The notes below the pieces were generated by a model. The model was not told where the DNA came from. It saw only the letters and a list, made by a program, of their open reading frames with translations, and made no database searches. Shown here piece after piece: positions 1 through 64,000 of a stretch of 64,000 nt of DNA. Made by a program: the position numbers and the translations under genes. The stretch comes from Candidatus Versatilivorator sp. (GTDB lineage: Bacteria; Acidobacteriota; Terriglobia; Versatilivoradales; Versatilivoraceae). The stretch covers positions 352,001 to 416,000 of the forward strand of contig OZ242296.1 in assembly GCA_965207735.1 (NCBI GenBank), in the 5' to 3' direction. The first letter of the stretch is position 1, and each line of letters begins with the position of its first letter.

Positions 1-264
1 GAACTCAGGCAGGCTCTGGATTCGCCCCCGACTGCAAGGCGGGAGCGAATCGAGGAGGAGGTCGGGGACCTGCTCTTTGCGGCGGTCAATATCGCCCGCT
101 TTCTGGACATTGATCCCGAAACGGCTTTGCGGAAGTCCAACCGGAAGTTCGTCAGGCGATTTCAGTTCATGGAGACCGCTCTGCGGCGAGCGGGTAAAGA
201 CCTGGGGGACAGCACCCCGGAAGATATGGAACAGCTCTGGGGGCAGGCCAAGAAGGCCCTGTGA
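1..264 (+). CDS. mazG: MazG-family nucleoside triphosphate pyrophosphohydrolase, 3' part (runs off the window start)
   Basis: Hand translation of frame 1: ...IEEEVGDLLFAAVNIARFLDIDPETALRKSNRKFVRRF...WGQAKKAL*, with the MazG EEExGDLLF motif. Not in the ORF track. Confidence 0.9.
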   Translation, partial: ELRQALDSPPTARRERIEEEVGDLLFAAVNIARFLDIDPETALRKSNRKFVRRFQFMETALRRAGKDLGDSTPEDMEQLWGQAKKAL

Positions 265-347
265 CGCCTTCCCGGCCCTGAGGCTACCGGCCTTTGCGGC
301 CGCCAGAGCCGGGTAGCCGGCGGCGCCGTCGATCCAATGGGCGTGGC

Positions 348-623
348 CTATCCCCCGGCAATGGCCGGAATGATCGACAACTCGTCCTTTTCTGTGACCG
401 GGGTCTGGAGATTCTCCAGAAAGCGAATGTCCTCTTCGTTGAGGAAGATATTGACGAAGCGCCGGACCTTCCCCTCGGATTCGCAGATGCGGTCCTTGAG
501 GCCGGGGTATTGCCGGTCGATGTCTTCGATGATCTCCAGCACCGATCCGCCCGTCCCGGTGATCACTTCCTGACCTCCGGTGAGCGTTCTCAGTTGAACG
601 GGAATACGCACGGATGTGGGCAT
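348..623 (-). CDS. MoaD/ThiS/CysO-like ubiquitin-fold sulfur carrier protein
   Basis: 91 aa with RRFVNIFLNEEDIRFL and C-terminal IIPAIAGG (free di-Gly). Confidence 0.92.
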   Translation of the reverse strand: MPTSVRIPVQLRTLTGGQEVITGTGGSVLEIIEDIDRQYPGLKDRICESEGKVRRFVNIFLNEEDIRFLENLQTPVTEKDELSIIPAIAGG

Positions 624-724
624 GAAGCCTCCTCTCTTGGTGAGTCCGATGAAACGACGGCTGCCATCATTGTGCCATGGGTTTCGGTGTTCCGACCGAG
701 GTTCCTGGGCCCTGGCCGGAAGTT

Positions 725-1786
725 CTACTGCTTTCCTTCCAGCATCCCTCGAGCCAGCAGCAGCTCTGCGTTGAGGATGGCGGCTCCCGCCGCCCCTCGT
801 ATGGTGTTGTGCCCCAGCAGGTCGAACTTGAAGTCCAGGATGGGACAGGGGCGGATGCGTCCCACCACCGTTGCCATTCCCTTTTCCAGGGTTCGGTCCA
901 GGCGGGGCTGGGGCCGGTCCGGTTCTTCCAGGCAGACCACCGGCCTGCGGGGTGCGCTGGGCAGATTCAATTCCTGGGGGAGGGATCGGAATGAGGCCAG
1001 GGCTTCCACAAGCTCACCGCGGGAGGGACGCTGCCGGAAGCTTGCCGAGACGGCTTCCAGGTGCCCGTCCTGCACGTTCACCCGGTGGCACTGGGCGCTG
1101 ATTCGGAACTCCGCCCGGTCGACTCTGCCCTCCTTGCATTGTCCCAGGATTTTCAGAGGTTCGGTCTCCACCTTCTCCTCTTCTCCCTCGATGTAGGGAA
1201 GCACGTTGTCGGTCACGTCCAGACTGGACACTCCCGGATAACCTGCGCCCGAGAGCGCCTGCATGGTCACCACGCTGACCCTCTCCAGGCCGAAGGCCCG
1301 GTGCAGCGGCGCCAGCGCCAGAACCAGGGCAATGGTGGTGCAGTTGGGATTGGTGACAATGAATCCCGAGGACCGGGTGCGCTCTTGCTGCAGGGGAATC
1401 AGTTCCAGGTGGTCGGGGTTGATCTCGGGGACCAGCAGAGGCACATCCTCGTCCATGCGGTGGTTTTTGGAGTTGCTGACCACCGGATAGCCGGCTCGGG
1501 CAAAATCGCTCTCCACCACTCCGGCAATCGAGGAGGGCAGGCCGGAAAAGACGAAGTCGACCTCCAGCCCGGGGCGGCAGGGGCTGAGGATTCGGTCTCT
1601 CGCATACTCCGGCATGGGCTCCGGGACCTTCCAGGAGCAGGCCCGCTGAAAAGGCTTGCCCACTGAACGGCCTGAAGCCGCAACCGCTCCCAGCTCGAAC
1701 CAGGGATGGTCCTCCAGCAACTGAATGAAACGCTGGCCGACGGTGCCGGTGGCTCCCAGAACCCCCGCCCGCAATTTCCTGGTCAT
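725..1786 (-). CDS. asd: Aspartate-semialdehyde dehydrogenase
   Basis: VLGATGTVGQRF Rossmann motif, TNPNCTT catalytic Cys, HNTIRGAAG. Start trimmed to MTRKL at 1786. Confidence 0.95.
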   Translation of the reverse strand: MTRKLRAGVLGATGTVGQRFIQLLEDHPWFELGAVAASGRSVGKPFQRACSWKVPEPMPEYARDRILSPCRPGLEVDFVFSGLPSSIAGVVESDFARAGYPVVSNSKNHRMDEDVPLLVPEINPDHLELIPLQQERTRSSGFIVTNPNCTTIALVLALAPLHRAFGLERVSVVTMQALSGAGYPGVSSLDVTDNVLPYIEGEEEKVETEPLKILGQCKEGRVDRAEFRISAQCHRVNVQDGHLEAVSASFRQRPSRGELVEALASFRSLPQELNLPSAPRRPVVCLEEPDRPQPRLDRTLEKGMATVVGRIRPCPILDFKFDLLGHNTIRGAAGAAILNAELLLARGMLEGKQ

Positions 1787-1883
1787 TGCCTGACTCCGGT
1801 GTTCAACTCCTTCATTCCCTGTTGCTCTCCCGCGCCATGGGGGCACGCCCCCGAATTCCAGCCCCGGCCCGGAACTCCTCCCA

Positions 1884-3017
1884 TCACAGTTGCTCCAGGG
1901 CCGAGAGGCAGCGATCGATATCGTCCTCGGTGTTGAAGTAACCGGGGCTGATTCGGACGGCCCCCTCGGGCGCCGTGCCCAGCTGCCGGTGAAGATAGGG
2001 GGCACAGTGCAGGCCGGGCCGGACGGCGATTTCGAAGGAGTTGTCCAGGATCATTCCCACCTCCGAGGCGGTGTAACCCTCCCGGTTGAACGCCAGCGAA
2101 CCCACCCGGCGGTGCGTGTCCAGGGAGCCGTAGAGACAGATCTTGGGGTTGTCCCTGAGGGATTCGGTCAATCGAGCCAGCAAACGCTGCTCGTGGCCGC
2201 GGATCCTGTCGAGGCCCTCGCCGGTCACAAAGCGCAGGCCGGCTCTCAGCCCCGCCACACCCAGGGTGTTGGGGGTCCCCCCTTCCAGAAGGTGGGGAAG
2301 GCTGCGGGGCTGCAGGGGGGCTTCCGAATCGAAACCGGTACCGCCTTCCCGCCAGGGGAGCGGCTCGACCCGGTGGCCCACCAACAGAACGCCGATTCCG
2401 GGCGGACCGAACAGGGCCTTGTGGCCCGGAAAAGCCAGCAGATCGATCCGCATGGCCTGCATGTCGATGGGAACGATTCCGGCTGTCTGGGCCGCATCCA
2501 CCAGAAACAGCGCCTCGTGCCGGCGGCAGATCCTGCCGATTTCGGCAATGGGTTGCAGGGTTCCCAGGACGTTGGAGGCGTGCAGCAGGACCACCAGCCG
2601 GGTTTGCGAGGTCAGGGCTCTGCCAAAGTCTTCCGGATCGACGAACCCCTGCTGAGAGAAAGGCAACTGGGTCAGCCTGATGCTGCCGTCGCTTTCCAGC
2701 TGTCTCAAGGGGCGGGAGACCGAATTGTGTTCCAGCAGGCTGGTGACCACGTGGTCTCCAGGGCGAAGCACTCCCTTGATAGCCATGTTGAGGGAGTCGG
2801 TGCCGTTGAGGGTGAAAATCACCCGGCGATGGTCGTCCAGTCCAAAAAAGCGGGCCAGCAGGTTGCGGGTGTCGTCCAAGGTTTTTTCCACCCGGACTGC
2901 CCACTGGTGTCCCCCTCTGCCGGGATTGGCCCCATCGCGGCGCAAGTAGTCCTGCAATTCCCGGTAGACGGCCTCCGGTTTGGGAAAGCTGGTGGCTGCG
3001 TTGTCCAGATAGATCAT
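1884..3017 (-). CDS. Cysteine desulfurase family (class V PLP enzyme)
   Basis: MIYLDNAATS, DAAQ, FPGHK (PLP Lys), RPGLHCAP catalytic Cys. Confidence 0.92.
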   Translation of the reverse strand: MIYLDNAATSFPKPEAVYRELQDYLRRDGANPGRGGHQWAVRVEKTLDDTRNLLARFFGLDDHRRVIFTLNGTDSLNMAIKGVLRPGDHVVTSLLEHNSVSRPLRQLESDGSIRLTQLPFSQQGFVDPEDFGRALTSQTRLVVLLHASNVLGTLQPIAEIGRICRRHEALFLVDAAQTAGIVPIDMQAMRIDLLAFPGHKALFGPPGIGVLLVGHRVEPLPWREGGTGFDSEAPLQPRSLPHLLEGGTPNTLGVAGLRAGLRFVTGEGLDRIRGHEQRLLARLTESLRDNPKICLYGSLDTHRRVGSLAFNREGYTASEVGMILDNSFEIAVRPGLHCAPYLHRQLGTAPEGAVRISPGYFNTEDDIDRCLSALEQL

Positions 3018-3112
3018 GGTGGGTGGCGGCTGCCGGCTATCTCCCGGTTTTGCCCTGGCGGGGGCGCGGTCGCGGCATCCTGGGGACGGTCTCTTGCGCC
3101 TCGGTTGGGATC

Positions 3113-4147
3113 TCAGTTTCCGATGTACCTGGAATAGAGTGAACGGGCCTCCTGGGAGTCCCGGGTGCCCTTGACAATGCTCCGGCCGTCCGGAAAGACG
3201 GCTATTTCAATCTCCTTCAGCCGGAACCTGAGCAGAAACCGATTGTAGGAAACGCTGCCCAGAGGTTCCAGGCGGCGGCTCAGTTGGGGGAAATCCAGGT
3301 GTTTCCCCGGGGCCTGACTGATCTGAACCGAGTCTCGCCCGCAGAGAACGGTGGCCAGGGACTCCCGCTCCCCCTCCAGGAAGTCGTAGCGGCCCAGATG
3401 GCAGGCCGGGCAATCCCCGCCGGTACGGCTGCTTTCGATCTCCAGGCGCCGCCAGCTGTTCCGCCAGACATCCAGGCTGACCAGGTTCCGGTTGACGCGC
3501 TCCAACCGTCCAGTCAGGATCTTCAAGGCTTCGGCCACCTGCAGGGAGGCCACCAGGTTGACGGCCGGCGCCAGCACGCCCGCCGTATCGCAGGTGGGCG
3601 TGGTTCCAGGCGGTGGCGGGGACTCAAAGACACAACGCAGGCAGGGCGTCCGGCCGGGAACAATGGTCATGGTCAGGCCCTCGCTTCCTACCGCGGCCCC
3701 GTAAATCCAGGGGATTCGCCGCTTATGAGAGACGTCGTTCAGCAGGAAGCGAGCCTCGAAGTTGTCGGTGCCGTCGAGAATGCAGTCCGCATCCTCCAAC
3801 AGGGATTCGGCGTTGCGATAGTTGAGGTCCTCCACCCGGGCCTCCACGGCAACCGAGGAGTTGATGGCCTGCAGGCGCCGTGTGGCGGCCACCGCCTTGG
3901 GGAGGCCTTCCCGAACGTCCTCCTCCGTGAACAGGGTTTGCCGCTGCAGGTTGCTTTCCTCGATGAAGTCCCGGTCGATCAGGCGGAGGCTTCCGACCCC
4001 CGCACGGGTCAATGCCTCGGCCTGCACCGTTCCCAGAGCTCCGCAGCCCACGATGACCACCCGGCTGCCAAGCAGGCGCTCCTGTCCGGCTGTGCCAATT
4101 TCCGCAAAGAGGATCTGGCGGGAGTAACGGGTTGGAAGATCCGACAT
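3113..4147 (-). CDS. ThiF/MoeB-family adenylyltransferase (E1-like)
   Basis: RYSRQ, GCGALG, SNLQRQ, DGTDN, two CxxC motifs (CLRC, CPAC). Confidence 0.93.
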   Translation of the reverse strand: MSDLPTRYSRQILFAEIGTAGQERLLGSRVVIVGCGALGTVQAEALTRAGVGSLRLIDRDFIEESNLQRQTLFTEEDVREGLPKAVAATRRLQAINSSVAVEARVEDLNYRNAESLLEDADCILDGTDNFEARFLLNDVSHKRRIPWIYGAAVGSEGLTMTIVPGRTPCLRCVFESPPPPGTTPTCDTAGVLAPAVNLVASLQVAEALKILTGRLERVNRNLVSLDVWRNSWRRLEIESSRTGGDCPACHLGRYDFLEGERESLATVLCGRDSVQISQAPGKHLDFPQLSRRLEPLGSVSYNRFLLRFRLKEIEIAVFPDGRSIVKGTRDSQEARSLYSRYIGN

Positions 4148-4240
4148 GAACGTTTCTCTGAGGGGCGGGACCTCCCGGAAAACAGGCCGGCGCGCCCGAC
4201 CCTGACCAATGCCGGAAGGTGCTTGAAGGCCGGACTGCTT

Positions 4241-5482
4241 TCAGCCGACAGCCGACACCTTCGGGAGGGTTTCTTCGAACTCGCTCAGCCTGGCCGGAAT
4301 GACCGCGGGCTCGGTCAGACGCCCCTGGACGGCCTCCTGGGTCTTCAGTCCGTTCCCGGTAATGGAAATCACCGTAAGGTCGTCGCTGCTGATTCTGCCT
4401 TGTCCAATCAGCTTGCGGGTGACGGCCACGGTGACCCCGCCGGCCGTTTCGGTGAAAATGCCTTCTTCCTCGGCCAGGAGCTGGATGCCGTCCACCACCT
4501 CCTCGTCGCTGACGTCCTCTCCCCAGCCGCCGCTTTCCAGCATGGTCTTGAGAGCGTAATAGCCATCGGCAGGATTCCCGATGGCAATGGACTTGGCGAT
4601 GCTGTCGGGCTTCACCGGCTTGATGAAATCCCGGCCGGTCTTGACGGCGGTGGTGATGGGTGAGCAGCCGGTGGCCTGAGCCCCGAAGATCCGACAACGG
4701 CTGTCGGGAATCAGATCCAGCTTGTGCATTTCAGTGAAAGCCTTGCGGATCTTGGTAATGAGCGATCCTCCCGCCATGGGGACCACGATGCAGTCGGGTG
4801 TCCTCCATCCGAGTTGTTCCGCGACCTCCAGGCCAAAGCTTTTGGATCCCTCCGCATAGAAGGGGCGAAGGTTGATGTTGACGAAGCCCCACCGATACTT
4901 CCCCACGATCTCGCTGCACAGCCGATTCACGTCATCGTAGTTCCCATCGATCTTAATGACGTTGTTCTTGTAGATCAGCGTGCCCAGAACCTTGCCCATC
5001 TCGAGGTCGGCCGGGATGAACACGTAGCTGTTGAGTCCCACGCTGGCGGCGTTGGCGGCCACGGCGTTGGCGAGGTTTCCGGTCGAGGCGCAACCCACCG
5101 TGTCGAAGCCGAATTCCAGGGCCTTGGAGAGGGCCACGGCCACCACCCGATCCTTGAAGGACAGGGTTGGAGCGCAGACGCTGTCATTCTTGATATAGAG
5201 ATTCTTCAGACCCAGCCTTCCGGCCAGGTTTTCCGCCCGGACCAGCGGCGTGAAGCCGGCCTGGGATCCCACTCGGGCTTCTCCGTCCAGCGGCAGCAGT
5301 TCAGCGTAGCGCCACATGTTGGGAGCTCTTTTCTGGATGACTTCGCGCCGCAGCAGCGGCCGGATGGCCTCATAGTCGTAGACCACCTCCAGCGGACCGA
5401 AGCAGAACTCACAGACCGACAAGGGTTCCTTGGGGTAGGACTGTCCACACTCCCGGCATTGCAGGCCGTTCACAAAAGACAT
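4241..5482 (-). CDS. Threonine-synthase-like PLP enzyme (possibly an O-phosphohomoserine sulfhydrylase)
   Basis: N-terminal CxxC pairs, PTLSFKDR, ASTGNLA, TGNGLK. Start MSFVNG at 5482. Confidence 0.88.
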   Translation of the reverse strand: MSFVNGLQCRECGQSYPKEPLSVCEFCFGPLEVVYDYEAIRPLLRREVIQKRAPNMWRYAELLPLDGEARVGSQAGFTPLVRAENLAGRLGLKNLYIKNDSVCAPTLSFKDRVVAVALSKALEFGFDTVGCASTGNLANAVAANAASVGLNSYVFIPADLEMGKVLGTLIYKNNVIKIDGNYDDVNRLCSEIVGKYRWGFVNINLRPFYAEGSKSFGLEVAEQLGWRTPDCIVVPMAGGSLITKIRKAFTEMHKLDLIPDSRCRIFGAQATGCSPITTAVKTGRDFIKPVKPDSIAKSIAIGNPADGYYALKTMLESGGWGEDVSDEEVVDGIQLLAEEEGIFTETAGGVTVAVTRKLIGQGRISSDDLTVISITGNGLKTQEAVQGRLTEPAVIPARLSEFEETLPKVSAVG

Positions 5483-5574
5483 AACAATCCTCGCTGGCAG
5501 CACTGAAGCCGCACAACTATGCGGGTCGCTGCATACATGATGAAAAGCAGTTTGTCTTCAATACCTTATGGGCC

Positions 5575-5602
5575 AAAAAAAGCCCCTTCGATAAGAAGAG
5601 GC
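5575..5602 (-). terminator. Intrinsic terminator of the SAM-I expression platform
   Basis: Minus strand GCCTCTTC-TTATC-GAAGGGGC-TTTTTTT. Its TTCTTATC can alternatively pair with the aptamer 3' P1 strand GATAAGAA (antiterminator). Confidence 0.85.
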
Positions 5603-5616
5603 GGGTATCGGCTCTA

Positions 5617-5720
5617 TTCTTATCTTTCAGAAACTTGGTTCTGTCGGAGTTGGCACCTTCCCTGGAAGGGGGGTTGCCGTGGCTTCACAGGGCCAGTCCC
5701 TCAGCCACTCTGGATAAGAA
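5617..5720 (-). ncRNA. SAM-I (S-box) riboswitch
   Basis: Minus strand CTTATCCAGAG-TGGCTGAGGGACTGGCCCTGTGAAGCCA-CGGCAACC...GGTGCCAACTCCGACAG...CTGAAAGATAAG matches the SAM-I consensus. Confidence 0.96.
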
Positions 5721-5996
5721 CGTTATTCAATTGTCGGAAAGGATTATAGTAGGGCGGAGCCGAATGTCAAGGAGTGAACCCGTGATTCCGGCTGGGGGCT
5801 GCGCTATCGAGCACAGTTTTCCAACAATTCAACGACGTCCCCTGTCTCCTGTCCCTTATTCGGCCCTCTCGACCCTCCTGCAAGAACTCTGGTGAGAAAA
5901 CGGGTTATGCCGTAGAATTTAGGGAAGTTTCATGCTGTTTGACATAGTGTACCCTGCTTGGCAGAAAAGTGTGCGGCTGACGAAGGGAGACAGACG

Positions 5997-8900
5997 ATGC
6001 GATTGACACCACCACTCTACATCGGGGGCCGTCGATGGGCGGCAGCCGTCATTCTGGTTCTGGCCGGCGCCTCCCTGTCGGGAGCCCAGACCAAGGGCGG
6101 CCGCATCCAGGGGTACGTGTTCGATCAGACGCAAGCCGTCATACCGGGCGTTACCGTGACCGCCACCGACCAGGAACGGGATGTGGAGCGAAAAACCGTC
6201 ACCTCGGCGCTGGGCGAGTATGTCTTCAGCCACGTGATGCCGGGGCTCTACACGCTGCGTTTCGAGGCGGAGGGCTTTGTCCCCTACCTGGCCGAGAACT
6301 TCGAGGTCCGCGTGGGAGAGACCGCGGCTTTTTCGCCGGAGTTGACGTTGGGCACGGCCACCAAGAGCATCGTGGTATCAGCGGTCAGCGAGCGCCCGGC
6401 GATCGACACCCATCAGACGGCGCAGGCCGACTATATCGACTCGGTCCGCATCGAGAACCTCCCCATCAACCGCCGGGACTACCTGGATCTGGCTCTGCTG
6501 ACCCCGGGAGTGGTCAGCACGAACGATATGGTCGATGACCGGGACGGCCGAATCGTGGTCACTCCCCATTCCGGGCTGGGCATTGGGGGGGGCAGCGGGC
6601 GAAACAATACCTTCATGCTGGACGGTTTGAACAACGTCTTCGACACGGGAGCGGTCCGCTCCACCATCACCCAGGCGGCGGTGCAGGAGTTCCAGGTGAA
6701 CCGAAACACGTTTTCGGCCGAGCTGGGCGGCGCGCCCGGCGGCGCCATCAACATCGTCACCAAGGGCGGCACCAGCCAGTTGCATGGAAGCCTGTTCGGA
6801 CTGCTCCGCAACCGCCACGTCCAGGCCCGCAACTACTTCGATCCGGAAAAATCGGCCTACACCCGAGCGCAGAGCGGGGCCTCGATCGGCGGACCGCTGG
6901 GACGGGAGGGGACGTTCTTCTACGGCGCCTACGAGCGTCTGGACCGCCACGAATCGGTCTTCGTTCCCCTGCTGCGGGACGACTCGTTCCTGTACGAGCT
7001 GACACCCTCGCAGCAGGGTTTGATGGCGGGCCTGGGCACGACGGGGCTGATCCCGGGGCCGCTGTTGGACGAGTTCGCGGCTGCTCTGACGCCGGGAAAC
7101 TATCCCCACCTCGTCTCCTTGTTCGAGCAGAACAGCGGGGTCTTTCCGTTCGGGGAGGAACGCCAGCAGTTCCTGGGGCGTGTGGACCACACGGTGGGGG
7201 ATGGACACACGCTGTTCACGCGGGTCAACTGGACCGGCTTGGACAGCGAGAATACCCAGTTCGGATCGCTGGTCTCCTACAGCCGCGGCCGGAATATCCA
7301 CACCAACGATTTCGGGGTGGCATTGGGCAATACGCTGCTGATCAACCCGGAGCTGGCCAGCGAAACCCTCCTGGGATTCAACTATCACGACTCCGGCGTG
7401 TATCCGACCGACCCCTACGGTCCGTCGATCGACATCAACGGATTCGGCCTGTTCGGACGGGACCTGATCATGCCGACCCGCATCGTGGAACGGGCCGGCC
7501 AGGTGCGGCAGAATTTCACCCGAAATTCCGGCCCGCATACCTACAAGTTCGGCGTCGACGCCGGGGGCTCGCGTTTCAGCATCAGATCGGAAACCTTTTT
7601 CGGAGGGCGCTTTCAGTTCGGCGAGGCGGTGCCTCTGGCCCTTATAGTCGACAACGGCATCGGCGCAGGAGCGTCTCAGTTGCTGCAGGGCGCTCTGACG
7701 GCGTTCGGACAGCCCCGGCTTGCCGCCGCGCTAGACGAACCCATCTCATCCCTGCAGGCCTATGCCCTGGGGCTGCCGCTGATTTATCAGCAGGGCTTCG
7801 GCAGTCCCTACTGGATCGGATGGAAGAACTATCTCAACTTCTTCGCCGAAGCCTCCTGGCGCCTGAGGCCCAATCTGCAACTGACGCTGGGCGGCCGTCA
7901 CGAGTTCGAGGTCAAGACGCGGTTCCCGACCGACAAGAACAACTTTGCGCCCAGGCTGGGATTCGCCTGGAGCCCCGGTCCGCGTGTGGTCGTACGCGGA
8001 GGCTTCGGCATCTACTACGCCAGGATCGAAAGCCAGATCACCTACATCAGGGACCTGCTGGGAGAGGCGGGCGATATCTTCCAGGTATTCGTCCCGCTGA
8101 CCGGGTTATCCGGGATCAACAGTGCGTTGACCGGCGATCTGCTCACCTCGGCGGAGATCTACCAAACCGCCCTGCAGCGGGGCATCCTGGGGACCCGTTC
8201 CATCACGCCTCAGGACCTGGCCATCCACGGGATCGATCCGGGACCGGGGCTTCCGTTGCGGGTGCAGTTCGATGTGGCCGACGACACGGTCAATCCCTAT
8301 TCCCAGCAGGCCAGTCTCGAAATACAGCGAGAGGTGGCCGACGGCTACACCGTCTCGCTGGGATACAACTTCAACCGCGGCGTCCACATTATTCGTCCCC
8401 TGGACACCAACCTCTACCAGGCGGGAACCAACGAGCTGGGACGCCCGATCGTGGGCTTTCACAATCCGCTGGTGTTGCAGAACAACATCTACGGCAGTTG
8501 GGCCAATTCCTCCTACCATGCCTTTATGGCCCAGTTCCGGAAACGCTTCTTCGATGGATTCACCCTCTCGGCCCACTACACCTGGAGCAAGACCATGGAC
8601 GAGAACACCGACTACAACTCTTCGTTCCAGCCGCACTTGCAGTGGGACGCCAAGGCCGAGTGGGCCTTGTCTTCCTTCCACCGGAAACACAACTTCGTCG
8701 CCTACACCGTGGTGGATCTCCCCTGGCGATCGGGCACCGGGGGCGGATTCGGTCACGCCCTCATCCGCGACTTCACGGTCTCGGCCATTGCGAGCGCGCG
8801 CTCGGGGGCTCCCTTCAACCTCAACTCGGGCTTCGACACCGTGGGCGACCGCCACAACGACACTCACCGCCCCTGGGGCGTGGGCCGCAACATCGGCATG

Positions 8901-9164
8901 GGCCCCGACTTTTTCTCTTTCGATCTCCGACTGAACAGGGAGATTCCGCTGACCGAGACCTGGACTCTGGGGCTGATCGCCGAGGCCTTCAATCTGTTCA
9001 ACCGAACCAACTTCAAGCACATCAACAGCACGGTCGGCGACGTGAGTATCGACGAACTTCCTTCCCGGCTGGTGGGCCGCCGGGGACCGGTCACCGAGCC
9101 CTTCTCCTTCACGGCGGCCTTCGATCCGAGACAGTTCCAGTTGTCGCTGCGTTTGAATTTTTAG
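5997..9164 (+). CDS. TonB-dependent receptor, Oar-like, with carboxypeptidase regulatory-like N-terminal domain
   Basis: Signal peptide, IENLPINRR..LALLTPGV, AVQEFQV, NIVTKGGT, APRLGFAW, C-terminal RQFQLSLRLNF. Confidence 0.9.
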   Translation: MRLTPPLYIGGRRWAAAVILVLAGASLSGAQTKGGRIQGYVFDQTQAVIPGVTVTATDQERDVERKTVTSALGEYVFSHVMPGLYTLRFEAEGFVPYLAENFEVRVGETAAFSPELTLGTATKSIVVSAVSERPAIDTHQTAQADYIDSVRIENLPINRRDYLDLALLTPGVVSTNDMVDDRDGRIVVTPHSGLGIGGGSGRNNTFMLDGLNNVFDTGAVRSTITQAAVQEFQVNRNTFSAELGGAPGGAINIVTKGGTSQLHGSLFGLLRNRHVQARNYFDPEKSAYTRAQSGASIGGPLGREGTFFYGAYERLDRHESVFVPLLRDDSFLYELTPSQQGLMAGLGTTGLIPGPLLDEFAAALTPGNYPHLVSLFEQNSGVFPFGEERQQFLGRVDHTVGDGHTLFTRVNWTGLDSENTQFGSLVSYSRGRNIHTNDFGVALGNTLLINPELASETLLGFNYHDSGVYPTDPYGPSIDINGFGLFGRDLIMPTRIVERAGQVRQNFTRNSGPHTYKFGVDAGGSRFSIRSETFFGGRFQFGEAVPLALIVDNGIGAGASQLLQGALTAFGQPRLAAALDEPISSLQAYALGLPLIYQQGFGSPYWIGWKNYLNFFAEASWRLRPNLQLTLGGRHEFEVKTRFPTDKNNFAPRLGFAWSPGPRVVVRGGFGIYYARIESQITYIRDLLGEAGDIFQVFVPLTGLSGINSALTGDLLTSAEIYQTALQRGILGTRSITPQDLAIHGIDPGPGLPLRVQFDVADDTVNPYSQQASLEIQREVADGYTVSLGYNFNRGVHIIRPLDTNLYQAGTNELGRPIVGFHNPLVLQNNIYGSWANSSYHAFMAQFRKRFFDGFTLSAHYTWSKTMDENTDYNSSFQPHLQWDAKAEWALSSFHRKHNFVAYTVVDLPWRSGTGGGFGHALIRDFTVSAIASARSGAPFNLNSGFDTVGDRHNDTHRPWGVGRNIGMGPDFFSFDLRLNREIPLTETWTLGLIAEAFNLFNRTNFKHINSTVGDVSIDELPSRLVGRRGPVTEPFSFTAAFDPRQFQLSLRLNF

Positions 9165-9307
9165 CGGCGTGCAGACGTTCGAAGCCCAAAAGCTCGCCGC
9201 TGAAATCTGGGAGCGCATAGAGTCCTCAAAGTCTCAGTAACCGCCCCCTCCTGCTTCCGCAATTTCCCTTTATTCAACTATCCTCGGCTGGCCTCGCCCC
9301 CGCCTCC

Positions 9308-10288
9308 TCACCGCCCCCGCTTCAGGTCTTGCCGTAGCAGGCGGTCGACCAGCCGCTCCAGGAACTCGTCGGTTTGGATCGACATGGCCACCCGGCTGTT
9401 GGGCGGCCGGCTTTCGTCGATGACCGTAAATCCCTCGGCAGTGGTGCGGACGTGGGCGGCGCGGGTGCGGAACAGCTCCGGCCACAGCACCATGCCGATG
9501 GGGACGGGGTCGAACAGGATGGGTGTTTCCCGCCCCCAGAGCCGGTAGAGAGCCTGAAGCGCATCGGTGAGCGGCGAGCGGTGGGACCAGAGGGCCTGGC
9601 GTTGTTCGACCTTCAACTCCACGAAAGCCGTGACGTCCAGGCCGGCGTAGGTGATCGGGGTCGTCGAGGAAGACAGGATGCGGGCGGCGGGGATATCGGC
9701 CCGCACGTTCCACTCGGCCGAAGGAACGGGGCTGCCCCCATATCCCAGGTAGAAGGAACCGAACATGGAGTAGACCCTTTTGACCAGTTGCAGCACCTCC
9801 GGGTCTTTTTGAAGGAGGTCGGCCAGGTTGGATACCGGACCGACCGATATCAGGGTGATCTGCCCGGGGTGCCGGCGCAATTGGTTCGCGATGAAGTCCG
9901 CCGCCGGCGTATCGATGGGCTTGACCGTCGAAAAACCCTCTGCCCAGGAAAACTGCCTGGGGTGGGGCCCGGTGATTTGCGGATGACCCACCACCAGGGG
10001 GGTAGGCCTTCCCAGGGCCACCGGGATCTCCTCGCGCCCGGCTTCATAGAGGAGACGACAGGCCAGCCGGCCTCTCTCGTCGGTTCGGCCGTGTCCCAGG
10101 GTGATCCCCACGATCTCCAGTTCCGGACTGGCCAGCAACAGCGCCAGGGCAAAGGCGTCGTCGACGTCCGAGCCCAGGTCGGAGTCCAGGATGACCTTGT
10201 GGCGCTCGGCCCGGGCCGCGGATTGAAAGGTCATGGCGAAGAGTGCGAGAAACATGAACGCCAGAGCTGGAGGGATTCGAGCGGTCAA
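9308..10288 (-). CDS. Nucleoside hydrolase (IUNH family), probably exported
   Basis: DSDLGSDVDDAFAL motif, GPVSNLA, AEWNV, signal-like N-terminus. Confidence 0.88.
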   Translation of the reverse strand: MTARIPPALAFMFLALFAMTFQSAARAERHKVILDSDLGSDVDDAFALALLLASPELEIVGITLGHGRTDERGRLACRLLYEAGREEIPVALGRPTPLVVGHPQITGPHPRQFSWAEGFSTVKPIDTPAADFIANQLRRHPGQITLISVGPVSNLADLLQKDPEVLQLVKRVYSMFGSFYLGYGGSPVPSAEWNVRADIPAARILSSSTTPITYAGLDVTAFVELKVEQRQALWSHRSPLTDALQALYRLWGRETPILFDPVPIGMVLWPELFRTRAAHVRTTAEGFTVIDESRPPNSRVAMSIQTDEFLERLVDRLLRQDLKRGR

Positions 10289-10351
10289 CAGCAGTTCCTT
10301 TTCTCCTCGCCGTCGCCTGGCTGCCGGGGCAGGCCATCCACTGCCGACGGG

Positions 10352-12130
10352 CTAGTTGAAAGGCCAGAGGCGGGGGATCAGCAGGGTGGCCGCCAGCCAG
10401 CTGATGAGGCTCAGCCATGCTCCCACCTTGAAGTAATCGGTAAACCGATACCCCCCCGGGCCGTACACCATGGTGTTGGTCTGATACCCGATTGGCGTCA
10501 GGAAACTGCAGGAGGCGGCAAAAGCCACGCAAAAGGCGAAGGGCCGGGGATCCCAACCGCCCTGATGGGCGATGGAGATGGCGATGGGAGTCAACAGGGC
10601 GGCGGTGGCATTGTTGGACATGAGCTCGGTCAAACCCATGGTCAACAGGTAGAGCACGGCGATCAACGCCACCGGACCCAGGGTGCCGGACCACCCCACC
10701 AGGCTGTCGGCTATGGCGTTGGCCGTACCGGTTTTTTCCATGGCCGTTCCCAGGGCGAGAGTTCCCCCGATCAGGATGACAATGCGCCAGTCCACCGCAA
10801 GGTAGGCCTGCCGGAGGGTGATGCAGCGCGTAAGGACCATCAGCACGGCGCCGAACAGAGCCGCTAATTCGATGGGTAGCCGCTGTGAGGCCGCGGCGGC
10901 AATCACCCCCAGAAAGATGAGGACCGCGACGGGAAGCTTGCTGAAACGGAAATCGGAGCCTTGAGACTCCTCCAGGATCAGCATGAAATCGGAGTCCTGC
11001 CTCAAATTGCCCAGAATTTGCTTGCGCACCTGGACCAGCAGCATGTCCCCCACCCGCAAGCGTACCCGCCCCAGTTTGTCCCGGATCTGGCTTCCGTGTC
11101 TCCGGATCGCCAGGGCCGTGGCCTGGTAGCGCTGGCGGAAGTTGGCTTCCTTCAGCGTCAGGCCGATCAGGGACGATTCAGGTGAAATGACGGCCTCGGC
11201 CAAGGTGATGTCTTCCGATTTCAGGTCGCGGTCACTCAGCTTGACGTCGGCCAGGATGTCGACTCCTTCGGTGTCGCGGACCTTCAGGATATTGTCCAGG
11301 TTCCCCTTCACGATCAGGATGTCTCCGCCCTTGAGCCGGATGTCCTGCAGGAACAACCCGAGCTTCTCGCGGCCGCGCTGGATTTCCAGGACCTCGATGT
11401 CCAGCTGTTGGCTGAATTCGGTCTCTCTCAGCGACTTGTCCAGCAGCGGCGAATCCTCCCGAATCAGCAGCTCCGTCAGGTACTCGCGGAGCCGGTATCC
11501 CTCGGTGAGACTGGCTTCGGTAGGCCGATAGGGGAGCTTTCTCTGTCCGATGGCCAGCATATAGACGGCGCCCAGACCCAGCAGGACCAGGCCCAGGCCA
11601 CTGAACTCGAACATCTGGAAGGGAGGTCGCTCCCGGGCAGCGTAGATGGTGCCGACGATGATATTGGTCGAGGTGCCGATATAGGTGCAGGCCCCTCCCA
11701 GGATGGCCGCGTAGGAGAGCGGAAGCAGCATTTTGGAGGGGCTCAGCTTCTTCTCACGGGCGATATTCAGGACCAGGGGAATAAACATGGCCACGGCCGC
11801 CGTGTTGCTGATGAAGGCGGAAAGCAGGGCGATGACCGGGATAATCACGGCCAACTGGGTGAACTCGGAGGATCCGCCCAGCGCCGAGACTTTCTGTCCC
11901 AGCCTGGCCACCGCCCCGGTTCGGATCAAGCCGGCGCTCAGAACCAGCATGGCCGCCACCGTGACCGGGGCCGGATGGCTGAAGCCCGAGAAGCCCTCGG
12001 CGGGGGTCAGCACCCCGGTGAGTATCAACAGCCCCACCACCAGCAGAGCCGTCAGGTCTATGGGAAACAGCTCGGTTACGAAAAGGACCAGGGCCAGCAA
12101 CAGGATGGCTGAGACAATCAACATCTCCAC
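10352..12130 (-). CDS. SLC13-family permease with TrkA-C domains
   Basis: SAFISNTAAV, GTSTN, ELMSNNAT, TPIGYQTN; many transmembrane segments. Confidence 0.9.
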   Translation of the reverse strand: MEMLIVSAILLLALVLFVTELFPIDLTALLVVGLLILTGVLTPAEGFSGFSHPAPVTVAAMLVLSAGLIRTGAVARLGQKVSALGGSSEFTQLAVIIPVIALLSAFISNTAAVAMFIPLVLNIAREKKLSPSKMLLPLSYAAILGGACTYIGTSTNIIVGTIYAARERPPFQMFEFSGLGLVLLGLGAVYMLAIGQRKLPYRPTEASLTEGYRLREYLTELLIREDSPLLDKSLRETEFSQQLDIEVLEIQRGREKLGLFLQDIRLKGGDILIVKGNLDNILKVRDTEGVDILADVKLSDRDLKSEDITLAEAVISPESSLIGLTLKEANFRQRYQATALAIRRHGSQIRDKLGRVRLRVGDMLLVQVRKQILGNLRQDSDFMLILEESQGSDFRFSKLPVAVLIFLGVIAAAASQRLPIELAALFGAVLMVLTRCITLRQAYLAVDWRIVILIGGTLALGTAMEKTGTANAIADSLVGWSGTLGPVALIAVLYLLTMGLTELMSNNATAALLTPIAISIAHQGGWDPRPFAFCVAFAASCSFLTPIGYQTNTMVYGPGGYRFTDYFKVGAWLSLISWLAATLLIPRLWPFN

Positions 12131-12319
12131 GGTGATTCTCTCCGAGTCAGGGTCCGGGCAGGTTCTCCCGGTTGGGGGGCAACGTTCTCGGCAGGCTGGC
12201 CAAGGCCCGTTGTGGCCTCGCGGTCTGCGCAGGTCGCCTGTGCCGCCGGCTGCCGCACCGGTCTACGGCCCAACGGTTTTACCGAAGCGGCAATCGGCAT
12301 GGGGCCGCAATTTCGGCGT

Positions 12320-12325
12320 TATAAT
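12320..12325 (+). promoter_or_regulatory. Putative -10 box for a leaderless transcript
   Basis: Perfect TATAAT 6 nt before the ATG at 12332; no Shine-Dalgarno sequence. Confidence 0.45.
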
Positions 12326-12331
12326 GCCACC

Positions 12332-13207
12332 ATGGTCCGGAAATTGCTAATTTGCATGGTTCTTGCTTTAGCCTGGGGGAAAGCCGGGATAGGGACGGCA
12401 TTGGAGGTCCAGGCACCTGTCCGCCTGGATGCGATTCTGAAGCGGGTGATCGACAACCAGATGGAGAACGATCGAGCCCGCTACCGCTATGTGTACGAGG
12501 AAAAGGCGGTGGTGGACCGCTACGACTCCACCGGGAACATCGAGGAATCGGTTTCCAGGACCTATACCTGGATTCACACCGAGTTGGAGTCCTTCTCCAA
12601 GCTGACTTCCATTAATGGCGCTCGTTACGATCGGCAGTATCTTCAAGCCCAGGACAGAGCCATCCAGCGGTCCATCTCCGGTGCCCAGCGGCTCTCTCCC
12701 CGAAAACGGAAGGCAAGAATCGCCAGAACCCGGCGGGAACGGGACGGGCAAATGCAGACTGAGATCTTTCGGAACCTGTTGGCGGCCTTTCGCTTTACCA
12801 TGACGGGCAGGGGAAACGTGAACGGGTGGGAGACCCTGGTGCTGGACTTCGAGCCGAGAGCGGGCTTCGAGCCGCCCTCGGCCCGTTCCGCCTTTCTGAG
12901 GAGTCTGAGCGGGAAGCTCTGGATTACCCGGGAGTCCCACCAGCCGATCCGTTTGACGGGGAGGCTCGGGGAGGACGTCCGATTCGTGGGAGGATTGTTC
13001 GGCAGTCTCAAGAAAGGCGCCACCATCACCCTGGATCAGGCCGATATCGGCAACGGCCTATGGCTCCCCACCTTTACCACGGTCACCTACCGGCGGAGCC
13101 TACTCTTCAAAGGCGCCCACCGCAGGGAAACCAGCCTGTTTCGCGACTACCGCCTGAATCCCGAATCCCGGCCCACCGATCAGGTCCAGGTCGAGAGCCT
13201 GGACTGA
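12332..13207 (+). CDS. Exported hypothetical protein (possible LolA/MucB-like fold)
   Basis: Signal peptide MVRKLL..., LDFEPR, GKLWI, WLPT. Confidence 0.7.
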   Translation: MVRKLLICMVLALAWGKAGIGTALEVQAPVRLDAILKRVIDNQMENDRARYRYVYEEKAVVDRYDSTGNIEESVSRTYTWIHTELESFSKLTSINGARYDRQYLQAQDRAIQRSISGAQRLSPRKRKARIARTRRERDGQMQTEIFRNLLAAFRFTMTGRGNVNGWETLVLDFEPRAGFEPPSARSAFLRSLSGKLWITRESHQPIRLTGRLGEDVRFVGGLFGSLKKGATITLDQADIGNGLWLPTFTTVTYRRSLLFKGAHRRETSLFRDYRLNPESRPTDQVQVESLD

Positions 13208-13247
13208 GACAGAACACCAGGGCCCGGTTGGGCAGCCTGTGCGTCCC

Positions 13248-13321
13248 TTGACAGGCCGGCGGACCAGCGCATATTCTCCCGGCTGCAGTTCCGGACCAAG
13301 ATGCCGCAGTTCCGGACTAAG
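13248..13321 (+). promoter_or_regulatory. Putative sigma70 promoter and 16-bp direct repeat upstream of acnA
   Basis: TTGACA-18-TATTCT, then GCAGTTCCGGACYAAG at 13285 and 13306. Confidence 0.5.
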
Positions 13322-13344
13322 CCAATCGATCCGCTCGGGGTACC

Positions 13345-16041
13345 GTGAGCCACAATCTCTACAACTCTTTACAGGAATTCAGCCTGGGGAACGGCCGCAG
13401 CGGGCGTTTCTATTCGCTGCCTCAGTTGGAACGGCAGGGGATCGGAGCCATCTCCCGGCTTCCGGTCAGCCTCCGAATCGTCCTGGAATCCCTGCTCCGC
13501 AACTTTGACGGCAACAGGATCACCGAGGAGAACATTCAGGCCCTGGCCAACTGGAAGGCCGGCGCGCCACGCACCGAAGAAATCCCCTTCGTGGTGGCCC
13601 GCATCGTGCTCCAGGACTTCACCGGCGTCCCGCTGCTGGTGGATCTTGCCGCCATGAGATCCGCGGTGGCCCGCATGGGCGGGGAGCCCAAACGGGTCGA
13701 ACCCCTGGTCCCGGTGGACCTGGTGGTGGACCACTCCATACAGGTGGACTACTCCGGAAGCCCCCAGGCCCTGCGGCTGAACATGGAGATGGAATTCCGG
13801 CGCAACCGGGCTCGCTACCAGTTCCTGAAGTGGGGAATGCAGGCGTTCGACCAGTTCAGAGTCATTCCGCCGGGGATAGGAATCGTCCATCAGGTCAACC
13901 TGGAATATCTGGCCCAGGGGGTCGTGGAAAAAGAAGGGGTTTACTACCCGGATACCCTGGTAGGCACCGATTCCCACACCACCATGATCAACGGGTTGGG
14001 GATCCTGGGTTGGGGGGTTGGGGGGATCGAGGCCGAAGCCGGGATGCTGGGGCAGCCCGTCTACTTCCTGACCCCGGACGTGGTCGGGGTTCACCTGACC
14101 GGACGTCTCCGCGAGGGAGTGACGGCCACCGACCTGGTCCTGAAATGCACCGAGATGCTGCGGAAGGCCAATGTGGTGGGAAAGTTCGTGGAATACTTCG
14201 GTGAAGGAGCGGCCTCCCTGCCTGTAACCGACCGGGCCACCATCGCCAACATGGCTCCCGAGTATGGGGCGACCATCGGGTTCTTCCCGGTGGATGAGGA
14301 GACCTGCAACTATCTCCAGGCCACCGGCAGGCGTTCCCAACAGGTGGAGGCATTTCGCAACTACTACAAGGCCCAGGGCCTCTTCGGCATTCCGCGCCAG
14401 GGAGACTGTGACTACAGCCGGGTGCTGGAGGTTGACCTGGGAGAGGTCCAATCCTCGGTGGCCGGTCCCAAGCGCCCCCAGGACCGCCTCGAGCTCGATC
14501 AGTTGAAGCCGACCTTCCTGGAACTGCTGAGCCGGCCTCTCAGCGAGGGTGGATTTGAGCTGAAACCCTCCGCATTGAAGAAGCGTTACCCGCTGGGACT
14601 TCCATCCGGTGCTTCTGTTGTGGGCCATGGCGATGTCTTGATCGCCGCCATCACTTCTTGCACCAACACCTCCAATCCGGGGGTGATGCTGGCGGCCGGA
14701 CTGCTGGCCAGGAAAGCCGTCGAGAAGGGTTTGAACGTCCACCCCACCGTCAAGAGATCCCTGGCACCAGGGTCGCGAGTGGTCTCCCGCTATCTGGAAA
14801 AAACCGGGTTGCAGCCCTACCTGGACCGACTCGGCTTCAACCTGGTCGGCTACGGGTGCACCACCTGCATCGGCAATTCCGGTCCCCTGGATCCGGAGAT
14901 CGAACGGGTGGTGACCGGCAACGACCTGGTTGCCGCCAGCGTCTTGAGCGGGAACCGCAACTTCGAAGCCAGGGTCCACCCCAACATCAAGGCCAATTTC
15001 CTGATGAGTCCCCCCCTGGTGGTCGCCTTTGCGCTTGCCGGGCGCATAGATATCGATCTGTCCTCCGAACCCATCGGACGGGGCAGTGACGGGGAGGAGG
15101 TCTACCTCAAGGACATCTGGCCCAGCCTGCAAGAGGTGAGCGATCTGATGGCGGCTGCCTTCGATCCCGAGACCTTTCGCCGGATGTACGGGGACTCCTC
15201 CGGTACCAACGGTGGGTGGCAGGAGATCCCGGCCACCCGGGGAGACCTTTTCGAGTGGGATCCGGATTCAACCTACATCCAGCAACCGCCCTTTTTCGAG
15301 AACTACTCCCCCGGAGCCGGGGAGGTGGAGGACATCAAGGGCGCCCGTCCGCTGGCGATTCTGGGGGACTCGGTGACTACCGACCACATCAGTCCGGCGG
15401 GGGCCATTGCACAGGCCTCTCCCGCCGGGGCCTATCTGCTGGAGAGTGGGGTTGAGGCCGGGGATTTCAACAGCTATGGGTCGCGCCGGGGAAATGACCG
15501 GGTCATGACCCGCGGCACTTTTGCCAACGTGCGCATCAAGAACCTGATGGTTCCCGGAGTCGAGGGAGGCGTTACCCGCTTCCAGCCGGACGGGACCCGG
15601 ATGACCATCTACGAGGCGGCGCTGCGCTACCGGGAAAAGGGCACTCCCCTCATCGTTCTGGCCGGCCAGGAATACGGAACCGGGAGTTCTCGCGACTGGG
15701 CGGCCAAGGGGACCCGGCTGCTGGGCGTCCGGGCGGTGGTTGCCCGGAGCTTCGAGCGTATCCATCGCAGCAACCTGGTGGGGATGGGAGTGCTGCCTTG
15801 CCAATTCCAGGAGGGAACAGGTGCCGATTCACTCCGCCTGGATGGCAGCGAAGTCTTCGACCTGGTGGGAATCGAGCCCGAGATCCAACCCCGGCAACAG
15901 ATCGATCTGGTGGTTCACCGCCGGGGAGGCCGGACCGACAGGGTCCCGGTTACGGTGCGCATCGATACGCCGGTGGAAGTGGAGTACTACCGCCACCAGG
16001 GCATCCTACCCTACGTGCTGAGTGGATTGATGAAGGCCTGA
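13345..16041 (+). CDS. acnA: Aconitate hydratase A
   Basis: [41 protein letters not shown]. Confidence 0.97.
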
Positions 16042-16049
16042 AATGGGCA

Positions 16050-16784
16050 TCAACGCGATGGCGGCAGTTTCTGCTCAATCCTTTCGAAATCCGGAGGCAC
16101 TTCAAGCTCGAAGATCCGGTTCGGTAGCCCGGGGTTGATCTTGATGTTGGACAGCAGAATGGTGAGGTGATCCTCGCTGGCCTCGATCAGGCGGGTCTGG
16201 ATGGGGATCCAGTGCGTGTGGTCCACCCACAGCCGGATCTGTGAGAACAGGTTCTTCACGGCGGTGGACCTGGGGTTGAGTTCCAGCAGCGATGTCTGCC
16301 TGCCGTCGACTTGGTCCGTCTTGACGTGGCGAACGTCGTAGTCCCTGCGGATGCTGCGGCCGGATTGCCCGATCCAGAACAGGGGCAGCTGCGTCGTTGC
16401 CGATCCGTTGCCCGTGTCAATTACCTGGTAGCGTTTGATTCTGGGCTCCAAGATTCTCACTTTCCCTTTATCCAGAAGCAGGGTCCGGGAATCCGGTGGG
16501 TGGTAGTCCACCTTGAAGGTGCTTTTCCGGGAACTCTTCTTGTAAAAGAGCTTGCCGGTCTTCTCCGATACTTCGTCGATCACGACGATCTTTTTGGTCT
16601 GTTTCAGGTCCGCACTCAGTGTACTCAAGGTTCTGGACCTGGCATCCATTCTCGACAGGACATTGCTGGCCTCGACCGACAGGCTGCTTTGGGCCAGTCC
16701 CCGCATCGTTCCCGCGCAACCGATCGCCAGCAGGATTGCGAGCCCCGGCGCCATCTTGGTCAGGAATGGGGTTTCAGCTCTCAT
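16050..16784 (-). CDS. LolA-family outer-membrane lipoprotein carrier
   Basis: TLSADLKQTK..GKLFY, LELNPRS, IRLWVD, NIKINPGL...F. Confidence 0.8.
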   Translation of the reverse strand: MRAETPFLTKMAPGLAILLAIGCAGTMRGLAQSSLSVEASNVLSRMDARSRTLSTLSADLKQTKKIVVIDEVSEKTGKLFYKKSSRKSTFKVDYHPPDSRTLLLDKGKVRILEPRIKRYQVIDTGNGSATTQLPLFWIGQSGRSIRRDYDVRHVKTDQVDGRQTSLLELNPRSTAVKNLFSQIRLWVDHTHWIPIQTRLIEASEDHLTILLSNIKINPGLPNRIFELEVPPDFERIEQKLPPSR

Positions 16785-16891
16785 GTCGTTTCCTGGCCCG
16801 GCGATTCATCCAGGTGAGACCAACCGGGGATGGCAACGGAGTCGGCGGGCATTGAAAGGTTACGGGTCTCAGGATCTTCAAGCTGAACTGA

Positions 16892-17299
16892 CTATTCGGG
16901 GTTGGGTCGGGTTGTGATCAGCCAAACGGAATGACCGACGGTCTCGCCGTTACCGCTGACAACAGGTTTGATGTCTTTAATGACGAACGGTTTGTTCAAT
17001 ATCTTCTCGATCCGGGTCCGGGCGGTGTGGGTTAGCCGGAATCCATCCTGACCGGGAAGGATCAGACCAGTGCTGATGAAGAATACCCACTGTCCCTGCT
17101 CAACCTGGGTATAAGAGATATCCTGCCGGCCGAAAGGTTCAGATGAAGTCGGTTTTGGGGCGGGCTGGTCGTGAAACACGCTGCCGGGCGTGAGGAATAT
17201 GAAGAGCAGAATGGCGGCGCACATGACGTCGTATGGGAAGGTGCCGCGTTTGTACGACCACAGAACCACCGACCCCATTCCCTCGACGATTCGTCCCAT
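16892..17299 (-). CDS. Hypothetical membrane-anchored protein
   Basis: WSYKRGTFPYDVMCAAILLFIFLTP with a single transmembrane segment; start MGRIV at 17299. Confidence 0.65.
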   Translation of the reverse strand: MGRIVEGMGSVVLWSYKRGTFPYDVMCAAILLFIFLTPGSVFHDQPAPKPTSSEPFGRQDISYTQVEQGQWVFFISTGLILPGQDGFRLTHTARTRIEKILNKPFVIKDIKPVVSGNGETVGHSVWLITTRPNPE

Positions 17300-17388
17300 C
17301 GATCTCCACCTTGCCGGCTTCCGGTGAGCCGACCTGCCACCATGGATCCTCCCCGCGCTGCCGGCTACCCCCGGGCAAACAGGCGGGG

Positions 17389-18108
17389 TTAGAGAGAAAT
17401 GCGGTCCTCTGCCAGGTTCCACTCGCCGTCCTGCTGCTGAGACACGATCCTCCCGTCCCGCATCTCGATCAAACGGTTGGCGATGGTAGCGGCCTCCGGA
17501 TTGTGGGTGATCATGAGGATGGTTTGACTCAAGGCGCGGTTCAGTTCCTGAATCATCTTCAGCACCACCATCGAATTCCGCGTGTCCAGGTTTCCGGTCG
17601 GTTCATCGGCCAGAAGGATCGCGGGCCTGTTGATGACGGCCCTGGCGATGGCCAGACGCTGCTGCTCCCCACCCGAGAGCTCGGAGGGCTTGTGATGGGT
17701 TTTCGTTTCCAGGCCCAGCAGGTTCAGGATCTCCTCCACATGTTCCCGGTTTCGGCTGCCGTTGCGATGAATCTCCTGAGCTATTTCCAGGTTGCCCTGA
17801 GCGCTCAGGGTGGGCAGCAGATTGAACCGCTGGAACACGAAACCGATCTTGCGGCGACGGATATCGGTGCGAACGGCGTCCTTGCCCGAGGAGACTTCCT
17901 CGCCGTCCACCAGGACCCTGCCGGAGGTGGGAGTGGCCAAGCCCCCCAACAGATGCAGCAAGGTGGATTTGCCGCACCCCGAAGGCCCCATGATGGCGAT
18001 AAATTCTCCCTCCCGGACCTTGAGTGAGACCTCCCGGACAGCAGCGACCTCAATCTTGCCGGTCTTGAAAATCTTGGTGAGTTCTACGGCTTCCAGGATG
18101 GTCTTCAT
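17389..18108 (-). CDS. ABC transporter ATP-binding protein (LolD/MacB-like)
   Basis: [27 protein letters not shown]. Confidence 0.93.
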
Positions 18109-18203
18109 CGGAAAAGTCCTCTAAATGCGACGGCATTATAGCTTAGGGACTGCCAGTTCTGAAGGCGACAGGGAAAAATATCGGGAACGAAGTACTCCGA
18201 ACG

Positions 18204-18221
18204 GAATTTCGCAAAAGGCTC
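18204..18221. repeat. Solo copy of the terminal inverted repeat of the 25484-26970 IS family
   Basis: GAATTTCGCAAAAGGCTC, 17/18 identical to the IS right end. Confidence 0.65.
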
Positions 18222-18305
18222 TCTCCAAAATGAAGTTAAACGCGCCCCTCATTCCCTGCACGTTTCTCAAGAGTAGAATCCCCGGTGAGAAACGGGGGCT
18301 CGCGC

Positions 18306-19412
18306 CTACTCATAAGCCAGAGCCTCGATAGGATCCTGCCTGGCCGCGCGCAGGGCGGGATAGAGGGCTCCCAGGCCGGCGCTGAACAAGGCCAGGAACC
18401 CGGTGAAAAGGAGCCACCGCAAGGGGAGTTGGTGGTGGAGGGTCGGCATCAACCACTGGAAGAAAAGGCGGCCTCCAAAGGTCAATCCCAGTCCCAGCAG
18501 GAACCCCAGTCCCCCCAACACCAGGGCTTCCTTCAGGAAGAGGAGCGAGATATAGCCTTGGTTGGCTCCCAGTGACTTCAGAATGCCGATCTCGTGGGTC
18601 CGCTCGGTTGTGGCCGTGTACATGGAAAGGAAGATGATGAAGAATCCGATCAGGGTGGCAATGAACACCACCGTGTTGGTGAAGAATTTAATGGGCCCAA
18701 AGTCCCGGTTGGCTTCCTCGACGTGGGCGGCGAAGCTGCTCATGTCAAATACGGGGTAGGACTTCAGACGGCGCTCCAACTCGGCCGTGACCTGGGGGAT
18801 GTCGGATGGTTGGTGGCACGTGATCAACATCAAGGTGGCTTGTCGGGGCGTGCCCACCAGCTCCTGCATGGTTCCGATGGGAATGAAGACTCTGGATCCC
18901 TTCCCGTGCTCGACGATGCCGGCAACGCGAAAGGCGTGATTCATCAGCTTGACCTCGTCCCCCAGCCGGAGTTCCCTTCCCTCGGCGTAAATATCGTCGA
19001 TAATGACATCGTTGGGCCCCTGAAAGCCCCTGCCTTCCAGGTAGATGAAGCCCTGGGTGATCCGGTTGAAGCTCTCGAGGTCAATGCCCCAGACGAGTCC
19101 CAGCCCGCCGCTGGTGTTCAATTGGAGATATACGGGTGCCACCGCCTTCACTTTTTCGATCCGGGAAACCAGGTCGGCGATCTTGACCGACATGGCGCCG
19201 GTGCTGGCCGCCAGCACCAGGGAGGAATTGGGCGGTTGCAGGACGATGTCGGCTCCCACGCCGGAGATGCGCTTGCTGTTTTCCCGGAGCATGCCGCTGG
19301 ACAAGCTGACCAGCAGCAGGATCAACGCCACTTCCACCCCGACCGCCAGGGCGGTGGCCAGCGACCGCATGGGGCGGGAACGGACGTTGGACACGACAAG
19401 TTGAGCGCTCAA
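18306..19412 (-). CDS. ABC transporter permease (FtsX/MacB/LolC family)
   Basis: ERTHEIGILKSLGA, YPALRAARQDPIEALAYE. Confidence 0.92.
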   Translation of the reverse strand: MSAQLVVSNVRSRPMRSLATALAVGVEVALILLLVSLSSGMLRENSKRISGVGADIVLQPPNSSLVLAASTGAMSVKIADLVSRIEKVKAVAPVYLQLNTSGGLGLVWGIDLESFNRITQGFIYLEGRGFQGPNDVIIDDIYAEGRELRLGDEVKLMNHAFRVAGIVEHGKGSRVFIPIGTMQELVGTPRQATLMLITCHQPSDIPQVTAELERRLKSYPVFDMSSFAAHVEEANRDFGPIKFFTNTVVFIATLIGFFIIFLSMYTATTERTHEIGILKSLGANQGYISLLFLKEALVLGGLGFLLGLGLTFGGRLFFQWLMPTLHHQLPLRWLLFTGFLALFSAGLGALYPALRAARQDPIEALAYE

Positions 19413-19425
19413 TCGGAGTATCCTC

Positions 19426-20355
19426 TCAGTTCGCTGCTTCCGGCAGTGGGTCGCGGGTCAAGTCAACGACCTGGCGGCGCGGTGACTTCTTCAGGACGAA
19501 GGCGGTAGCGGCCAGGTTGAGGTTGACCTCGATCTCCTGGGCCCGAATTGCCATCCGGTAGGCTTCCTGGGGCTTCTCGAAGCGAACCAGCGCCGGATAG
19601 AGCTGTCCGTCCACGGTGCGAAAATCGCTGTAGTGGATCTCGGATTCCAGACGACCTGCCGGAGCGTAGGTTTGCAGTCTCACGATGTTGAGATCGACCC
19701 GATCGAACCAGATCTTCCGTTTCAGGGACAGACTTCCGCCCGAGGCCCACCGGTTGCAGGACAGGATGTAGAACTTCCGTCCGTCCTGCCGGTGTTCCTC
19801 CAACGAAATCAGCGACGGGTCTGCGCCCTCGAGCGCCTCGAGGGCCAGCGCCTCGAAAATGTGCTGGGGCCGGACGTTGACGGGAACGTCCTTGCGCGGG
19901 GGGATGACCTGGTGGTTGAGCCCTCGGATGAAGGTGTTCTTGCGAGGAACGTCGATCGAGAATTTCGTTCCGTTGGATACCATGTCGATGGCCGTGACCT
20001 GAAACACCTGAACCCTGACCCGGATGTCGGCAGGCTTTCTCAGCAGAATGAACCCATCGCTTTCGCGCCACTCCTTGGTCTCTCCTGTTTCGGGGTTGCG
20101 GCCGGTAAGCTGGTAGGAAACCTTGAGCTTCAAGGATTGAATCGATTTCGATGCCTGGCGAGCCTTGTCAATCAACTCCGTCCTGGTGGCTGTCAGGGCC
20201 GGCGGGGGGGGCTGATCGGTGGGAATCGGCGCCGTCTGGCTCCTGCGGGCAGGACTGCAACCGGATGAAAAGAAAGAAATGCTTGCGGTGGCGAGGACTA
20301 TCAGGGAGAGGCGAGAAAGAGGCAATGGGTTACCTAACATCTTTAAATCGACCAT
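19426..20355 (-). CDS. Putative lipoprotein, LolB/LolA-fold-like
   Basis: Lipobox-like FSSG-C; beta-rich mature region (KIWFDR, YSDF..YP). Confidence 0.6.
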   Translation of the reverse strand: MVDLKMLGNPLPLSRLSLIVLATASISFFSSGCSPARRSQTAPIPTDQPPPPALTATRTELIDKARQASKSIQSLKLKVSYQLTGRNPETGETKEWRESDGFILLRKPADIRVRVQVFQVTAIDMVSNGTKFSIDVPRKNTFIRGLNHQVIPPRKDVPVNVRPQHIFEALALEALEGADPSLISLEEHRQDGRKFYILSCNRWASGGSLSLKRKIWFDRVDLNIVRLQTYAPAGRLESEIHYSDFRTVDGQLYPALVRFEKPQEAYRMAIRAQEIEVNLNLAATAFVLKKSPRRQVVDLTRDPLPEAAN

Positions 20356-20379
20356 GTTACCAAATTAGGTGGAATGGCG

Positions 20380-20991
20380 TCAACTGAATTGAGAGCGCCG
20401 AAACCTGCGAACCAGAAGGACGATGAGGCCCCCCGACACCAACAGGGCCAGGATCGCCCAGGCTACCGTGGGATAGTGGTGTTTCATATAGAAGAGAGCC
20501 TGCTGGCCGTATCGGACGGCCAGGTATCCTTGCAGAAAGTAGCGAAATCCTCGACCCAGGGTGATGGCAAGGAGGAACTTGGCGGGGCTTACCTTGAAGA
20601 TGCTGGCGCTCAGGACAAAGATCTTGAAGGGTGTGGGGGGAGGCAGAATGGATGGAACAATCACGGCTAGAATGCCGTACCGGCGATACCAGCTTCCAAT
20701 TCTTTCCAACTGGCGGGGCGCCAGTTTCTTGCGTGCCAGGACCTCTCCACCCTTGCGTCCGGCAAAATACAGCATCATGCAGCCCAGAATGGAGCCGATC
20801 GTAGTCATGGAGCAGAAGAAAAGCATTTGGTCCGGGGACTGGATCGACAGGGTGATAATCAGGATGTCGTTCACTTCCGGAAGCGAAAGGAATGAGGAAT
20901 CGACCAGCGCGATGAGCAGAAGCGCCCACCCCCCCAGAGGACCCGTCAGCGCCAGGAACCAGCCTTGGACGTTGAGCAAAACCTCTTTCAC
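20380..20991 (-). CDS. DedA/YqaA (VTT domain) membrane protein
   Basis: DSSFLSLPE, SILPPPTPFKIF, GRGFRY. Confidence 0.88.
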   Translation of the reverse strand: MKEVLLNVQGWFLALTGPLGGWALLLIALVDSSFLSLPEVNDILIITLSIQSPDQMLFFCSMTTIGSILGCMMLYFAGRKGGEVLARKKLAPRQLERIGSWYRRYGILAVIVPSILPPPTPFKIFVLSASIFKVSPAKFLLAITLGRGFRYFLQGYLAVRYGQQALFYMKHHYPTVAWAILALLVSGGLIVLLVRRFRRSQFS

Positions 20992-21131
20992 GGGACCCTC
21001 ATCGGCTCGGTGGATTTCAATCGGAATGTAGGTTGGAACGGCTGACGGGCGGGGAAGAAGTCCAAATTGACAAGTCCATCACAATACAGTTTACTCCAGA
21101 GGGTCGTCACCCGAAGAAAAGGAGCCGGTTC

Positions 21132-21491
21132 ATGAAAGCACAGATTGGGTTGGCCTTTCTTGGCAGCTTGCTTCTAGTGGTCCTTTGCCGCCCTCACCAG
21201 GGTCAAACCGTGTCCCCGGTCCCCCCGAGTGTTCCCACCACTACCATCCCCGCGGGCCGCGGCGGGCTTTCCGCCGATCAGAGAGCCAAGATGAAGTCTC
21301 AGAGACTGCGGGCGGCCTTTCAGAAGCTGAAAAGCGACTCGGAAAGGCTTGCGGAAGGATCCGCGCAACTCCAGGAAATGATTCAGAATTCCAATCCTCA
21401 TACCTACTCGATAGGAATCTTCAAGAAGGCTGAGGACCTCGAGAAACTGGCCAGAAAAATCAAGAACCGGATCAAGCGGGGATTCCGCTGA
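21132..21491 (+). CDS. Hypothetical exported helical protein
   Basis: RBS AGGAG, signal peptide, KKAEDLEKLARKIK tail. Confidence 0.65.
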   Translation: MKAQIGLAFLGSLLLVVLCRPHQGQTVSPVPPSVPTTTIPAGRGGLSADQRAKMKSQRLRAAFQKLKSDSERLAEGSAQLQEMIQNSNPHTYSIGIFKKAEDLEKLARKIKNRIKRGFR

Positions 21492-21526
21492 ATTCTGGTG
21501 GCTCGGGAAAAGGTCCTCGCCCAGGC

Positions 21527-22630
21527 TCAACCGCCTTCGATTCGCCTGGCCTGGCGCCGGCGATGGCGCTCCAGGGCAAGCTGGATCAGCCGGTCGATCA
21601 GATCGGGATAGGCCAGCCCGCTGGCCTGCCACAGCTTGGGGTACATGCTGATCGAGGTGAATCCGGGGAGAGTGTTGACTTCATTGACAAAGATGTCTTC
21701 CGTGGTCCTTTCCAGAAAAAAGTCGACCCTGGCCATGCCCTGACACTCGAGCGCCTGGAAGGATCTGAGAGCCATTCGCTGGATATGCTCCACCTGGTCC
21801 GGCCGGAGCGGTGCGGGAACAACCAGTTCCGCGCTGTCGTCCAGATATTTCGCCTGATAGTCGTAGAATCCTGACCGTGGGATGATCTCACCCGGGAGGG
21901 ATGCTTGCGGATCGGCGTTCCCCAGGACGGAACACTCGATCTCTCTGGCGTCCAGCCCTTTCTCGACGATGACCTTTTCGTCGAACTCACCGGCCAGGGC
22001 CAGCGCTTCCGAGAGTCGCCCCGCTTCGTCCACCCTGCTGATTCCGATGGAAGAGCCCAGGTTGGCCGGCTTCACGAAGCAGGGGTAACCCAACCGGTCT
22101 GCCACTTCCTGCTCCAGGTCCCGACCCCGATTCCTCCAATGGTCCGATGGGTAGGCCAGGAAGGGGGCGGTCGGCAGTCCAGCATGTTGGAACAGCCGCT
22201 TCATCACGTCCTTGTCCATGGCCACGGCGGAACCCAGCACACCGGCGCCGACGTAGGGGACATTGGCCAGCTCGAGCAGTCCCTGGATAGTGCCGTCTTC
22301 TCCGAAGGGGCCGTGGAGCACCGGAAAGACCACGTCGACCGAAGCCTGCCGCCCGCCCCGGGAACCGGCGGCATCGAGCTGAATCAACTGGCCCGAGGGC
22401 GCCGACTCGGCAGACAGGAGGACAGGGGCTCCCTGCTGCAGGATTTTGGCGAACTCTCCCTCCAGAAATTCCGGATCGGCGCGCCAGCCGCCCTCCTTGG
22501 TAATTCCAACGGGGACGACGTCGTACTTGGACCGGTCGATGGCCGACCAAATCGACGCCGCTGACCGCAACGAGACTTCATGTTCTCCAGACTTGCCCCC
22601 GAACAGCACGGCCACGGTGATTTTTTCCAT
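21527..22630 (-). CDS. ddl: D-alanine--D-alanine ligase
   Basis: FGGKSGEHEVS, HGPFGEDG, KPANLGSS, NEVNTLPGFT. Confidence 0.97.
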   Translation of the reverse strand: MEKITVAVLFGGKSGEHEVSLRSAASIWSAIDRSKYDVVPVGITKEGGWRADPEFLEGEFAKILQQGAPVLLSAESAPSGQLIQLDAAGSRGGRQASVDVVFPVLHGPFGEDGTIQGLLELANVPYVGAGVLGSAVAMDKDVMKRLFQHAGLPTAPFLAYPSDHWRNRGRDLEQEVADRLGYPCFVKPANLGSSIGISRVDEAGRLSEALALAGEFDEKVIVEKGLDAREIECSVLGNADPQASLPGEIIPRSGFYDYQAKYLDDSAELVVPAPLRPDQVEHIQRMALRSFQALECQGMARVDFFLERTTEDIFVNEVNTLPGFTSISMYPKLWQASGLAYPDLIDRLIQLALERHRRRQARRIEGG

Positions 22631-22633
22631 TAG

Positions 22634-22810
22634 CTTACCTGAAACAACAGCAAAAAAGAGTTATCCACGAAGGCACACGAAGGACCACGAAGACACACGA
22701 AGAAAGACGGTGAGGAAACCGGAACCTGTCCCTGCCCCCGAAACGCCATCAATGTCCACGGCTTCACCCTCGAATGATCCGCCCCGTCGTGGGGCGGCGG
22801 GGGCTGAACT
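22634..22810 (-). mobile_element. Dispersed IS110-ended cassette (175 bp) with a partly different interior
   Basis: CT-TACCTGAAACAAC...TTCACCCTCGAATGATCCGCCCC-hairpin-CT, the same ends as the 55-59 kb units, followed by another CTTACCTGAAAC. Confidence 0.8.
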
Positions 22811-22819
22811 TACCTGAAA

Positions 22820-22856
22820 CTGACCACTCTCCACTCTTCACTCTCCACTATCCTCT
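22820..22856. repeat. Heptamer tandem repeat arm (CCACTCT)n
   Basis: ctgaccactctccactcttcactctccactatcctct. Confidence 0.75.
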
Positions 22857-24168
22857 ACGGCGTGAGCCGATAGATGGTCCGTGGGAAGGGAATCGCCTCG
22901 CGGACGTGCTCCAGCCCGCAAATCCAGGCCACCACCCGTTCGATGCCCATGCCAAAGCCCGAATGGGGAAAGTTGCCGTAACGGCGCAGGTCCAGATACC
23001 ACTCGAAGGCCTCGGCCGGTAGGCGGTGCTCCCGGATGCGTTGGCAGAGGAAGTCCAGGCTGGTGGCTCTCTGCCCGCCGCCGATGATCTCACCGTAGCC
23101 CTCCGGGGCCAGGACGTCAGCCGAAAGCGCCACTTCCGGACGAAGGGGGTCGGGCTCCATGTAAAAGGCCTTGGCCTGAGAAGGGTAGCGGTGAACCATC
23201 ACCGGACGGTCGAACTGCCGGGCCAGCAGCGTCTCGTCGGCTCCGCCCAGATCGCTGCCCCACTCGATGTCCGAGTCCTTGGATTTCAGGATGGACACGG
23301 CTTCGTCGTAGCTGAGGCGAGGGAACGGAGAAGCGATTTTCTTGAGTGGTTCCACGTCCCGGTCCAGGGTAGCCAATTGGGAGCTGCAGTTGCCCAGCAC
23401 CCGGGCGAGGATTTCCGATATCAGGTCTTCGGCCAGCACCAGGATGTCCTCCAGCGTGGCGTGGGCGACTTCGGGCTCCACCATCCAGAACTCGGTGAGG
23501 TGGCGCCGGGTCTTCGACTTCTCGGCTCGAAAGGTGGGGCCAAAAGAGTAGACCTTGCCGAACGCCGCTGCGGCTGCCTCGTTGTAGAGCTGCCCCGATT
23601 GGGTCAGATAGGCCTTTTCATCGAAGTAGGGGACCTCGAAAAGGGTGGTGGTGCCTTCGCAGGCCGCGGGGGTAAAGATCGGGGTGTCGACCAGGGTAAA
23701 ATCGCGGCCGTCGAAGAAATTTCGGGTGGCGGCAATCACTTCGTGCCGGACCTTGAGGATGGCGTGCTGTCGGGATGACCGCAGCCACAGGTGGCGCTGG
23801 TCCAGCAGAAACTCGATCCCATGTTCCTTGGGGCTGATGGGGAAAGGTCGCTCGGCCGGAACCCGCTGGATGGGCTTCAGATCGGTGACCTCCATCTCCA
23901 TACCCCCGGGAGCCCGCTTGCCTTGAGGGACTCTTCGGACCGTGCCCGTGACCTCGAGGGAGGACTCCTGGGTCAATTCCTTGGCCTGTTGGAACACATC
24001 GGGTGGAACCGCGTTCCTGAGGACAATCGACTGCATCAGCCCGGTCCCGTCCCGCAGAACCAGGAAGATGATCCTTCCGCTCGATCGATGGTGGTAGAGC
24101 CACCCTCGTATGGTCGCTTCTTTTCCCTCGTGATGGACTGCGTCCCGAATCGCGATCTCAGCCATCAC
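22855..24168 (-). CDS. asnS: Asparagine--tRNA ligase
   Basis: [40 protein letters not shown]. Confidence 0.96.
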
Positions 24169-25019
24169 TCCTCCTTAGCCATCGTATCCCTCACCGCCTC
24201 CCAACAGTCCTCCAGGCGGCCGCAGGCCTCTCGAGCCGACTTCAACCCGAATTGGAAGTCAGTTCCTTGACCGCGAGACTCCAACAAGAGGCAGCCGTCG
24301 TAGCCGGAGTTCGCCAGGCCCTGCAGGATTTCCCGCCAGGGCGCCGTCCCGGAGAACGGGGGCAGGTGTTCATCCCGGTGCCCGTGGTTGTCATGGAGAT
24401 GGGTGGTGAGGATCCGTTCCCCGACAGCCGCGATCTGGCTCGACGGGTTGTCTTCCAGGTGCGCGTGTCCGGCGTCGAAGCAGATGCCGACGTCCGCCAG
24501 GCCGGCTTCCCGCAGGAACCGCCCCATCCTCTCCAGGGAAAGTTTGTTGGGAATATTCTCCAGTGTCAAGCGAACCCCGCGATCGCCGGCAAACGGGACC
24601 AGGATCTCCAGGCTCTGGTAGATGGCGTCCAGGTGCCGGGGGCGATATTCGTCCTCGAGAGCCCCCGCATGAATCACGGCCAGCGGAAAGGCAACCTTCT
24701 CGGCGAACTCCAATGCTCTGCGGGCCTCGTCTACCGCCTGGGTTCTGCGGTGGGGTTCGGTAGCGGCAATGGAGAGCGGGGTCAGGATTCTGTCCGGCCG
24801 GAATTCCAGGCAGTGGGGCAGGTGCAGGGAGTGGAGAAAGGACTCCTGATCCTGGAGCCAGGCAGCCAGCTCCCCCGCCAGTTGCCTGTCCCGATAATCG
24901 AAATGGGGCTTCAAGGCCAGGATCTCCACCCGCTGAAAGCCTTGCCGGCGCAGGGCCGCCAACCTGTCCAGGTCCAATCGATCCTCGATGAACAGGTTTG
25001 TCGATATGCCTGGCTGCAT
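24165..25019 (-). CDS. Sugar phosphate isomerase/epimerase (AP endonuclease 2 TIM barrel)
   Basis: [26 protein letters not shown]. Confidence 0.85.
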
Positions 25020-25176
25020 GATGGTTCAAGGCTCGGAAGCGGATCGGGTGGCCGGCCGGCCGGAGGCGGGATCGAGAGGAGAGGGCCTGGCCGTCCTTGC
25101 TCTGATCGACCAGGGATACTATCATCATTCAAGCTGGTCCGATTCAGGATTGCGGCTTGGCGCCAGGGAGCAGGCT

Positions 25177-25467
25177 TTGAACGTAAACAAGAAGAGTCGT
25201 CGCAAGAATGCCCCGGGCAGGTCCCGCGACGGGATCTCTGAGGCGATACTTCGATCCCACCAGGTGGAAGATCAGACCCATGCGGAATCCCTCTACCTGA
25301 ACAATCTGGTTCGCGACAAGAGGCGAGTCGTGGTGAAGTTGCTCAATAACGAAGAAATCGAAGGCTGGATTGAGTACTACGACAAGCGCTTTATCCGCGT
25401 AACCCGCAACCGCGAAGCCAACATGTTCATCTACAAGCACCAGATCAAATATATCCAGGAACGCTGA
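25177..25467 (+). CDS. Hfq/Sm-like RNA chaperone (atypical)
   Basis: VVVKLLNNEEIEGWIEYYDK and MFIYKHQI (Hfq YKH motif); TTG start with GGAG RBS. Confidence 0.8.
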   Translation: MNVNKKSRRKNAPGRSRDGISEAILRSHQVEDQTHAESLYLNNLVRDKRRVVVKLLNNEEIEGWIEYYDKRFIRVTRNREANMFIYKHQIKYIQER

Positions 25468-25483
25468 TCCGTCTTGGATTGTT

Positions 25484-26970
25484 GAGCCTTTTGCAAAATT
25501 CGGAATCGGGCATGACATTGGGCTGGCAACAGTGATGTTCCGGCGGTGACTACCCAGCTGCAAAGACCCTTTTGAAGGAAAAAGCCCGAATCTGATGGCC
25601 GGATGGCCAGCGGTCGCCGGACGCAGGCACAGCTTACCCTCTCCCGGCCTTGAGGCGGGCGAACCTGCTGTGCGGTTGGGGGTGGCAACCCGGTCTTCAG
25701 AGCGTCAGGCGCATCAACTGATCCACCGTCAGGGCCAGAATGCCGAACATCAGGTGGCACCTCACCTTGTCGGGGCCGCGAACCCTCACCTGCCTCCCGC
25801 CAAACTCCTCCTTGAGCCGTCCGTTGACCCGCTCCACCGTCGAGCGTTCCCGGTAGCGCCGCGCCTCGGGAGTCACTTGGCCGATACAGCGCCGGGCCAG
25901 TGCCTCCCGCTTCCGCTCGGCTTTCAAGGTAGCTCTTCGGCGGGGGTTGACGTCAATAATCGGCACATGCCCCAGCTTCTCACTGAAGGCCCGGATCTCC
26001 GGCGCATCGTAGGCGCTGTCCATCAAGTCGTAGAGACTCTCGACCCGCCTTGCCGTCAGCGTCGCCAGCGGAATGGCTGCCTGAGAGTCATGCACCGAGG
26101 CCGAGGTCAGCAGACAACTGACCGGAATCCCGCCGTCAATGGCGTCGAGGTGTAGCTTGTAGCCGGTCCAGCTCTCCTGATGCCCCTTGGCGTTGCGCTT
26201 GACGCCGATGTCGCAGGCCTTGGGCAACTCCTTCAACATTTCCTCCAGCGTCATCGACCCCTGCCGCTCCAGCCGGCTCAACCGCTTGGGCCGTCGCTCG
26301 CCCTTCGGCGGCCGGCCCCGCCGGCGTTTCCGCTTGGCCTCCGGCGCAGCCTTGGCCGCTGGCTTTTCCCGTCCCGCAATCGCCGTCGAGTCCCTCGACA
26401 CATGCCCCGCCAAGTGGCCCTTCAGCGTCTCCTCCAGCAATGCCTCGTGCAAACGCCCCGGCAGGTCGCTCTCAGCGAATTCCGCAAAGGCCCGCGAGAA
26501 GGTCGACTCGCTCGGTACCTCCCACGCCCTCTCCCAGCCGCACAGCCGCCGCAGCCTCCCCTCACTCCTCAGCCGCTCCACCAATCCCCGCGTGGTCGCC
26601 ACCTCCAGCATCGACTTCGCCAGATAGGCTCGCGCCAGCACTGCCCGATCCTCCAGCGGCCGGCCACGCCAGCCCCGACTGTAAGGCAGCAACTCCTCCA
26701 CCCGCACCAACTCCAATACCTGCACCAGCCGCTGGTAACGCTCTCCCAGAGGCCCCAAAACTTCCTCCAGCAGGGGAAACAGCTCTCGTTGAAACCGGAA
26801 CCAGTGTCGTGATAGGGTTTCCCTAAGGGGCAAGTTCCACCTCCGTTCATCATGTGGTTCAGACACCTTCATGATACAACAGACAGTGGTCTTGCCCCTC
26901 CTTCCACCTGCCCTCCTTGATCTTTCCCCACGTGAAAATTCCCGCTATCTGCGAATTTTGCAAAAGGCTC
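25484..26970 (-). mobile_element. Complete IS (IS1182/IS5-like DDE), 1487 bp
   Basis: Perfect 18-bp TIR GAGCCTTTTGCAAAATTC / GAATTTTGCAAAAGGCTC; 4-bp target duplication TGTT (25480-25483, 26971-26974). Confidence 0.92.
25697..26872 (-). CDS. DDE transposase
   Basis: SRDSTAI, GYKLHL, MDSAYD, YRERSTVERVNGRLK. Confidence 0.93.
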   Translation of the reverse strand: MKVSEPHDERRWNLPLRETLSRHWFRFQRELFPLLEEVLGPLGERYQRLVQVLELVRVEELLPYSRGWRGRPLEDRAVLARAYLAKSMLEVATTRGLVERLRSEGRLRRLCGWERAWEVPSESTFSRAFAEFAESDLPGRLHEALLEETLKGHLAGHVSRDSTAIAGREKPAAKAAPEAKRKRRRGRPPKGERRPKRLSRLERQGSMTLEEMLKELPKACDIGVKRNAKGHQESWTGYKLHLDAIDGGIPVSCLLTSASVHDSQAAIPLATLTARRVESLYDLMDSAYDAPEIRAFSEKLGHVPIIDVNPRRRATLKAERKREALARRCIGQVTPEARRYRERSTVERVNGRLKEEFGGRQVRVRGPDKVRCHLMFGILALTVDQLMRLTL

Positions 26971-27072
26971 TGTTGATTGTCGATTTGTGATTGTTGATTT
27001 GGGGAGCCAGGACGACTGGTTTCGCCTCGAAACAAATCCAAAATCAAAAATCTACAATCCCAAATCCACAAT
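26971..27072. repeat. Heptamer inverted-arm element, (GATTGTT)n ... (AAAATCC)n, interrupted by the IS
   Basis: The left arm begins near 25474, before the IS, and continues at 26971-27000; right arm at 27034-27072. Confidence 0.7.
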
Positions 27073-27144
27073 AGACCTTCTGCAATTTGGTGGCCTCGGT
27101 GGATACCCCGCTGAGAAGTGAATGTCCCCGGCGAGCATTGCGGG

Positions 27145-27510
27145 TCAGGCCTTCAGGTCCGTCAATATCCGGGCCAGGCGGGCGGAGAAAGCCGAACGGG
27201 GCAGGACCCAGCTTGCGCCGGCTTGGCGGGCTTTCTCGGCGAGTTCGGTCTGAACGTGGGAGTAGTAGGCCAGAATGGGAATAGGGTCCCGGTCGAACGA
27301 GTCCTGGAGTTCCTGAATGGCCTGCACCGGCTCTGTCGTTCGCCCGTTGAGATCGATGATGATGAGCTTGACTTTCTCCGGGTCGGCGCCTCGGACCAGT
27401 TCCCGGGGCGTTTGCATGAGCCGGAGGGGGACGGAGCACAGGCGGGCCGTGGAGGCGATCTTGCTGGAAAAGAAAAGATCGTCTACCAGTGCCAGAACTT
27501 CATCGGGCAT
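27145..27510 (-). CDS. Stand-alone atypical receiver-domain protein
   Basis: LVDD, IIIDLN, YSHV, AGA..VLPR (canonical Lys absent). Confidence 0.75.
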   Translation of the reverse strand: MPDEVLALVDDLFFSSKIASTARLCSVPLRLMQTPRELVRGADPEKVKLIIIDLNGRTTEPVQAIQELQDSFDRDPIPILAYYSHVQTELAEKARQAGASWVLPRSAFSARLARILTDLKA

Positions 27511-27576
27511 GACAGCATCTCCAATTCTCGAGTTCAGCTTGTCTGAAACAAACCAAAAAATACAAAAGAAAAAGAG

Positions 27577-27814
27577 GAGCCTTTTGCAAATATCGCAATC
27601 GGGAATGACATTGAGGCGGCAAGGATGATGTGCTGCAGGCTCCAGCATTCACCACGATAAGCACAAGAGACAACAGAAACCACAAAAAGCACAAAAGGCA
27701 CAAAACGAGTTTCTTGATTTCGAGACTTGCCCGTCCGATGGTTCTTTTTGTGTTTTTGTGCCTTTTGTGGCCATTCCCGGCAAAGGTCCCGCTGATGAAT
27801 TTTGCAAAGGGCTC
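27577..27814. mobile_element. 238-bp MITE related to the 25484-26970 IS
   Basis: Ends GAGCCTTTTGCAAA and TTTGCAAAGGGCTC; first 60 bp or so align with the IS end; target duplication AGAG (27573-27576, 27815-27818). Confidence 0.85.
27679..27771. repeat. Nonamer inverted-arm element (CACAAAAAG)n inside the MITE
   Basis: ccacaaaaagcacaaaaggcacaaaa ... ttttgtgtttttgtgccttttgtgg. Confidence 0.8.
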
Positions 27815-27910
27815 AGAGGAAAAAGAGTTATCCACGAAGGGTCACTAAGAACGACGAAGGGCCACTAAGGCGTTGATGTTAATGATGGAGCCTTTTCGGC
27901 GGACTGCCGG

Positions 27911-28996
27911 TCAAGCGCTGTGCCGAAAATGAATGGTTTCGCCGTCCTGAACCGGATACTGCTTGCCCTCCAGCCGAAGTAATCCCCGCTGTCGGGCGGT
28001 CGCCAGGGATTTGACCTCCAACAGCACACTCGAGGGAATCACTTCAGCCCGAATAAAGCACCTCTCCAGGTCGGAGTGGATTGCGCCGGCCGCCTTGAGA
28101 GCCGGTGTGCCATTGGGGATGGTCCAGGCACGACATTCGTCCTCTCCCACGGTGAAGAAGGAAATCAGTCCCAGCAGCCGGTAGGTGGTCCGAATCGTCC
28201 GTTCCAGACCCGATTCGGCGAGCCCGTAGTCCGCCAGAAAGGCCTCCACCTCCTCGTCGGCCAACTCCGCCAACTCCGCTTCCAGCTTGCCGCAAACGGC
28301 TGTCAGGTCGGTGTTCGGCTGGTCGGTCAGCGTCTTGAGCCGGTAATACTCGGCCAGGCGCGGGATCCGCGCCGCAGCGCTGTCGGGGAGGTTGAGCACG
28401 TGGAGCACCGGCTTCTCCGATAGGAAGGCAAACCCCCGAAGGCGCTTTCTCTCCTCCCCGCTCAGCTCGAGAGACCGAAGGGGCTTTTCCTGCTCCAACC
28501 ACTGGCGGCATTTTCGAAGCAGCCCGTCTTCCCTCACCAGATCAGGATTCTTCATCTTCTTGAGATCCTTTTCCAGGCGTTCCAGCCGCCTTTCAATCAC
28601 GCCAAGGTCACTCAGGATGAGTTCCAGATCCAACTCGGCGATGTTCCGTTCGGGGTAGCCGGGGATTTCGCCCTGGGGCGAAGGCTCCTCGTCAAAGGCC
28701 CGAACCACGTGCACCAGCACATCCAGGTTGCGGAAGTCTGCTGTCCCCATCTCCGCGGTGGCGGTTCCCTCGCTAAAGGAGGGGACGTCCAGGTATTCAA
28801 TCACGGCCGGGGTCGTTTTTCTTGGCTGGAAAAGAGCTGCCAGACGGTCCAGGCGCGAATCGGGGACAGTCGCCACGCCGACCACCGATCCTCCACGCTT
28901 GCGGGATTGGGCCGCGGAACTGATGTCTGTCCTGGTCAGGATCTTGAAAAGGGTGGATTTGCCCGCTGAAGGGAACCCGATGATTCCGGCTTTCAC
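27911..28996 (-). CDS. ychF: Redox-regulated ribosome-binding ATPase YchF
   Basis: GFPSAGKSTLF, LISFFTVG..ECRAWTI, IHSDLERCFIRAEV; GTG start with GGAG RBS. Confidence 0.92.
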   Translation of the reverse strand: MKAGIIGFPSAGKSTLFKILTRTDISSAAQSRKRGGSVVGVATVPDSRLDRLAALFQPRKTTPAVIEYLDVPSFSEGTATAEMGTADFRNLDVLVHVVRAFDEEPSPQGEIPGYPERNIAELDLELILSDLGVIERRLERLEKDLKKMKNPDLVREDGLLRKCRQWLEQEKPLRSLELSGEERKRLRGFAFLSEKPVLHVLNLPDSAAARIPRLAEYYRLKTLTDQPNTDLTAVCGKLEAELAELADEEVEAFLADYGLAESGLERTIRTTYRLLGLISFFTVGEDECRAWTIPNGTPALKAAGAIHSDLERCFIRAEVIPSSVLLEVKSLATARQRGLLRLEGKQYPVQDGETIHFRHSA

Positions 28997-29063
28997 GATG
29001 AGACTCCCTGGTTCGCCCACCGGGCGCCGTCAGGGGAAGTGGATGGGGATGCCGGCTGTCCGA

Positions 29064-29837
29064 TCACACCAACCCCAGGGTCAATATCTTGACCAGAGTC
29101 CTGAGGAAGGATTTCCAGGCCGATTTTCGGGAGGGGCTGGCGGAGCCGTAGGCGGACGCACCCGGACCATTGCGCTCTCCGGGCGGCAGCGGTCCGGCGC
29201 AGGGGCAATCCCGGAAGTATTCAGGGGATGCAATCCGGCCGGGCGCAACTCTCATGCCGGGCCCGGGGGGCACGGTTAGCATTGTAGAGTTGTCCTGGCC
29301 GGTGATTTCCAGCAGGCCGCGGTCGGATCTCACGCAGATAGTCCCATCCGGCTCCAGGCCGATCTCGCCCCGGAAGGCATCGGGCTGAAGTTGTGATCCC
29401 GGATTCACCCTGATAAGAAAGTCGGGTGTCAGGAACAAATCTCCCTGGGAGCGGGGAAGATTGTAGGACACGCTGCCGCTGTGCAGGGTGAAGAGGAAGG
29501 GAGACCGCGGCTGCTGAACCGTCAAGTCGGTTTCCCGGCACAGACTGAGTTGTCCTCCCGCCAGAAGCTCGAGTTGGGCTTTACCGTTCTTGCTATGGAT
29601 CCGGGCGCCGTCGTAAACCATGGGAAACCGGGACCGTCCACCCCGGCCCCAGTCGACACGGCCGGTCAACTGGAGACTGCCCTTGGAGGTCACAAAACCC
29701 ACTGGGAATTTCCCCGCTTGGCCTGACTGGGTCGAAGGATGGCCCAGGCAAACCGTTGCAGCCGCGCACAGCAGGACCAGGCACACCCGGGGAAATCTCA
29801 GGGATTTGACCGAACCGGGAATCAAGTGGGAAATCAT
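29064..29837 (-). CDS. Hypothetical exported beta-rich protein (FecR-like?)
   Basis: Signal-like segment, then DGARIHS..AQLEL..GGQLSLC. Confidence 0.55.
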   Translation of the reverse strand: MISHLIPGSVKSLRFPRVCLVLLCAAATVCLGHPSTQSGQAGKFPVGFVTSKGSLQLTGRVDWGRGGRSRFPMVYDGARIHSKNGKAQLELLAGGQLSLCRETDLTVQQPRSPFLFTLHSGSVSYNLPRSQGDLFLTPDFLIRVNPGSQLQPDAFRGEIGLEPDGTICVRSDRGLLEITGQDNSTMLTVPPGPGMRVAPGRIASPEYFRDCPCAGPLPPGERNGPGASAYGSASPSRKSAWKSFLRTLVKILTLGLV

Positions 29838-29972
29838 GTCGGATTCTACCTTGCCTTGGCTATCGCCGCGAGGGAGGACTGGGATTCCAGCCCGCCGTTT
29901 CCCCTGGAAGCGTCGCCCCATTGCCTGCCAAAAGACTAGCAGAAAAAAGTTCGGCCCCGACAAATAAACTGC

Positions 29973-30048
29973 TTGACTCCGGCATCGGAACTCGTAGACT
30001 GGAGTGGAGTAGAGTGGACTAGAAAAGACTTTTGTGGTCTAGTGTGGA
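29973..30048 (+). promoter_or_regulatory. dcw promoter with MraZ operator boxes
   Basis: TTGACT-16-TAGACT, then GTGG boxes in 10-bp phase at 30004, 30014, 30034 and 30044. Confidence 0.75.
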
Positions 30049-30111
30049 TCCAAGACCCACAACGGGTCCCGATTTTGGTCCCGGTTCTCGGCTACTGCGG
30101 AGTTTCGTCCC

Positions 30112-30564
30112 ATGCTGCAACTCAGGGGAAGTCAGGCCACCAAGCTGGACGGGAAGGGCCGTATCAAGCTGCCCGTGGGCTTTCGCTCCGAAATCGAGCA
30201 GGAACATGGAAACGAATTCTTTGTCACCAGTCTCAAAGGAGACTGCATCCGGCTCTATCCATTCGCCGTTTGGGACGAGATTGAAAAGAACATTGGCTCT
30301 CTTCCCTCGAAACGGCCTGTGGTCAAGAAATTCCTGCGCGCCACCAACTATTACGGCCAAAAGGCCCTGATGGACAGCCAGGGTCGATTGATGCTGCCTC
30401 AGAAACTGCGAGAGTCGGCCCGGCTGGAAGATGAAGTCAGGGTGGTGGGGTCCATGGACTACCTGGAAATCTGGCGAGAGGACACTCTGAAGAACGCCGT
30501 CGAAAGCAATCCGTGGAGCGACAACGACGACGAGGAACTCTCGGAAATCGGGATCTCGGGATGA
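30112..30564 (+). CDS. mraZ: Transcriptional repressor MraZ
   Basis: LDGKGRIKLP and MDSQGRLMLP repeats, YLEIW. Confidence 0.95.
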   Translation: MLQLRGSQATKLDGKGRIKLPVGFRSEIEQEHGNEFFVTSLKGDCIRLYPFAVWDEIEKNIGSLPSKRPVVKKFLRATNYYGQKALMDSQGRLMLPQKLRESARLEDEVRVVGSMDYLEIWREDTLKNAVESNPWSDNDDEELSEIGISG

Positions 30565-31559
30565 ACTTGACCCGTCTCGCGGACGCAGGTGCTCCAATGG
30601 TTTCAACGCCTCAAGTCAAGACGAGCTCCGGTGAGGCCGGGAACCTGCACAGGCCGGTGATGCTCTCCCAGGTCATCGAGTATCTGCGGCCTCAATCGAA
30701 AGGCGTCTATATCGATGCCACTCTTGGCCTGGGGGGGCATGCCCGGGCCATTCTGGATGAGTCGTCCCCCGAAGGGAGGCTCCTTGGGATCGATCGTGAC
30801 CGGGAGAGCCTGGAGAGGGCTGCCCTGGGGGTGGCCCGGTACGGAGGCCGTGTCGAGTTCCACCACGGAAATTTTGCCCAAGTGAAAGACATCGCCCGCC
30901 GCGTGCAATTCGAATCCTGCGACGGGATCCTGGCTGACCTGGGCCTTTCCTCCTTCCAGCTGGAGACGGCTGAACGCGGCTTCAGTTTTCAAAGATCCGG
31001 TCCACTGGATATGAGAATGGACACCGCCTCTCCACTGACGGCTGCCGAGGTGGTCAACCGCTTTCCGGAACCCAAGTTGGCGTCTCTGATTCACGCCTAT
31101 GGGGAAGAGCCGGGTTCTCGCCGGATCGCCCGGGCTATCGTGCGAGCCAGACCCCTGCAAGACACGCTCAGCCTGGCGGAGGTGGTATCGCGGGCGGTGC
31201 GCTCCCGCCGCCGGGCGAAAATTCATCCGGCCACGCGGACCTTTCAGGCGCTCAGAATTTTTGTCAATGACGAGTTGGAGGCGCTGGGTCAATTCGTCGC
31301 CAGCTCGATCGATTTGCTGAAGGCGGGGGGAAGGCTGGCAATCGTCAGCTTTCATTCTTTGGAGGACCGGATCGTGAAGGGCTCCTTGGGCTCCATGGCT
31401 CGGGGCTGTGTCTGCCCTCCAAGGATGCCAGTCTGCGTCTGCGGTCGGAAGAAACTGGTGAAGCTGGTCTGCCGCAAGCCTGTTTCGCCGACCGAAGCGG
31501 AAAAAATCAGCAATCCGCGTTCGAGAAGCGCCAGGCTGAGGGTGGCCGAACGGTTGTGA
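30561..31559 (+). CDS. rsmH: 16S rRNA C1402 methyltransferase
   Basis: HRPVML, DATLGLGGHA, TFQALRIFVNDEL, NPRSRSARLR. Confidence 0.96.
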   Translation: MNLTRLADAGAPMVSTPQVKTSSGEAGNLHRPVMLSQVIEYLRPQSKGVYIDATLGLGGHARAILDESSPEGRLLGIDRDRESLERAALGVARYGGRVEFHHGNFAQVKDIARRVQFESCDGILADLGLSSFQLETAERGFSFQRSGPLDMRMDTASPLTAAEVVNRFPEPKLASLIHAYGEEPGSRRIARAIVRARPLQDTLSLAEVVSRAVRSRRRAKIHPATRTFQALRIFVNDELEALGQFVASSIDLLKAGGRLAIVSFHSLEDRIVKGSLGSMARGCVCPPRMPVCVCGRKKLVKLVCRKPVSPTEAEKISNPRSRSARLRVAERL

Positions 31560-31618
31560 AGCCGTGACAGCTCCTTTGCGGTGCGTCTTTGACGGCATGG
31601 TTGAGGCGAGGAGGTCCG

Positions 31619-32044
31619 ATGACTGAGATCCACATGGTGAAACAGATCGACAATTCCAGGCTGGTCAAGGAGTTGGATTTTCAGAAGACCAGGGAGTGCT
31701 TGCTGCTCATGATCCTGGCAATGGCCTGTTTGATGGTGCTGCTCTTCCTGGCCTGGCAGCAGTTCGAGGTCATTCGCCAGGGCTATGAGCGTGAAGAGCT
31801 TCGGAAGGAAATCAAGCATCTGACTGAGATCAGCCGCCAACTCAAGCTGGAGCGGGCCACCTTGCGCAGTCCTCAGCGAATCGATCTGATCGCCAGAAAG
31901 CAGCTTGGACTCATCAGCCCTTCGTTTCACCAGATTGTGATCGAGTCCGCTCCCGAGGCGCCGCAACCGGCCGAGATTCTCATTGCAGCTCGGGAAGGCC
32001 GCGGAATGGACGCTCCCTCGGCCGGATTCGGAGCGCTTCCTTAG
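31619..32044 (+). CDS. ftsL: Cell division protein FtsL
   Basis: Single transmembrane segment plus coiled coil (LKLERATLRSPQRI); canonical position in the cluster. Confidence 0.88.
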   Translation: MTEIHMVKQIDNSRLVKELDFQKTRECLLLMILAMACLMVLLFLAWQQFEVIRQGYEREELRKEIKHLTEISRQLKLERATLRSPQRIDLIARKQLGLISPSFHQIVIESAPEAPQPAEILIAAREGRGMDAPSAGFGALP

Positions 32045-32155
32045 CCCGGCTTCCGGATTCCGGTTTCAGGTCGGCGGATCAGGTGGCAGTCCGGAATCCA
32101 GGGCGTCGAACCCCAATCCCAACGAAGCCTTTTCAATTCGTAGTGGGACCTTGCC

Positions 32156-34225
32156 ATGTCGGCCAAACGCCCAAAAGTATTCCAGACGCGTCTTGGCCTC
32201 TTGGTGCTCATTTTCGTTGCCTGGTCCTGCCTGATCGTCTTTCGCCTCGTCGACCTACAGATTGTCCGCTACCCGGAAATGCGGGAACGGGCCCGCCGTC
32301 AGCAAACCCGTGTGTTCGAGATCAGTCCCAAACGCGGGACGATATACGATCGCCGGAACAGGGAGCTGGCGGTCAGCATCAAGGTCGAGTCGGTATATGC
32401 AGTTCCCCTCGAAATCTCCGATAAGCCGCGTTCGGCCTCCCTCCTGGCCGCCACCCTGGGACTCGACCCGGGTAAGGTTCGGCGAAGACTGGAAGGGTCG
32501 CGAACATTCTGCTGGATCAAGCGGAAAGTGGACTTTCCCCAGGTCCAGAAGGTCCGGGAGTTAGGTCTGCCCGGCATTTATTTCGAGACGGAAAACAAGC
32601 GCTTCTATCCCAAGCGGGAGCTGGCTGCCCATGTCCTCGGCTACGTGGGCATGGACAACGAAGGGCTGGCCGGTTTGGAGCACCTGTATGAACGGGACGT
32701 GCGTGGAACGCCCGGCCGGATCCTGCTGCATATCGATGCCAGAAAACGGTACTTCAGCAGTGTCGAAAGGCCTCCCACGGCAGGGGCCGACCTGGTCTTG
32801 ACGATGGATGAGTCGATCCAGTACCTGGTGGAGCAGGAACTGCAGGCTCAGGTTGAGAAAAGCAGGGCTCGGGGCGGCACCGCCATCGTGATGAACCCGG
32901 CGACCGGCGCTATCCTGGCCATGGCCAACGTGCCCACGTTCAACCCGAATCACTATGGCCGTTATTCCGAATCGGCCTGGCGGAATCAGGCAATCCTCAA
33001 TATCTACGAGCCTGGATCCACCTTCAAGGTCTTTACGGCAGCCGCGGCACTGGAGGAAGGGTTGACCACCCCCGAGGAGCAGATTCATTGCATGAATGGC
33101 GGCATTGTGATTGGGAAGCACCGAATCCGGGACCACAAGCCCTTTGGCTGGCTGTCGGTTCGGGAAGTAATCGCGCGTTCCAGCAACGTCGGCGTCATCC
33201 AACTGGGCTTTCGGATCGGCAAGCAGCGGCTGGAGCGCTACCTCCGGCGCTACGGATTTGGCCGGCCCACCCAGGTGGATCTGCCCGGAGAAGCCAGAGG
33301 GTTGCTGCGTCCGGCTTCGGACTGGCACACGGTCACGCTGGGGACTATTTCCATGGGGCAGGGAATCGGGGTGACGCCCCTGCAAATGATCACGGCCGCG
33401 GGGATGATAGCCAACGGAGGCCATTGGATTCCCCCCCGCGTTGTGGAGCGGGTCCGCTCGGATCGGGTCTCCCGGAGTCCTTCCGAGTCCGGGGCCGGGG
33501 GCAGGAGAGTCCTGCGGAGAGAGACGGCTGAAACCATAAAGGAAATGATGAGCCTTGTGGTCTCCGAAGGAACGGGCAGGAGAGCTCGTCTGAGAGGCTT
33601 TTCGGCGGGGGGCAAGACCGGTACGGCCCAGAAAGTGAATGAGCGCGGCGGCTACTCCCACACCCGATTCATTGCCTCCTTCGTCGGTTTCGCTCCCGTC
33701 CGAAATCCGGCTCTCTCGATCGTGGTGTTGATCGATGAGCCTCGCGGCCTCTATTACGGCGGCCAGGTCGCCGCTCCCGTGTTCAAGAAGATTGCCGAGA
33801 AGACGCTGAATTATCTTTCGGTACCTCCCGATCAGCCGCGGCAGGAATGGAGGGACGACACCCGTGTCGCAGAACTCGGCGCCGAAGACAATCATTTGGA
33901 GGAACCCTTGTCGGATGCGGTTTCGTGGACTCCGGCCTCGCTGAACGGCGAGCAGGCATTGGGGCTCACCGAGGCGAGGGTGGAGGCTCGGCAGGAGCAG
34001 GATCTGGTGGGGGGCTACGAGGATGCGGCTATCGACGGCCTGGCCATGGTAGCCGTGCCCAATTTTGTGGGGAAGTCGCTTCGAGCGGTGATGATGGAGG
34101 GGACTCGGGCCCGATTACAGGTGGAGGCCCTGGGGGCCGGACTGGTGGTCCGGCAATCGCCAGCACCCGATTCCAAGGTGGCGCCGGGCTCGACGGTGAG
34201 GGTCCAGCTCAATCGAAAACTCTAA
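32156..34225 (+). CDS. ftsI: Class B penicillin-binding protein with PASTA domain
   Basis: RGTIYDR, EPGSTFK, SSN, KTGTAQ. Confidence 0.93.
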   Translation: MSAKRPKVFQTRLGLLVLIFVAWSCLIVFRLVDLQIVRYPEMRERARRQQTRVFEISPKRGTIYDRRNRELAVSIKVESVYAVPLEISDKPRSASLLAATLGLDPGKVRRRLEGSRTFCWIKRKVDFPQVQKVRELGLPGIYFETENKRFYPKRELAAHVLGYVGMDNEGLAGLEHLYERDVRGTPGRILLHIDARKRYFSSVERPPTAGADLVLTMDESIQYLVEQELQAQVEKSRARGGTAIVMNPATGAILAMANVPTFNPNHYGRYSESAWRNQAILNIYEPGSTFKVFTAAAALEEGLTTPEEQIHCMNGGIVIGKHRIRDHKPFGWLSVREVIARSSNVGVIQLGFRIGKQRLERYLRRYGFGRPTQVDLPGEARGLLRPASDWHTVTLGTISMGQGIGVTPLQMITAAGMIANGGHWIPPRVVERVRSDRVSRSPSESGAGGRRVLRRETAETIKEMMSLVVSEGTGRRARLRGFSAGGKTGTAQKVNERGGYSHTRFIASFVGFAPVRNPALSIVVLIDEPRGLYYGGQVAAPVFKKIAEKTLNYLSVPPDQPRQEWRDDTRVAELGAEDNHLEEPLSDAVSWTPASLNGEQALGLTEARVEARQEQDLVGGYEDAAIDGLAMVAVPNFVGKSLRAVMMEGTRARLQVEALGAGLVVRQSPAPDSKVAPGSTVRVQLNRKL

Positions 34226-34285
34226 CCCGCATGGCTCGCCGAGCTCCCCGGCGAGAGAGACAGGTAAGGATCGGCCGGTGGAACC

Positions 34286-35767
34286 ATGCAACTCCGGGAA
34301 CTGATCAGCAATGTCGAACTCATTGAGCCGCCCGAGTCTCCCGAAACCGAAATTTCAGGAATCGCCTACGATTCTCGGCAGGTCAGGAACGGATATCTCT
34401 TTGCAGCCATCCGGGGAGCTCGGACCGACGGCAATCGTTTTGTCAATCAGGCGGTCCAGCGTGGAGCCGGGGCAATCCTGTCGGAAAATCCCAAGCCGGC
34501 GGCATTTTCCCGGCCGTGGATCCGCGTCGAGCATGGTCGCCGGGCCCTGGCGCAAACCGCTGCCAATTATTTTGGTCACCCCACACGCGACCTGCACCTG
34601 GTGGGAGTGACCGGGACAAATGGCAAGACTTCGATTGCCTATCTGCTTGAGTCCATCCTGAGAACCGGGGGCTCACGGGTGGGGTTGATCAGCACGATCG
34701 CTTATCGAACCTCCGGGTGGTCGGCCCCGGCGGGGCTTACGACCCCCGAAAGCCTCGACCTGCAGGCGTTGTTCCGTCGCTTTCGGCAGAACGGCTGCCG
34801 CCAGGTGGTGATGGAGGTTTCCTCTCATGCGCTGGATCTCAACCGCGTCCATGCCAGCCGATTCGAAGTGGCCGTCTTCACCAATCTGTCGCCGGAGCAC
34901 CTGGACTACCATCAGTCCATGGACAGCTATTACCGGGCCAAAAAGCAATTGTTTGTGGACACCGGATACGGGCCGCCCGGGGTGTCCATTGTGAATGTGG
35001 ATGACAGCTGGGGACAGAAACTGGCAAACAGCATTCCGGGCCGATGCCTCACATTTTCCCTGAGGAACCCGGCCGATCTCGGAGTTCTCGAGTGCCAGTC
35101 GGGATGGAGGGGCATGCAAGTGCGCTTGCGGATACAGGAGGAGGAACTGGAGGTGCGTACCCCGCTATTGGGGAGCTTTAATCTCTCCAATCTTGTGGCC
35201 GCCGCCGCCGCCGCCAACAGCCTGGGAGTCGACCGGAAGGCCCTGAAAGTTGGAATCGAAGCCTGTCCGCCCATTCCAGGCCGGTTCGAACAAATCGATT
35301 GCGGCCAGTCCTTTCACGTGATCGTGGACTACGCCCATACCCCGGATGCGCTGCGCAACGTCCTCGTCACGGCCAGGGAACTGGGTTCGCAGAGGGTGTT
35401 GGTGCTATTCGGCTGCGGCGGCGAGCGGGACCGAGCCAAACGGCCGGCAATGGGGTCCATCGCCGAACAGCACAGCGACTGGGTCATGCTCACCTCCGAC
35501 AATGCCCGCGGTGAGGACCCCATGGCGATTCTGGGAGAGATCCAGGCCGGTTTTCGGTTCGATCGGCACGAAGCCGAGTCGGACCGACGGGAAGCGATTC
35601 GGCGGCTTTTTTTGCGGGCGGAATCGGGAGACGTGGTCATTCTGGCCGGCAAGGGACACGAGGTCGGCCAGCAGGAAGGCGGCCGGATCCGGCCCTTTGA
35701 CGATCGCCAGGTGGCCAGGGCAGTCCTTCGAGAGATGGATTATGGTGATGCGGCTTCCAGCCGGTGA
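34286..35767 (+). CDS. murE: UDP-MurNAc-tripeptide synthetase
   Basis: GTNGKTS, MEVSSH, DYAHTPD, SDNAR, AGKGHE. Confidence 0.95.
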   Translation: MQLRELISNVELIEPPESPETEISGIAYDSRQVRNGYLFAAIRGARTDGNRFVNQAVQRGAGAILSENPKPAAFSRPWIRVEHGRRALAQTAANYFGHPTRDLHLVGVTGTNGKTSIAYLLESILRTGGSRVGLISTIAYRTSGWSAPAGLTTPESLDLQALFRRFRQNGCRQVVMEVSSHALDLNRVHASRFEVAVFTNLSPEHLDYHQSMDSYYRAKKQLFVDTGYGPPGVSIVNVDDSWGQKLANSIPGRCLTFSLRNPADLGVLECQSGWRGMQVRLRIQEEELEVRTPLLGSFNLSNLVAAAAAANSLGVDRKALKVGIEACPPIPGRFEQIDCGQSFHVIVDYAHTPDALRNVLVTARELGSQRVLVLFGCGGERDRAKRPAMGSIAEQHSDWVMLTSDNARGEDPMAILGEIQAGFRFDRHEAESDRREAIRRLFLRAESGDVVILAGKGHEVGQQEGGRIRPFDDRQVARAVLREMDYGDAASSR

Positions 35768-37145
35768 AATCGCTCGAGCGGTGGGATCCTCAATCGATCC
35801 GTCCTACGGGCAGGCGGCGCCTTCGGGTTATTCCATCGATTCCCGAACCCTGAAGGCCGGGGACTGCTTCATTGCCATTCAAGGATCTCGCTTCGATGGC
35901 CACCAGTTCATTCCCGAGGCGGTGCGCAAAGGAGCCTCCCTGTTGATTCTCAGCCGAGAGGAGGCCGGCAAGTCGGCAGCGGCGACACCCTGTATCCTGG
36001 TGAAAGACACATTGCAGGCGCTTCAGCAGTTGGCCGGTTGGGTGCGCCGTCGTTGGGGGAAGCCCCTGATCGGGATCACGGGAAGCGTCGGCAAGACGAC
36101 TGCCAAAGACATTGCCAGCCACCTGCTGGCAAGCCGGTTCAAGGTTTTCAGGAACCATCGGAACTTCAACAACCACTACGGGCTGCCTCTCTCCCTGCTT
36201 CAACTGGAGTCCGAGCACCAAGTTGCCGTAATGGAGCTCGGGATGTCGGCCACAGGAGAAATCGCCAGGTTGAGTTGCATCGCTCGGCCCGATCTGGGCG
36301 TGGTGACCAACGTCAGACCGGTTCACCTGGAATTCTTCTCCTCCCTGGACGGCATCGCCAGGGCCAAGCGGGAACTCATTGAGCACCTTCCCGTCCGGGG
36401 AGTGGCCTTCCTGAACAACGACGATGCCCGCGTGCGCAAGTTCAGTCGTCATTTTGCGGGTGAGGTCGTCACCTTCGGCATTGAAAGGCCGGCGGCCTTC
36501 CGCGTCGACAGAATTGGTTGCCGGGGGTTGGGCGGATGCGAATTCAGGGTTCGGCATCGTGGTCGAAGCCACCGACTGACCTCGCCACTGCTGGGTGCCC
36601 ACAATGTCTCGAACTGTTTGCCCGGAATTGCTCTGGCCCATCGCATGGAAATGAGTTTCCAAGCCATCGCCGACCGACTTCTCAGCCTGGAGCCGGGTCA
36701 GGGCAGGGGAAAACCGCTGTTTTTCGAGCAGGGAATCTGCGTGGTGGATGACAGTTACAACTCCAATCCGGCCGCCCTGATGACCATGATGAGATTTCTC
36801 AAGGGGATCTCGGGTTATCGAAGGAAGATCCTGGTTGCGGGGGAAATGTTGGAACTGGGCTCCGACGCCCCTCGGTTCCACCAGGCATGTGGCAGGGCTG
36901 CGGCCGGCTGGGGTTTCGATCTGATCCTGGGCGTTCAGGGACTTGCCGATCAAGTGGTGACCTCGGCTAGAGCCTTCGGATACGATCCCGGCCGCTCGAT
37001 CTTTTTCGACGATTCAGTCGAAGCTGGCCAATGGCTGGCACCTCGCATTCGGCCCGGCGACCTGATACTGGTGAAGGGCTCACGAGGGGTGAGGACCGAG
37101 GGAGTTATAGAAAGGCTGAAAGAGGACTTCGCGCTTTCCGCCTGA
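35742..37145 (+). CDS. murF: UDP-MurNAc-pentapeptide synthetase
   Basis: ITGSVGKTT, NFNNHYGLP, DDSYNSNP, LVKGSRG. Confidence 0.95.
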   Translation: MVMRLPAGEIARAVGSSIDPSYGQAAPSGYSIDSRTLKAGDCFIAIQGSRFDGHQFIPEAVRKGASLLILSREEAGKSAAATPCILVKDTLQALQQLAGWVRRRWGKPLIGITGSVGKTTAKDIASHLLASRFKVFRNHRNFNNHYGLPLSLLQLESEHQVAVMELGMSATGEIARLSCIARPDLGVVTNVRPVHLEFFSSLDGIARAKRELIEHLPVRGVAFLNNDDARVRKFSRHFAGEVVTFGIERPAAFRVDRIGCRGLGGCEFRVRHRGRSHRLTSPLLGAHNVSNCLPGIALAHRMEMSFQAIADRLLSLEPGQGRGKPLFFEQGICVVDDSYNSNPAALMTMMRFLKGISGYRRKILVAGEMLELGSDAPRFHQACGRAAAGWGFDLILGVQGLADQVVTSARAFGYDPGRSIFFDDSVEAGQWLAPRIRPGDLILVKGSRGVRTEGVIERLKEDFALSA

Positions 37146-37239
37146 CATCCCGGCCCGGCCCCTGGAGTCCCGGCTTGGGGCCGATCGGCCGCGCCGGCGA
37201 GTGCATCGGGCTTCCCGGTGCGGAGGACAGCTTAAATCC

Positions 37240-38379
37240 ATGCTCTACCACCTTCTCTACGAGTGGCTGTTCGACATTTTCCCCGATGCCTCGCTACTCA
37301 ACGTCTTTCGCTATATCACCTTCAGGACGGCTTACGCCAGCATTACGGCGCTGGTCCTGGCTCTGATTCTGGGCCCCTGGCTCATTCGCCGCTTGCGCCA
37401 GTTCCAGGTGGAGCAGCACATCCGAGAAGAGGGTCCGAGTCATCACCGGGTCAAGGCCGGTACGCCGACCATGGGAGGTGTTCTGATCGTGGCCAGCACG
37501 GTGGTGCCCACCTTCCTTTGGACCGACCTCGGCAATCCGCTGGTGTGGGTCGGCCTGGGTGCGATGATCGGGTTCGGCGCCATCGGTTTCGCCGACGACA
37601 TCATCAAGATCAAGCGGCGCAGGAACCTGGGGCTGACGGTTCGGGTCAAGCTGGGGTTGCAGCTCTTCCTGAGCGTCGCCATTGCAGCCGGCCTGCTGCT
37701 TCTGAAGTCTCGCGGCGCCTATCAAACCGATCTGGCTGTTCCCTTCTTCAAGGATCTGCAGCCCAATCTGGTCTTGGATACCTTTGCCGGCTCCGCGCTT
37801 CATTTCCTGGACTTCCTTCCCTTCCTGCTGTTCGTGTTGGTGGTTCTGGTGGGATCTTCCAACGCCGTCAATCTGACCGACGGGTTGGACGGTCTTGCCA
37901 TTGGCTGCGTAGTGGTCGCCGCGGGGGCGCTGACCGTGCTGACCTATGTCACCAGCCACGCCTCCTTTGCCGGATACCTGGATATTCCTCACCAGGCCGA
38001 TGTCGGGGAGTTGACCATATTCTGCGGGGCCATGGTCGGCGCATCGCTGGGTTTTCTCTGGTACAACTGCCATCCGGCCGAGCTCTTCATGGGAGATGTG
38101 GGGTCCCTGTCCCTGGGCGGAGCCATCGGGACGGTGGCCGTGATCATCAAGCACGAAATCCTGCTGGTGGCCATCGCCGGTATTTTCGTTTTGGAGGCTC
38201 TGTCGGTGATGATTCAGGTCTCCTTCTTCAAGCTCCGGAAGAGACGGGTCTTCCGCATGGCTCCGCTGCACCACCACTTCGAGCTTCTGGGATGGACCGA
38301 ATCCAAGGTGGTGGTGCGCTTTTGGATCGCAGCTCTGATCTTTGCCTTGTTCAGCCTGACCACGCTCAAGCTGCGGTGA
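37240..38379 (+). CDS. mraY: Phospho-MurNAc-pentapeptide transferase
   Basis: GTPTMGG, NLTDGLDGL, FMGDVGS, MAPLHHHFE. Confidence 0.97.
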   Translation: MLYHLLYEWLFDIFPDASLLNVFRYITFRTAYASITALVLALILGPWLIRRLRQFQVEQHIREEGPSHHRVKAGTPTMGGVLIVASTVVPTFLWTDLGNPLVWVGLGAMIGFGAIGFADDIIKIKRRRNLGLTVRVKLGLQLFLSVAIAAGLLLLKSRGAYQTDLAVPFFKDLQPNLVLDTFAGSALHFLDFLPFLLFVLVVLVGSSNAVNLTDGLDGLAIGCVVVAAGALTVLTYVTSHASFAGYLDIPHQADVGELTIFCGAMVGASLGFLWYNCHPAELFMGDVGSLSLGGAIGTVAVIIKHEILLVAIAGIFVLEALSVMIQVSFFKLRKRRVFRMAPLHHHFELLGWTESKVVVRFWIAALIFALFSLTTLKLR

Positions 38380-38450
38380 GCTTCCTCGATGGCGGTCCTG
38401 TTCGGCAGACTGCAAGGCTCGCTTTTGGGCATCAACCGCGGGGAACGACG

Positions 38451-39806
38451 TTGGAAGCCGAACCGTTTGCAGGGAAAAAGGTGCTGGTGGTGGGAATGGC
38501 CCGCAGTGGAATCGCGGCTGCAAGGTTCCTGCAGACCAGGGGGGCTCGCGTGACAGTCTCGGATTGCCGGGGCCGCGGCCCGTTGGACCCGGAAATCCAG
38601 ACGCTGGAGGCGCTTGGGATCGATTGCGAGGTCGGCGGGCATCGGCCGGAAACGTTTCTAAACGCGGAATGCATCGTGGTGAGCCCTGGCGTTCCCCTTG
38701 AGCAGCCGGTTCTGAGGGGGGCAGCGCGCCGGGGAAAGGAAATTTTGAGCGAGATTGAGCTGGCCTCACGTTTCCTTCGAGGAAAAATCGTCGGAATCAC
38801 CGGCTCCAACGGAAAGACCACCACCACCACCTTGGTCGGGGACGTCCTCGGAGCTGCCGGCTTTCGGGTTCAGGTGGGTGGGAATATCGGAGTGCCCTTG
38901 ATCTCCCTGGTCGAAAGCTCCGCCTCCGACTCTATCAACGTGGTGGAGTTGAGCAGCTTCCAGTTGGAGGCTGTCTCTTCCTTTCGAGCCCACGTCGCCG
39001 TGATCCTGAACATTACCCCTGACCACATGGACCGATATCCCACCCTGGAAGCCTATGCGCGAGCCAAGCTGAACCTGTTGAAGAATCAGACAGACTCGGA
39101 CTTTGCGGTGTTGAATCGAGAGGACCGGCTGCTGCGCAACCTGGCCGCTCCCCCGGCCGCCCAAAAATACTGGTTCGGCACCACGGTTCCGGTGGATCAG
39201 GGGACCTGCCTGCAGAACGGCGCCCTGGTCTTCAGCCAAGGGGGCAAACGAGAGCAGATGGTCCGGGTGGAAGAGGTTCGGGTCAAAGGGCTTCACAACC
39301 TGGAAAACGTGGCCGCCGCGGTCACCGTGGCCCGTCTGCTGGGTGCATCGGTCCAGTCCATCCGGGAAAGCGTGGCCGGCTTTCGCGGTGTCTCCCACCG
39401 ACTGGAGTGGGTACGCGAGGTTCGTGGCGTCGAATTCTACAACGACTCCAAGGCCACCAATCCAGTTTCGGCCCAGAGGGCCTTGGAGGCCTTCGAGCAA
39501 CGGCTGATTCTGATTCTGGGCGGGCGCGACAAGGCCAGCGATTTTAGCCTGCTGAGTCCAGAGGTGAGCCGCCGGGTCAAGGGCCTGGTCCTCTTGGGGG
39601 AGGCCAGCCGCAAGATCGAATCCCAATTGGCCGGGACGGCTCCCGTGACCCGTGCCGCCAGCATGGAGGAGGCGGTCCGATTGGCATTTGGCCAGGCGGA
39701 CCCGGGAGAGGTGGTGCTGCTGGCCCCTGCCTGCTCCAGCTTCGACATGTTTCGGGACTACGAGGAACGAGGAAACGTGTTCAAGGAGGCGGTGAATCGC
39801 CTCTAG
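38451..39806 (+). CDS. murD: UDP-MurNAc-L-Ala--D-Glu ligase (start uncertain)
   Basis: GMARSG, GSNGKTTT, ELSSFQLE, NDSKATN, PACSSFDMF. Confidence 0.95.
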   Translation: MEAEPFAGKKVLVVGMARSGIAAARFLQTRGARVTVSDCRGRGPLDPEIQTLEALGIDCEVGGHRPETFLNAECIVVSPGVPLEQPVLRGAARRGKEILSEIELASRFLRGKIVGITGSNGKTTTTTLVGDVLGAAGFRVQVGGNIGVPLISLVESSASDSINVVELSSFQLEAVSSFRAHVAVILNITPDHMDRYPTLEAYARAKLNLLKNQTDSDFAVLNREDRLLRNLAAPPAAQKYWFGTTVPVDQGTCLQNGALVFSQGGKREQMVRVEEVRVKGLHNLENVAAAVTVARLLGASVQSIRESVAGFRGVSHRLEWVREVRGVEFYNDSKATNPVSAQRALEAFEQRLILILGGRDKASDFSLLSPEVSRRVKGLVLLGEASRKIESQLAGTAPVTRAASMEEAVRLAFGQADPGEVVLLAPACSSFDMFRDYEERGNVFKEAVNRL

Positions 39807-39859
39807 CCGCCGGGTATTCGAGGCCCCCGGCGGCCTATGACGGTTACGGATCGTTTCAA

Positions 39860-40951
39860 ATGGCGCGAAAGCTTTCTCCGGACAAGTTGCTGTTTGCCAC
39901 CACTCTGGCCCTGGTGCTTTCGGGAGTGGTCATGGTCTTCAGCGCCTCGGCCGTGCCGGCGGAAGAAAAGTTCGGCAGCCCCTACTACTTTCTGATTCGT
40001 CAGAGCGTGTGGACGCTATTGGGATTGATCGGCATGTGGTGGGCCATGCACGTCGACTATCGCTCCTATCGTCACCCGCTCTGTGTCTATGGAGGACTGT
40101 TCGTCTGTATTCTGCTGCTGGTTGGCGTATTCCTGATGGATCCCAACCACAATACCCACCGCTGGATTCGACTGGGGTCTCTGTCTTTTCAACCATCCGA
40201 GCTCAGCAAACCGGCCTTGGTCCTCTTCATGGCCTCCCTGCTGGAAAAGGAGGCGGCCCGGGTGAACGACTGGCGTCACACGCTTCTGCCCTGTCTGGCG
40301 GTGCTGGCTGTGGTGCTGGGCCTGATCGTCGCCGAGCCGGACCTGGGGACCTCCATCACCATTGCGGCAGTGGCATTCTTGCTGCTTTTTTGCGCCGGCC
40401 TGCGGCTCGCCTACGTGTTGGGTGCCTGCCTGCTGGCCATACCGCCCCTGTTTTGCCTGGTCTATTTTTTCGAGTACCGGCTGCAGCGTGTGCTTGCCTT
40501 CCTGAATCCGTGGGATGATCCCCTGGGATCGGGATTCCAGACCGTGCAGTCCATGATCGCCGTGGGGAGCGGGGGATTGACCGGCCTTGGCCTGATGGCG
40601 GGCAAGCAGAAGCTCTTCTACGTGCCGGAACCCCACACCGATTTCATCTACGCCGTCATCGGAGAAGAGTGGGGTCTGGTCGGTGCCCTGGCGGTGCTGG
40701 GACTGTTCAGCCTGTTCCTGTGGCGGGGTTTCCGCCTGTCCCTGAGGGCTCAGGACGGCTTCGGACGCTTTCTGGGGCTCGGCCTCACGGCCATGGTCGT
40801 GTGTCAGGCCTTTGTCAACATCAGCGTTGTATTGAGTTTGCTGCCCACCAAGGGAATTCCGCTTCCCTTCGTCAGCTCGGGCGGCTCGTCGTTGCTGGTC
40901 AGTCTGGTCAGTGTCGGTGTTCTGCTGAATATCTCTCAGCACTCCGATTGA
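39860..40951 (+). CDS. ftsW: SEDS peptidoglycan polymerase FtsW
   Basis: FQPSELSK, EPDLGT, PEPHTDFI, LPFVSSGGSS. Confidence 0.95.
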   Translation: MARKLSPDKLLFATTLALVLSGVVMVFSASAVPAEEKFGSPYYFLIRQSVWTLLGLIGMWWAMHVDYRSYRHPLCVYGGLFVCILLLVGVFLMDPNHNTHRWIRLGSLSFQPSELSKPALVLFMASLLEKEAARVNDWRHTLLPCLAVLAVVLGLIVAEPDLGTSITIAAVAFLLLFCAGLRLAYVLGACLLAIPPLFCLVYFFEYRLQRVLAFLNPWDDPLGSGFQTVQSMIAVGSGGLTGLGLMAGKQKLFYVPEPHTDFIYAVIGEEWGLVGALAVLGLFSLFLWRGFRLSLRAQDGFGRFLGLGLTAMVVCQAFVNISVVLSLLPTKGIPLPFVSSGGSSLLVSLVSVGVLLNISQHSD

Positions 40952-41028
40952 AGGGATAGCCTGCGCTACTGGGCAGGCAGGTTCTGATAGCGAGTTCAAC
41001 CGCGAGCCTTCGGGCTCGGGCGGGAAAG

Positions 41029-42159
41029 ATGCCGAAGACGGAATCTTCTTCAGCGCGCACACGGCAACCTGTTGGCAATGAGGAGCTTAGGATCCTGATT
41101 GCCGGTGGGGGTACGGGAGGACACCTTTACCCGGGAATCGCCGTCGCCCAGACGCTCGCCAAGCGCTATCCCAAGTCGGAGGTTCAATTCGTCGGGAGCG
41201 GGCGTCCACTGGAGGCACGCATTCTGAAAGAGGCGGGGTATCGCTTGAACAGGTTGCCGGTATCGGGATTGAAAGGCGTCGGCAGGATCGATCTGATGCG
41301 GGGATTCCTCAAGATTCCCGGGAGCCTTTGGGCTGCCTGGGGAATCATTCGCCGATTCCGGCCGACCGTCGTCCTGGGAGTCGGGGGCTATTCCTCGGGT
41401 CCTCCGGTCCTGGTCGCCTCACTTGCGGGAGTTCCCACCGTGCTTCACGAGTCCAATGCCCAGCCGGGGATCACCAATCGCCTGCTGTCGTCTTTCAGCC
41501 GCAAGGTGACCACCGCCTTTCCGGAATGCGAGACTTTTTTCCCGGGGAAAGCCGTGCTGACGGGGACTCCGGTGCGGCCGGAGTTTCTGGTCCCTCCGGC
41601 CAGACCGCCCGCGCGACCATTCGTTCTGTTGATTTTCGGAGGCAGCCAGGGGGCCCGGGCAATCAATCGGGCGGTGGTGGACGCTCTGGAAGGGTTGCGC
41701 CCACACTTCCGCCAGTTGCATTTCATCCATCAGACCGGCGAGCAGGATTTCGTCCAGGTGGAGCAGGCTTATCGGGAGGCGGGCGCCCAGGCACAGGTAA
41801 AGCCTTTCTTCACCGATATGCCGCGCCAGTTTCCAAAAGCCCACCTGGTGCTGTGTCGGGCCGGCGCCGCGACCCTGGGTGAGTTGGCGGCGGCGCGCAA
41901 AGCTTCTCTGCTGGTTCCTTTTCCGGGAGCCACAGACAACCATCAACTTCGGAACGCCGAATCGCTGGCGGCTGCCGGAGCTGCTGAAATCATTCGGCAG
42001 GAGGAATTGAGCGGGAAGCTCCTGGCCACCCGGATCGAACACTATTTTCACCACCCGGAGCAGTTGGAGAGAATGGAGACTCGGAGCGGCAGTTTGGCCC
42101 GGCCTGATTCGGCCCAACAGATTGTGGACTTGATCGGGGAATTGGCCGGTTTGGATTGA
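41029..42159 (+). CDS. murG: Lipid II GlcNAc transferase
   Basis: GGGTGGHLYP, GGSQGA, CRAGAATLGE. Confidence 0.96.
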   Translation: MPKTESSSARTRQPVGNEELRILIAGGGTGGHLYPGIAVAQTLAKRYPKSEVQFVGSGRPLEARILKEAGYRLNRLPVSGLKGVGRIDLMRGFLKIPGSLWAAWGIIRRFRPTVVLGVGGYSSGPPVLVASLAGVPTVLHESNAQPGITNRLLSSFSRKVTTAFPECETFFPGKAVLTGTPVRPEFLVPPARPPARPFVLLIFGGSQGARAINRAVVDALEGLRPHFRQLHFIHQTGEQDFVQVEQAYREAGAQAQVKPFFTDMPRQFPKAHLVLCRAGAATLGELAAARKASLLVPFPGATDNHQLRNAESLAAAGAAEIIRQEELSGKLLATRIEHYFHHPEQLERMETRSGSLARPDSAQQIVDLIGELAGLD

Positions 42160-42190
42160 CGGTGCTGGATGAGGTTCGCGAGAGGCATGC

Positions 42191-43576
42191 ATGTTCAACA
42201 AGATTCAGCGGATTCACCTCGTCGGGGTGGGTGGGTCCGGAATGAGCGGGATCGCTGAAGTGCTTCTGAACCGAGGATACCGGGTCAGCGGCTCGGACCT
42301 CAAGCTGACGTCAGTGACCCAACGGTTGGTTGAACGGGGTGCCCGCATCCACGGAGGCCATGCCCCGGCGCAGGTGAATGCCGCGGATGTGGTGGTGGTG
42401 TCCTCGGCGGTGAAGCCCCACAACCCGGAAATCGAGGAGGCCAGGCGCCGTCAGATTCCCATCATTCCCAGGGCGGAGATGCTGGCCGAGCTGATGAGAG
42501 GGAAGTATGGGATTGCAGTGGCGGGAACCCATGGAAAAACCACTACCACCTCCCTGGTGGCAGGTGTGACAGGACATGGCGGCCTCGACCCCACCGTGGT
42601 GCTGGGGGGGCGCCTCAATGCGCTGGGAAGCAACGCCAAGCTCGGCACGGGCGAATTCATGGTCGTGGAAGCCGACGAAAGCGACCGGTCCTTTCTGCAC
42701 CTGTCTCCGACGCTGGCGGTGGTGACCAACATCGACCTGGACCACATGGAGAACTATGACGGGATGGACGATCTGAAGGACGCCTTCGTGCAGTTCGCGA
42801 ACAAGGTGCCCTTCTATGGCGCGGCGGTCCTGTGCCGGGACGATCCGGCCGCCGGCTCGATCCTTGCCCGCATCAAGCGGCGGGTCATCACCTACGGGTT
42901 CAGCCGGGAGGCGGAGCTGAGAGTCTCCACGGCCCAATATTCAGGGTTCGGTTCCAGCTTTGAGCTCGACTACCTCGACCAGGGCCTCGGCCTCTTCCGA
43001 CTCAACCTTCCCGGGCGGCACAACGTCCTCAATGCCGCCGCAGCCATTGCCGTGGGTTTGGATCTCGGTCTGAGTCCCTCGGTCATGCGTTCCGCGCTGG
43101 CCGAATTCGAAGGACCGGATCGGCGATTTCAGCTCAAGGGTCGAGTCGAGGGGATCACCCTAGTCGATGACTACGGCCACCATCCAACCGAAATCTCAGC
43201 AACCTTGCAGGCGGCAGGGCATTTCCGAGCGGAGCGCCTGGTGGTGGTGTTTCAGCCGCACCGCTACAGCCGGACTCAGTACTGCTTCGAAGAGTTTGCC
43301 GGGGCCTTCGACAGGGCCGACCTGGTCCTGTTGGCGGACATATACGCTGCCGGCGAAGAACCGATCAACGGATTGACTTCGGCCAGGCTGGCTCAGGCAA
43401 TACGGGGGCGCGGGCACCCCGAGGCTCATTACCTGGGTGCCGCCGAAGACATGGCGCCGCGGGTGGCGCGGCTGCTCCAAGCCGGAGACCTTGTCCTTAC
43501 CATGGGTGCGGGGAGCATCGCCAGACTGCCGGATGCGTTGTTGAAGCAGCTTGCGACGGCAGCCCCCGGCGTTTGA
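42191..43576 (+). CDS. murC: UDP-MurNAc--L-Ala ligase
   Basis: GGSGMSG, GTHGKTTT, EADESD, DDYGHHPTE. Confidence 0.96.
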   Translation: MFNKIQRIHLVGVGGSGMSGIAEVLLNRGYRVSGSDLKLTSVTQRLVERGARIHGGHAPAQVNAADVVVVSSAVKPHNPEIEEARRRQIPIIPRAEMLAELMRGKYGIAVAGTHGKTTTTSLVAGVTGHGGLDPTVVLGGRLNALGSNAKLGTGEFMVVEADESDRSFLHLSPTLAVVTNIDLDHMENYDGMDDLKDAFVQFANKVPFYGAAVLCRDDPAAGSILARIKRRVITYGFSREAELRVSTAQYSGFGSSFELDYLDQGLGLFRLNLPGRHNVLNAAAAIAVGLDLGLSPSVMRSALAEFEGPDRRFQLKGRVEGITLVDDYGHHPTEISATLQAAGHFRAERLVVVFQPHRYSRTQYCFEEFAGAFDRADLVLLADIYAAGEEPINGLTSARLAQAIRGRGHPEAHYLGAAEDMAPRVARLLQAGDLVLTMGAGSIARLPDALLKQLATAAPGV

Positions 43577-43618
43577 AGCGTTGTTGAACCAAGACCGGAA
43601 ACAGGGGAGGAACACCGG

Positions 43619-44521
43619 ATGACGAGGGTCAAGACCAAGGCGATCAACTATCTCGAGAGGCAACCGAGCGCCATTCTGCAAAGGCAGCGACCGTCCGGCA
43701 ACAGCAAGGGAAAGACCGTGCGGGAGGTTCTGCGCTGGTCGCTCAAGCTCTCCTTCGGGTTGTTGCTGGTGTCCATGCTTTCGTTCGGCCTCTACTGGAT
43801 GAAAGACAGGCTCTACAACTCTCCCCGGTTCGATATCGCCATCACGGAAATCAACGGACTGCAAAACATCTCGCAGAATCAGGTGTTGGTCAAGATCGGC
43901 GAACTGGTCCAGTCGAGCCGCAACCTGGTGAGACTCGACCTGGACCGTCTGCGGCGAAACCTGGAGCTGATTCCATGGGTGAAAACCGTGGTTGTCCGAC
44001 GGGTGTTGCCTGACAAGCTGATCGTCGACATCGAGGAACGGGAGCCGGTTGCCTTTGCCCGCGTGCCTCAGGGAACCCTGCTGATCGACGAGGAGGGCGC
44101 ACTGCTGGAACACAATCCGGAAGAGCTGTCAGGGGCGGATTTTCCCGTCATTCTGGGAATGGAATCGGGTTACGCGTTGGAAGTTCTGCGGCGAAACCGA
44201 GAGCGGATTTCCCTCTATCTGAGGTTGATTCGCTCCCTGAACCGGGGAGGCGCCGGGTTGAGTCGGGATCTTTCGGAAGTGCACCTGCAAGACCCCGGCA
44301 ATGTCTCGGTCATTCTCAATGGAGATTCGGTTCTGGTTTACCTGGGAAAGGACGGTTTTCAGAAAAAGTTCCGTCGCTATCTGGCCGCGAGCCGCGAGCT
44401 CAAGAAGAAATACCGGAATCTGGACTCGGTGGACCTGCGCTACCGGGATCAGGTGGTGATCAGGACCCTGGACCCCAAGCTGGCTAAAGGCGTTTCCAAG
44501 AAGGCCTCTTCAGACGGTTGA
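43619..44521 (+). CDS. ftsQ: Cell division protein FtsQ/DivIB
   Basis: Transmembrane segment, POTRA domain (PWVK..VRRVLPDKL..EREP), VDLRY. Confidence 0.9.
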   Translation: MTRVKTKAINYLERQPSAILQRQRPSGNSKGKTVREVLRWSLKLSFGLLLVSMLSFGLYWMKDRLYNSPRFDIAITEINGLQNISQNQVLVKIGELVQSSRNLVRLDLDRLRRNLELIPWVKTVVVRRVLPDKLIVDIEEREPVAFARVPQGTLLIDEEGALLEHNPEELSGADFPVILGMESGYALEVLRRNRERISLYLRLIRSLNRGGAGLSRDLSEVHLQDPGNVSVILNGDSVLVYLGKDGFQKKFRRYLAASRELKKKYRNLDSVDLRYRDQVVIRTLDPKLAKGVSKKASSDG

Positions 44522-44575
44522 ATCAGGCGCTGACGGCTCGGATTTCGGGGACATTCCAGGAGGCTGGAGGTCTGC

Positions 44576-45814
44576 TTGGCCCGCAAAACCAAATATGTAG
44601 TCGGCTTGGACGTCGGCACCACCAAGACCTGCACCATCATCTGCGAGGTCAACGATGAGGGAGTCCTGGAGGTGGTTGGGGTCGGGTCGGCCGAATCCAG
44701 GGGCTTGCGCAGGGGCGTGGTCGTCCACCTGGACGGAGCCGTCTCCGCCATCAAGAAGTCGGTGGAGGAAGCCGAGCGCAGCGCGGGAACGGCTGTGGAG
44801 TCAGTATTCGTAGGGCTCTCCGGGGGGCACATCCAGAGCTTCAACAGCCAGGGAGCGGTGGCAGTCACGGCTGAAAGCCGCGAAATCGGCCAAGCCGATA
44901 TTCGCCGAGTTCTGGAGACGGCCAAGGCGGTCTCACTACCGTCCGACCGCGAAATCGTCCACGTGCTTCCTCAGGAATGTGTGGTCGACGGCCAGGACGG
45001 CATCGGCGATCCGCTGGGTCTGTTGGGAACTCGCCTGGAGGTGAATTGCCATATCGTCACCAGCTCGAGCACGGCTGCTCAGAATATTGTGACGGCCGTC
45101 AACCGAAGTGGACTCATCGTGGCGGACACTATCCTGCAACAACTGGCTTCTGCCGAGAGCACCTTGAGCGATGACGAAAAGGAGCTGGGTGTGGCTCTGG
45201 TCGACGTGGGTGGGGGCACCACCGATCTTGCCGTCTACACTCAGGGAGGCATCCGACACAGCTCTGTTCTGCCCTTGGGTGGGGACCAGATCACCAACGA
45301 TGTCGCCGTCGGCCTCAGAACCTCCATCCTGGAGGCCGAGAGGATCAAGCGTGACCATGGATGCGCCATGTCGACCCTGGTCGAAGAAGATATTGACTTT
45401 GAGGTCCCGAGCGTGGCCGGCCGGCAAGGCAAATCCATCAGCAAGCGGATTCTCTGCGAGATCATCCAGCCGAGGATGGAGGAAATGCTCACCCTGGTCC
45501 AGGAGGACATCCGGCAAGCGGGTTACGAGAGGCTCTTGGGAGCAGGACTGGTCCTTACCGGGGGAACCGTCCGGCTCGAGGGCACGGTTGAGCTGGCAGA
45601 GCAGATCTTCGACCTGCCGGTTCGACCGGGCAGTCCCCAGGGATTGGAGAAGATGGAGGGCGCCTTGGCCGCTCCCGCCTTCTCAAGTGCCGTCGGTCTG
45701 GTGCTCTACGGCTACCGCGCCCATGCCAACCGGTGGATTGGACGCCCGGTTGGCGACAACTTTCTGAAGAGATGGGCCTCGAGGATGTTTTCCCGAAAAG
45801 GCGGCAAATTATAG
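44576..45814 (+). CDS. ftsA: Cell division protein FtsA
   Basis: GLDVGTTK, DVGGGTT, VLTGG, amphipathic C-terminal tail. Confidence 0.96.
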   Translation: MARKTKYVVGLDVGTTKTCTIICEVNDEGVLEVVGVGSAESRGLRRGVVVHLDGAVSAIKKSVEEAERSAGTAVESVFVGLSGGHIQSFNSQGAVAVTAESREIGQADIRRVLETAKAVSLPSDREIVHVLPQECVVDGQDGIGDPLGLLGTRLEVNCHIVTSSSTAAQNIVTAVNRSGLIVADTILQQLASAESTLSDDEKELGVALVDVGGGTTDLAVYTQGGIRHSSVLPLGGDQITNDVAVGLRTSILEAERIKRDHGCAMSTLVEEDIDFEVPSVAGRQGKSISKRILCEIIQPRMEEMLTLVQEDIRQAGYERLLGAGLVLTGGTVRLEGTVELAEQIFDLPVRPGSPQGLEKMEGALAAPAFSSAVGLVLYGYRAHANRWIGRPVGDNFLKRWASRMFSRKGGKL

Positions 45815-45911
45815 GCTGCCGAACGTGGCTCGGGTTCCGGGTTTTCGAAATTCCGAGGCGGACTACAGAAGGATAGCGACTACCACGCCTTGGTGCTGGT
45901 GGTCCGACCAA

Positions 45912-45961
45912 GCACAATATGGGGTATTTTTCTTGATTTTCTCGGTCTAAGCGCTTATGTT
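45912..45961 (+). promoter_or_regulatory. Putative internal ftsZ promoter with an adjacent NrdR-box-like site
   Basis: TTGATT(45933)-17-TATGTT(45956); GCACAATATGGGGTAT just upstream. Confidence 0.45.
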
Positions 45962-46003
45962 TTCAATCAATCGCGGGCTCAGCCCTGCCTAAGGAGTGGA
46001 ACC

Positions 46004-47191
46004 ATGGAAACGACCCAGTCCGATCGTTCCGTCAAGTTTCTGTTGGACGAGCCTCCGGCCAACGGTGCCGTCATCAAGGTCATCGGCGTCGGAGGCGGCG
46101 GCACCAACGCTGTTAACCGAATGATTGACGCCGGCGTCGAGGCCGTTGAATTCATCGTGGCCAATACCGACATGCAGGCTCTCAGAGCCTCCCGGGCGCC
46201 GACCAAACTGCAGATCGGAGCCAAGCTCACCAACGGTCTTGGAGCCGGGGCCGATCCACATGTCGGCCGAAGTGCGGCGCTGGAGGATACCGACAGGATC
46301 ATCGAGGTTCTCGAAGGCGCCGACATGATTTTCGTTGCGGCGGGCCTGGGCGGGGGCACCGGGACCGGTGCGGCGCCTATTATTGCCAACCTGGCGGCCG
46401 AACTGGGTGCACTGACGGTGGCCATCGTGACCGAGCCATTCCTGTTTGAAGGGAAGAAGCGGAAGGTTCAGGCCGAGCGAGGGCTGGAAGACCTCAACGC
46501 CTGTGTGGATACGGTCATTGCCATCTCCAACGAACGGTTGCTCCAGACCGTGGAAAGGGGCACCAGTTTCTCGCAGGCATTTCAGGTGGCCGATGACATC
46601 CTGCGCCAGGGAGTTCAAGGGATTTCCGACATCATTCAGGTTCCCGGTGTGATCAACGTGGATTTTGCCGACGTGAGGGCAGTCATGCAGGGCATGGGCA
46701 AGGCCCTGATGGGAACCGGAACCGCCAATGGCCAGGACCGTGCCGTGGCAGCCGCCAATCGGGCGATCGCCTCTCCTCTTCTGGAGGATGTCTCCATTCA
46801 CGGAGCCAAGGGAATTCTGATCAACATTACGGGATCGGAGGAGCTTCTGCTTCACGAAGTCAGTGAATCGGCTTCCATTATCCACCAGGCCGCCGACGAG
46901 GATGCCAATATCATTTTCGGCGCCGTGATCGACAACAAGATAACGGACGACATCAAGATCACCGTTATTGCCACCGGGTTCAACGGAAACGGCGCCGGAT
47001 CGACGATGCAGACGGCCGAGAGCGAATCCCGGGATCTGGAACACGCTTCAGACCGTTCTTCAGATTCTCCCACCCCGGAGCCCGAGCCCGTCACCGTTCC
47101 GGAATCGGGGATCCCGCCAGGTCAGGGTCGTCCCTACGACCCGCGCGACCTCGAGGTTCCCGCCTACCTCCGCCGTAAGCTGGACGACTAG
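46004..47191 (+). CDS. ftsZ: Cell division protein FtsZ
   Basis: [30 protein letters not shown]. Confidence 0.98.
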
Positions 47192-47246
47192 AAACGCCGG
47201 GCGGGCTGGCGCCGGGAAGTTCCGGCCCGTGCCGGGTGAAGACCTC

Positions 47247-47648
47247 ATGCGGGTCCAAATCGAAGCCGCCGTTATCGACTCGATGGTGGAGCATGCCCAA
47301 TTGGAGGCCCCGCTGGAGAGCTGCGGCCTGTTGATGGGTCGGGCCGGGCGGATCACTCACCTCCGCGGGATGCGGAACCGGGCTCAAAGTCCAGTCCGCT
47401 ATGAGATGGTCCCCGGGGAACTGTTTCAGTTCTTCAAGGGTCTCCGCGGCTCGGGCATGCAACATCTCGGGATCTACCATTCCCATCCCTCTTCCGAGGC
47501 CTATCCCTCGGCTACCGATATCTCCCAGGCCTTTTATCCCGACTGTGCCTACGTGATCCTCTCCTTGCTGGCGCCGGACTCTCCGTCCGTCAAGGCCTTT
47601 TCCATCGTGGAGGGCGTAGTCGCGGAGCTGACGATCCAGCGGATCTGA
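47247..47648 (+). CDS. JAMM/Mov34 (M67, Mec-like) metallopeptidase
   Basis: PLESCGLL, YHSHPSSEAYPSATD (HxHx7Sx2D). Confidence 0.9.
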   Translation: MRVQIEAAVIDSMVEHAQLEAPLESCGLLMGRAGRITHLRGMRNRAQSPVRYEMVPGELFQFFKGLRGSGMQHLGIYHSHPSSEAYPSATDISQAFYPDCAYVILSLLAPDSPSVKAFSIVEGVVAELTIQRI

Positions 47649-47837
47649 GAATAGGACCGCATTTCTTACCTGATGCGCCCGGCAGGATGGGGACATGGCT
47701 ATCCGATTCTTCCTTTTTCAATGAGGGACTCTTGGGTTAGCATTTTGACAGGCTTCAATTCCGGGTTTCGATCGTTCCATTGGATCGGAAGGGGTTGAAA
47801 CAGTCCGAGTTTTTCTGTCCGACGGAGGCGTCCAGGC

Positions 47838-48422
47838 ATGCGAATTGCGACGAGAGTTCGGGATTGGCCGTTGACGGTCCTGTTGCTGGCCGGAGTGGGG
47901 GTCCCGGTCTGCGCTCCGGGGGTGGAAGCGACCACGGTAAAGCAGCTTAGCCTGGAGCAGATGGTCCGCGGGTCGCACCGGATCATGCTGGGTCGCCGAG
48001 TTTCTCAGGAGACCTACTGGAACAAGAACCGAACGCGGATCTACACGGCCACCCGGTTTGCGGTTGCGGAAGACTTGAAGGGAGAATTCCGGGGGACGGC
48101 CACGGTGGTGACCGTGGGCGGCACCAGGGACGGTCTGACGCTGGCGGTGTCGGGGACGCCTACCTTTCGGGTGAACGAGGAGGTCTTGCTCTTCCTGGAA
48201 GCCGGCAAAGGCGGTCACTGGATCCTGATGGGACTCTCCCAGGGCATGTTCCGCATCGCCGCCGACCCGCGGGGAGTCAGGACGGCCTATCATGCCTCCT
48301 CCGGGCTCGACTTGATCCCGGCTTCACCCGAATCGTCCTCCCAGACACCGATTCCCGGTCGGGTCGAGCTGGACCGGCTGCTGAGCCGGATCCGTCAACT
48401 TGTCGGCATGGCCGGCGAGTGA
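47838..48422 (+). CDS. Exported hypothetical protein (pro-domain-like)
   Basis: Signal peptide, then ATTVKQLSLEQM.., GTPTF..EEVLLFL, GLSQGMF. Confidence 0.7.
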   Translation: MRIATRVRDWPLTVLLLAGVGVPVCAPGVEATTVKQLSLEQMVRGSHRIMLGRRVSQETYWNKNRTRIYTATRFAVAEDLKGEFRGTATVVTVGGTRDGLTLAVSGTPTFRVNEEVLLFLEAGKGGHWILMGLSQGMFRIAADPRGVRTAYHASSGLDLIPASPESSSQTPIPGRVELDRLLSRIRQLVGMAGE

Positions 48423-48453
48423 TCGGCAGGGTCAACCCCGAGGAGCCGTTTCC

Positions 48454-51400
48454 GTGCCATCCAATTCATGCAGGAGGAAGACCGGACGCAAGCCGTTGAA
48501 AGGCTCCGCTCCATCCGGGCATCCGCGCCGCGCCCGCAAGGCTCGGCGCCTGGTGCTCCTCTGTCTGCTTGCGGTGGTTTTCGTCTGGTGGATTTCCCGC
48601 CCGCCTGCCCTGGCCTTCGTTCCTTTCCTCAGCGGCGCCAAATGGAAGACCCTTCCGGTTACCTACAAGATCCATCAGAGCGGTCTGCCCTCGACCGGCA
48701 ACCACAGCGAATTCGCGGCCGTTCACGCCGGCTTTGATGCCTGGGAAAACATAGAGGATTCGGCGATCACCTTTTCCTACGACGGGACGACCGAGACTAG
48801 TGTCGCTGCTTTGGACTACACCAACGTGGTCTCGTTTCAGGATGAGATCTTCGACTTCGGCTCGGCGGTGATTGCGGTGACTCTCACCTATTATCCTAGA
48901 AGAGTCGAGGATCCTCCAATTCTGGATGCCGATATCGTCTTCAATCCCAACCTGAATTTCTCGAGCGACGGCGCACCGGGCACCTTCGATCTGCAGTCGA
49001 TTGCCACACATGAGGTCGGGCATCTCTTGGGGCTGGACCATACGGCCATCGTGTCCGCCACCATGAATCCACAGGCCGGCATTGGAGTGACCATCTTCCG
49101 GGTGCTTCACACCGATGACCGGATCGGATGCTCGGTCCTCTATCCCACACCCAAATTCAGTCGTTCGACTGGAGAGCTTGCGGGAAGGGTCCTGTTTGAC
49201 GGCGCAGGGGTCTACGGAGCCCACGTGGTGGCTTTGGACGAGGAGGGAAGGGCGGTTACCTCCGCCCTTTCCGGAGAAGACGGCAGCTACCGGGTTTCAG
49301 GGCTGCCCCCGGGTTCCTATAGGCTCTACGTCGAGCCCCTGGATGGGCCGGTGTTGGAAAGCAACATCATCAAACCCCGTGGCTCCTCGGACTTCAACAC
49401 CCGATTCGCCACCACCTTCCTGGGGAGAGGGCCGGACAGCCAGGTCGGGGAGTCGGTTGCGGTGGCCTCCGGCGCCACCCTTATGGGCCAGGACATCTCG
49501 GTGTCGCCTGCGGCGCTTCCTCACCTGAACATCGAGGACCCATCTCTGGGCACTCGCCTTGAAAGGGGCGTCAGTGAATCGATTCGAGTCTTTGGAGACG
49601 GACTCGGGATTGGGAGCAGGTACTTCGTGCTGGGAGGGGGAATGGTCCTGGAATCGCCCAGGTCAATCGGCGGCAGCGGAGCCGAAATTGAAGTTAGCGT
49701 GGAAGGCCGCGCCCCCCTGGGTTCCAGGAGCCTGTTCGTTGAGAAGGGGGATGTCCTGGCGGCCTTGAGCGGGGGCGTAGACGTGACGCGTCCAGACCCG
49801 GAACTATCCGGCATCACTCCCCGATCGGGCCCCCGCGCGGGGGGGACTCCGGTAACCGTCACCGGTTCGAACTTCGATCGCGAGGCCATCGTGAGCCTGG
49901 ACGGTATTCCCCTGAATGACCAAAAATGGCTGAACGCGAGGATGATTCAGGGGACCACCGGGCCCAACGGCTGTGGATCTCTCAACCTGCTGGCCATTAA
50001 TCCCGACGGCAGCAGCGACCGCCTGCAGTCGGTTTTCGAGGCCGTCTCACCACCCCCAACCATCGCGTCCTTGTCTCCCGGCTCAGCCGAGGTGACGTCG
50101 CTGGTCACCATCTCCGGACGCAATTTCGATCCGGTTGCGGAATACAACCGGGTTGGCTTCAATAACCATCCGGCGGAGGTGATTTCCGCCACCGAAAGCC
50201 GAATCGTCACGCTGGTGCCCTTTGGGGCCACCAGCGGTCCCGTTACAGTGGAAGTCTGCGGTCAAATCGCCACCAGCAGCGAGTTCACGGTGCTGCCGTT
50301 GCAACCCAGCCGGAACCGTCCCCAGCCTAGTTTTTCCTACCTGGATCTGAGCCGGGATCCGGAAGCCTCCCGGTTGGAGTTCCGGCTGGACGAAGAGGAT
50401 CGAACCCCCGACGACTCCATCGCCCGGATCGCCCTGCCCTTCAAGTTCACCCTGTTCACCAGGACGTTCCGGGAAGGGAGTCCGGTCAACATTTCCACCA
50501 ACGGCTGGATCTCGCTGACCCCTGCCTTGGCGGGCACGGCCGAATGGGAAAACGGCAGGCTTCCCGGACACCGGGTCCCAGGTCCGGGTGATTACGTCGG
50601 AAGCATGCCGGCCAACCTGATCGCCCCCTTCTTTCACGACCTGGTGGTCGGAGAAACCGACAGCGGCGTCTACACCCGGGTGCTGGGGGAGGCATCCAAC
50701 CGCCGTCTGATTGTCGAATGGAGTAACTTCAGCGCCTACGACGACAAAGCGGAAAATTCACGACCGGACTACACGACCCGGCTGACCTTTCAAGCGGTGC
50801 TTTTTGAAGGGAGCAATGACGTTGCCTTTCTGTACCGGCGCTTACAAGGGCCGTTGACCCAGGGTGAAAGTGCCACCGTCGGCCTTCAGAACGACGGCCG
50901 GGATCGGGCCATCCAGTTCGGTTTTAACCGGCCGCGGCTGTCCGAGGGCAAAAGCATCTTCTTTCGCTTCGACCCCGAGGACGGCAGCTATGCCTTCGAG
51001 CACTTTCTGCCTCTGGTCACCGACACCGACGAATTCCGCACCAACCTGGGACTCACCGCCGACGTCCTCTCGGGAGCCACCGTTCAACTGACGCTGTTCG
51101 ACCCTGCCGGCCAGGCCCTCGGCTCCCGGACCGAGCGGGTTCCCCGAGGGGGGCTGATCCAGCTCAACCACCTGGTTCGCCGCCTGCTGGGCACCGGGTC
51201 CAATGAGCCCTCCAACGTGTCGGGCTCCGTCCTGGTGGCATCCGACCAGATGGTGTTTCCCTACGTCACCCAGATCGACAACCGCTCCAGCGACCCCAGC
51301 CTGGATCTGGGAGCCATGTCGGGCGGCACCCGGCTGGGGATTCTCTCGACTACGTCGGTAAACCAGTTTCGTTCCTCCCTGGCTGTTCTGAATATTGGAG

Positions 51401-52305
51401 ACACGACAGCCGAGGTTTCCCTGCTGCAGCGGGATGCGAGAGGCAGGCTGCTCCAACGCCAGGAGATCTCCATTCCCGCACGCGGCCAGTTCCACAGCCC
51501 GGACCTGCATGCCGCCTTTGGGATCGGCAATGTCTCCGGCCCACTGGAGATCCTGTCCACCAATGGGGTGCCGCTGATTGCCACCTCGCGGGTGTATGCG
51601 CTGGATTCGGGGACCAGCGGCTTCTTCCGCGGGCTGGACCTGGAGCGTGCCTCCAGCCGGGCGGCCATTCCCATCAGTCGGGAGAACGAGGAATTTCGCA
51701 GCAACCTGGGGATCACCAACCTTTCCGAGGAGCCGGCTAAGGTGGAGGTGCAACTGTTCGATTCCGCGGGGACCCTTTTGGGGACCTCCAGCGAGCAGGT
51801 GCCGCCGTTCGGTCTGGTCCAGTTGAATCGGGTCAACCGGAGGCTCTCCGGTTCAGGCGGGGCAGAGGCCACCCTGGGATGGATCCAGCTGAGCGCCGAC
51901 CGTCCAGTGGCGGGATTCGTGTCACAAATCAACAACCAGAGCAGCGATCCGGGATTTGCACGGTCGGACGTGCTACCGTCCAGCAGACTGTTGATACCAT
52001 CGGCCACCAACGTCAACCAGTTTCGATCGACGATCACCATCGTCAACGCGGGGAACGGGGAAGAGGCCCGAGTTCGTGTGCTCATCCGTAACCGCCAGGG
52101 GCAGACCATTGGTGAAAGCGAGAGCCGGACCCTGCCCTCCAACGGGATCTTCCATCTGGACGATCTACTGGGGAGCCTGGAGGTGCCCAGCAATTTCGGC
52201 CCGGTGGAAATCGAGTCCTTGAACGGTGTGCACCTGCTGGCCGTGTCCCGGGTCTACAGCATCCATGACGACACCGGAGGCTTCTTCCTGGCGCAGCCGT
52301 TCTAG
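48454..52305 (+). CDS. Large secreted matrixin (M10 metzincin) protease with IPT/TIG and repeated C-terminal beta domains
   Basis: HEVGHLLGLDH and Met-turn ATM; two IPT-like segments; alternating FRTNLG/FRSSLA/FRSNLG/FRSTIT repeats; GTG start inferred from RBS GAGGAG. Confidence 0.85.
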   Translation: MPSNSCRRKTGRKPLKGSAPSGHPRRARKARRLVLLCLLAVVFVWWISRPPALAFVPFLSGAKWKTLPVTYKIHQSGLPSTGNHSEFAAVHAGFDAWENIEDSAITFSYDGTTETSVAALDYTNVVSFQDEIFDFGSAVIAVTLTYYPRRVEDPPILDADIVFNPNLNFSSDGAPGTFDLQSIATHEVGHLLGLDHTAIVSATMNPQAGIGVTIFRVLHTDDRIGCSVLYPTPKFSRSTGELAGRVLFDGAGVYGAHVVALDEEGRAVTSALSGEDGSYRVSGLPPGSYRLYVEPLDGPVLESNIIKPRGSSDFNTRFATTFLGRGPDSQVGESVAVASGATLMGQDISVSPAALPHLNIEDPSLGTRLERGVSESIRVFGDGLGIGSRYFVLGGGMVLESPRSIGGSGAEIEVSVEGRAPLGSRSLFVEKGDVLAALSGGVDVTRPDPELSGITPRSGPRAGGTPVTVTGSNFDREAIVSLDGIPLNDQKWLNARMIQGTTGPNGCGSLNLLAINPDGSSDRLQSVFEAVSPPPTIASLSPGSAEVTSLVTISGRNFDPVAEYNRVGFNNHPAEVISATESRIVTLVPFGATSGPVTVEVCGQIATSSEFTVLPLQPSRNRPQPSFSYLDLSRDPEASRLEFRLDEEDRTPDDSIARIALPFKFTLFTRTFREGSPVNISTNGWISLTPALAGTAEWENGRLPGHRVPGPGDYVGSMPANLIAPFFHDLVVGETDSGVYTRVLGEASNRRLIVEWSNFSAYDDKAENSRPDYTTRLTFQAVLFEGSNDVAFLYRRLQGPLTQGESATVGLQNDGRDRAIQFGFNRPRLSEGKSIFFRFDPEDGSYAFEHFLPLVTDTDEFRTNLGLTADVLSGATVQLTLFDPAGQALGSRTERVPRGGLIQLNHLVRRLLGTGSNEPSNVSGSVLVASDQMVFPYVTQIDNRSSDPSLDLGAMSGGTRLGILSTTSVNQFRSSLAVLNIGDTTAEVSLLQRDARGRLLQRQEISIPARGQFHSPDLHAAFGIGNVSGPLEILSTNGVPLIATSRVYALDSGTSGFFRGLDLERASSRAAIPISRENEEFRSNLGITNLSEEPAKVEVQLFDSAGTLLGTSSEQVPPFGLVQLNRVNRRLSGSGGAEATLGWIQLSADRPVAGFVSQINNQSSDPGFARSDVLPSSRLLIPSATNVNQFRSTITIVNAGNGEEARVRVLIRNRQGQTIGESESRTLPSNGIFHLDDLLGSLEVPSNFGPVEIESLNGVHLLAVSRVYSIHDDTGGFFLAQPF

Positions 52306-52426
52306 TGAATAGTGGATAGTTTTTTGATCGATGCGTTAAGCTGCTTGTCGATTTCTGATTGTTTCACTCTCGAATGATCCGCACGGCGGGGCGGGGGCCC
52401 GGCTGACCACTGACCACTAGTCACTC
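52302..52426. repeat. Heptamer-armed element containing an IS110-cassette left end and a gene-tail remnant
   Basis: AGTGAATAGTGGATAGT ... GTTTCACTCTCGAATGATCCGC-hairpin-CT ... GACCACTGACCACTAGTCACT. Confidence 0.75.
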
Positions 52427-52463
52427 GTTTTTAAACCGGGTGTTCCGGACAAGAGGGAATCGT

Positions 52464-53228
52464 ATGACTGAACCGACCTTTTATTCCTTGGCCGACAAGG
52501 TGGCTATCGTCACCGGCGCCGCCACCGGCATCGGCGCCGCTATTGCCGAGAGGTTTCTCAAGGCGGGAGCCCTGGTCGTATTCGCCGACATTGACGCCGG
52601 TGGGGCCCGGGAACGGGCCGGCCAGTTGGACGGCTCCGGGGAGCGCAGCCTGGTGGTGCCGGTGGACCTGACTCAGGCCTCCGAGGTCGCCGGCCTGGTC
52701 GAACGGGTCCTGGGCAGGTTCGGCACGGTTGACATCCTGGTGAACAATGCCGGCATCGCCGGCCCCACCAAGCCCCTGGTGGAGGTATCGGAGGAAGAGT
52801 GGGAGCAGGTGATGGCCGTTAACCTCAGGGGTGTGTTTCTCTGCTGCAAGGCAGTGCTTCCGACGATGTTGGAGAATCAGTCCGGCCGGATCGTCAACGT
52901 GGCCTCCATTGCCGGCAAGGAGGGGAATCCCAACTTGGCGCCCTACTCGACCACCAAGGCCGGGGTGATCTGCCTGACCAAGGCCCTGGCCAAGGAGGTC
53001 TGTCAGCAAGGCGTCTACGTAAATTGCGTGACGCCCGCGGTGATCGATACGCCCATTCTGCGCCAGGTGGGTCAGGAAACCATCGACTACATGATCAGCA
53101 AGATTCCCATGGGACGGGTGGGGAAGCCCGAGGAAGTGGCGGCGCTCATCCACTTCCTGGCCAGCGACGAATGCAGTTTCACCAACGGCGCTTGCGTGGA
53201 CATCAGCGGGGCGCGAGCGACCTATTGA
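52464..53228 (+). CDS. SDR-family NAD(P)-dependent oxidoreductase
   Basis: TGAATGIG, NNAG, YSTTK. Confidence 0.93.
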   Translation: MTEPTFYSLADKVAIVTGAATGIGAAIAERFLKAGALVVFADIDAGGARERAGQLDGSGERSLVVPVDLTQASEVAGLVERVLGRFGTVDILVNNAGIAGPTKPLVEVSEEEWEQVMAVNLRGVFLCCKAVLPTMLENQSGRIVNVASIAGKEGNPNLAPYSTTKAGVICLTKALAKEVCQQGVYVNCVTPAVIDTPILRQVGQETIDYMISKIPMGRVGKPEEVAALIHFLASDECSFTNGACVDISGARATY

Positions 53229-53266
53229 CCGTGGGTCCGGCGATGCCCGCCGGGCGGAGGAAGCTC

Positions 53267-54046
53267 ATGAACCAGGCACCCTTTATTCCCGGGAGGCTGA
53301 GTGATTCCAAGTTGAGGCGGTTTGCCGCCGACGGTTTCCTGGTCTGCGGGGCCACGCTGTCGGCCTCGGGATTGGAGCAGGTCCGACAGGAGTGCATGGC
53401 GGCCTGGAACAGGGAGAAAGGCGCATTCGACCCCGACAAGACCTGGTTGGAGAATGCCCTCTTGCCCAATATCCACCATCGTTCGGACATGGTGCGCCAA
53501 TTTTACTTTGCCGGACCTCTGGTGGACGTGGCCGAGCAGATCATCGGGCCCAACCTCAAGGCGGCGACCAGTCAGCTCACCTTCAAGACCAGGAACAACC
53601 GCATGGTGTTCCCCTGGCACCAGGACAACGGGTACGGAGAGCTGGAGCCCTATAACGCCCTTTCCTGCCTGACCGCTCTGGACGACATCAACCTGGAAAA
53701 CGGCTGCCTGTGGGTTATTCCCGGAAGCAACCGGACCGGACAGAAGGCCCATGCGCAGGGCAAGGCCGCGGCCGACGCCAGGCACGGGACCGAGTTGATG
53801 GCCGGGGCCGACGAGTCCAAGGCCGTGCCGGTTCCCATGAAAGCCGGGGAGTCGCTGGTCATGAGCTGCTGGACATTGCACAAGTCGGGGCCCAATCGCT
53901 CGGGCCGAGACCGGCGCATCCTGTTCTTCCGCTACGCCGATGCCGATGCGGTAGAGGTTTATAACCAGCGCCGCCCCCGGTTGGGGAGACTGCTGAGAGG
54001 CCGGACCCGATTCGAGGAGGTTCGCCGGTTTGAGGCGGACCTCTAG
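53267..54046 (+). CDS. PhyH-family 2OG/Fe(II) dioxygenase
   Basis: PWHQD, ENGCLWVIPGS, LHKSGPN..R; RBS GGAGG. Confidence 0.9.
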   Translation: MNQAPFIPGRLSDSKLRRFAADGFLVCGATLSASGLEQVRQECMAAWNREKGAFDPDKTWLENALLPNIHHRSDMVRQFYFAGPLVDVAEQIIGPNLKAATSQLTFKTRNNRMVFPWHQDNGYGELEPYNALSCLTALDDINLENGCLWVIPGSNRTGQKAHAQGKAAADARHGTELMAGADESKAVPVPMKAGESLVMSCWTLHKSGPNRSGRDRRILFFRYADADAVEVYNQRRPRLGRLLRGRTRFEEVRRFEADL

Positions 54047-54292
54047 CCCGCATTTCTCGCCAGGTCGCTGGTGCCATGACGAAAAGTAGTTCATCTTCAT
54101 CAGTACTTTGATTGGCTCCATGGTAAGGGCTTGCGGGCAACAGACTGCGCTGGGCATGCCCTGGCTTGTCTTTTTCCATTCAGCGTGCACATGCTCCCTC
54201 GCGCGTAGTGACCGCTACGCTCTTCGGTCGCGAGCACGCGCTGAAGGGAAAAATCCTGCGCCATGATCATGCCCCCTGGTGAGAAATGCGGG
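54047..54292. mobile_element. 246-bp MITE flanked by CTAG
   Basis: TIR CCCGCATTTCTCGCCAGG / CCTGGTGAGAAATGCGGG (17/18); CTAG at 54043-54046 and 54293-54296. Confidence 0.85.
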
Positions 54293-54421
54293 CTAGGGCG
54301 GGAAAGTCTCGGAGCAAGAAGCAAAAAAGAGACCAGAGCGATCCAAGAAGGACGACGAAGGGCCACTAGGGGGTTGGAAAAGGCTCAATAGTCGGCAAGG
54401 CCGAAAGGAGGCCATGGCTCG

Positions 54422-55036
54422 ATGGAATCTCGATTCAACAAACCCAGGGTGGCCATCAATCGGGTCTACACCCGGATGGGCGACTCCGGGGAGACCAAGC
54501 TGGCTGGAGGACAAAAGGTGTCCAAGGGGTCCTTGCGCCTGGAGGCCTACGGCACGGTGGATGAGCTCAACGGATTCGTCGGAATGGCCTGTCAGACGGC
54601 TCGAGATCAGGTGGAGCGAAACCCGGAGTTGCAGGCTATGGTGACCTGCCTGGTCCGGGTGCAGCACGAGCTCTTCAACCTGGGAGCAACGCTTGCCACC
54701 TTGCCCGAGGATATTCATCCCCGCCAGCCACAGGTGACCGAGCGGGATATCCAGCGGCTGGAACAGGAGATCGACCGCGCCAATCAGGTCCTGGAGCCCT
54801 TGCGCTCCTTTGTCCTGCCGGGAGGCAATCGACTCAACCTGGAGCTTCACCTCTGCCGCACCATATGCCGGCGCGCCGAACGGCACTGTGTCCGGCTCGG
54901 CGAGGAGGAAGCCATCCCTGAGGCGGCCGTTCAGTACCTCAACCGGCTGGGAGATGCGCTCTTCGTGTGGAGCCGTTGGGTCAGCCACCTGATTGGGACC
55001 CCGGAAACCCTGTGGGATCCCAATCTGGCGGGCTGA
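54422..55036 (+). CDS. PduO-type cob(I)alamin adenosyltransferase
   Basis: VYTRMGDSGET, AYGTVDELN, FVLPGG, RTICRRAER, YLNRL. Confidence 0.93.
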   Translation: MESRFNKPRVAINRVYTRMGDSGETKLAGGQKVSKGSLRLEAYGTVDELNGFVGMACQTARDQVERNPELQAMVTCLVRVQHELFNLGATLATLPEDIHPRQPQVTERDIQRLEQEIDRANQVLEPLRSFVLPGGNRLNLELHLCRTICRRAERHCVRLGEEEAIPEAAVQYLNRLGDALFVWSRWVSHLIGTPETLWDPNLAG

Positions 55037-55060
55037 GCTTGCCTGAAACAACCCCGCAGT

Positions 55061-56467
55061 TCAAGCGGCTGCGATTTGTGGAACGAGGTTGAAACCAAGA
55101 GACTTAGCGGCATCTTTGAGGCCCGCGAGGCGTCGTCGCCGGAACCGGTCCTCGTAGCACGCTTCCCCGATGTCGATGTAGTCCTGGCCGTAGCGCAGCA
55201 TGCGGTAGACGAGAACGGCCAGCCGGCGAGCCATGGAGAAGACGGCGACACTCCATCCCTTGTGGCGGGCCTTGCGACGGAAGGCGGCCCCCAGAGCGGT
55301 CTTGGAGTGCTTCAGAGAGACGGCTGCCATGCGCAGGACGGCGGCGGCGCGAGTAGACCCGGTGCTGTTGGCCTTCTTGTAGTGGAGCGGCTTGCCTGCG
55401 GAGACGGCCGTTTTTGGAGCCAGGCGCAGCCAGGATACAAAGTGCTTCTCCGAGGGGAAGGCCGTCAGGTCGAGGCCGGCCTCAGTCAGCAGGGTCAGGG
55501 CCGCTTCGGTGCCGATGCCGTCGATACGCGTCAGATCGACTCCGGCAAAGCGCCACAGTTCGGTGCGCAGGTGGTGCCCACCGCGGCGGCGAATCGCCTT
55601 TTCCTTGATCGCATTGGGATGCTTCGGCACGGGCTGGTCGTGGCGCTCCACCGGTTGCAGCGCCTGGATTTCCTCCAGGATGCGGGCCTCATAGGCCGCA
55701 ATCTCGCGTTGAGTCATGTCGTAGAGCTTCAGCGCCGACTTGAGGTTGAACAGATGCTCTTCTCGCCAGTTGCCTCTGAGGTGCTCGGCAAACTCCCGGC
55801 TGGACTTCTTGCACCGTCGGTCCCGCAGACCCGCCAGACGGACCGGGTCCCGTTCGCCGTCGACAATCGCCCGCACGATCGCCATCCCCGTCTGACCGGT
55901 CAGATCGGTGACCGCACGATGGATCTGGACGTTCATCTGATCCAGCGCCTTCTGCATCCACTGCACAAAGCGGGTACTCTCGGCCCCCAGAGTGCTCAGT
56001 TGCCGGTGCAGGGTCCGAACCCGGACGATCGCCTCGTGCGGACGGAAGGATCCCCGCAGCAAGCCGCAACTGTGCAGCAACTGGATCCACTGGCAGTCCC
56101 GCATGTCGGTCTTGCGGCCCGGAACGTAGCGCAACTGCCGGGCGTTGACCAGCAAGACCTCGATGCCGCAGGACTCCAGCAGTTCGTAGAGGGGAATCCA
56201 ATACACGTTGGTGCTCTCCATCGCCACCGACTCCACCCCTTGCTCCAGCAACCAGTCGGCCAGTTGCTGCAACTGCTCCATGGTGGTGCCGAAGGTGCGC
56301 ACGTTCGGCTTCCCTGGGGTCACCTCCGGAGCGCACACCCAGTGCTCCCGACTCCCCAGGTCGATCCCTGCCACCTCGGGGTGGATCCGCGACAAGGCTG
56401 TCGAACGGCTGCGCTTCTTCTTCGGGGTCTTCTTCGCCTTCGTGTTGACTTTCCTGCTCTTTTGCAT
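55061..56467 (-). CDS. IS110-family DEDD recombinase/transposase
   Basis: GIDLG, AMEST, KTDMRD, WLRLAPKTAVSAGK (catalytic Ser); RBS GGAGG. Confidence 0.95.
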   Translation of the reverse strand: MQKSRKVNTKAKKTPKKKRSRSTALSRIHPEVAGIDLGSREHWVCAPEVTPGKPNVRTFGTTMEQLQQLADWLLEQGVESVAMESTNVYWIPLYELLESCGIEVLLVNARQLRYVPGRKTDMRDCQWIQLLHSCGLLRGSFRPHEAIVRVRTLHRQLSTLGAESTRFVQWMQKALDQMNVQIHRAVTDLTGQTGMAIVRAIVDGERDPVRLAGLRDRRCKKSSREFAEHLRGNWREEHLFNLKSALKLYDMTQREIAAYEARILEEIQALQPVERHDQPVPKHPNAIKEKAIRRRGGHHLRTELWRFAGVDLTRIDGIGTEAALTLLTEAGLDLTAFPSEKHFVSWLRLAPKTAVSAGKPLHYKKANSTGSTRAAAVLRMAAVSLKHSKTALGAAFRRKARHKGWSVAVFSMARRLAVLVYRMLRYGQDYIDIGEACYEDRFRRRRLAGLKDAAKSLGFNLVPQIAAA

Positions 56468-56481
56468 GAGATTGGCCTCCT

Positions 56482-56650
56482 CCAGGGCGAGGGCTCCGGC
56501 CCGAGTTGGCGTGGTCGTTCGGATTCTTGCCTTGAGGAGAGCTTCCCGGGAAGCCTCACTAATGAATGATGACCTGCTCGGACCCAGACTTGTCTTGGGG
56601 CACGGGGCACCAATGCTGGAACGGGGCGTAGCTGCCGGAGTCTCGCCAGG
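56482..56650 (-). ncRNA. Candidate bridge/seek RNA
   Basis: Enclosing stems GGCGAG/CTCGCC and CTCCGGC/GCCGGAG; two similar modules CATT-hairpin-CAAGRCAAG whose variable bases match the element and target junctions. Confidence 0.7.
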
Positions 56651-57327
56651 TGCTTATTCTTTCACAATGATCCGTTGTTTCACCCTCGAATGATCCGCCC
56701 GTCGTGGGGGGCGGGGGCGGGACTTGTCTGAAACAACCGAAAAACGACAAGAGACAAACGAAAAAGACTTATCCACGAAGGGGCGCGAAGAACGACGAAG
56801 GGGCACGAAGGCGCTGAGGTTAACCGCGACGGGATACAAGTTCGCGAAAGGATTGTCGATTTCTGATTGTTTCACTCTCGAATGATCCGCCCGGCAGGGC
56901 GGGGGCGGGACTTGCCTGAAACAACCGACAAAAGACAAAAGAAAAAAGAAATCCACGACGGGGCACGAAGAACGACGAAGGGCCACTAAGGCGTTGAGGT
57001 TAACCGCGACGGGGTACCAAGTTCGCGAAAGGATTGTCGATTTCTGATTGTTTCACTCTCGAATGATCCGCCCGGCACGGCGGGGGCCCGGCTTGTCTGA
57101 AACAACCGAAAAAAGACAAAAGAAAAAAACTTATCCACGAAGGGGCACGAAGAACGACGAAGGGCCACTAAGGCGCTGAGGTAAAACGCGACGGGATACC
57201 AAGTTCGCGAAAGGATTGTCGATTTCTGATTGTTTCACTCTCGAATGATCCGCACGGCAGGGCGGGGGCCCGGCTTGTCTGAAACAACCGACAAAAGACA
57301 AAGAAAAGACTTATCCACGAAGGGGCA

Positions 57328-59322
57328 GTGCGCCGTGGAAAGGCGCCTTCTTCTGGCGGGTGCGAACCCCGCCCAACAACTGTCGCTCCGGTTGGTAGCA
57401 GCCAGGGCGGATCATGGAGGTAACGAAATGGTCTGAAGCACTCTGGGGTCAAGGGCCGCCAAGGGCGGCTCAGCGAGCATGCGGGCCGGAACGCGAGTGA
57501 ACGTCGAGCAGGCCTCGAAACGGACAATACGGAAGCCGACCCTCCTGTCTTTAGGGGAAGGCCGTTGGCGGATGGGGAAGAGAGCGACGCGGGCACCGAT
57601 CCGCTTCCGTCGGGGTAGTGACGCTGGCACGCATGGAAGGGGAAGAAGGCAGCAACACGGGAAGCCCTGGGGGAGATGCGGCACACATCAACCGGGACCC
57701 CGCGAGGGGCAGGCCGGGCCGTCAGGGTGGCGGATGGGTCGGTAGTACCGGAGAAGCCGGGTAACGCCGGTGGAGGGAAGGGACCCTGAGTTGAGAGCAG
57801 CATGGAAAGGAGGCAAGGCGTGGCCACTGACAAGAGTCTAACAGGGTCAGAGGGGGTTCGGAAATTCCAGACCATGCTACATGCGAAAGCGAAGGAGGAC
57901 CCCAAGCGGCGGTTTCATGCGCTGTCGGACAAGGTGTGGCGAGAGGACTTTCTGAAGGAAGCCTGGGCACAGGTACGCCGAAACGGCGGGTCGGCCGGGG
58001 TGGACGGGGAGGGCTTCAAGGACATCGAGGCGTATGGGGTGGAGGGCTGGCTGGGGGAACTGGCGCGGGACCTGAGGGAAGGAACCTACGTACCGAAGCC
58101 GGTGCGGCAGGTGCTGATCCCGAAGAAACAGCCCGGCAAGTTCCGGCCTTTGGGCATACCCTGCATACGGGACCGGGTAGCGCAGACGGCGGCTTTGCTG
58201 GTGTTGGAGCCGATCTTCGAAGCGGACCTGCAACCGGAGCAATATGGCTATCGGCGGGGGCGGAGTGCCAACGACGCGGTCAAACGCGTGCATGAACTCC
58301 TGCAAAGGGGTTACCAGGAGGTGGTTGACGGCGACCTGTCCAACTACTTCGGCGAGATTCCGCATGCGGAGCTGATTCGAAGCATTGCCCGGCGCGTGAG
58401 TGACGGGAGGATGCTCAAGCTCATCAAGGCATGGCTGGAGATGCCGGTGGAGGAGGACGACGGGAAGGGTGGCAGACGCCGCCGGAACCGAGGGCGCCGG
58501 GAGCGGAAGGGGACACCGCAAGGAGCCCCGATCTCACCGTTGCTCAGCAATCTCTACATGCGGCGCTTCGTTTTGGGCTGGAAGGTGCTGGGATATGCCC
58601 GGCGCTTCTGTGCGGAGATCGTCAACTATGCGGATGACTTCCGTGTACTCGGCAGGGCACCGGCGGCAGAGATGCTGACGGCGGTCAAGCGGATCATGGA
58701 GGAGCTGAAGCTACCGGTCAACGAGCGGAAGACCCGATGCTTGCGGTGTCCGGAGGAACCGATGGGGTTTCTGGGATATCGCATCGGACGCAACTATCGC
58801 CCCAAAGGGAAAGGAGCCTACATCGGCACACGACCCAGCCAGGCGAGCGTCCAGAGCATCTGCCGCAAGATCAGCGAGTGGACGGCGCCGAGGAACGGGA
58901 CGCTGCTTCGAGGACAGATGGTAGAACACCTGAACCGGGCGATGACCGGGTGGGCGAACTACTTCGTTCTGGGGCAGGTGAGCCCGGCCTACCGAGCGAT
59001 CGACCGCCACGCGGGCGGGCGGCTGCGTCAGTGGCTCTGTCGGAAGCACAAGGTGAGGACCGGGGGGAGTGTGCGCTTCTCGGACGAGAGACTATGGAAA
59101 ACCTATGGACTCACTTGCCTGGGGTCGAAGCCACAGAGCCTTCCGAGGGCGAAGGCATGATCTTGACTGAAAGCCGGATGCGGGAAAACCGCACGTCCGG
59201 TTTGACGAGCGGGGGCGAGGAAACGCAGCGAGGAACGAGATTGAGGCACCGGCGAGTGGCGAAAGCCGCCGGCAACAGCGACTCCCTCGATCTAAGGCCG
59301 GCGCGCCTCCCCTCGACTCTAC
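57328..59322 (+). mobile_element. Group II intron (1995 nt)
   Basis: 5' GTGCG; domain V GAAAGCCGGATGCGGGAAAACCGCACGTCCGGTTT near 59169-59203; 3' CTCTAC; removal restores GGGGCA|CGAAGAAC as in units 2 and 3. Confidence 0.95.
57802..59160 (+). CDS. ltrA: Group II intron reverse transcriptase/maturase, no endonuclease domain
   Basis: RPLGIP..RDR, GTPQGAPISPLL, YADD, GWANYF; ends without an HNH domain. Confidence 0.95.
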   Translation: MERRQGVATDKSLTGSEGVRKFQTMLHAKAKEDPKRRFHALSDKVWREDFLKEAWAQVRRNGGSAGVDGEGFKDIEAYGVEGWLGELARDLREGTYVPKPVRQVLIPKKQPGKFRPLGIPCIRDRVAQTAALLVLEPIFEADLQPEQYGYRRGRSANDAVKRVHELLQRGYQEVVDGDLSNYFGEIPHAELIRSIARRVSDGRMLKLIKAWLEMPVEEDDGKGGRRRRNRGRRERKGTPQGAPISPLLSNLYMRRFVLGWKVLGYARRFCAEIVNYADDFRVLGRAPAAEMLTAVKRIMEELKLPVNERKTRCLRCPEEPMGFLGYRIGRNYRPKGKGAYIGTRPSQASVQSICRKISEWTAPRNGTLLRGQMVEHLNRAMTGWANYFVLGQVSPAYRAIDRHAGGRLRQWLCRKHKVRTGGSVRFSDERLWKTYGLTCLGSKPQSLPRAKA

Positions 59323-59514
59323 CGAAGAACGACGAAGGGACACTAAGGCGCTGAGGTTAACCGCGACGGGATACCAAGTTCGCGAAAGAATTGTCGATTT
59401 CCGATTGTTTCACCCTCGGATGATCTGCCCGACAGGGCAGGGGCTCGGCTTGCCTGAAACAAACCTGTTTCGCCCCTTATGAGCCGCCTCGTCGTATGGG
59501 ACGGCGGCGCAACT

Positions 59515-59675
59515 AGGTGAAGAGTAAATAGTGGAGAGTGGAGAGTAATTTGATCGACACGTTAAGCATCTTGTTGATTTCTGCGCAGTCTTTCAAGATG
59601 GCTCAACCAGGTCATCAGGTGCTCGACTGCTCCCGAAACCCTCCGCTGACCACTCTTCACTCTCCACTCTCCACT
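59515..59675. repeat. Heptamer inverted-arm element (AGTGGAG)n...(CTCCACT)n with a gene-tail remnant
   Basis: Arms at 59515-59546 and 59648-59675 are near reverse complements. Confidence 0.78.
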
Positions 59676-59737
59676 TGTCTTGTGCGAAACAACCCTGTTT
59701 CACTCTCGTATGATCCGCCCGGCAGGGCGGGGGCAGG
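59674..59737 (-). repeat. Degenerate minimal IS110-ended cassette
   Basis: CTTGTCTTGTGCGAAACAACCCTGTTTCACTCTCGTATGATCCGCCCGGCAGGGCGG. Confidence 0.7.
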
Positions 59738-59837
59738 GCGCGAGGACAAACGGGAGTTTCCCAAAGGGCGCCGGTCGACTCTCAGAGAAGTCGCCCGCCG
59801 GATGCCCATCACTGCACCATTGAGACGACACCCCCCG

Positions 59838-59859
59838 GGAGCGCGGGCGTCTCGCCCGC
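59838..59859 (+). repeat. REP-like hairpin
   Basis: GGAG followed by GCGGGCG-TCT-CGCCCGC; single copy in the window. Confidence 0.4.
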
Positions 59860-59897
59860 ATGTTGTCCCTTGAGCGCCGCTAATCGGCTGGCGGAAA

Positions 59898-60971
59898 CTA
59901 CAGCGATCGGGCGGCGGCTGCCGCCACCAGGCTGCCCATCTCCGCCGTCGTCATGCCCCCTCCCAAATCGGCAGTTCGGTTCGGCGCCGGAGCCAGCACC
60001 GCGGTCACCGCCTTTCTGACAGCCGCGGCGGCCCGTCGGGTTTCGGGATGTCCCAGCCAATCCAGCATCATGGCCGTGGAAAGAAGAGTGGCCAGCGGGT
60101 TGGCCACTCCTCTGCCCGCGATGTCGGGGGCTGAGCCGTGGGCGGGTTGGAACACCGCAAAGTCGTCTCCGAGGTCGGCAGAGGGAGCCATGCCCATCCC
60201 CCCCACCAGGCCCGCCGCCAGGTCGGATAGGATGTCTCCGAACATGTTCTCGGTGACCAACACGTCGAAGTCCGCCGGCCGCTCGATCAGATGGAGGCTG
60301 GCGGCGTCCACGTAGAGCGCGTCGGATTCAACCTCTGGAAACTCCCGGCTGATCTCTTTAAAAATCTCCCGGAAATAGGCCATGGAGGGAAGGATGTTGG
60401 CCTTGTCGACCAGTGTGAGCCGTTTCCCGCGGCCCATGGCCTGGCGGAAGGCGGATCGAAACAGGCGCTCCGACCCGGAGCGAGAGATGACCATATGGTC
60501 GCGGGCCTCGGAGGCAGTCAAATCCATCGGTTTGAGACGCCCTGAAAACAGACCCTCGGTACTCTCCCGTACGATGAGAAAGTCGATCCGCCCGTCCTCC
60601 ATGTCCTTGAGTGGAGAGAGGTCGGCTTGGTAGAGATAGAATGGGCGCAGGCCGCAGTAGAGGTCGAGTTGCTCGCGCAAATCCACCTGCGGAGCCATTT
60701 CCAGGCCGTTGGGCCAGCGGACGCTGGGCAATCCCATGGCTCCCAGCAGGATGGCATCCTGTTGTCTGCAGGCTTCCAGGGTTTCCGGAGGCAGCGGATT
60801 CCCGCACTGCAGGTAGGTCCCGGCCCCGACGGAAAATTCCTTCAGCTCAAAAGAGACCCCTTCCAGCTCCTGCTCGACGGCTCTCAGGGTCCTGACGGCC
60901 TCGGCGATAACTTCCGGCCCAATACCGTCTCCAGGCAAGACGGCAATTCGAAAGACTTTCTCTTGGCTCAC
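59898..60971 (-). CDS. Isocitrate/isopropylmalate/tartrate dehydrogenase family
   Basis: LPGDGIGPEV, VRESTEGLF, ENMFGDILSD, HGSAPDIAG; GTG start. Confidence 0.9.
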   Translation of the reverse strand: MSQEKVFRIAVLPGDGIGPEVIAEAVRTLRAVEQELEGVSFELKEFSVGAGTYLQCGNPLPPETLEACRQQDAILLGAMGLPSVRWPNGLEMAPQVDLREQLDLYCGLRPFYLYQADLSPLKDMEDGRIDFLIVRESTEGLFSGRLKPMDLTASEARDHMVISRSGSERLFRSAFRQAMGRGKRLTLVDKANILPSMAYFREIFKEISREFPEVESDALYVDAASLHLIERPADFDVLVTENMFGDILSDLAAGLVGGMGMAPSADLGDDFAVFQPAHGSAPDIAGRGVANPLATLLSTAMMLDWLGHPETRRAAAAVRKAVTAVLAPAPNRTADLGGGMTTAEMGSLVAAAAARSL

Positions 60972-61224
60972 GACCCCTCCCTGAACGAAGTGTTTGACTC
61001 CCACCGACTCGCCTGCGGGCTGTGCTCTGGCCTCTCCGAAGCCGAGCCGATAAGCTGTGGCCGCGGCCGCGGCCGGTCGCTTCAGTCCCATCCTGATCTA
61101 CCGAAATCTCTCCTGAGACATGATCACGCTCCCCGGAGAGAAATGCAGTCCAGGCATCCGATATCGTATCATTCGTCCTGCGGCCTGTCCGTGGCGCAGA
61201 CTTTTTATTGATTTCGATCCGTCC

Positions 61225-63618
61225 ATGCTGTGTTTTCTGCTCCTGATTTTGCTGTTGGCCTGGTACCCCGCGACGGGGTGGTCTCAAGAGATCGACATCC
61301 CGCTGACCCTGCGGGAGACCGCTGGACTGGCTCGCCATCAGTATCCCATCACCTCAGGGGTCCCGCTGCCTCGGGGACTTCTCAAATCAGCCCGCCTGCT
61401 CCAATTGATGGACCGGCAAGGCAGGTTTGTTCCCGCCGCCATTGAGGCAATATCTCGGTGGCCGGAGGACGGGAGCCTGCAGTGGGTCCAGGTCCACTTC
61501 GCCGCCAGCCTGCCGGCCAACGGGCAAGCCGTCTACTTCCTGCGCCGTGTCGGCACCCTGCCCAGGTTTCCCTCGCCCATTGGCCTGGCCCGCCGCAGGG
61601 AGGGGGTGGAAGTGGTCACAGGCCCGCTCCGCTTGGTCATGGGCGGTCCCTCCGAGCAACTGCTGGACCAGGTCTGGGTAGACGAGAACTGGGGCTACGA
61701 CTTCTCCGCGCGTACCCGGATCCTGGATAGTGGCCAATTCCGAATCGCCCTCAGAAGTGGGGGGAACAGCTATGGCATGGGTCCCTGGAGCCAAAATCGG
61801 GTGGAGGTGGAAGAGGCCAATCCGATTCGGGCGGTGATCAAGGTCTCGGGGACGTTTTTCTCCGAGGAAGCGGGTCCCGCGCCCCTGGACTATGTGGCCA
61901 GGGTGACCGTGTATGGGGGAAAAACATTCTTCAAGCTGGGCTTGACGCTGGTTCGGCCCTGCGGCTCGGGCGCCGACGAGTTTCCGGTGGAAGACCTCAG
62001 CCTCGAGGCTCGATTGAACCTGGATTCCCTCTCGCGGCGGTTCGTCCTGGGAGGAGGGGATCGAGATCATCAGGGCCACTTCGATCGAACCTCGACCGTA
62101 TCGCTCTATCTCGACAGTGCCGATTCCTACCGCCTTTCGGAGGTGGAGGAGGGTGAGGCGGCCCCGAGCGGCGGCGCCGGCCGCGAACCTGTCTCCCGTT
62201 CGCTTCGGCGCCGGGTGGCCGGGAAATTTCGCTCCAACCTGGGCTGGGCGGATCTGGCCGATGAGCGGCATGGCCTGGCCCTGGGGGTGCAGCGGTTTTG
62301 GCAGCTCTATCCCATGGCCTTTGAAATCCAAAAGTCAGGGAGCCTGATCGCTCGTCTGTTCCCAGAGGAGGCCAAGCCCTGGAACGTCCCTGCCGGCGGT
62401 TCCACAACCCACCAGATGCTTCTCTACTTTCATGGCCGCCGGGGTTTTGCCGAGGGTCGGGTCAAGAACGAACTCATGGGCCTTCAGAAACCGGTGTATG
62501 CGTTCGCCCCATCCTCCTGGTACTGCCGCCCCAACCAGGCTTTGGGACCGCTTTCGGACTCTTCCCCCGAGGTCTATCGCGAGGGCTATTGGCCGCTGGT
62601 CCGAAAGGTCGACAGCTGGATCATAGGGCAGAGGGAATCGCTGGCAGCGGCCCGCGGCTACGGCCGGGAGGTGCGCGGGAGCGACGGTTACGGGCAACCC
62701 CGCTCAGGGGGAGAGAGTCCCCGTCCGGATATTGTGAAGACCTCCGCGGGAGGCGCCCACTGGAACGATGATCGCGCCTACGCGCTTGCCCATGATCTCT
62801 ACCTTCATTTTTTTCGGACCGGGGATCCCAGGTCGCTGAGGGTTGCCGAGGAGGTGGTTTCCCAAAGAGTGGGCTCGTCCGTTTCCCACCGGCCACACCC
62901 TGCTTCCATGGGTTGTGTGCCGGGCGCCGGGGGCGGGCGGGGCCATGAGCAGTTGCTTTACTCCTTTCTCCTGACCGGAAATCGCCGGGCCCTGGACGCC
63001 GCCCGTTCCTGGCTGGAGCAGGTGGTGGCTGCAGACGAAGTGAATCCTGCTCAGGCGCCCCGCCAAGCGGCCGCTATCCTGGCAGGACTGGTGAGGGGCT
63101 ACCAGGTGCTTGGGGATGAGCGTTACCTGGAGAAAGCCCGCTGGATCGTGGACGTGTTCCGTGCCTGGCAGGAGGAGGATTCGAGGCGCTTGAGGGAGCT
63201 GTCCCCGGTAAACGCCACGCGGTGGGAGGCGGAGCGCGGGCAGACCGGCGGGAGCGAACCCTGGTACAAGGGGGAGCTCTGGTCGGCGCTGTACCGGAAT
63301 CGGCTCCGGTTGGGGCCTGACCGGGTCGAGGCCTTGCTGCAGCGGGAGGCGGGGCCCATCCGGGACGGTCGGGAAGAATGGTTCCCCGGGTCGAAAGATC
63401 CCGGGAAGTTCCCGGGATCCGGAATGGGTCTGGCGTTGGGATTGGCTGCCCTCTACGAATCCGGGGGCGATCCCAAACACTGGGAACTGGCCCTGAAGGT
63501 CTTTACCAGGGCGTTGCAGGATCAGGAGGCATCTCGTCCGATCTCGGCGGGTGCCTTCCCGGGCGGCGCGCAGCAGTTTCTGTGGTACCTGTCCCGGGAA
63601 TTCGATCCGCCCCCGTGA
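61225..63618 (+). CDS. Exported protein with a YetA/exo-rhamnogalacturonan-lyase-like N-terminus and helical C-terminus
   Basis: Signal peptide, PITSGVPLPRG, RWPEDGSLQW, VVTGPLR, FWQLYP. Confidence 0.65.
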   Translation: MLCFLLLILLLAWYPATGWSQEIDIPLTLRETAGLARHQYPITSGVPLPRGLLKSARLLQLMDRQGRFVPAAIEAISRWPEDGSLQWVQVHFAASLPANGQAVYFLRRVGTLPRFPSPIGLARRREGVEVVTGPLRLVMGGPSEQLLDQVWVDENWGYDFSARTRILDSGQFRIALRSGGNSYGMGPWSQNRVEVEEANPIRAVIKVSGTFFSEEAGPAPLDYVARVTVYGGKTFFKLGLTLVRPCGSGADEFPVEDLSLEARLNLDSLSRRFVLGGGDRDHQGHFDRTSTVSLYLDSADSYRLSEVEEGEAAPSGGAGREPVSRSLRRRVAGKFRSNLGWADLADERHGLALGVQRFWQLYPMAFEIQKSGSLIARLFPEEAKPWNVPAGGSTTHQMLLYFHGRRGFAEGRVKNELMGLQKPVYAFAPSSWYCRPNQALGPLSDSSPEVYREGYWPLVRKVDSWIIGQRESLAAARGYGREVRGSDGYGQPRSGGESPRPDIVKTSAGGAHWNDDRAYALAHDLYLHFFRTGDPRSLRVAEEVVSQRVGSSVSHRPHPASMGCVPGAGGGRGHEQLLYSFLLTGNRRALDAARSWLEQVVAADEVNPAQAPRQAAAILAGLVRGYQVLGDERYLEKARWIVDVFRAWQEEDSRRLRELSPVNATRWEAERGQTGGSEPWYKGELWSALYRNRLRLGPDRVEALLQREAGPIRDGREEWFPGSKDPGKFPGSGMGLALGLAALYESGGDPKHWELALKVFTRALQDQEASRPISAGAFPGGAQQFLWYLSREFDPPP

Positions 63619-63622
63619 CGCA

Positions 63623-64000
63623 TCAGAGAAGTGGGACAACGGCCCTTTGAAAGACCTGATAGTTCTGACCGCCGACCAGACTAAGAGTCAGTCGACCCTT
63701 TCTGTCGATGACGAAGGTGGTGGGAAACCCTCCGATCCAGTCCGGCGCAAGGAAGTCAATCAGGGCCTCGTAGGTCTCCTCGGCGTTGATATAGGTGGGG
63801 AAGGTCACGCCGTTTTCTTCGAGGAAGGCCTCCACCTGCCGCCGTTGCTCGGGATCGTCTACCGAAATCAGGATCAACTCCAGACCCTTGGCCCGGTATT
63901 TCCCGTAGAGCTTGATCAGGTCGGGAAACTCCTCGCGGCAGGGAACGCACCAGGTTGCCCAGAGGTTGATCACGACCACCTTTCCCTCGTTCTTCTTCAG
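63623..64000 (-). CDS. TlpA-family thiol-disulfide oxidoreductase (5' truncated)
   Basis: INLWATWCVPCREEFP, FPTTFVID. Confidence 0.9.
   Translation of the reverse strand: MKKNEGKVVVINLWATWCVPCREEFPDLIKLYGKYRAKGLELILISVDDPEQRRQVEAFLEENGVTFPTYINAEETYEALIDFLAPDWIGGFPTTFVIDRKGRLTLSLVGGQNYQVFQRAVVPLL

Follow-up and report, generated by a model that had tools for sequence, protein, structure and literature searches.

Results

An IS110 element preceded by a head-to-tail array of units with its own termini

The window analysed here, a stretch of 64,000 nucleotides from a Candidatus Versatilivorator sp. genome, carries on its minus strand a 1685-bp IS110-family element (55038..56722), delimited by BLAST against the genome and by the flanks of all 10 of its copies. 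The element is preceded by units of 188, 181, 182 and 180 bp, with two minimal units further upstream, and the whole array lies next to a gene of the isocitrate/isopropylmalate dehydrogenase family and a convergent ORF without a Pfam match. The transposase/recombinase ORF (468 aa; 55061..56467, minus strand) matches PF01548 (DEDD_Tnp_IS110) at residues 33-178 (2.7e-22, 79.6 bits) and PF02371 (Transposase_20) at residues 312-389 (8.8e-12, 45.7 bits); with a DEDD (RuvC-like) N-terminal and a Transposase_20 C-terminal domain in one protein, it is, judged by its domain content, a bona fide member of the IS110 family. The left end of the element (56676..56722) consists of an IS-specific GC hairpin and GGATCATTCGAGGGTGAAACA, while its right end (55038..55051), TTGTTTCAGGCAAG, corresponds to the predicted left donor half plus the AG core and is directly followed by unique DNA. 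There are no long terminal inverted repeats, only a subterminal inverted pair, GAAACAA/TTGTTTC, of 7-8 bp.

All units of the array carry the termini of the IS itself, running from an AG through a GC hairpin and GGATCATNCGAGRGTGAAACAA to TTGTTTCAGRCAAG, and all lie on the minus strand: U4 (56723..56910, 188 bp, with type-A cargo), U3 (56911..57091, 181 bp), U2 (57092..57273, 182 bp) and U1 (57274..59448), which measures 180 bp without its intron and is present in two pieces, 59448-59323 and 57327-57274. The units are 87-93% alike, and TRF reports a period of 182 with 3.5 copies (score 993) at 56675-57327. In the window as a whole, the right-end motif TTGTTTCAGRCAAG occurs 8 times with at most one mismatch (0.04 expected) and the left-end motif 8 times (0.00 expected), on the minus strand in every case. 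The four unit lengths given in an earlier note on this DNA stand. The segment at 59449..59678 (minus strand), whose composition that note leaves out, is no simple unit: a heptad-repeat element of the GTGGAGA/GTGGTCA type is fused there to a degenerate minimal unit, closed by a right end at 59449-59462. Upstream of it is a cargo-free minimal unit (59679..59738, minus strand) made up of hairpin, left end, GGG and right end. The related copies that had been named elsewhere in the window all exist, and that at 22634..22802 is a complete solitary unit with a 112-nt cargo, located after GTGGTCAGTTTCAGGTAAG. The other two are truncated, 27538..27551 being the right end of a type-A unit that bears a nested MITE, and 52360..52402 a left end with 17 nt of cargo directly after AGTGGTCAG; all three are on the minus strand.

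The interruption of U1 by a group II intron is a feature absent from the earlier note. The intron, identified through Pfam and Rfam, is 1995 nt long (57328..59322, plus strand), and lies nested in and antisense to U1; its RT/maturase ORF (57802-59160) matches RVT_1 and GIIM, and Rfam places domains D1-D4 at 57354-57496 and D5-D6 at 59169-59322. Six copies of this intron reside inside type-A units of the genome.

IS copies are inserted behind sequences that resemble their own right end

BLAST against the genome yielded 10 copies of the IS, 97-100% identical to one another, and every one sits after a right-end-like motif, TTGTTTCA..AG, which fits TTGTTTCAGRCAAG in 8 cases and is off by 1 nt in 2. 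All 10 have the same hairpin arm, TCCCGCCCCCGCCCCCCACGACGGG, and next to it the same motif, apart from an extra G before CGGATCAT in 4, and the neighbouring units carry hairpins different from this IS-specific one. The copies end in TTGTTTCAGRCAAG, beyond which unique DNA begins in 6 of 10, and another unit or hairpin in the remaining 4. All 10 copies thus display the hallmarks of IS110 insertion: they are site-specific, their right flanks are unrelated and nothing has been duplicated. No IS-IS junction occurs in this genome, but G013 has a head-to-tail pair of IS copies in which the right end of one meets the left end of the other. At the orthologous position, the gap between the same two convergent genes ranges from ~15 bp in G004 through 161 bp (G009), 224 bp (G011), 645 bp (G005) and 1090 bp (G002) to 4864 bp in the present genome, whose right flank lacks 5 nt (CGAAT / CGAAG) relative to G002 and G005.

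Two 8-nt segments of the IS leader, which we call loop 1 and loop 2, co-vary with the left flank (target) and the right end (donor), respectively, across 30 copies from six genomes. In 29 of the 30, the last 6 nt of loop 2 are those of the right end of the element itself, the exception being copy G002d, whose right end mismatches its own loop 2; the last 6 nt of loop 1 equal the left flank in 22, and the rest are 1 nt off. In the window, both segments are on the minus strand, with loop 1, AAGACAAG, at 56589..56596 matching the sequence immediately left of the insertion, and loop 2, AAGGCAAG, at 56526..56533 matching the element's right end. This genome has three guide variants, each paired with a matching right end. 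A subfamily of 80%-identical elements offers a natural comparison, since its loop 1 reads AAGGTCAG and all 8 of its copies are located after ...GGTCAG or ...GGTTAG, while it retains GAGACAAG as loop 2 and TTTCAGACAAG as its right end. From this co-variation we infer a putative bridge RNA, with loop 1 as its left target guide and loop 2 as its left donor guide. Right-side guides (RTG, RDG) were not found in the comparison of IS copies, whose right flanks have no clear consensus, and the first bases past the AG vary even among copies of one genome (G002). The leader showed no folding advantage over shuffled sequence (z = +1.4) and no match to an Rfam family.

In the lineage of the window's element, loop 1 and loop 2 are at most one base apart. 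Such near-identical guides would direct insertion to a half-site equal to the donor right end, so that each insertion would regenerate a target, as the earlier note had suggested from the likeness of target and right end.

A large family of non-coding units shares the ends of the IS

The genome as a whole contains ~240 units (about 242) at about 142 loci, only 10 of which contain an IS; most arrays are far from any IS. The cargo is indeed varied, measuring 3 nt (20 units), about 125 nt or 300-560 nt, and all of it is non-coding; 156 of the ~242 units belong to a single type. Unit interiors form a repeat family with a median pairwise identity of 87%, and units are arranged as direct, not inverted, repeats. 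In the BLAST comparison, what the IS has in common with the units is limited to end and junction sequences (within approximately the first 112 nt of the query), and none of the BLAST matches listed joins a unit to the transposase body. The units are MITE-like in that both ends are common to IS and units with no transposase inside, and in that copies at unrelated loci are bounded as the IS is. Both run from just after an AG to ...CAAG, and both lie directly 3' of a TTTCAGRCAAG-like sequence, the left flanks of 41 solitary units having the consensus tttC.gGcAAG; this supports the shared ends and AG-bounded limits described in the earlier note. Among arrays that begin with a unit, 33 of 108 flanks match CAGRCAAG at 7 or more of 8 positions (22 of 2000 random sites) and 9 of 108 match GTGGTYAG (7 of 2000), two classes that correspond to the two kinds of guide present in the genus.

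Units are found in more genomes of the genus than the IS

These data have to be weighed against the possibility that the units are an independent repeat family, REP/REPIN-like or belonging to another enzyme, into which the IS110 merely homes without moving them. Such a reading draws on the age and spread of the units, which are present in all but one of 14 genomes from the genus (13 of 14) and differ more among themselves (87% median pairwise identity) than the IS copies (97-100%), present in 6 of 14; the units are thus more widespread and older than the IS. It draws above all on G009, a sister genome complete in a single contig, which lacks an intact IS110 gene and has 0 matches to PF01548, and where a 176-aa fragment with Transposase_20 only and a leader relic without transposase are what remains. 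The first 1.6 Mb of G009 nonetheless contain 38 type-A units, with 6 pairs at least 99% and 23 pairs at least 97% identical, compared with 1 and 0 pairs, and 3 and 1 pairs, respectively, in two equal-sized stretches of the present genome, and these young copies occupy different loci with the same limits. Young units without an intact IS110 argue against the units simply depending on this IS110. There are three possibilities: very recent loss of the enzyme, its supply from DNA outside the assembly, or another mover of the units.

Against an independent family stands the 80%-identical subfamily, which targets GGTCAG and yet is terminated by the same hairpin-GGATCAT left end and TTTCAGACAAG right end; the shared ends are therefore the IS's own donor ends and not captured target. 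In addition, the IS-specific hairpin accompanies all 10 copies, and the sites at which units have inserted are of the two classes that the two guide variants predict. The genome does have one match to Y1_Tnp (RAYT/IS200-like; PF01797, 29.9 bits), but no unit end lies within 600 nt of this sole gene, and the units are directional and head to tail rather than REP doublets. We therefore regard an independent family as unlikely.

Most units have their nearest relative at another locus

Arrays might also grow mainly in place, by unequal crossing-over, slippage or the duplication by left-donor half-match that has been proposed for tandem repeats near IS110 genes, with dispersal secondary. In favour of this, for 6 of the 85 type-A units in multi-unit arrays the nearest relative is in the same array (adjacent in 5), where shuffled labels give 0.9, and a preprint reports in-place tandem expansion with matches to the left donor only (10.64898/2026.08.14.744561). 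For the other 79 units, however, the nearest relative is at another locus, and adjacent units have a median identity of 88%, against 94% for nearest neighbours. Units identical over 183/183 and 182/182 positions were found in pairs at different loci, where identity ends exactly at AAG| and CAAG|, that is, at the AG core. For U1, U2 and U4 of the window's array, closer relatives exist at other places, U1 being 98.9% identical to a unit at genome position 1368799, and U4 99.5% identical to one ~577 kb away (genome 985845), after which unique DNA follows. With nearest relatives dispersed in this way, units are not local duplicates, contrary to the simple tandem duplication that the earlier note had named as its refutation; and since an IS is present at only 10 of the ~142 loci as well, growth mainly in place strikes us as improbable.

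The same note had pictured growth at one pole, which is hardly borne out, young units showing just a weak bias towards the 3' end (9 of 20, 6.2 expected). New elements always enter 3' of a right end, and any right end in an array could serve.

It had also expected genes among the cargo. None was found besides the transposase itself and nested mobile elements, and the ORFs inside units trace to nested IS elements, introns or chance end pairings; the analogy with integrons and CRISPR arrays is thus one of form only. That the array is a functional acquisition system of such a kind, storing cargo useful to the host, fits its directional, head-to-tail layout with conserved junctions and variable insides, but is very improbable given that the cargo comprises a handful of repeated non-coding families, that its alignment reveals no conserved RNA structure and that no promoter-like site was found at the junctions.

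Discussion

The locus described here combines an IS110 element of the bridge-RNA type with a large family of non-coding cassettes that have its ends and were probably inserted by it in trans, a reading that we consider likely overall. Most likely, the IS110 recombinase and its guide RNA act in trans to copy and insert cassettes, with recombination at what we infer to be the AG core. Because the target half-site would equal the donor right end, every inserted element would bring a fresh target, later insertions would fall behind earlier ones, and head-to-tail arrays would accumulate at ~142 loci. Units would engage the donor guide via the common right end, with pairing on the hairpin side that may be loose or half-matched, and the cassettes would act as selfish, MITE-like DNA.

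The arrangement was first noted as one not known from any described system, yet close precedents exist, the closest being MITEPpu9/ISPpu9 (2025) and tandem non-coding repeats beside IS110 elements (2026 preprint). ISPpu9 of Pseudomonas putida KT2440 (MITEPpu9 is also called ssr9) is an IS110-family element with an AG core at both ends, and MITEPpu9 is a non-coding module between near-copies of its left and right boxes, found beside the IS, alone or, now and then, in tandem; experiments have shown circles of each module (PMC12288879). A putative AG core and IS-like ends on a non-coding module recur here, in a system known from sequence alone. MITEPpu9 has 8 copies, however, against ~240 units in the present genome, and there are several cargo types here, one of just 3 nt. 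ISPpu9 targets a REP sequence that bears no relation to the end of the IS (PMC12288879), whereas here the target equals the IS's own right end, which would explain why arrays are systematically head to tail.

Hu et al. (bioRxiv 10.64898/2026.08.14.744561) describe tandem non-coding units beside IS110 transposases (n = 468), having screened IS110 loci for arrays with an identity of 95% or more. Their loci and ours have in common unit boundaries that retain the left-donor (right-end) match, as well as IS-IS tandems, and recognition by half-match is invoked in both studies. The preprint explains its arrays by duplication in place and states that insertion does not regenerate the target. The present units differ from those of Hu et al. 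in being 87-93% alike, with closest relatives elsewhere, most arrays distant from an IS and a target that would be regenerated. Neither MITE nor non-autonomous is used as a word in that text. Half-match recombination and copy-out have been reported elsewhere too (10.64898/2026.08.31.748434, 10.1101/2025.10.25.684509).

IS621 carries the sequence of its guide RNA in the left end, ahead of the gene, and this RNA has separate target and donor loops, the left guide being ~9 nt long, in top-strand sense and ending in the core dinucleotide (PMC11208160, PMC11208158). The present element shares with it the protein family and would share the position and layout of the guides and the two loops; the core is CT in IS621 and would be AG here, and the target and donor sequences of IS621 are unrelated, whereas the guides here are near-identical. 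For ISPpu10, a cassette of left end, cargo and right end is moved in trans, and a GC-rich stem-loop by the recombination site is an extra determinant (10.64898/2026.03.19.712850). That stem-loop is in the REP target, 5' of the site, whereas the GC hairpin described here is 3' of the AG, in the element and in many targets. IS621, ISPpu9 and ISPpu10 all home into REP sequences, as the present IS110 would into the units if these were an independent family.

The array is reminiscent of an integron in having directional, discrete units joined at hairpin-bearing sites that insertion recreates. It differs in that there are ~142 arrays and not one platform, and insertion has no evident single end; neither a tyrosine integrase nor attI/attC sites are known from it; gene-bearing cassettes, by which an integron would be recognised, were not found, long cargo consisting of nested IS elements and introns or of chance end pairings. 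Assignment as a CRISPR array was likewise rejected, as there are no identical repeats with unique spacers and the insides of the units are one repeat family (87% median). With REP/REPIN sequences the units share abundance, intergenic position, hairpins and restriction to a genus, but they are directional, 60-600 bp long, head to tail and have ends in common with an IS110; REP/REPINs with a RAYT were rejected on the grounds of the solitary PF01797 gene without nearby unit ends and of units that are direct repeats and not inverted doublets.

How the family came to be is a more tentative matter. It is quite possible, though we stop short of calling it probable, that this lineage adapted its target guide to match the right end of the element itself and that the whole genus was seeded with hundreds of RNA-guided cassettes, mobilised in trans and set in head-to-tail rows, with the youth of the G009 units reflecting an external supply of enzyme or a second mobiliser. 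The IS110 and its ~240 units would be a striking case of a behaviour only recently described. If the proposed explanation is true, one change makes an ordinary IS110 element an array builder, and bacteria would have a path from transposon to satellite-like DNA.

Organization of the window locus

Read along the minus strand, the locus starts just past the stop of a dehydrogenase gene of the isocitrate/isopropylmalate dehydrogenase family (59898-61091) and ends at the stop of a convergent ORF (55036). A block of other dispersed repeats (59880-59740) precedes the first unit, that is, the first non-coding cassette carrying the ends of the IS110 itself, and is followed in turn by a minimal unit of 60 bp (59738-59679, minus strand), a heptad-repeat element fused to a degenerate minimal unit (59678-59449, minus strand), four units, U1-U4 (180, 182, 181 and 188 bp, minus strand), and, last in the array, the IS110 element of 1685 bp (56722-55038, minus strand). 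U1 is split in antisense by a full-length group II intron of 1995 nt that carries an RT/maturase ORF (57328-59322, plus strand). The IS110 and every unit have a common architecture: an AG and then, within the limits of the unit, a GC hairpin, GGATCATNCGAGRGTGAAACAA, the inside and TTGTTTCAGRCAAG, with the next unit immediately after. TRF gives a tandem period of 182 bp (score 993), and the two end motifs occur 8 times each in the window, versus 0.04 and 0.00 expected. The element map, tandem period and end-motif counts bear out the description and coordinates of the array in the earlier note.

Other repeats lie around the array. The ~140-bp dispersed module (GGCGGGCGACTTCTCTGAGAG...GGGAAACTCCCGTTTGTCC) ahead of the first unit (59741-59881) has well over 100 matches across G002, G004, G005 and the complete one-contig sister genome G009 (91-97 counted matches per genome), and is arrayed in G009 with a period of ~494 bp (e.g. 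924051-926646). Within the flank, a ~250-bp repeat (54044-54296) recurs dozens of times among G004, G005 and G009, including three tandem copies in G004 with a period of ~246 bp (4323655-4324393).

IS110 and units share their type of limits and insertion site

All ten IS110 copies of this genome carry the same hairpin (TCCCGCCCCCGCCCCCCACGACGGG(G)CGG), unlike the neighbouring units, whose hairpins differ; it is thus part of the IS110. Each of the ten is preceded by a right-end-like motif, TTGTTTCA..AG (eight fit TTGTTTCAGRCAAG and two are one base off), and each terminates in GGGGTTGTTTCAGRCAAG, after which comes unique DNA (6) or another unit or hairpin (4). Among type-A units, which have an inside of ~125 nt, two pairs at unrelated loci are identical at 183/183 and 182/182 positions, with the left and right breakpoints of identity lying exactly behind ...AAG and at ...CAAG, respectively; U4 has a 99.5% match in a unit ~577 kb away. 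The left flanks of 41 solitary units give the consensus tttC.gGcAAG, and the right flanks a weak CCGg. These limits, together with the flank consensus, show that IS110 and units have the same kind of limit and of insertion site. In G013, one locus (G013:C1:312010-316401) is a direct tandem of two IS110s, with the right end of one lying against the left-end hairpin of the next.

Predicted guide segments in the IS110 leader

The left guides of IS621, for target and donor, are described as ~9 nt long, of top-strand sense and ending in the core (PMC11208160, PMC11208158). The leader of the window IS110, from its left end to its ORF, is 255 nt long and carries two 8-nt segments: loop 1 (56589-56596, in CCCC-AAGACAAG-UCUGGG), the predicted left target guide, and loop 2 (56526-56533, in CCUC-AAGGCAAG-AAUCC), the predicted left donor guide. 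We compared these across 30 IS110 copies (10 from this genome, 4 each from G002, G004 and G005, 6 from G008 and 2 from G013). The last six bases of loop 2 equal the element's own right end in 29 of the 30 (28/29 by script, with G008c added by eye), the sole exception being G002d. Within this genome there are three guide variants (A/G, G/G and G/A at the variable position), and the right end matches loop 2 in 10/10 copies. Loop 1 equals the left flank in 22 of the 30 copies and differs by one base in the other eight (the script gave 19/29; G005d and G008e were re-bounded and the unscored G008c was added).

The strongest point of the comparison is the B subfamily, the IS110s of G008 and G013 that are 79-80% identical to the A subfamily of the window lineage. 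Its loop 1 reads AAGGTCAG, and all eight copies follow ...GGTCAG (6) or ...GGTTAG (2), at sites within heptad repeats of the type GTGGTCA/GTGATCA; its loop 2 is still GAGACAAG and its right end still TTTCAGACAAG. The 30-copy comparison thus suggests that loop 1 follows the target and loop 2 the donor. Since the left half-sites have only AG in common, AG is the predicted core, and since the B subfamily is retargeted with the same ends, hairpin-GGATCAT and TTTCAGACAAG are the IS110's own ends and not captured target. Heptad repeats of the GTGGAGA/GTGGTCA type also occur in the window (59463-59678, 52403-52425 and 22815-22860, minus strand). Sister genomes have similar GTGGTCA/GTGATCA heptads, whose ...GGTCAG end is the B-subfamily insertion site in G008 and G013; in this genome that end also hosts some units, though the B subfamily was not found here.

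Neither inspection by eye nor alignment of the two subfamilies gave guides for the right target or right donor. A CACU potentially able to pair with AGTG is present in the B subfamily, but CAUU stands at that place in the A subfamily. As a right donor guide, GGCGAGACU near the leader 5' end matches this genome's right donor 8 of 9, but it is invariant when the right donor varies, and its pairing is with a segment further downstream. Folded as a single sequence, the leader (263 nt) is no more stable than its shuffles (z = +1.4), and an Rfam scan of 54800-60000 (E up to 1) matched group II intron families only, leaving the IS110 leader unmatched.

Genome-wide census of units

The source genome is a single contig of 5.26 Mb (61.9% G+C), and its ten IS110 copies are 97-100% identical. 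A single unit used as BLAST query yields 337 HSPs; the motif census finds 201 exact right ends and 359 at up to two mismatches, a tolerance that admits chance matches inside genes, and solitary ends (107 left, 80 right) were left out. In this genome-wide count of arrays and cargo, which the earlier note had proposed, there are ~242 complete left end-to-right end units, a few of them false pairings, in ~142 arrays of 1 to 7 units each. At 107 junctions, 22 nt separate the right end from the left end, which marks them as true head-to-tail joints.

The insides are non-coding and fall into families of 3 nt (20 units), ~125 nt (type A, 156 units) and two or three of 300-560 nt; insides beyond this range come from type-A units in which a group II intron (6) or another IS (8) is nested. 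Of five long or odd candidate cargos, two were chance end pairings across host genes, and the other three were a nested IS4-like transposase, two truncated units around host genes and a non-coding inside. The varied cargo anticipated from the window alone is thus real as a few non-coding inside families; gene cargo is absent from both the census and the five odd cases. Consensus folding of 60 type-A units on both strands gave only the GAAACAA/TTGTTTC pairing, with 0 and 1 compensatory pairs, and no sigma-70-like site emerged when 56400-57300 was scanned for promoters. At genome 4690990-4693725 (minus strand), the first ~130 nt of one type-A unit and the last ~120 nt of another, in the same orientation, bracket 2.4 kb with ORFs of 522 and 142 aa; these pieces may derive from one unit that was split or from two that were truncated.

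Six copies of the group II intron sit at one shared position of type-A units. The intron has 15 BLAST matches of at least ~2 kb in this genome, and a related 3' piece of 472 nt (86% identity) is present in ~30 copies; the intron seems to home into the type-A repeat. Another IS, with ends GAGCC(T/C)TTTGCAAAAT, is nested at one fixed type-A position in eight full copies and also has a miniature form (genome 3821774, 4726764, 107386, 263132, 4451861, 4680766 and others; window 27590-27860).

Array growth

Simple tandem duplication with no dispersed copies at the same boundaries was named in the earlier note as a result that would undo its reading. Among 85 type-A units from arrays with at least two such units, the nearest relative lies in the same array for 6 (5 of them adjacent), versus 0.9 with shuffled labels, and outside it for the other 79. 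Median identity is 88% for adjacent units and 94% for nearest neighbours. In the window, U1 (98.9%), U2 (95.1%) and U4 (99.5%) have a closer relative elsewhere, and U3 is closest to a neighbour (92.9%). These data suggest that arrays are built mainly from units of elsewhere, with local duplication contributing a minor share.

The same intergenic gap can be followed across genomes: it measures ~15 bp in G004 and, free of units, 161 bp in G009 and 224 bp in G011. It is 645 bp long in G005, where one unit is present, and 1090 bp in G002, which has a partial and a full unit but neither IS nor intron; in the window genome it reaches 4864 bp. At the orthologous flank loci of G002 and G005 (L021, L023), CGAAT/CGAAG lies between the last right end and CTCAGCC; these five bases are absent at window 55033-55038, which may reflect a further event at an AAG close by.

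Insertion is always 3' of a right end, and the IS110 is first in its array in 0/10 copies. Young units are first in 2 of 20 cases, versus 6.2 expected, and last in 9 of 20, a weak bias on small numbers. The polar growth envisaged in the earlier note is therefore not borne out as growth from one point, in the manner of a CRISPR leader or attI, and the bias to the 3' end is weak.

Linking the units to the IS110 enzyme

Flanks were compared with random sites for the 108 arrays that open with a complete unit and lack a right end upstream. CAGRCAAG is matched at 7/8 or better by 33 of the 108, versus 22/2000 random sites, and GTGGTYAG at the same threshold by a further 9, versus 7/2000; these two classes are the two known guide types of the genus. 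Experimental precedents are reported for ISPpu10, in which a left end-cargo-right end cassette was moved in trans (10.64898/2026.03.19.712850), and for MITEPpu9, a MITE-like partner that makes its own circles (PMC12288879). The 21 public runs are all assembled contigs; the 4 examined are fragmentary, broken at repeats and short-sided at joints, reveal neither circles nor transcripts, and are silent either way on circles.

Distribution provides the evidence against the link. Units are present in 13/14 genomes of the genus and 0/17 outside it, and IS110 in 6/14. The complete sister genome G009 has no PF01548 match; its remnants are one 176-aa Transposase_20-only fragment and one leader relic, with loop 1 AAGACAAG and loop 2 AAAGTAAG, no transposase, and an unrelated single-copy ORF thereafter. 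The relic (G009:C1:3635900-3637700) lies between a PIN/AbrB-like pair, judged by eye on translations, and this ORF of at least 229 aa. In the first 1.6 Mb of G009 (30% of the genome), 38 type-A units give 703 pairs, of which 6 are at least 99% and 23 at least 97% identical; two equal-sized stretches of this genome hold 1 and 0 pairs at 99% or more, and 3 and 1 at 97% or more. The near-identical G009 copies sit at unrelated loci with the same limits, and the G009 units are, if anything, younger than those of this genome.

A RAYT as mover is disfavoured: the lone weak Y1_Tnp match of this genome adjoins no unit end. The ORF behind the G009 relic was rejected as a new partner enzyme: it has no Pfam match, is single-copy in G009 and was not found in G000, G002, G005 or G011. 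For G009 units without an IS110 gene, recent loss of the IS, supply from outside the assembly and a second mobiliser are possible explanations. The enzyme-unit link is strong by the logic of the sequences, not by presence and absence.

Discussion

In the window lineage, loops 1 and 2 are almost the same, so that the element would home to sequences that resemble its own right end and, with every insertion, would leave a fresh target composed of that end and the old right flank. We consider it likely that the arrays arise by such an IS110-driven mechanism targeting its own ends. The earlier proposal that insertion recreates a target agrees with the near-identical guides, the flanks resembling the element's own right end and the IS110-IS110 tandem of G013, all from sequence comparison; the proposed likeness to integron or CRISPR arrays holds for form only, with neither a single growth point nor gene cargo found.

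The enzyme family and the MITE-like partnership are already known. The statement of the earlier note on ISPpu9 is right: its MITE-like partner, MITEPpu9, is described as an IS110-dependent, AG-bounded, non-coding module that carries near-copies of the IS ends (PMC12288879). Tandem non-coding repeats beside IS110 transposases (n = 468), with boundaries that retain left-donor matches, are reported together with IS-IS tandems, and both are explained there by in-place duplication and half-match recognition (10.64898/2026.08.14.744561); insertion is said not to regenerate the target, and the words MITE and non-autonomous do not occur in the text. No title or abstract in the literature searched, preprint supplements aside, describes IS110s whose target equals their own end or genome-wide arrays of IS110-derived cassettes. 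Distinctive here are the self-end targeting, the hundreds of units, mostly remote from any IS, and the building of arrays through insertion.

If true, the array-growth rule goes against what is generally stated, namely that the target is not regenerated by IS110 insertion: a target guide equal to the donor guide would predict head-to-tail arrays, and one well-matched half-site per side may suffice. The genus would be a natural experiment in which an IS110 recombinase moves many unrelated short cargos in trans, offering natural guide, target and donor variants (three here and the retargeted sister subfamily) for tests of bridge-recombinase specificity. The repeats turn into landing pads for the group II intron and another IS, and the mechanism, if true, would account for much of the repeat load between the genes of the genus.

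What the first reader, a model, noticed from the sequence alone, without database searches (positions are those of the whole stretch)
56482..56650. Candidate bridge RNA with near-identical target and donor guides
The minus-strand non-coding region has two modules: TCCAGCATT-hairpin-CAAGACAAG (56620-56589) and TCATTCATT-hairpin-CAAGGCAAG (56569-56526). AGACAAG equals the sequence directly left of the IS (56729-56723, the end of cassette 1). AGGCAAG equals the IS's own right end (55044-55038). The AGC of module 1 complements the GCT across the right junction, so the reconstructed empty site AGACA-AG-CT fits module 1. The two guides differ by one base, which would explain self-targeting. Each match is only 7-9 nt, but position and pairing fit both junctions. 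The closing stem abuts the SD and may couple folding to translation.
Basis: partly seen in the sequence, partly recalled or inferred. Interest (0 to 1): 0.85.

Follow-up and report, generated by a model that had tools for sequence, protein, structure and literature searches.

The report
Bridge RNA that targets its own ends
This stretch encodes a conserved structured RNA upstream of an IS110-family transposase gene; its two loops copy the left flank and the element's own right end, so it is predicted to be a bridge (guide) RNA, and because the two guides are nearly identical, new copies would likely land right behind older ends and build repeat arrays.

Summary
Window 56480-56654 (minus strand) lies in the left non-coding end of a 1,685-bp IS110-family element (55038-56722) that has 10 copies in this genome.

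A covariance model built from 21 relatives finds the same RNA upstream of the transposase gene in about 65 related loci. On that alignment, 32 of 39 base pairs show compensatory changes.

- **Loop 1, 3' arm (AAGACAAG):** it copies the left flank plus an AG core. 36 of 49 relatives have a perfect 7-mer upstream, against 25 of 1,928 controls.
- **Loop 2, 3' arm (AAGGCAAG):** it copies the element's right end in 43 of 44 loci, with 19 different 7-mers, against 0 of 1,598 controls.

This is a bridge/seekRNA and a new structural variant of that kind. A long closing stem encloses both loops, and the guide order is the one reported for IS1111-type seekRNAs, although the RNA lies upstream of the gene.

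The two guides differ by one base, and are identical in 4 of the 10 copies. All 10 copies sit directly behind a right-end-like GTTTCAGRCAAG that belongs to about 182-bp miniature units sharing both IS ends.

The AGC/GCT pairing is only partly supported. Coupling to the ribosome-binding site is untested. One feature is unexplained: the 5' arm of loop 2 copies, in the same sense, a left-end segment that lies beyond a GC hairpin.

The parts
55038..56722 (-). Complete IS110-family element, 1,685 bp. The left end starts TCCCGCC at 56722; the right end stops ...GTTGTTTCAGGCAAG at 55038.
   Evidence: The 10 copies in the genome are 97-100% identical between these limits and diverge outside them.
55061..56467 (-). 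Transposase/recombinase gene, 468 aa.
   Evidence: Pfam DEDD_Tnp_IS110 (2.7e-22) and Transposase_20 (8.8e-12). NCBIfam NF033542 'IS110 family RNA-guided transposase', 222 bits against a cut-off of 140.
56480..56654 (-). Predicted bridge RNA (covariance-model match).
   Evidence: Model R1 scores 166.5 bits, E 1.5e-47. There are exactly 10 matches in the genome, one per IS copy. Structure comes and pair statistics.
56634..56647 (-). Closing stem P1, 5' strand (GGCGAG-A-CUCCGGC).
   Evidence: It pairs with 56486-56500. RNAalifold modelled 8 of its pairs, and 7 of these 8 show changes on both sides across relatives. The outer GGCGAG/CUCGCC part and its longer covarying versions in L046, L047 and L050 were read by eye.
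56486..56500 (-). Closing stem P1, 3' strand (GCCGGAG-CC-CUCGCC). It ends 2 nt before the Shine-Dalgarno GGAGGAGG (56476-56483).
56582..56627 (-). Target-binding stem-loop: basal stem GCCC/GGGU, an internal loop, and an apical hairpin at 56595-56613.
   Evidence: All 4 pairs of the basal helix show changes on both sides.
56589..56596 (-). Left target guide, AAGACAAG, on the 3' side of loop 1. It is the same sense as the left flank plus the AG core.
   Evidence: 36 of 49 relatives have a perfect 7-mer in the 130 nt upstream, against 25 of 1,928 controls. In this genome, 5 of 10 copies match perfectly and 5 of 10 have one mismatch.
56615..56617 (-). Candidate right target guide, AGC, on the 5' side of loop 1. 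C would pair with the core G, and G with flank base +1.
   Evidence: The +1 complement holds at 23 of 30 sites, the +2 complement at 7 of 30. Positional scan z is about 4 against a noisy background. C is the first base after 56 of 104 right ends in unique DNA.
56501..56581 (-). Donor-binding stem-loop: basal stems CCGAG/CUCGG and GGU/GCC, an internal loop, and a long apical hairpin.
   Evidence: All 11 pairs of the apical helix show changes on both sides.
56526..56533 (-). Left donor guide, AAGGCAAG, on the 3' side of loop 2. It is the same sense as the element's right end plus the AG core.
   Evidence: 43 of 44 loci are perfect 7/7, with 19 distinct 7-mers; controls give 0 of 1,598. Site level: 29 of 30.
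56563..56570 (-). 5' arm of loop 2, AUCAUUCA. It is the same sense as the left-end segment 56687-56694.
   Evidence: 44 of 49 relatives match at 6 or more of 8 positions (shift of +/-1 allowed), against 53 of 1,600 controls.
56687..56694 (-). Subterminal left-end segment ATCATTCG, copied by the 5' arm of loop 2.
56695..56720 (-). GC-rich hairpin in the left end (CCGCCC...GGGCGG), between the core and the copied segment.
   Evidence: The order 'core, 7-8 nt spacer, 5-8 bp hairpin of varying sequence, copied segment, 5 nt, GAAAC' recurs in most of about 45 relatives.
56674..56682 (-). Left subterminal inverted repeat, TGAAACAAC.
   Evidence: It is the reverse complement of 55044-55052. GAAAC and GTTTC are conserved in relatives.
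55044..55052 (-). Right subterminal inverted repeat, GTTGTTTCA. The last 7 nt of the element (55038-55044, AGGCAAG) are the left donor plus core.
56723..56737 (-). Target half-site in the flank, GTTGTTTCAGACAAG. It is the right end of the neighbouring miniature unit.
56723..57327 (-). Head-to-tail array of about 182-bp miniature units (TRF gives 3.5 copies for 56675-57327, a span that also takes in the IS's first 48 bp). Each unit starts with a left-end-like 50 nt and ends with GTTGTTTCAGRCAAG.
   Evidence: TRF period 182, 89% matches; sequence; genome-wide census.
56656..56661 (-). Possible -10 box, AAGAAT, preceded by TG at 56663-56664. It lies inside the left end, about 6 nt upstream of the model start.
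   Evidence: By eye only. TAGAAT/TATnnT-like motifs, with TTGCAC-like -35 boxes in AT-richer relatives, stand at the same place. The strict consensus scan found none.

Best explanation
The 175-nt stretch upstream of the IS110-family transposase gene encodes a conserved structured RNA whose two internal loops carry same-sense copies of the left flank (loop 1) and of the element's own right end (loop 2). It is therefore predicted to act as a bridge RNA that would guide the recombinase to insert the element directly after ...AGRCAAG.

**Shown here**
- The fold is a long closing stem that encloses a target-binding and a donor-binding stem-loop.
- The 3' arm of each loop ends in AG and covaries with the left flank (loop 1) or with the IS right end (loop 2).
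- The element has 10 copies in the genome.
- Every copy lies directly behind a GTTTCAGRCAAG end.

**Inferred**
[quoted passage not shown] This follows the rule published for left target and left donor guides.
- The 5' arm of loop 1 contributes only a C opposite the core G plus about one further base. Target choice would therefore rest almost entirely on the left half-site.
- The target and donor guides differ by at most one base. Each inserted element would therefore recreate a valid left half-site at its own right end, and later insertions of the IS or of the about 182-bp miniature units that share its ends would stack head to tail. This would explain the arrays.
- The miniature units carry no RNA gene and would depend on the IS in trans.
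- Transcription probably starts from a promoter inside the left end and may run on into the transposase mRNA.
For: **Gene context.** The transposase matches Pfam DEDD_Tnp_IS110 and Transposase_20 and NCBIfam NF033542.

**Structure.**
- In 21 sequences, 15 of 39 predicted pairs have compensatory changes.
- In the 72-match alignment, 93.1% of cells are paired and 32 of 39 pairs show changes on both sides. None of 500 shuffles reaches this, and slid controls give 33-53% paired.
- Frequent G-U pairs, for example 22 and 35 sequences at two pairs, fit only the transposase-sense strand.

**Distribution.** The model gave 72 matches in the 100 sources searched. Of these, 69 lie on the transposase strand, nearly all directly upstream of a transposase gene. 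The other 3 are weak (E 0.0008-0.005): two antisense (L051, L055) and one short partial match (L082). The own genome has exactly 10 matches.

**Donor guide.** With the right end defined without using the guide (GTT[TA][CGT]N7 ending in AG, a single candidate), 43 of 44 loci are perfect 7/7 with 19 different 7-mers. Controls give 0 of 1,598. Twelve loci were ambiguous and 9 had no candidate. In this genome the A/G position of the guide matches the right end in 10 of 10 copies, including two A/A copies.

**Target guide.** 36 of 49 relatives have a perfect 7-mer upstream, against 25 of 1,928 controls. The L037-L045 lineage shows natural retargeting: guide AGGTCAG with flanks ...GGTCAG| at 7 of 9 sites and GGTTAG| at 2 of 9.

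**End-targeting.**
- All 10 left flanks are (G/T)TTGTTTCARRCRAG.
- Of 218 such ends in the genome, 107 are followed by a left-end-like start, 10 by the IS, and 101 by unique DNA that diverges right after AAG.
- Of 107 left-most units that lack a GTTTC prefix, 48 are preceded by a match of at most one mismatch to AGRCAAG, mostly at one fixed position. Random windows give 206 of 5,000.
- Relatives show IS-IS tandems: L028, L052, L090, L051/L055.

**Published rule.** Left guides pair with the bottom strand, and the core is included in the pairing (PMC11208160 and PMC11208158, passages read).
Against: - There is no direct evidence that the RNA is made or bound by the protein.
- No Rfam family matches. 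The single-sequence fold is no more stable than shuffles. No consensus sigma-70 promoter or terminator was found.
- The right-hand guides do not behave canonically. The 5' arm of loop 1 specifies at most the core G and base +1 (23 of 30 sites; base +2 only 7 of 30). That signal rests on about six lineages, and the positional scans have background z values up to about 5.
- The 5' arm of loop 2 is not complementary to the left end next to the core.
- Half of this genome's copies have one mismatch between target guide and flank, so specificity is loose or the guides have drifted.
- Across the clade, target and donor guides are only slightly more alike than random pairs: 3.16 against 3.47 mismatches in 5 positions. 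Near-identity is a trait of this lineage and not of the family.
- The alignment used was fitted to the model, which favours the structure.
Confidence: 0.85

Rival explanations
1. The RNA is a bridge RNA, but the arrays are not built by repeated guided insertion of miniature elements. They arise in place by one-sided ('half-match', left-donor-only) recombination or by replication slippage that duplicates the segment next to a right-end-like site. This is the mechanism proposed for tandem non-coding repeat units beside IS110 elements.
For: [quoted passage not shown] Preprint 10.64898/2026.08.31.748434 (abstract read) shows that donor-arm recognition alone can drive IS621 recombination. In this genome every unit boundary keeps the left-donor-like AGRCAAG.
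Against: The units are scattered over about 100 loci. Most of these loci have no IS next to them: 101 right ends abut unique DNA, and there are only 10 IS copies. Left-most units start exactly after AGRCAAG-like sites in otherwise unique DNA (48 of 107). That pattern fits insertion better than local duplication. Units within the window array are only 89% alike.
Confidence: 0.25
2. The about 182-bp repeat is a host repeat family of independent origin, similar to REP elements. The IS has evolved ends and guides that mimic it. On this view the repeats are targets only, not non-autonomous derivatives mobilised by the IS.
For: IS110-family elements that target host palindromic repeats are well known. 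ISPpu10 targets REP sequences (preprint 10.64898/2026.03.19.712850, abstract and section 7 read). ISPpu9 is known to me only from the search listing. Relatives of this IS with other guides target unrelated repeats, such as the GTGATCAGTGGTCAG arrays in L037-L045.
Against: The units share about 50 nt with the IS left end, including the hairpin, the segment copied by loop 2 and the inverted repeat. They also share the last 15 nt of the right end, in the same order and with the same precise outer boundaries as the IS. A pure target would not need the donor-side features.
Confidence: 0.2
3. The structured region is only a 5' leader that regulates transposase translation. On this view its similarity to the flank and to the right end reflects DNA-level binding sites or gene conversion and does not reflect RNA guides.
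For: The closing stem ends 2 nt from the Shine-Dalgarno sequence. Contigs from RNA libraries run continuously from the RNA region into the coding sequence. No separate promoter or terminator was found.
Against: Loop 1 matches host DNA outside the element and changes with it across lineages. Gene conversion within the element cannot do that. The loops, and not the stems, carry the variable matched bases, as in published bridge RNAs and seekRNAs. A leader role and a guide role can coexist.
Confidence: 0.03

Closest known systems
IS621 bridge RNA (IS110 group). Durrant et al. 2024, PMC11208160; Hiraizumi et al. 2024, PMC11208158. Passages and section 12 read.
   Same: It is encoded in the long left non-coding end upstream of a DEDD/Tnp recombinase gene. 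A target-binding stem-loop is followed by a donor-binding stem-loop. The left guides have the sense of the top strand and include a shared 2-nt core. The guides covary with the flank and with the IS end.
   Different: - This RNA has no 5' stem-loop. A closing stem of about 14 bp encloses both loops instead.
- The left guides sit on the 3' side of each loop. In IS621 the left target guide is A50-U58 on the 5' side and the right target guide is G77-G80 on the 3' side.
- The core is AG, not CT.
- The 5' arm of the donor loop is not complementary to the left end next to the core.
- The likely promoter lies inside the left end and is not rebuilt across the circle junction.
- The recombinase has 468 aa.
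seekRNAs of IS1111-type elements (ISEc11, ISKpn4, ISPa11). Siddiquee et al. 2024, PMC11187229. Abstract and passages read.
   Same: The guide order matches: the segment complementary to the top strand lies 5' of the segment that matches the bottom-strand partner. Clear subterminal inverted repeats are present, here 9 bp (GTTGTTTCA/TGAAACAAC).
   Different: The RNA lies upstream of the transposase gene, which is the IS110-type position. That paper mentions a few such exceptions. The left inverted repeat lies about 40 nt inside the end, not about 7 nt, with a GC hairpin in between. I did not place the protein on a tree with named IS1111 members.
REP-targeting IS110 elements ISPpu10 and ISPpu9. 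Preprint 10.64898/2026.03.19.712850 (abstract and section 7 read); PMC12288879 (search listing only).
   Same: Insertion is site-specific into a multi-copy palindromic repeat. A DNA stem-loop next to the recognised site is conserved in structure more than in sequence.
   Different: In ISPpu10 the stem-loop lies 5' of the left target in the target DNA. Here the hairpin lies to the right of the core, in the donor left end and in the repeat units. Here the repeat units also carry both IS-like ends.
Expanded IS110 loci with tandem non-coding repeat units. Preprint 10.64898/2026.08.14.744561, passages read.
   Same: Head-to-tail non-coding units lie next to an IS110 element, and the unit boundaries keep a left-donor match.
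   Different: Here the units are dispersed genome-wide, mostly without an adjacent IS. Here there is also a specific cause: the target guide equals or nearly equals the donor guide. [quoted passage not shown] In this element the left half-site is regenerated.

Membership tests
IS110-family bridge RNA / seekRNA | Encoded in the long non-coding end of an element that carries a DEDD (RuvC-like) plus Tnp-domain recombinase. | tested here: met
   Pfam PF01548 and PF02371. NCBIfam NF033542, 222 bits. 69 of the model's 72 matches are on the transposase strand, nearly all directly upstream of a transposase gene.
IS110-family bridge RNA / seekRNA | Conserved secondary structure with two stem-loops, each with an internal loop. 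| tested here: met
   RNAalifold consensus. 93.1% of cells paired, 32 of 39 pairs changed on both sides, 0 of 500 shuffles as high. The alignment was fitted to the model.
IS110-family bridge RNA / seekRNA | Loop bases covary with the left target flank plus core. | tested here: met
   36 of 49 perfect 7-mers against 25 of 1,928 controls. Lineage-specific retargeting is seen.
IS110-family bridge RNA / seekRNA | Loop bases covary with the donor (IS right end) plus core. | tested here: met
   43 of 44 perfect, 19 distinct 7-mers, 0 of 1,598 controls. 29 of 30 at site level.
IS110-family bridge RNA / seekRNA | Target and donor share the same core dinucleotide, and both guides include it. | tested here: met
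   Both 3' arms end in AG in nearly all aligned relatives, and both junctions lie right after AG.
IS110-family bridge RNA / seekRNA | A right target guide complementary to the top strand of core plus right flank. | tested here: inconclusive
   The +1 complement holds at 23 of 30 sites and +2 at 7 of 30. Scan z is about 4 with background up to about 5. A free-position search was not enriched.
IS110-family bridge RNA / seekRNA | A right donor guide complementary to the top strand of the left end next to the core. | tested here: not met
   No such complement was found. Instead the 5' arm of loop 2 has the same sense as a segment about 29-36 nt inside the left end, beyond a hairpin.
IS110-family bridge RNA / seekRNA | The RNA is expressed and bound by the recombinase. 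| not testable with these tools
   Only assembled contigs from RNA libraries of relatives were available. They cannot show a start, an end, the strand or binding.
IS621-type (IS110 group) architecture | [quoted passage not shown] | tested here: not met
   The element has a closing stem and no 5' stem-loop, and its left guides are on the 3' side (compared with the passage). The -10-like motif lies about 62 nt inside the left end. The promoter assignment is by eye only.
IS1111 group | Subterminal inverted repeats of 7-17 bp. | tested here: met
   GTTGTTTCA (55044-55052) and TGAAACAAC (56674-56682). GTTTC and GAAAC are conserved in relatives.
IS1111 group | Long non-coding region and RNA downstream of the transposase gene. 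| tested here: not met
   Only 22 nt lie between the stop codon and the right end. The RNA is upstream.
Miniature non-autonomous derivative (MITE-like) of this IS | Short, non-coding, with both ends of the parent element at the same outer boundaries, present in many copies, and inserted at the parent's target. | tested here: met
   Units of about 182 bp share about 50 nt of the left end and 15 nt of the right end. 218 right ends; 101 abut unique DNA right after AAG. 48 of 107 left-most units follow an AGRCAAG-like site, against 4% of random windows. None carries the RNA. Mobility itself was not tested.

The most novel reading that the evidence does not exclude
In this clade the donor-binding loop reads the donor junction as a folded structure. 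Both of its arms would pair with the same (bottom) DNA strand, on either side of an extruded GC hairpin that sits between the core and the left subterminal repeat. The RNA internal loop would then dock onto a DNA internal loop in a four-way-junction-like arrangement. That geometry fits a cruciform or a single-stranded circular donor better than a plain duplex. Together with identical target and donor left guides, it would make each element end both a donor and a target, giving a self-seeding array builder.
Probability: 0.2. Interest if true: 0.75.

Novelty: new variant of a known kind. Interest (0 to 1): 0.5.

Why it matters
Bridge RNAs and seekRNAs have been known since 2024, so the class itself is not new. 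This lineage adds three things.

- **A distinct RNA family.** It has a covariance model and occurs in about 65 loci from Acidobacteriota-like and other environmental genomes. It combines IS110-type position with IS1111-type guide order and inverted repeats, which bears on how the two groups are related.
- **A natural case of near-identical guides.** The target and donor left guides are the same or differ by one base. This gives a concrete and testable cause for head-to-tail arrays of IS copies and miniature units. It also runs against the idea that insertion always destroys the target.
- **An unexplained donor-side rule.** A same-sense copy of a segment beyond a hairpin could reveal a different way of recognising the donor. 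That matters for engineering these recombinases.

Tried and rejected
- **Rfam:** no family matched the left end at E up to 1. Only group II intron models hit nearby.
- **Single-sequence fold of the 255-nt left end:** -80.1 kcal/mol, z = +1.5, so uninformative.
- **Promoter and terminator scan:** no promoter. Two weak terminator-like sites lie outside the RNA.
- **Earlier notes of this scan:** none near this place.
- **Expression:** 13 of the 23 listed runs are on record as RNA. All hold small shares, and all are kept as contigs.
- **Four runs laid on the stretch:** contigs 90-99% alike cover the transposase 5' part and the RNA region, for example 55278-56579, 55887-56641 and 56434-56700. Contigs show no start, end or strand, and DNA carry-over cannot be excluded. 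This counts neither for nor against expression.
- **Partner of the variable 5' arm of loop 1:** free-position searches, same-sense and reverse-complement, in the left flank, right flank, left end and right end gave no enrichment. Positional scans gave only the +1/+2 signal, against a noisy background. The +2 pairing was not borne out at site level (7 of 30).
- **Clade-wide test of guide similarity:** target and donor guides are only slightly more alike than chance, 3.16 against 3.47 mismatches.
- **Integron reading:** I considered whether the 'cassettes' were integron attC sites and rejected it by reading the sequence. The repeat arms read GTTGTTTCA...TGAAACAAC. This does not fit the attC core pattern as I recall it. 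No integrase search was made.
- **A failed script:** the first site-level script used an over-strict pattern and returned nothing. It was rewritten.
Full report
**What is there.** The minus strand of window 55038-56722 is a 1,685-bp insertion sequence.
- It carries one gene (55061-56467, 468 aa). The gene matches Pfam DEDD_Tnp_IS110 and Transposase_20 and NCBIfam NF033542, 'IS110 family RNA-guided transposase', at 222 bits against a cut-off of 140.
- The genome holds 10 copies at 97-100% identity.
- Aligning them with 400 nt of flank on each side fixes the ends. Identity starts at TCCCGCC (56722) and stops at ...GTTGTTTCAGRCAAG (55038).
- Only 22 nt separate the stop codon from the right end, and 255 nt of non-coding DNA lie upstream of the start codon.

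**Is the motif more than chance?** Not on its own.
- AAGRCAAG occurs 9 times in the window against 3.7 expected.
- The 255-nt left end folds no better than shuffles (z = +1.5).
- Rfam has no match.

The case therefore rests on comparison with other copies and relatives.

**Relatives and structure.**
- A scan of species-representative genomes gave 50 loci, with 99% to 33% protein identity. Most are Terriglobia and Bryobacterales-type assemblies.
- A metagenome scan gave 80 more loci.
- Twenty-one diverse upstream regions align well. They give a consensus fold in which 15 of 39 pairs carry compensatory changes.
- The fold has three parts. A long closing stem joins 56634-56647 with 56486-56500. 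It encloses a first stem-loop (56582-56627) and a second stem-loop (56501-56581). Each stem-loop has an internal loop below an apical hairpin.
- A covariance model built from this alignment gave 72 matches in 100 sources. Of these, 69 lie on the transposase strand, nearly all directly upstream of a transposase gene. The other 3 are weak: two antisense and one short partial match.
- The model finds exactly the 10 IS copies in the own genome.
- On the 72-match alignment, 93.1% of cells pair and 32 of 39 pairs show changes on both sides. No shuffle out of 500 reaches this, and sliding the partners drops pairing to 33-53%.
- That alignment was fitted to the model, which favours the structure.
- Many G-U pairs fit only the transposase-sense strand.

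**Donor guide.** The 3' arm of loop 2 (AAGGCAAG, 56526-56533) has the same sense as the last bases of the element.
- I defined the right end without using the guide, as GTT[TA][CGT] followed by 7 nt ending in AG, with a single candidate downstream of the gene.
- Of the 65 loci, 44 were unambiguous. In 43 of these 44 the seven bases equal the guide.
- There are 19 different 7-mers. Guides paired with other loci gave 0 of 1,598 identities.
- Twelve loci were ambiguous; in 8 of them the guide is among the candidates. Nine had no candidate. The one miss is L050.
- Inside this genome the variable A/G of the guide equals that of the right end in 10 of 10 copies, including two copies with A/A.
- Over 30 sites in this and related genomes the figure is 29 of 30.

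**Target guide.** The 3' arm of loop 1 (AAGACAAG, 56589-56596) has the same sense as the left flank and also ends in AG.
- In 36 of 49 relatives with full upstream sequence, a perfect 7-mer lies in the 130 nt upstream. Guides from other elements gave 25 of 1,928.
- The clearest case of natural retargeting is the lineage L037-L045, at 79-80% protein identity. Its loop 1 reads AGGTCAG, and it sits after ...GGTCAG| at 7 of 9 sites and after ...GGTTAG| at 2 of 9. The target there is an unrelated heptamer-like repeat.
- In this genome, 5 of 10 copies match their flank perfectly and 5 of 10 have one mismatch.

[quoted passage not shown] The right guides pair with the top strand on the right (PMC11208160, PMC11208158; passages).
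- The two 3' arms here behave as left target and left donor guides, with an AG core.
- They sit on the 3' side of each loop, whereas the IS621 left target guide (A50-U58) is on the 5' side.
- Siddiquee et al. report exactly this reversal for IS1111-type seekRNAs, where the top-strand complement comes first (PMC11187229, abstract and passages).
- The element also has 9-bp subterminal inverted repeats, GTTGTTTCA at 55044-55052 and TGAAACAAC at 56674-56682. This is a trait of the IS1111 group.
- Yet its RNA is upstream of the gene, which is the IS110-type position.
- I could not place the protein on a tree with named members.

**Right-hand guides.**
- Across 50 elements the two positions are complementary in 25 of 50 each, against about 13 expected (z about 4). 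Other cells of such scans reach z about 5 because the sequences are related.
- At site level, +1 fits at 23 of 30 sites and +2 at only 7 of 30. By eye, the four L032-type sites, which the script missed, do not fit at +1.
- C is the first base after 56 of 104 right ends that abut unique DNA.
- My reading is that the core G plus one base is likely read. The rest of this variable arm has no partner that I could find.
- Right flanks of sister copies share nothing beyond that base. Target choice therefore rests on the left half-site. This is in line with 'half-match' activity reported for IS621 (preprint 10.64898/2026.08.31.748434, abstract).

**An unexplained donor-side rule.**
- The 5' arm of loop 2 (AUCAUUCA, 56563-56570) is not complementary to the left end next to the core. 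It has the same sense as ATCATTCG at 56687-56694.
- That segment lies 29-36 nt inside the left end and 5 nt before the GAAAC of the left inverted repeat.
- The relation covaries. Examples are CATACA, ATCGTTCA, ATCCTTC, CCTATCA and TTTGAAC.
- 44 of 49 relatives match at 6 or more of 8 positions, allowing one base of shift. Controls give 53 of 1,600.
- Between the core and this segment there is always a 7-8-nt spacer, often NNNNGCC, followed by a GC hairpin of 5-8 bp whose sequence varies.
- Same sense means pairing with the bottom strand, which is the same strand that the left donor guide reads.
- One reading is that the RNA loop docks on both sides of an extruded DNA hairpin. I give this 0.2.
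- I found no description of this in the passages I read. My searches were not designed to exclude one.

**Why the guides matter here.**
- Loop 1 and loop 2 guides differ by one base in 6 of 10 copies and are identical (AAGGCAAG) in 4 of 10. Counting a related genome, all four A/G combinations occur.
- All 10 copies lie directly behind (G/T)TTGTTTCARRCRAG. This is the right end of an about 182-bp unit.
- That unit begins with about 50 nt resembling the IS left end (hairpin, copied segment, inverted repeat) and ends with the last 15 nt of the IS.
- Genome-wide there are 218 such right ends: 107 are followed by another unit, 10 by the IS, and 101 by unique DNA that diverges right after AAG.
- Of 107 left-most units without a GTTTC prefix, 48 follow a match of at most one mismatch to AGRCAAG, mostly at one fixed distance. 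Random windows give 206 of 5,000.
- No unit carries the RNA.
- Relatives show IS copies inserted behind the right end of another IS: L028, L052, L090 and L051/L055. In 12 of 53 relatives the left flank carries GTTTC at the right-end position.
- The likely picture is that each insertion recreates a left half-site at its own right end. Units and IS copies then stack head to tail, and the units depend on the IS in trans.
- A 2026 preprint already reports tandem non-coding units beside IS110 elements that keep left-donor matches, and favours in-place duplication (10.64898/2026.08.14.744561, passages). The dispersed, IS-free arrays here fit insertion better, but I cannot exclude duplication.

**Expression.**
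- A -10-like AAGAAT with an upstream TG lies at 56656-56664. Related elements have TAGAAT or TATnnT, some with a TTGCAC-like -35, at the same place.
- This is by eye. The strict scan found nothing.
- If real, the promoter lies inside the left end and is not rebuilt at the circle junction as it is in IS621.
- Contigs from RNA libraries cover relatives of the RNA region and run into the gene. They prove nothing about transcription.
- The closing stem ends 2 nt before GGAGGAGG (56476-56483). Any coupling to translation is untested.

**Verdict.** The finding is real, and the main interpretation is right: this is a bridge/seekRNA of an IS110-family element.
- It is a new structural variant of a known kind, not a new kind.
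- The near-identity of the guides is a lineage trait and not a family trait: 3.16 against 3.47 mismatches clade-wide.
- Confidence that it is a bridge RNA is 0.85. Confidence that guide identity drives the arrays by serial insertion is about 0.6.

Noticed in passing
window 57354-59322 (+): A group II intron lies here. Rfam matches D1-D4 at 57354-57496 and domain V/VI at 59169-59322, and the RT/maturase ORF is at 57802-59160. It is inserted inside one of the about 182-bp repeat units, after ...CACGAAGGGGCA. Another IS copy (c9, genome 2818815) has the same intron-unit junction in its left flank. The intron therefore seems to home into the repeat unit as well.
   Followed up: partly
genome G000, e.g. 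C1:62807, 466497, 758906, 3825062 (13 sites listed): At 13 of 104 unit or IS right ends that abut unique DNA, the flank begins with a direct repeat of the last five bases (...AGACAAG|ACAAG or ...AGGCAAG|GCAAG). This is far more than chance would give. It may be a footprint of insertion or excision in a shifted register. It remains unexplained.
   Followed up: partly
L021 vs L022/L023; L027 vs L024-L026 (first 5 nt of the left end): Sister copies with otherwise identical left ends differ in the first 4-5 nt after the AG core (CGACG against TCCCG; CCGGG against TCGGG). These bases resemble the start of neighbouring repeat units. This suggests exchange with the target, or recombination among repeats.
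   Followed up: no
L050 (right end) and L035 (right end): These are the two exceptions to the donor-guide rule. The L050 right end (GGGCAAG) equals its target guide and not its donor guide (GGGTCAG). L035 has donor guide AGACAAG but right end AGGCAAG, which equals its target guide. Both look like right ends replaced by target-type sequence.
   Followed up: no
L028:1330-1472 and 3005-3147; L052:1306-1477 and 2999-3173; L090:525-705 and 2150-2322: Two bridge-RNA genes lie in one locus. In each case a second IS, of the same or a different lineage, is inserted exactly behind the right end of the first, and its target guide matches that end.
   Followed up: partly
window 54422-55036 (+): A cobalamin adenosyltransferase gene (Pfam PF01923, 1.8e-55) ends 1 nt from the IS right end. 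The IS and the repeat array occupy the space just past its stop codon.
   Followed up: no
own genome copies c0-c9: The A/G position is swapped between subfamilies. Copies c0-c3 have target guide A and donor guide G. Copies c4 and c6 have G and A. Copies c5 and c7-c9 have G and G. A related genome (L024-L027) has A and A.
   Followed up: partly
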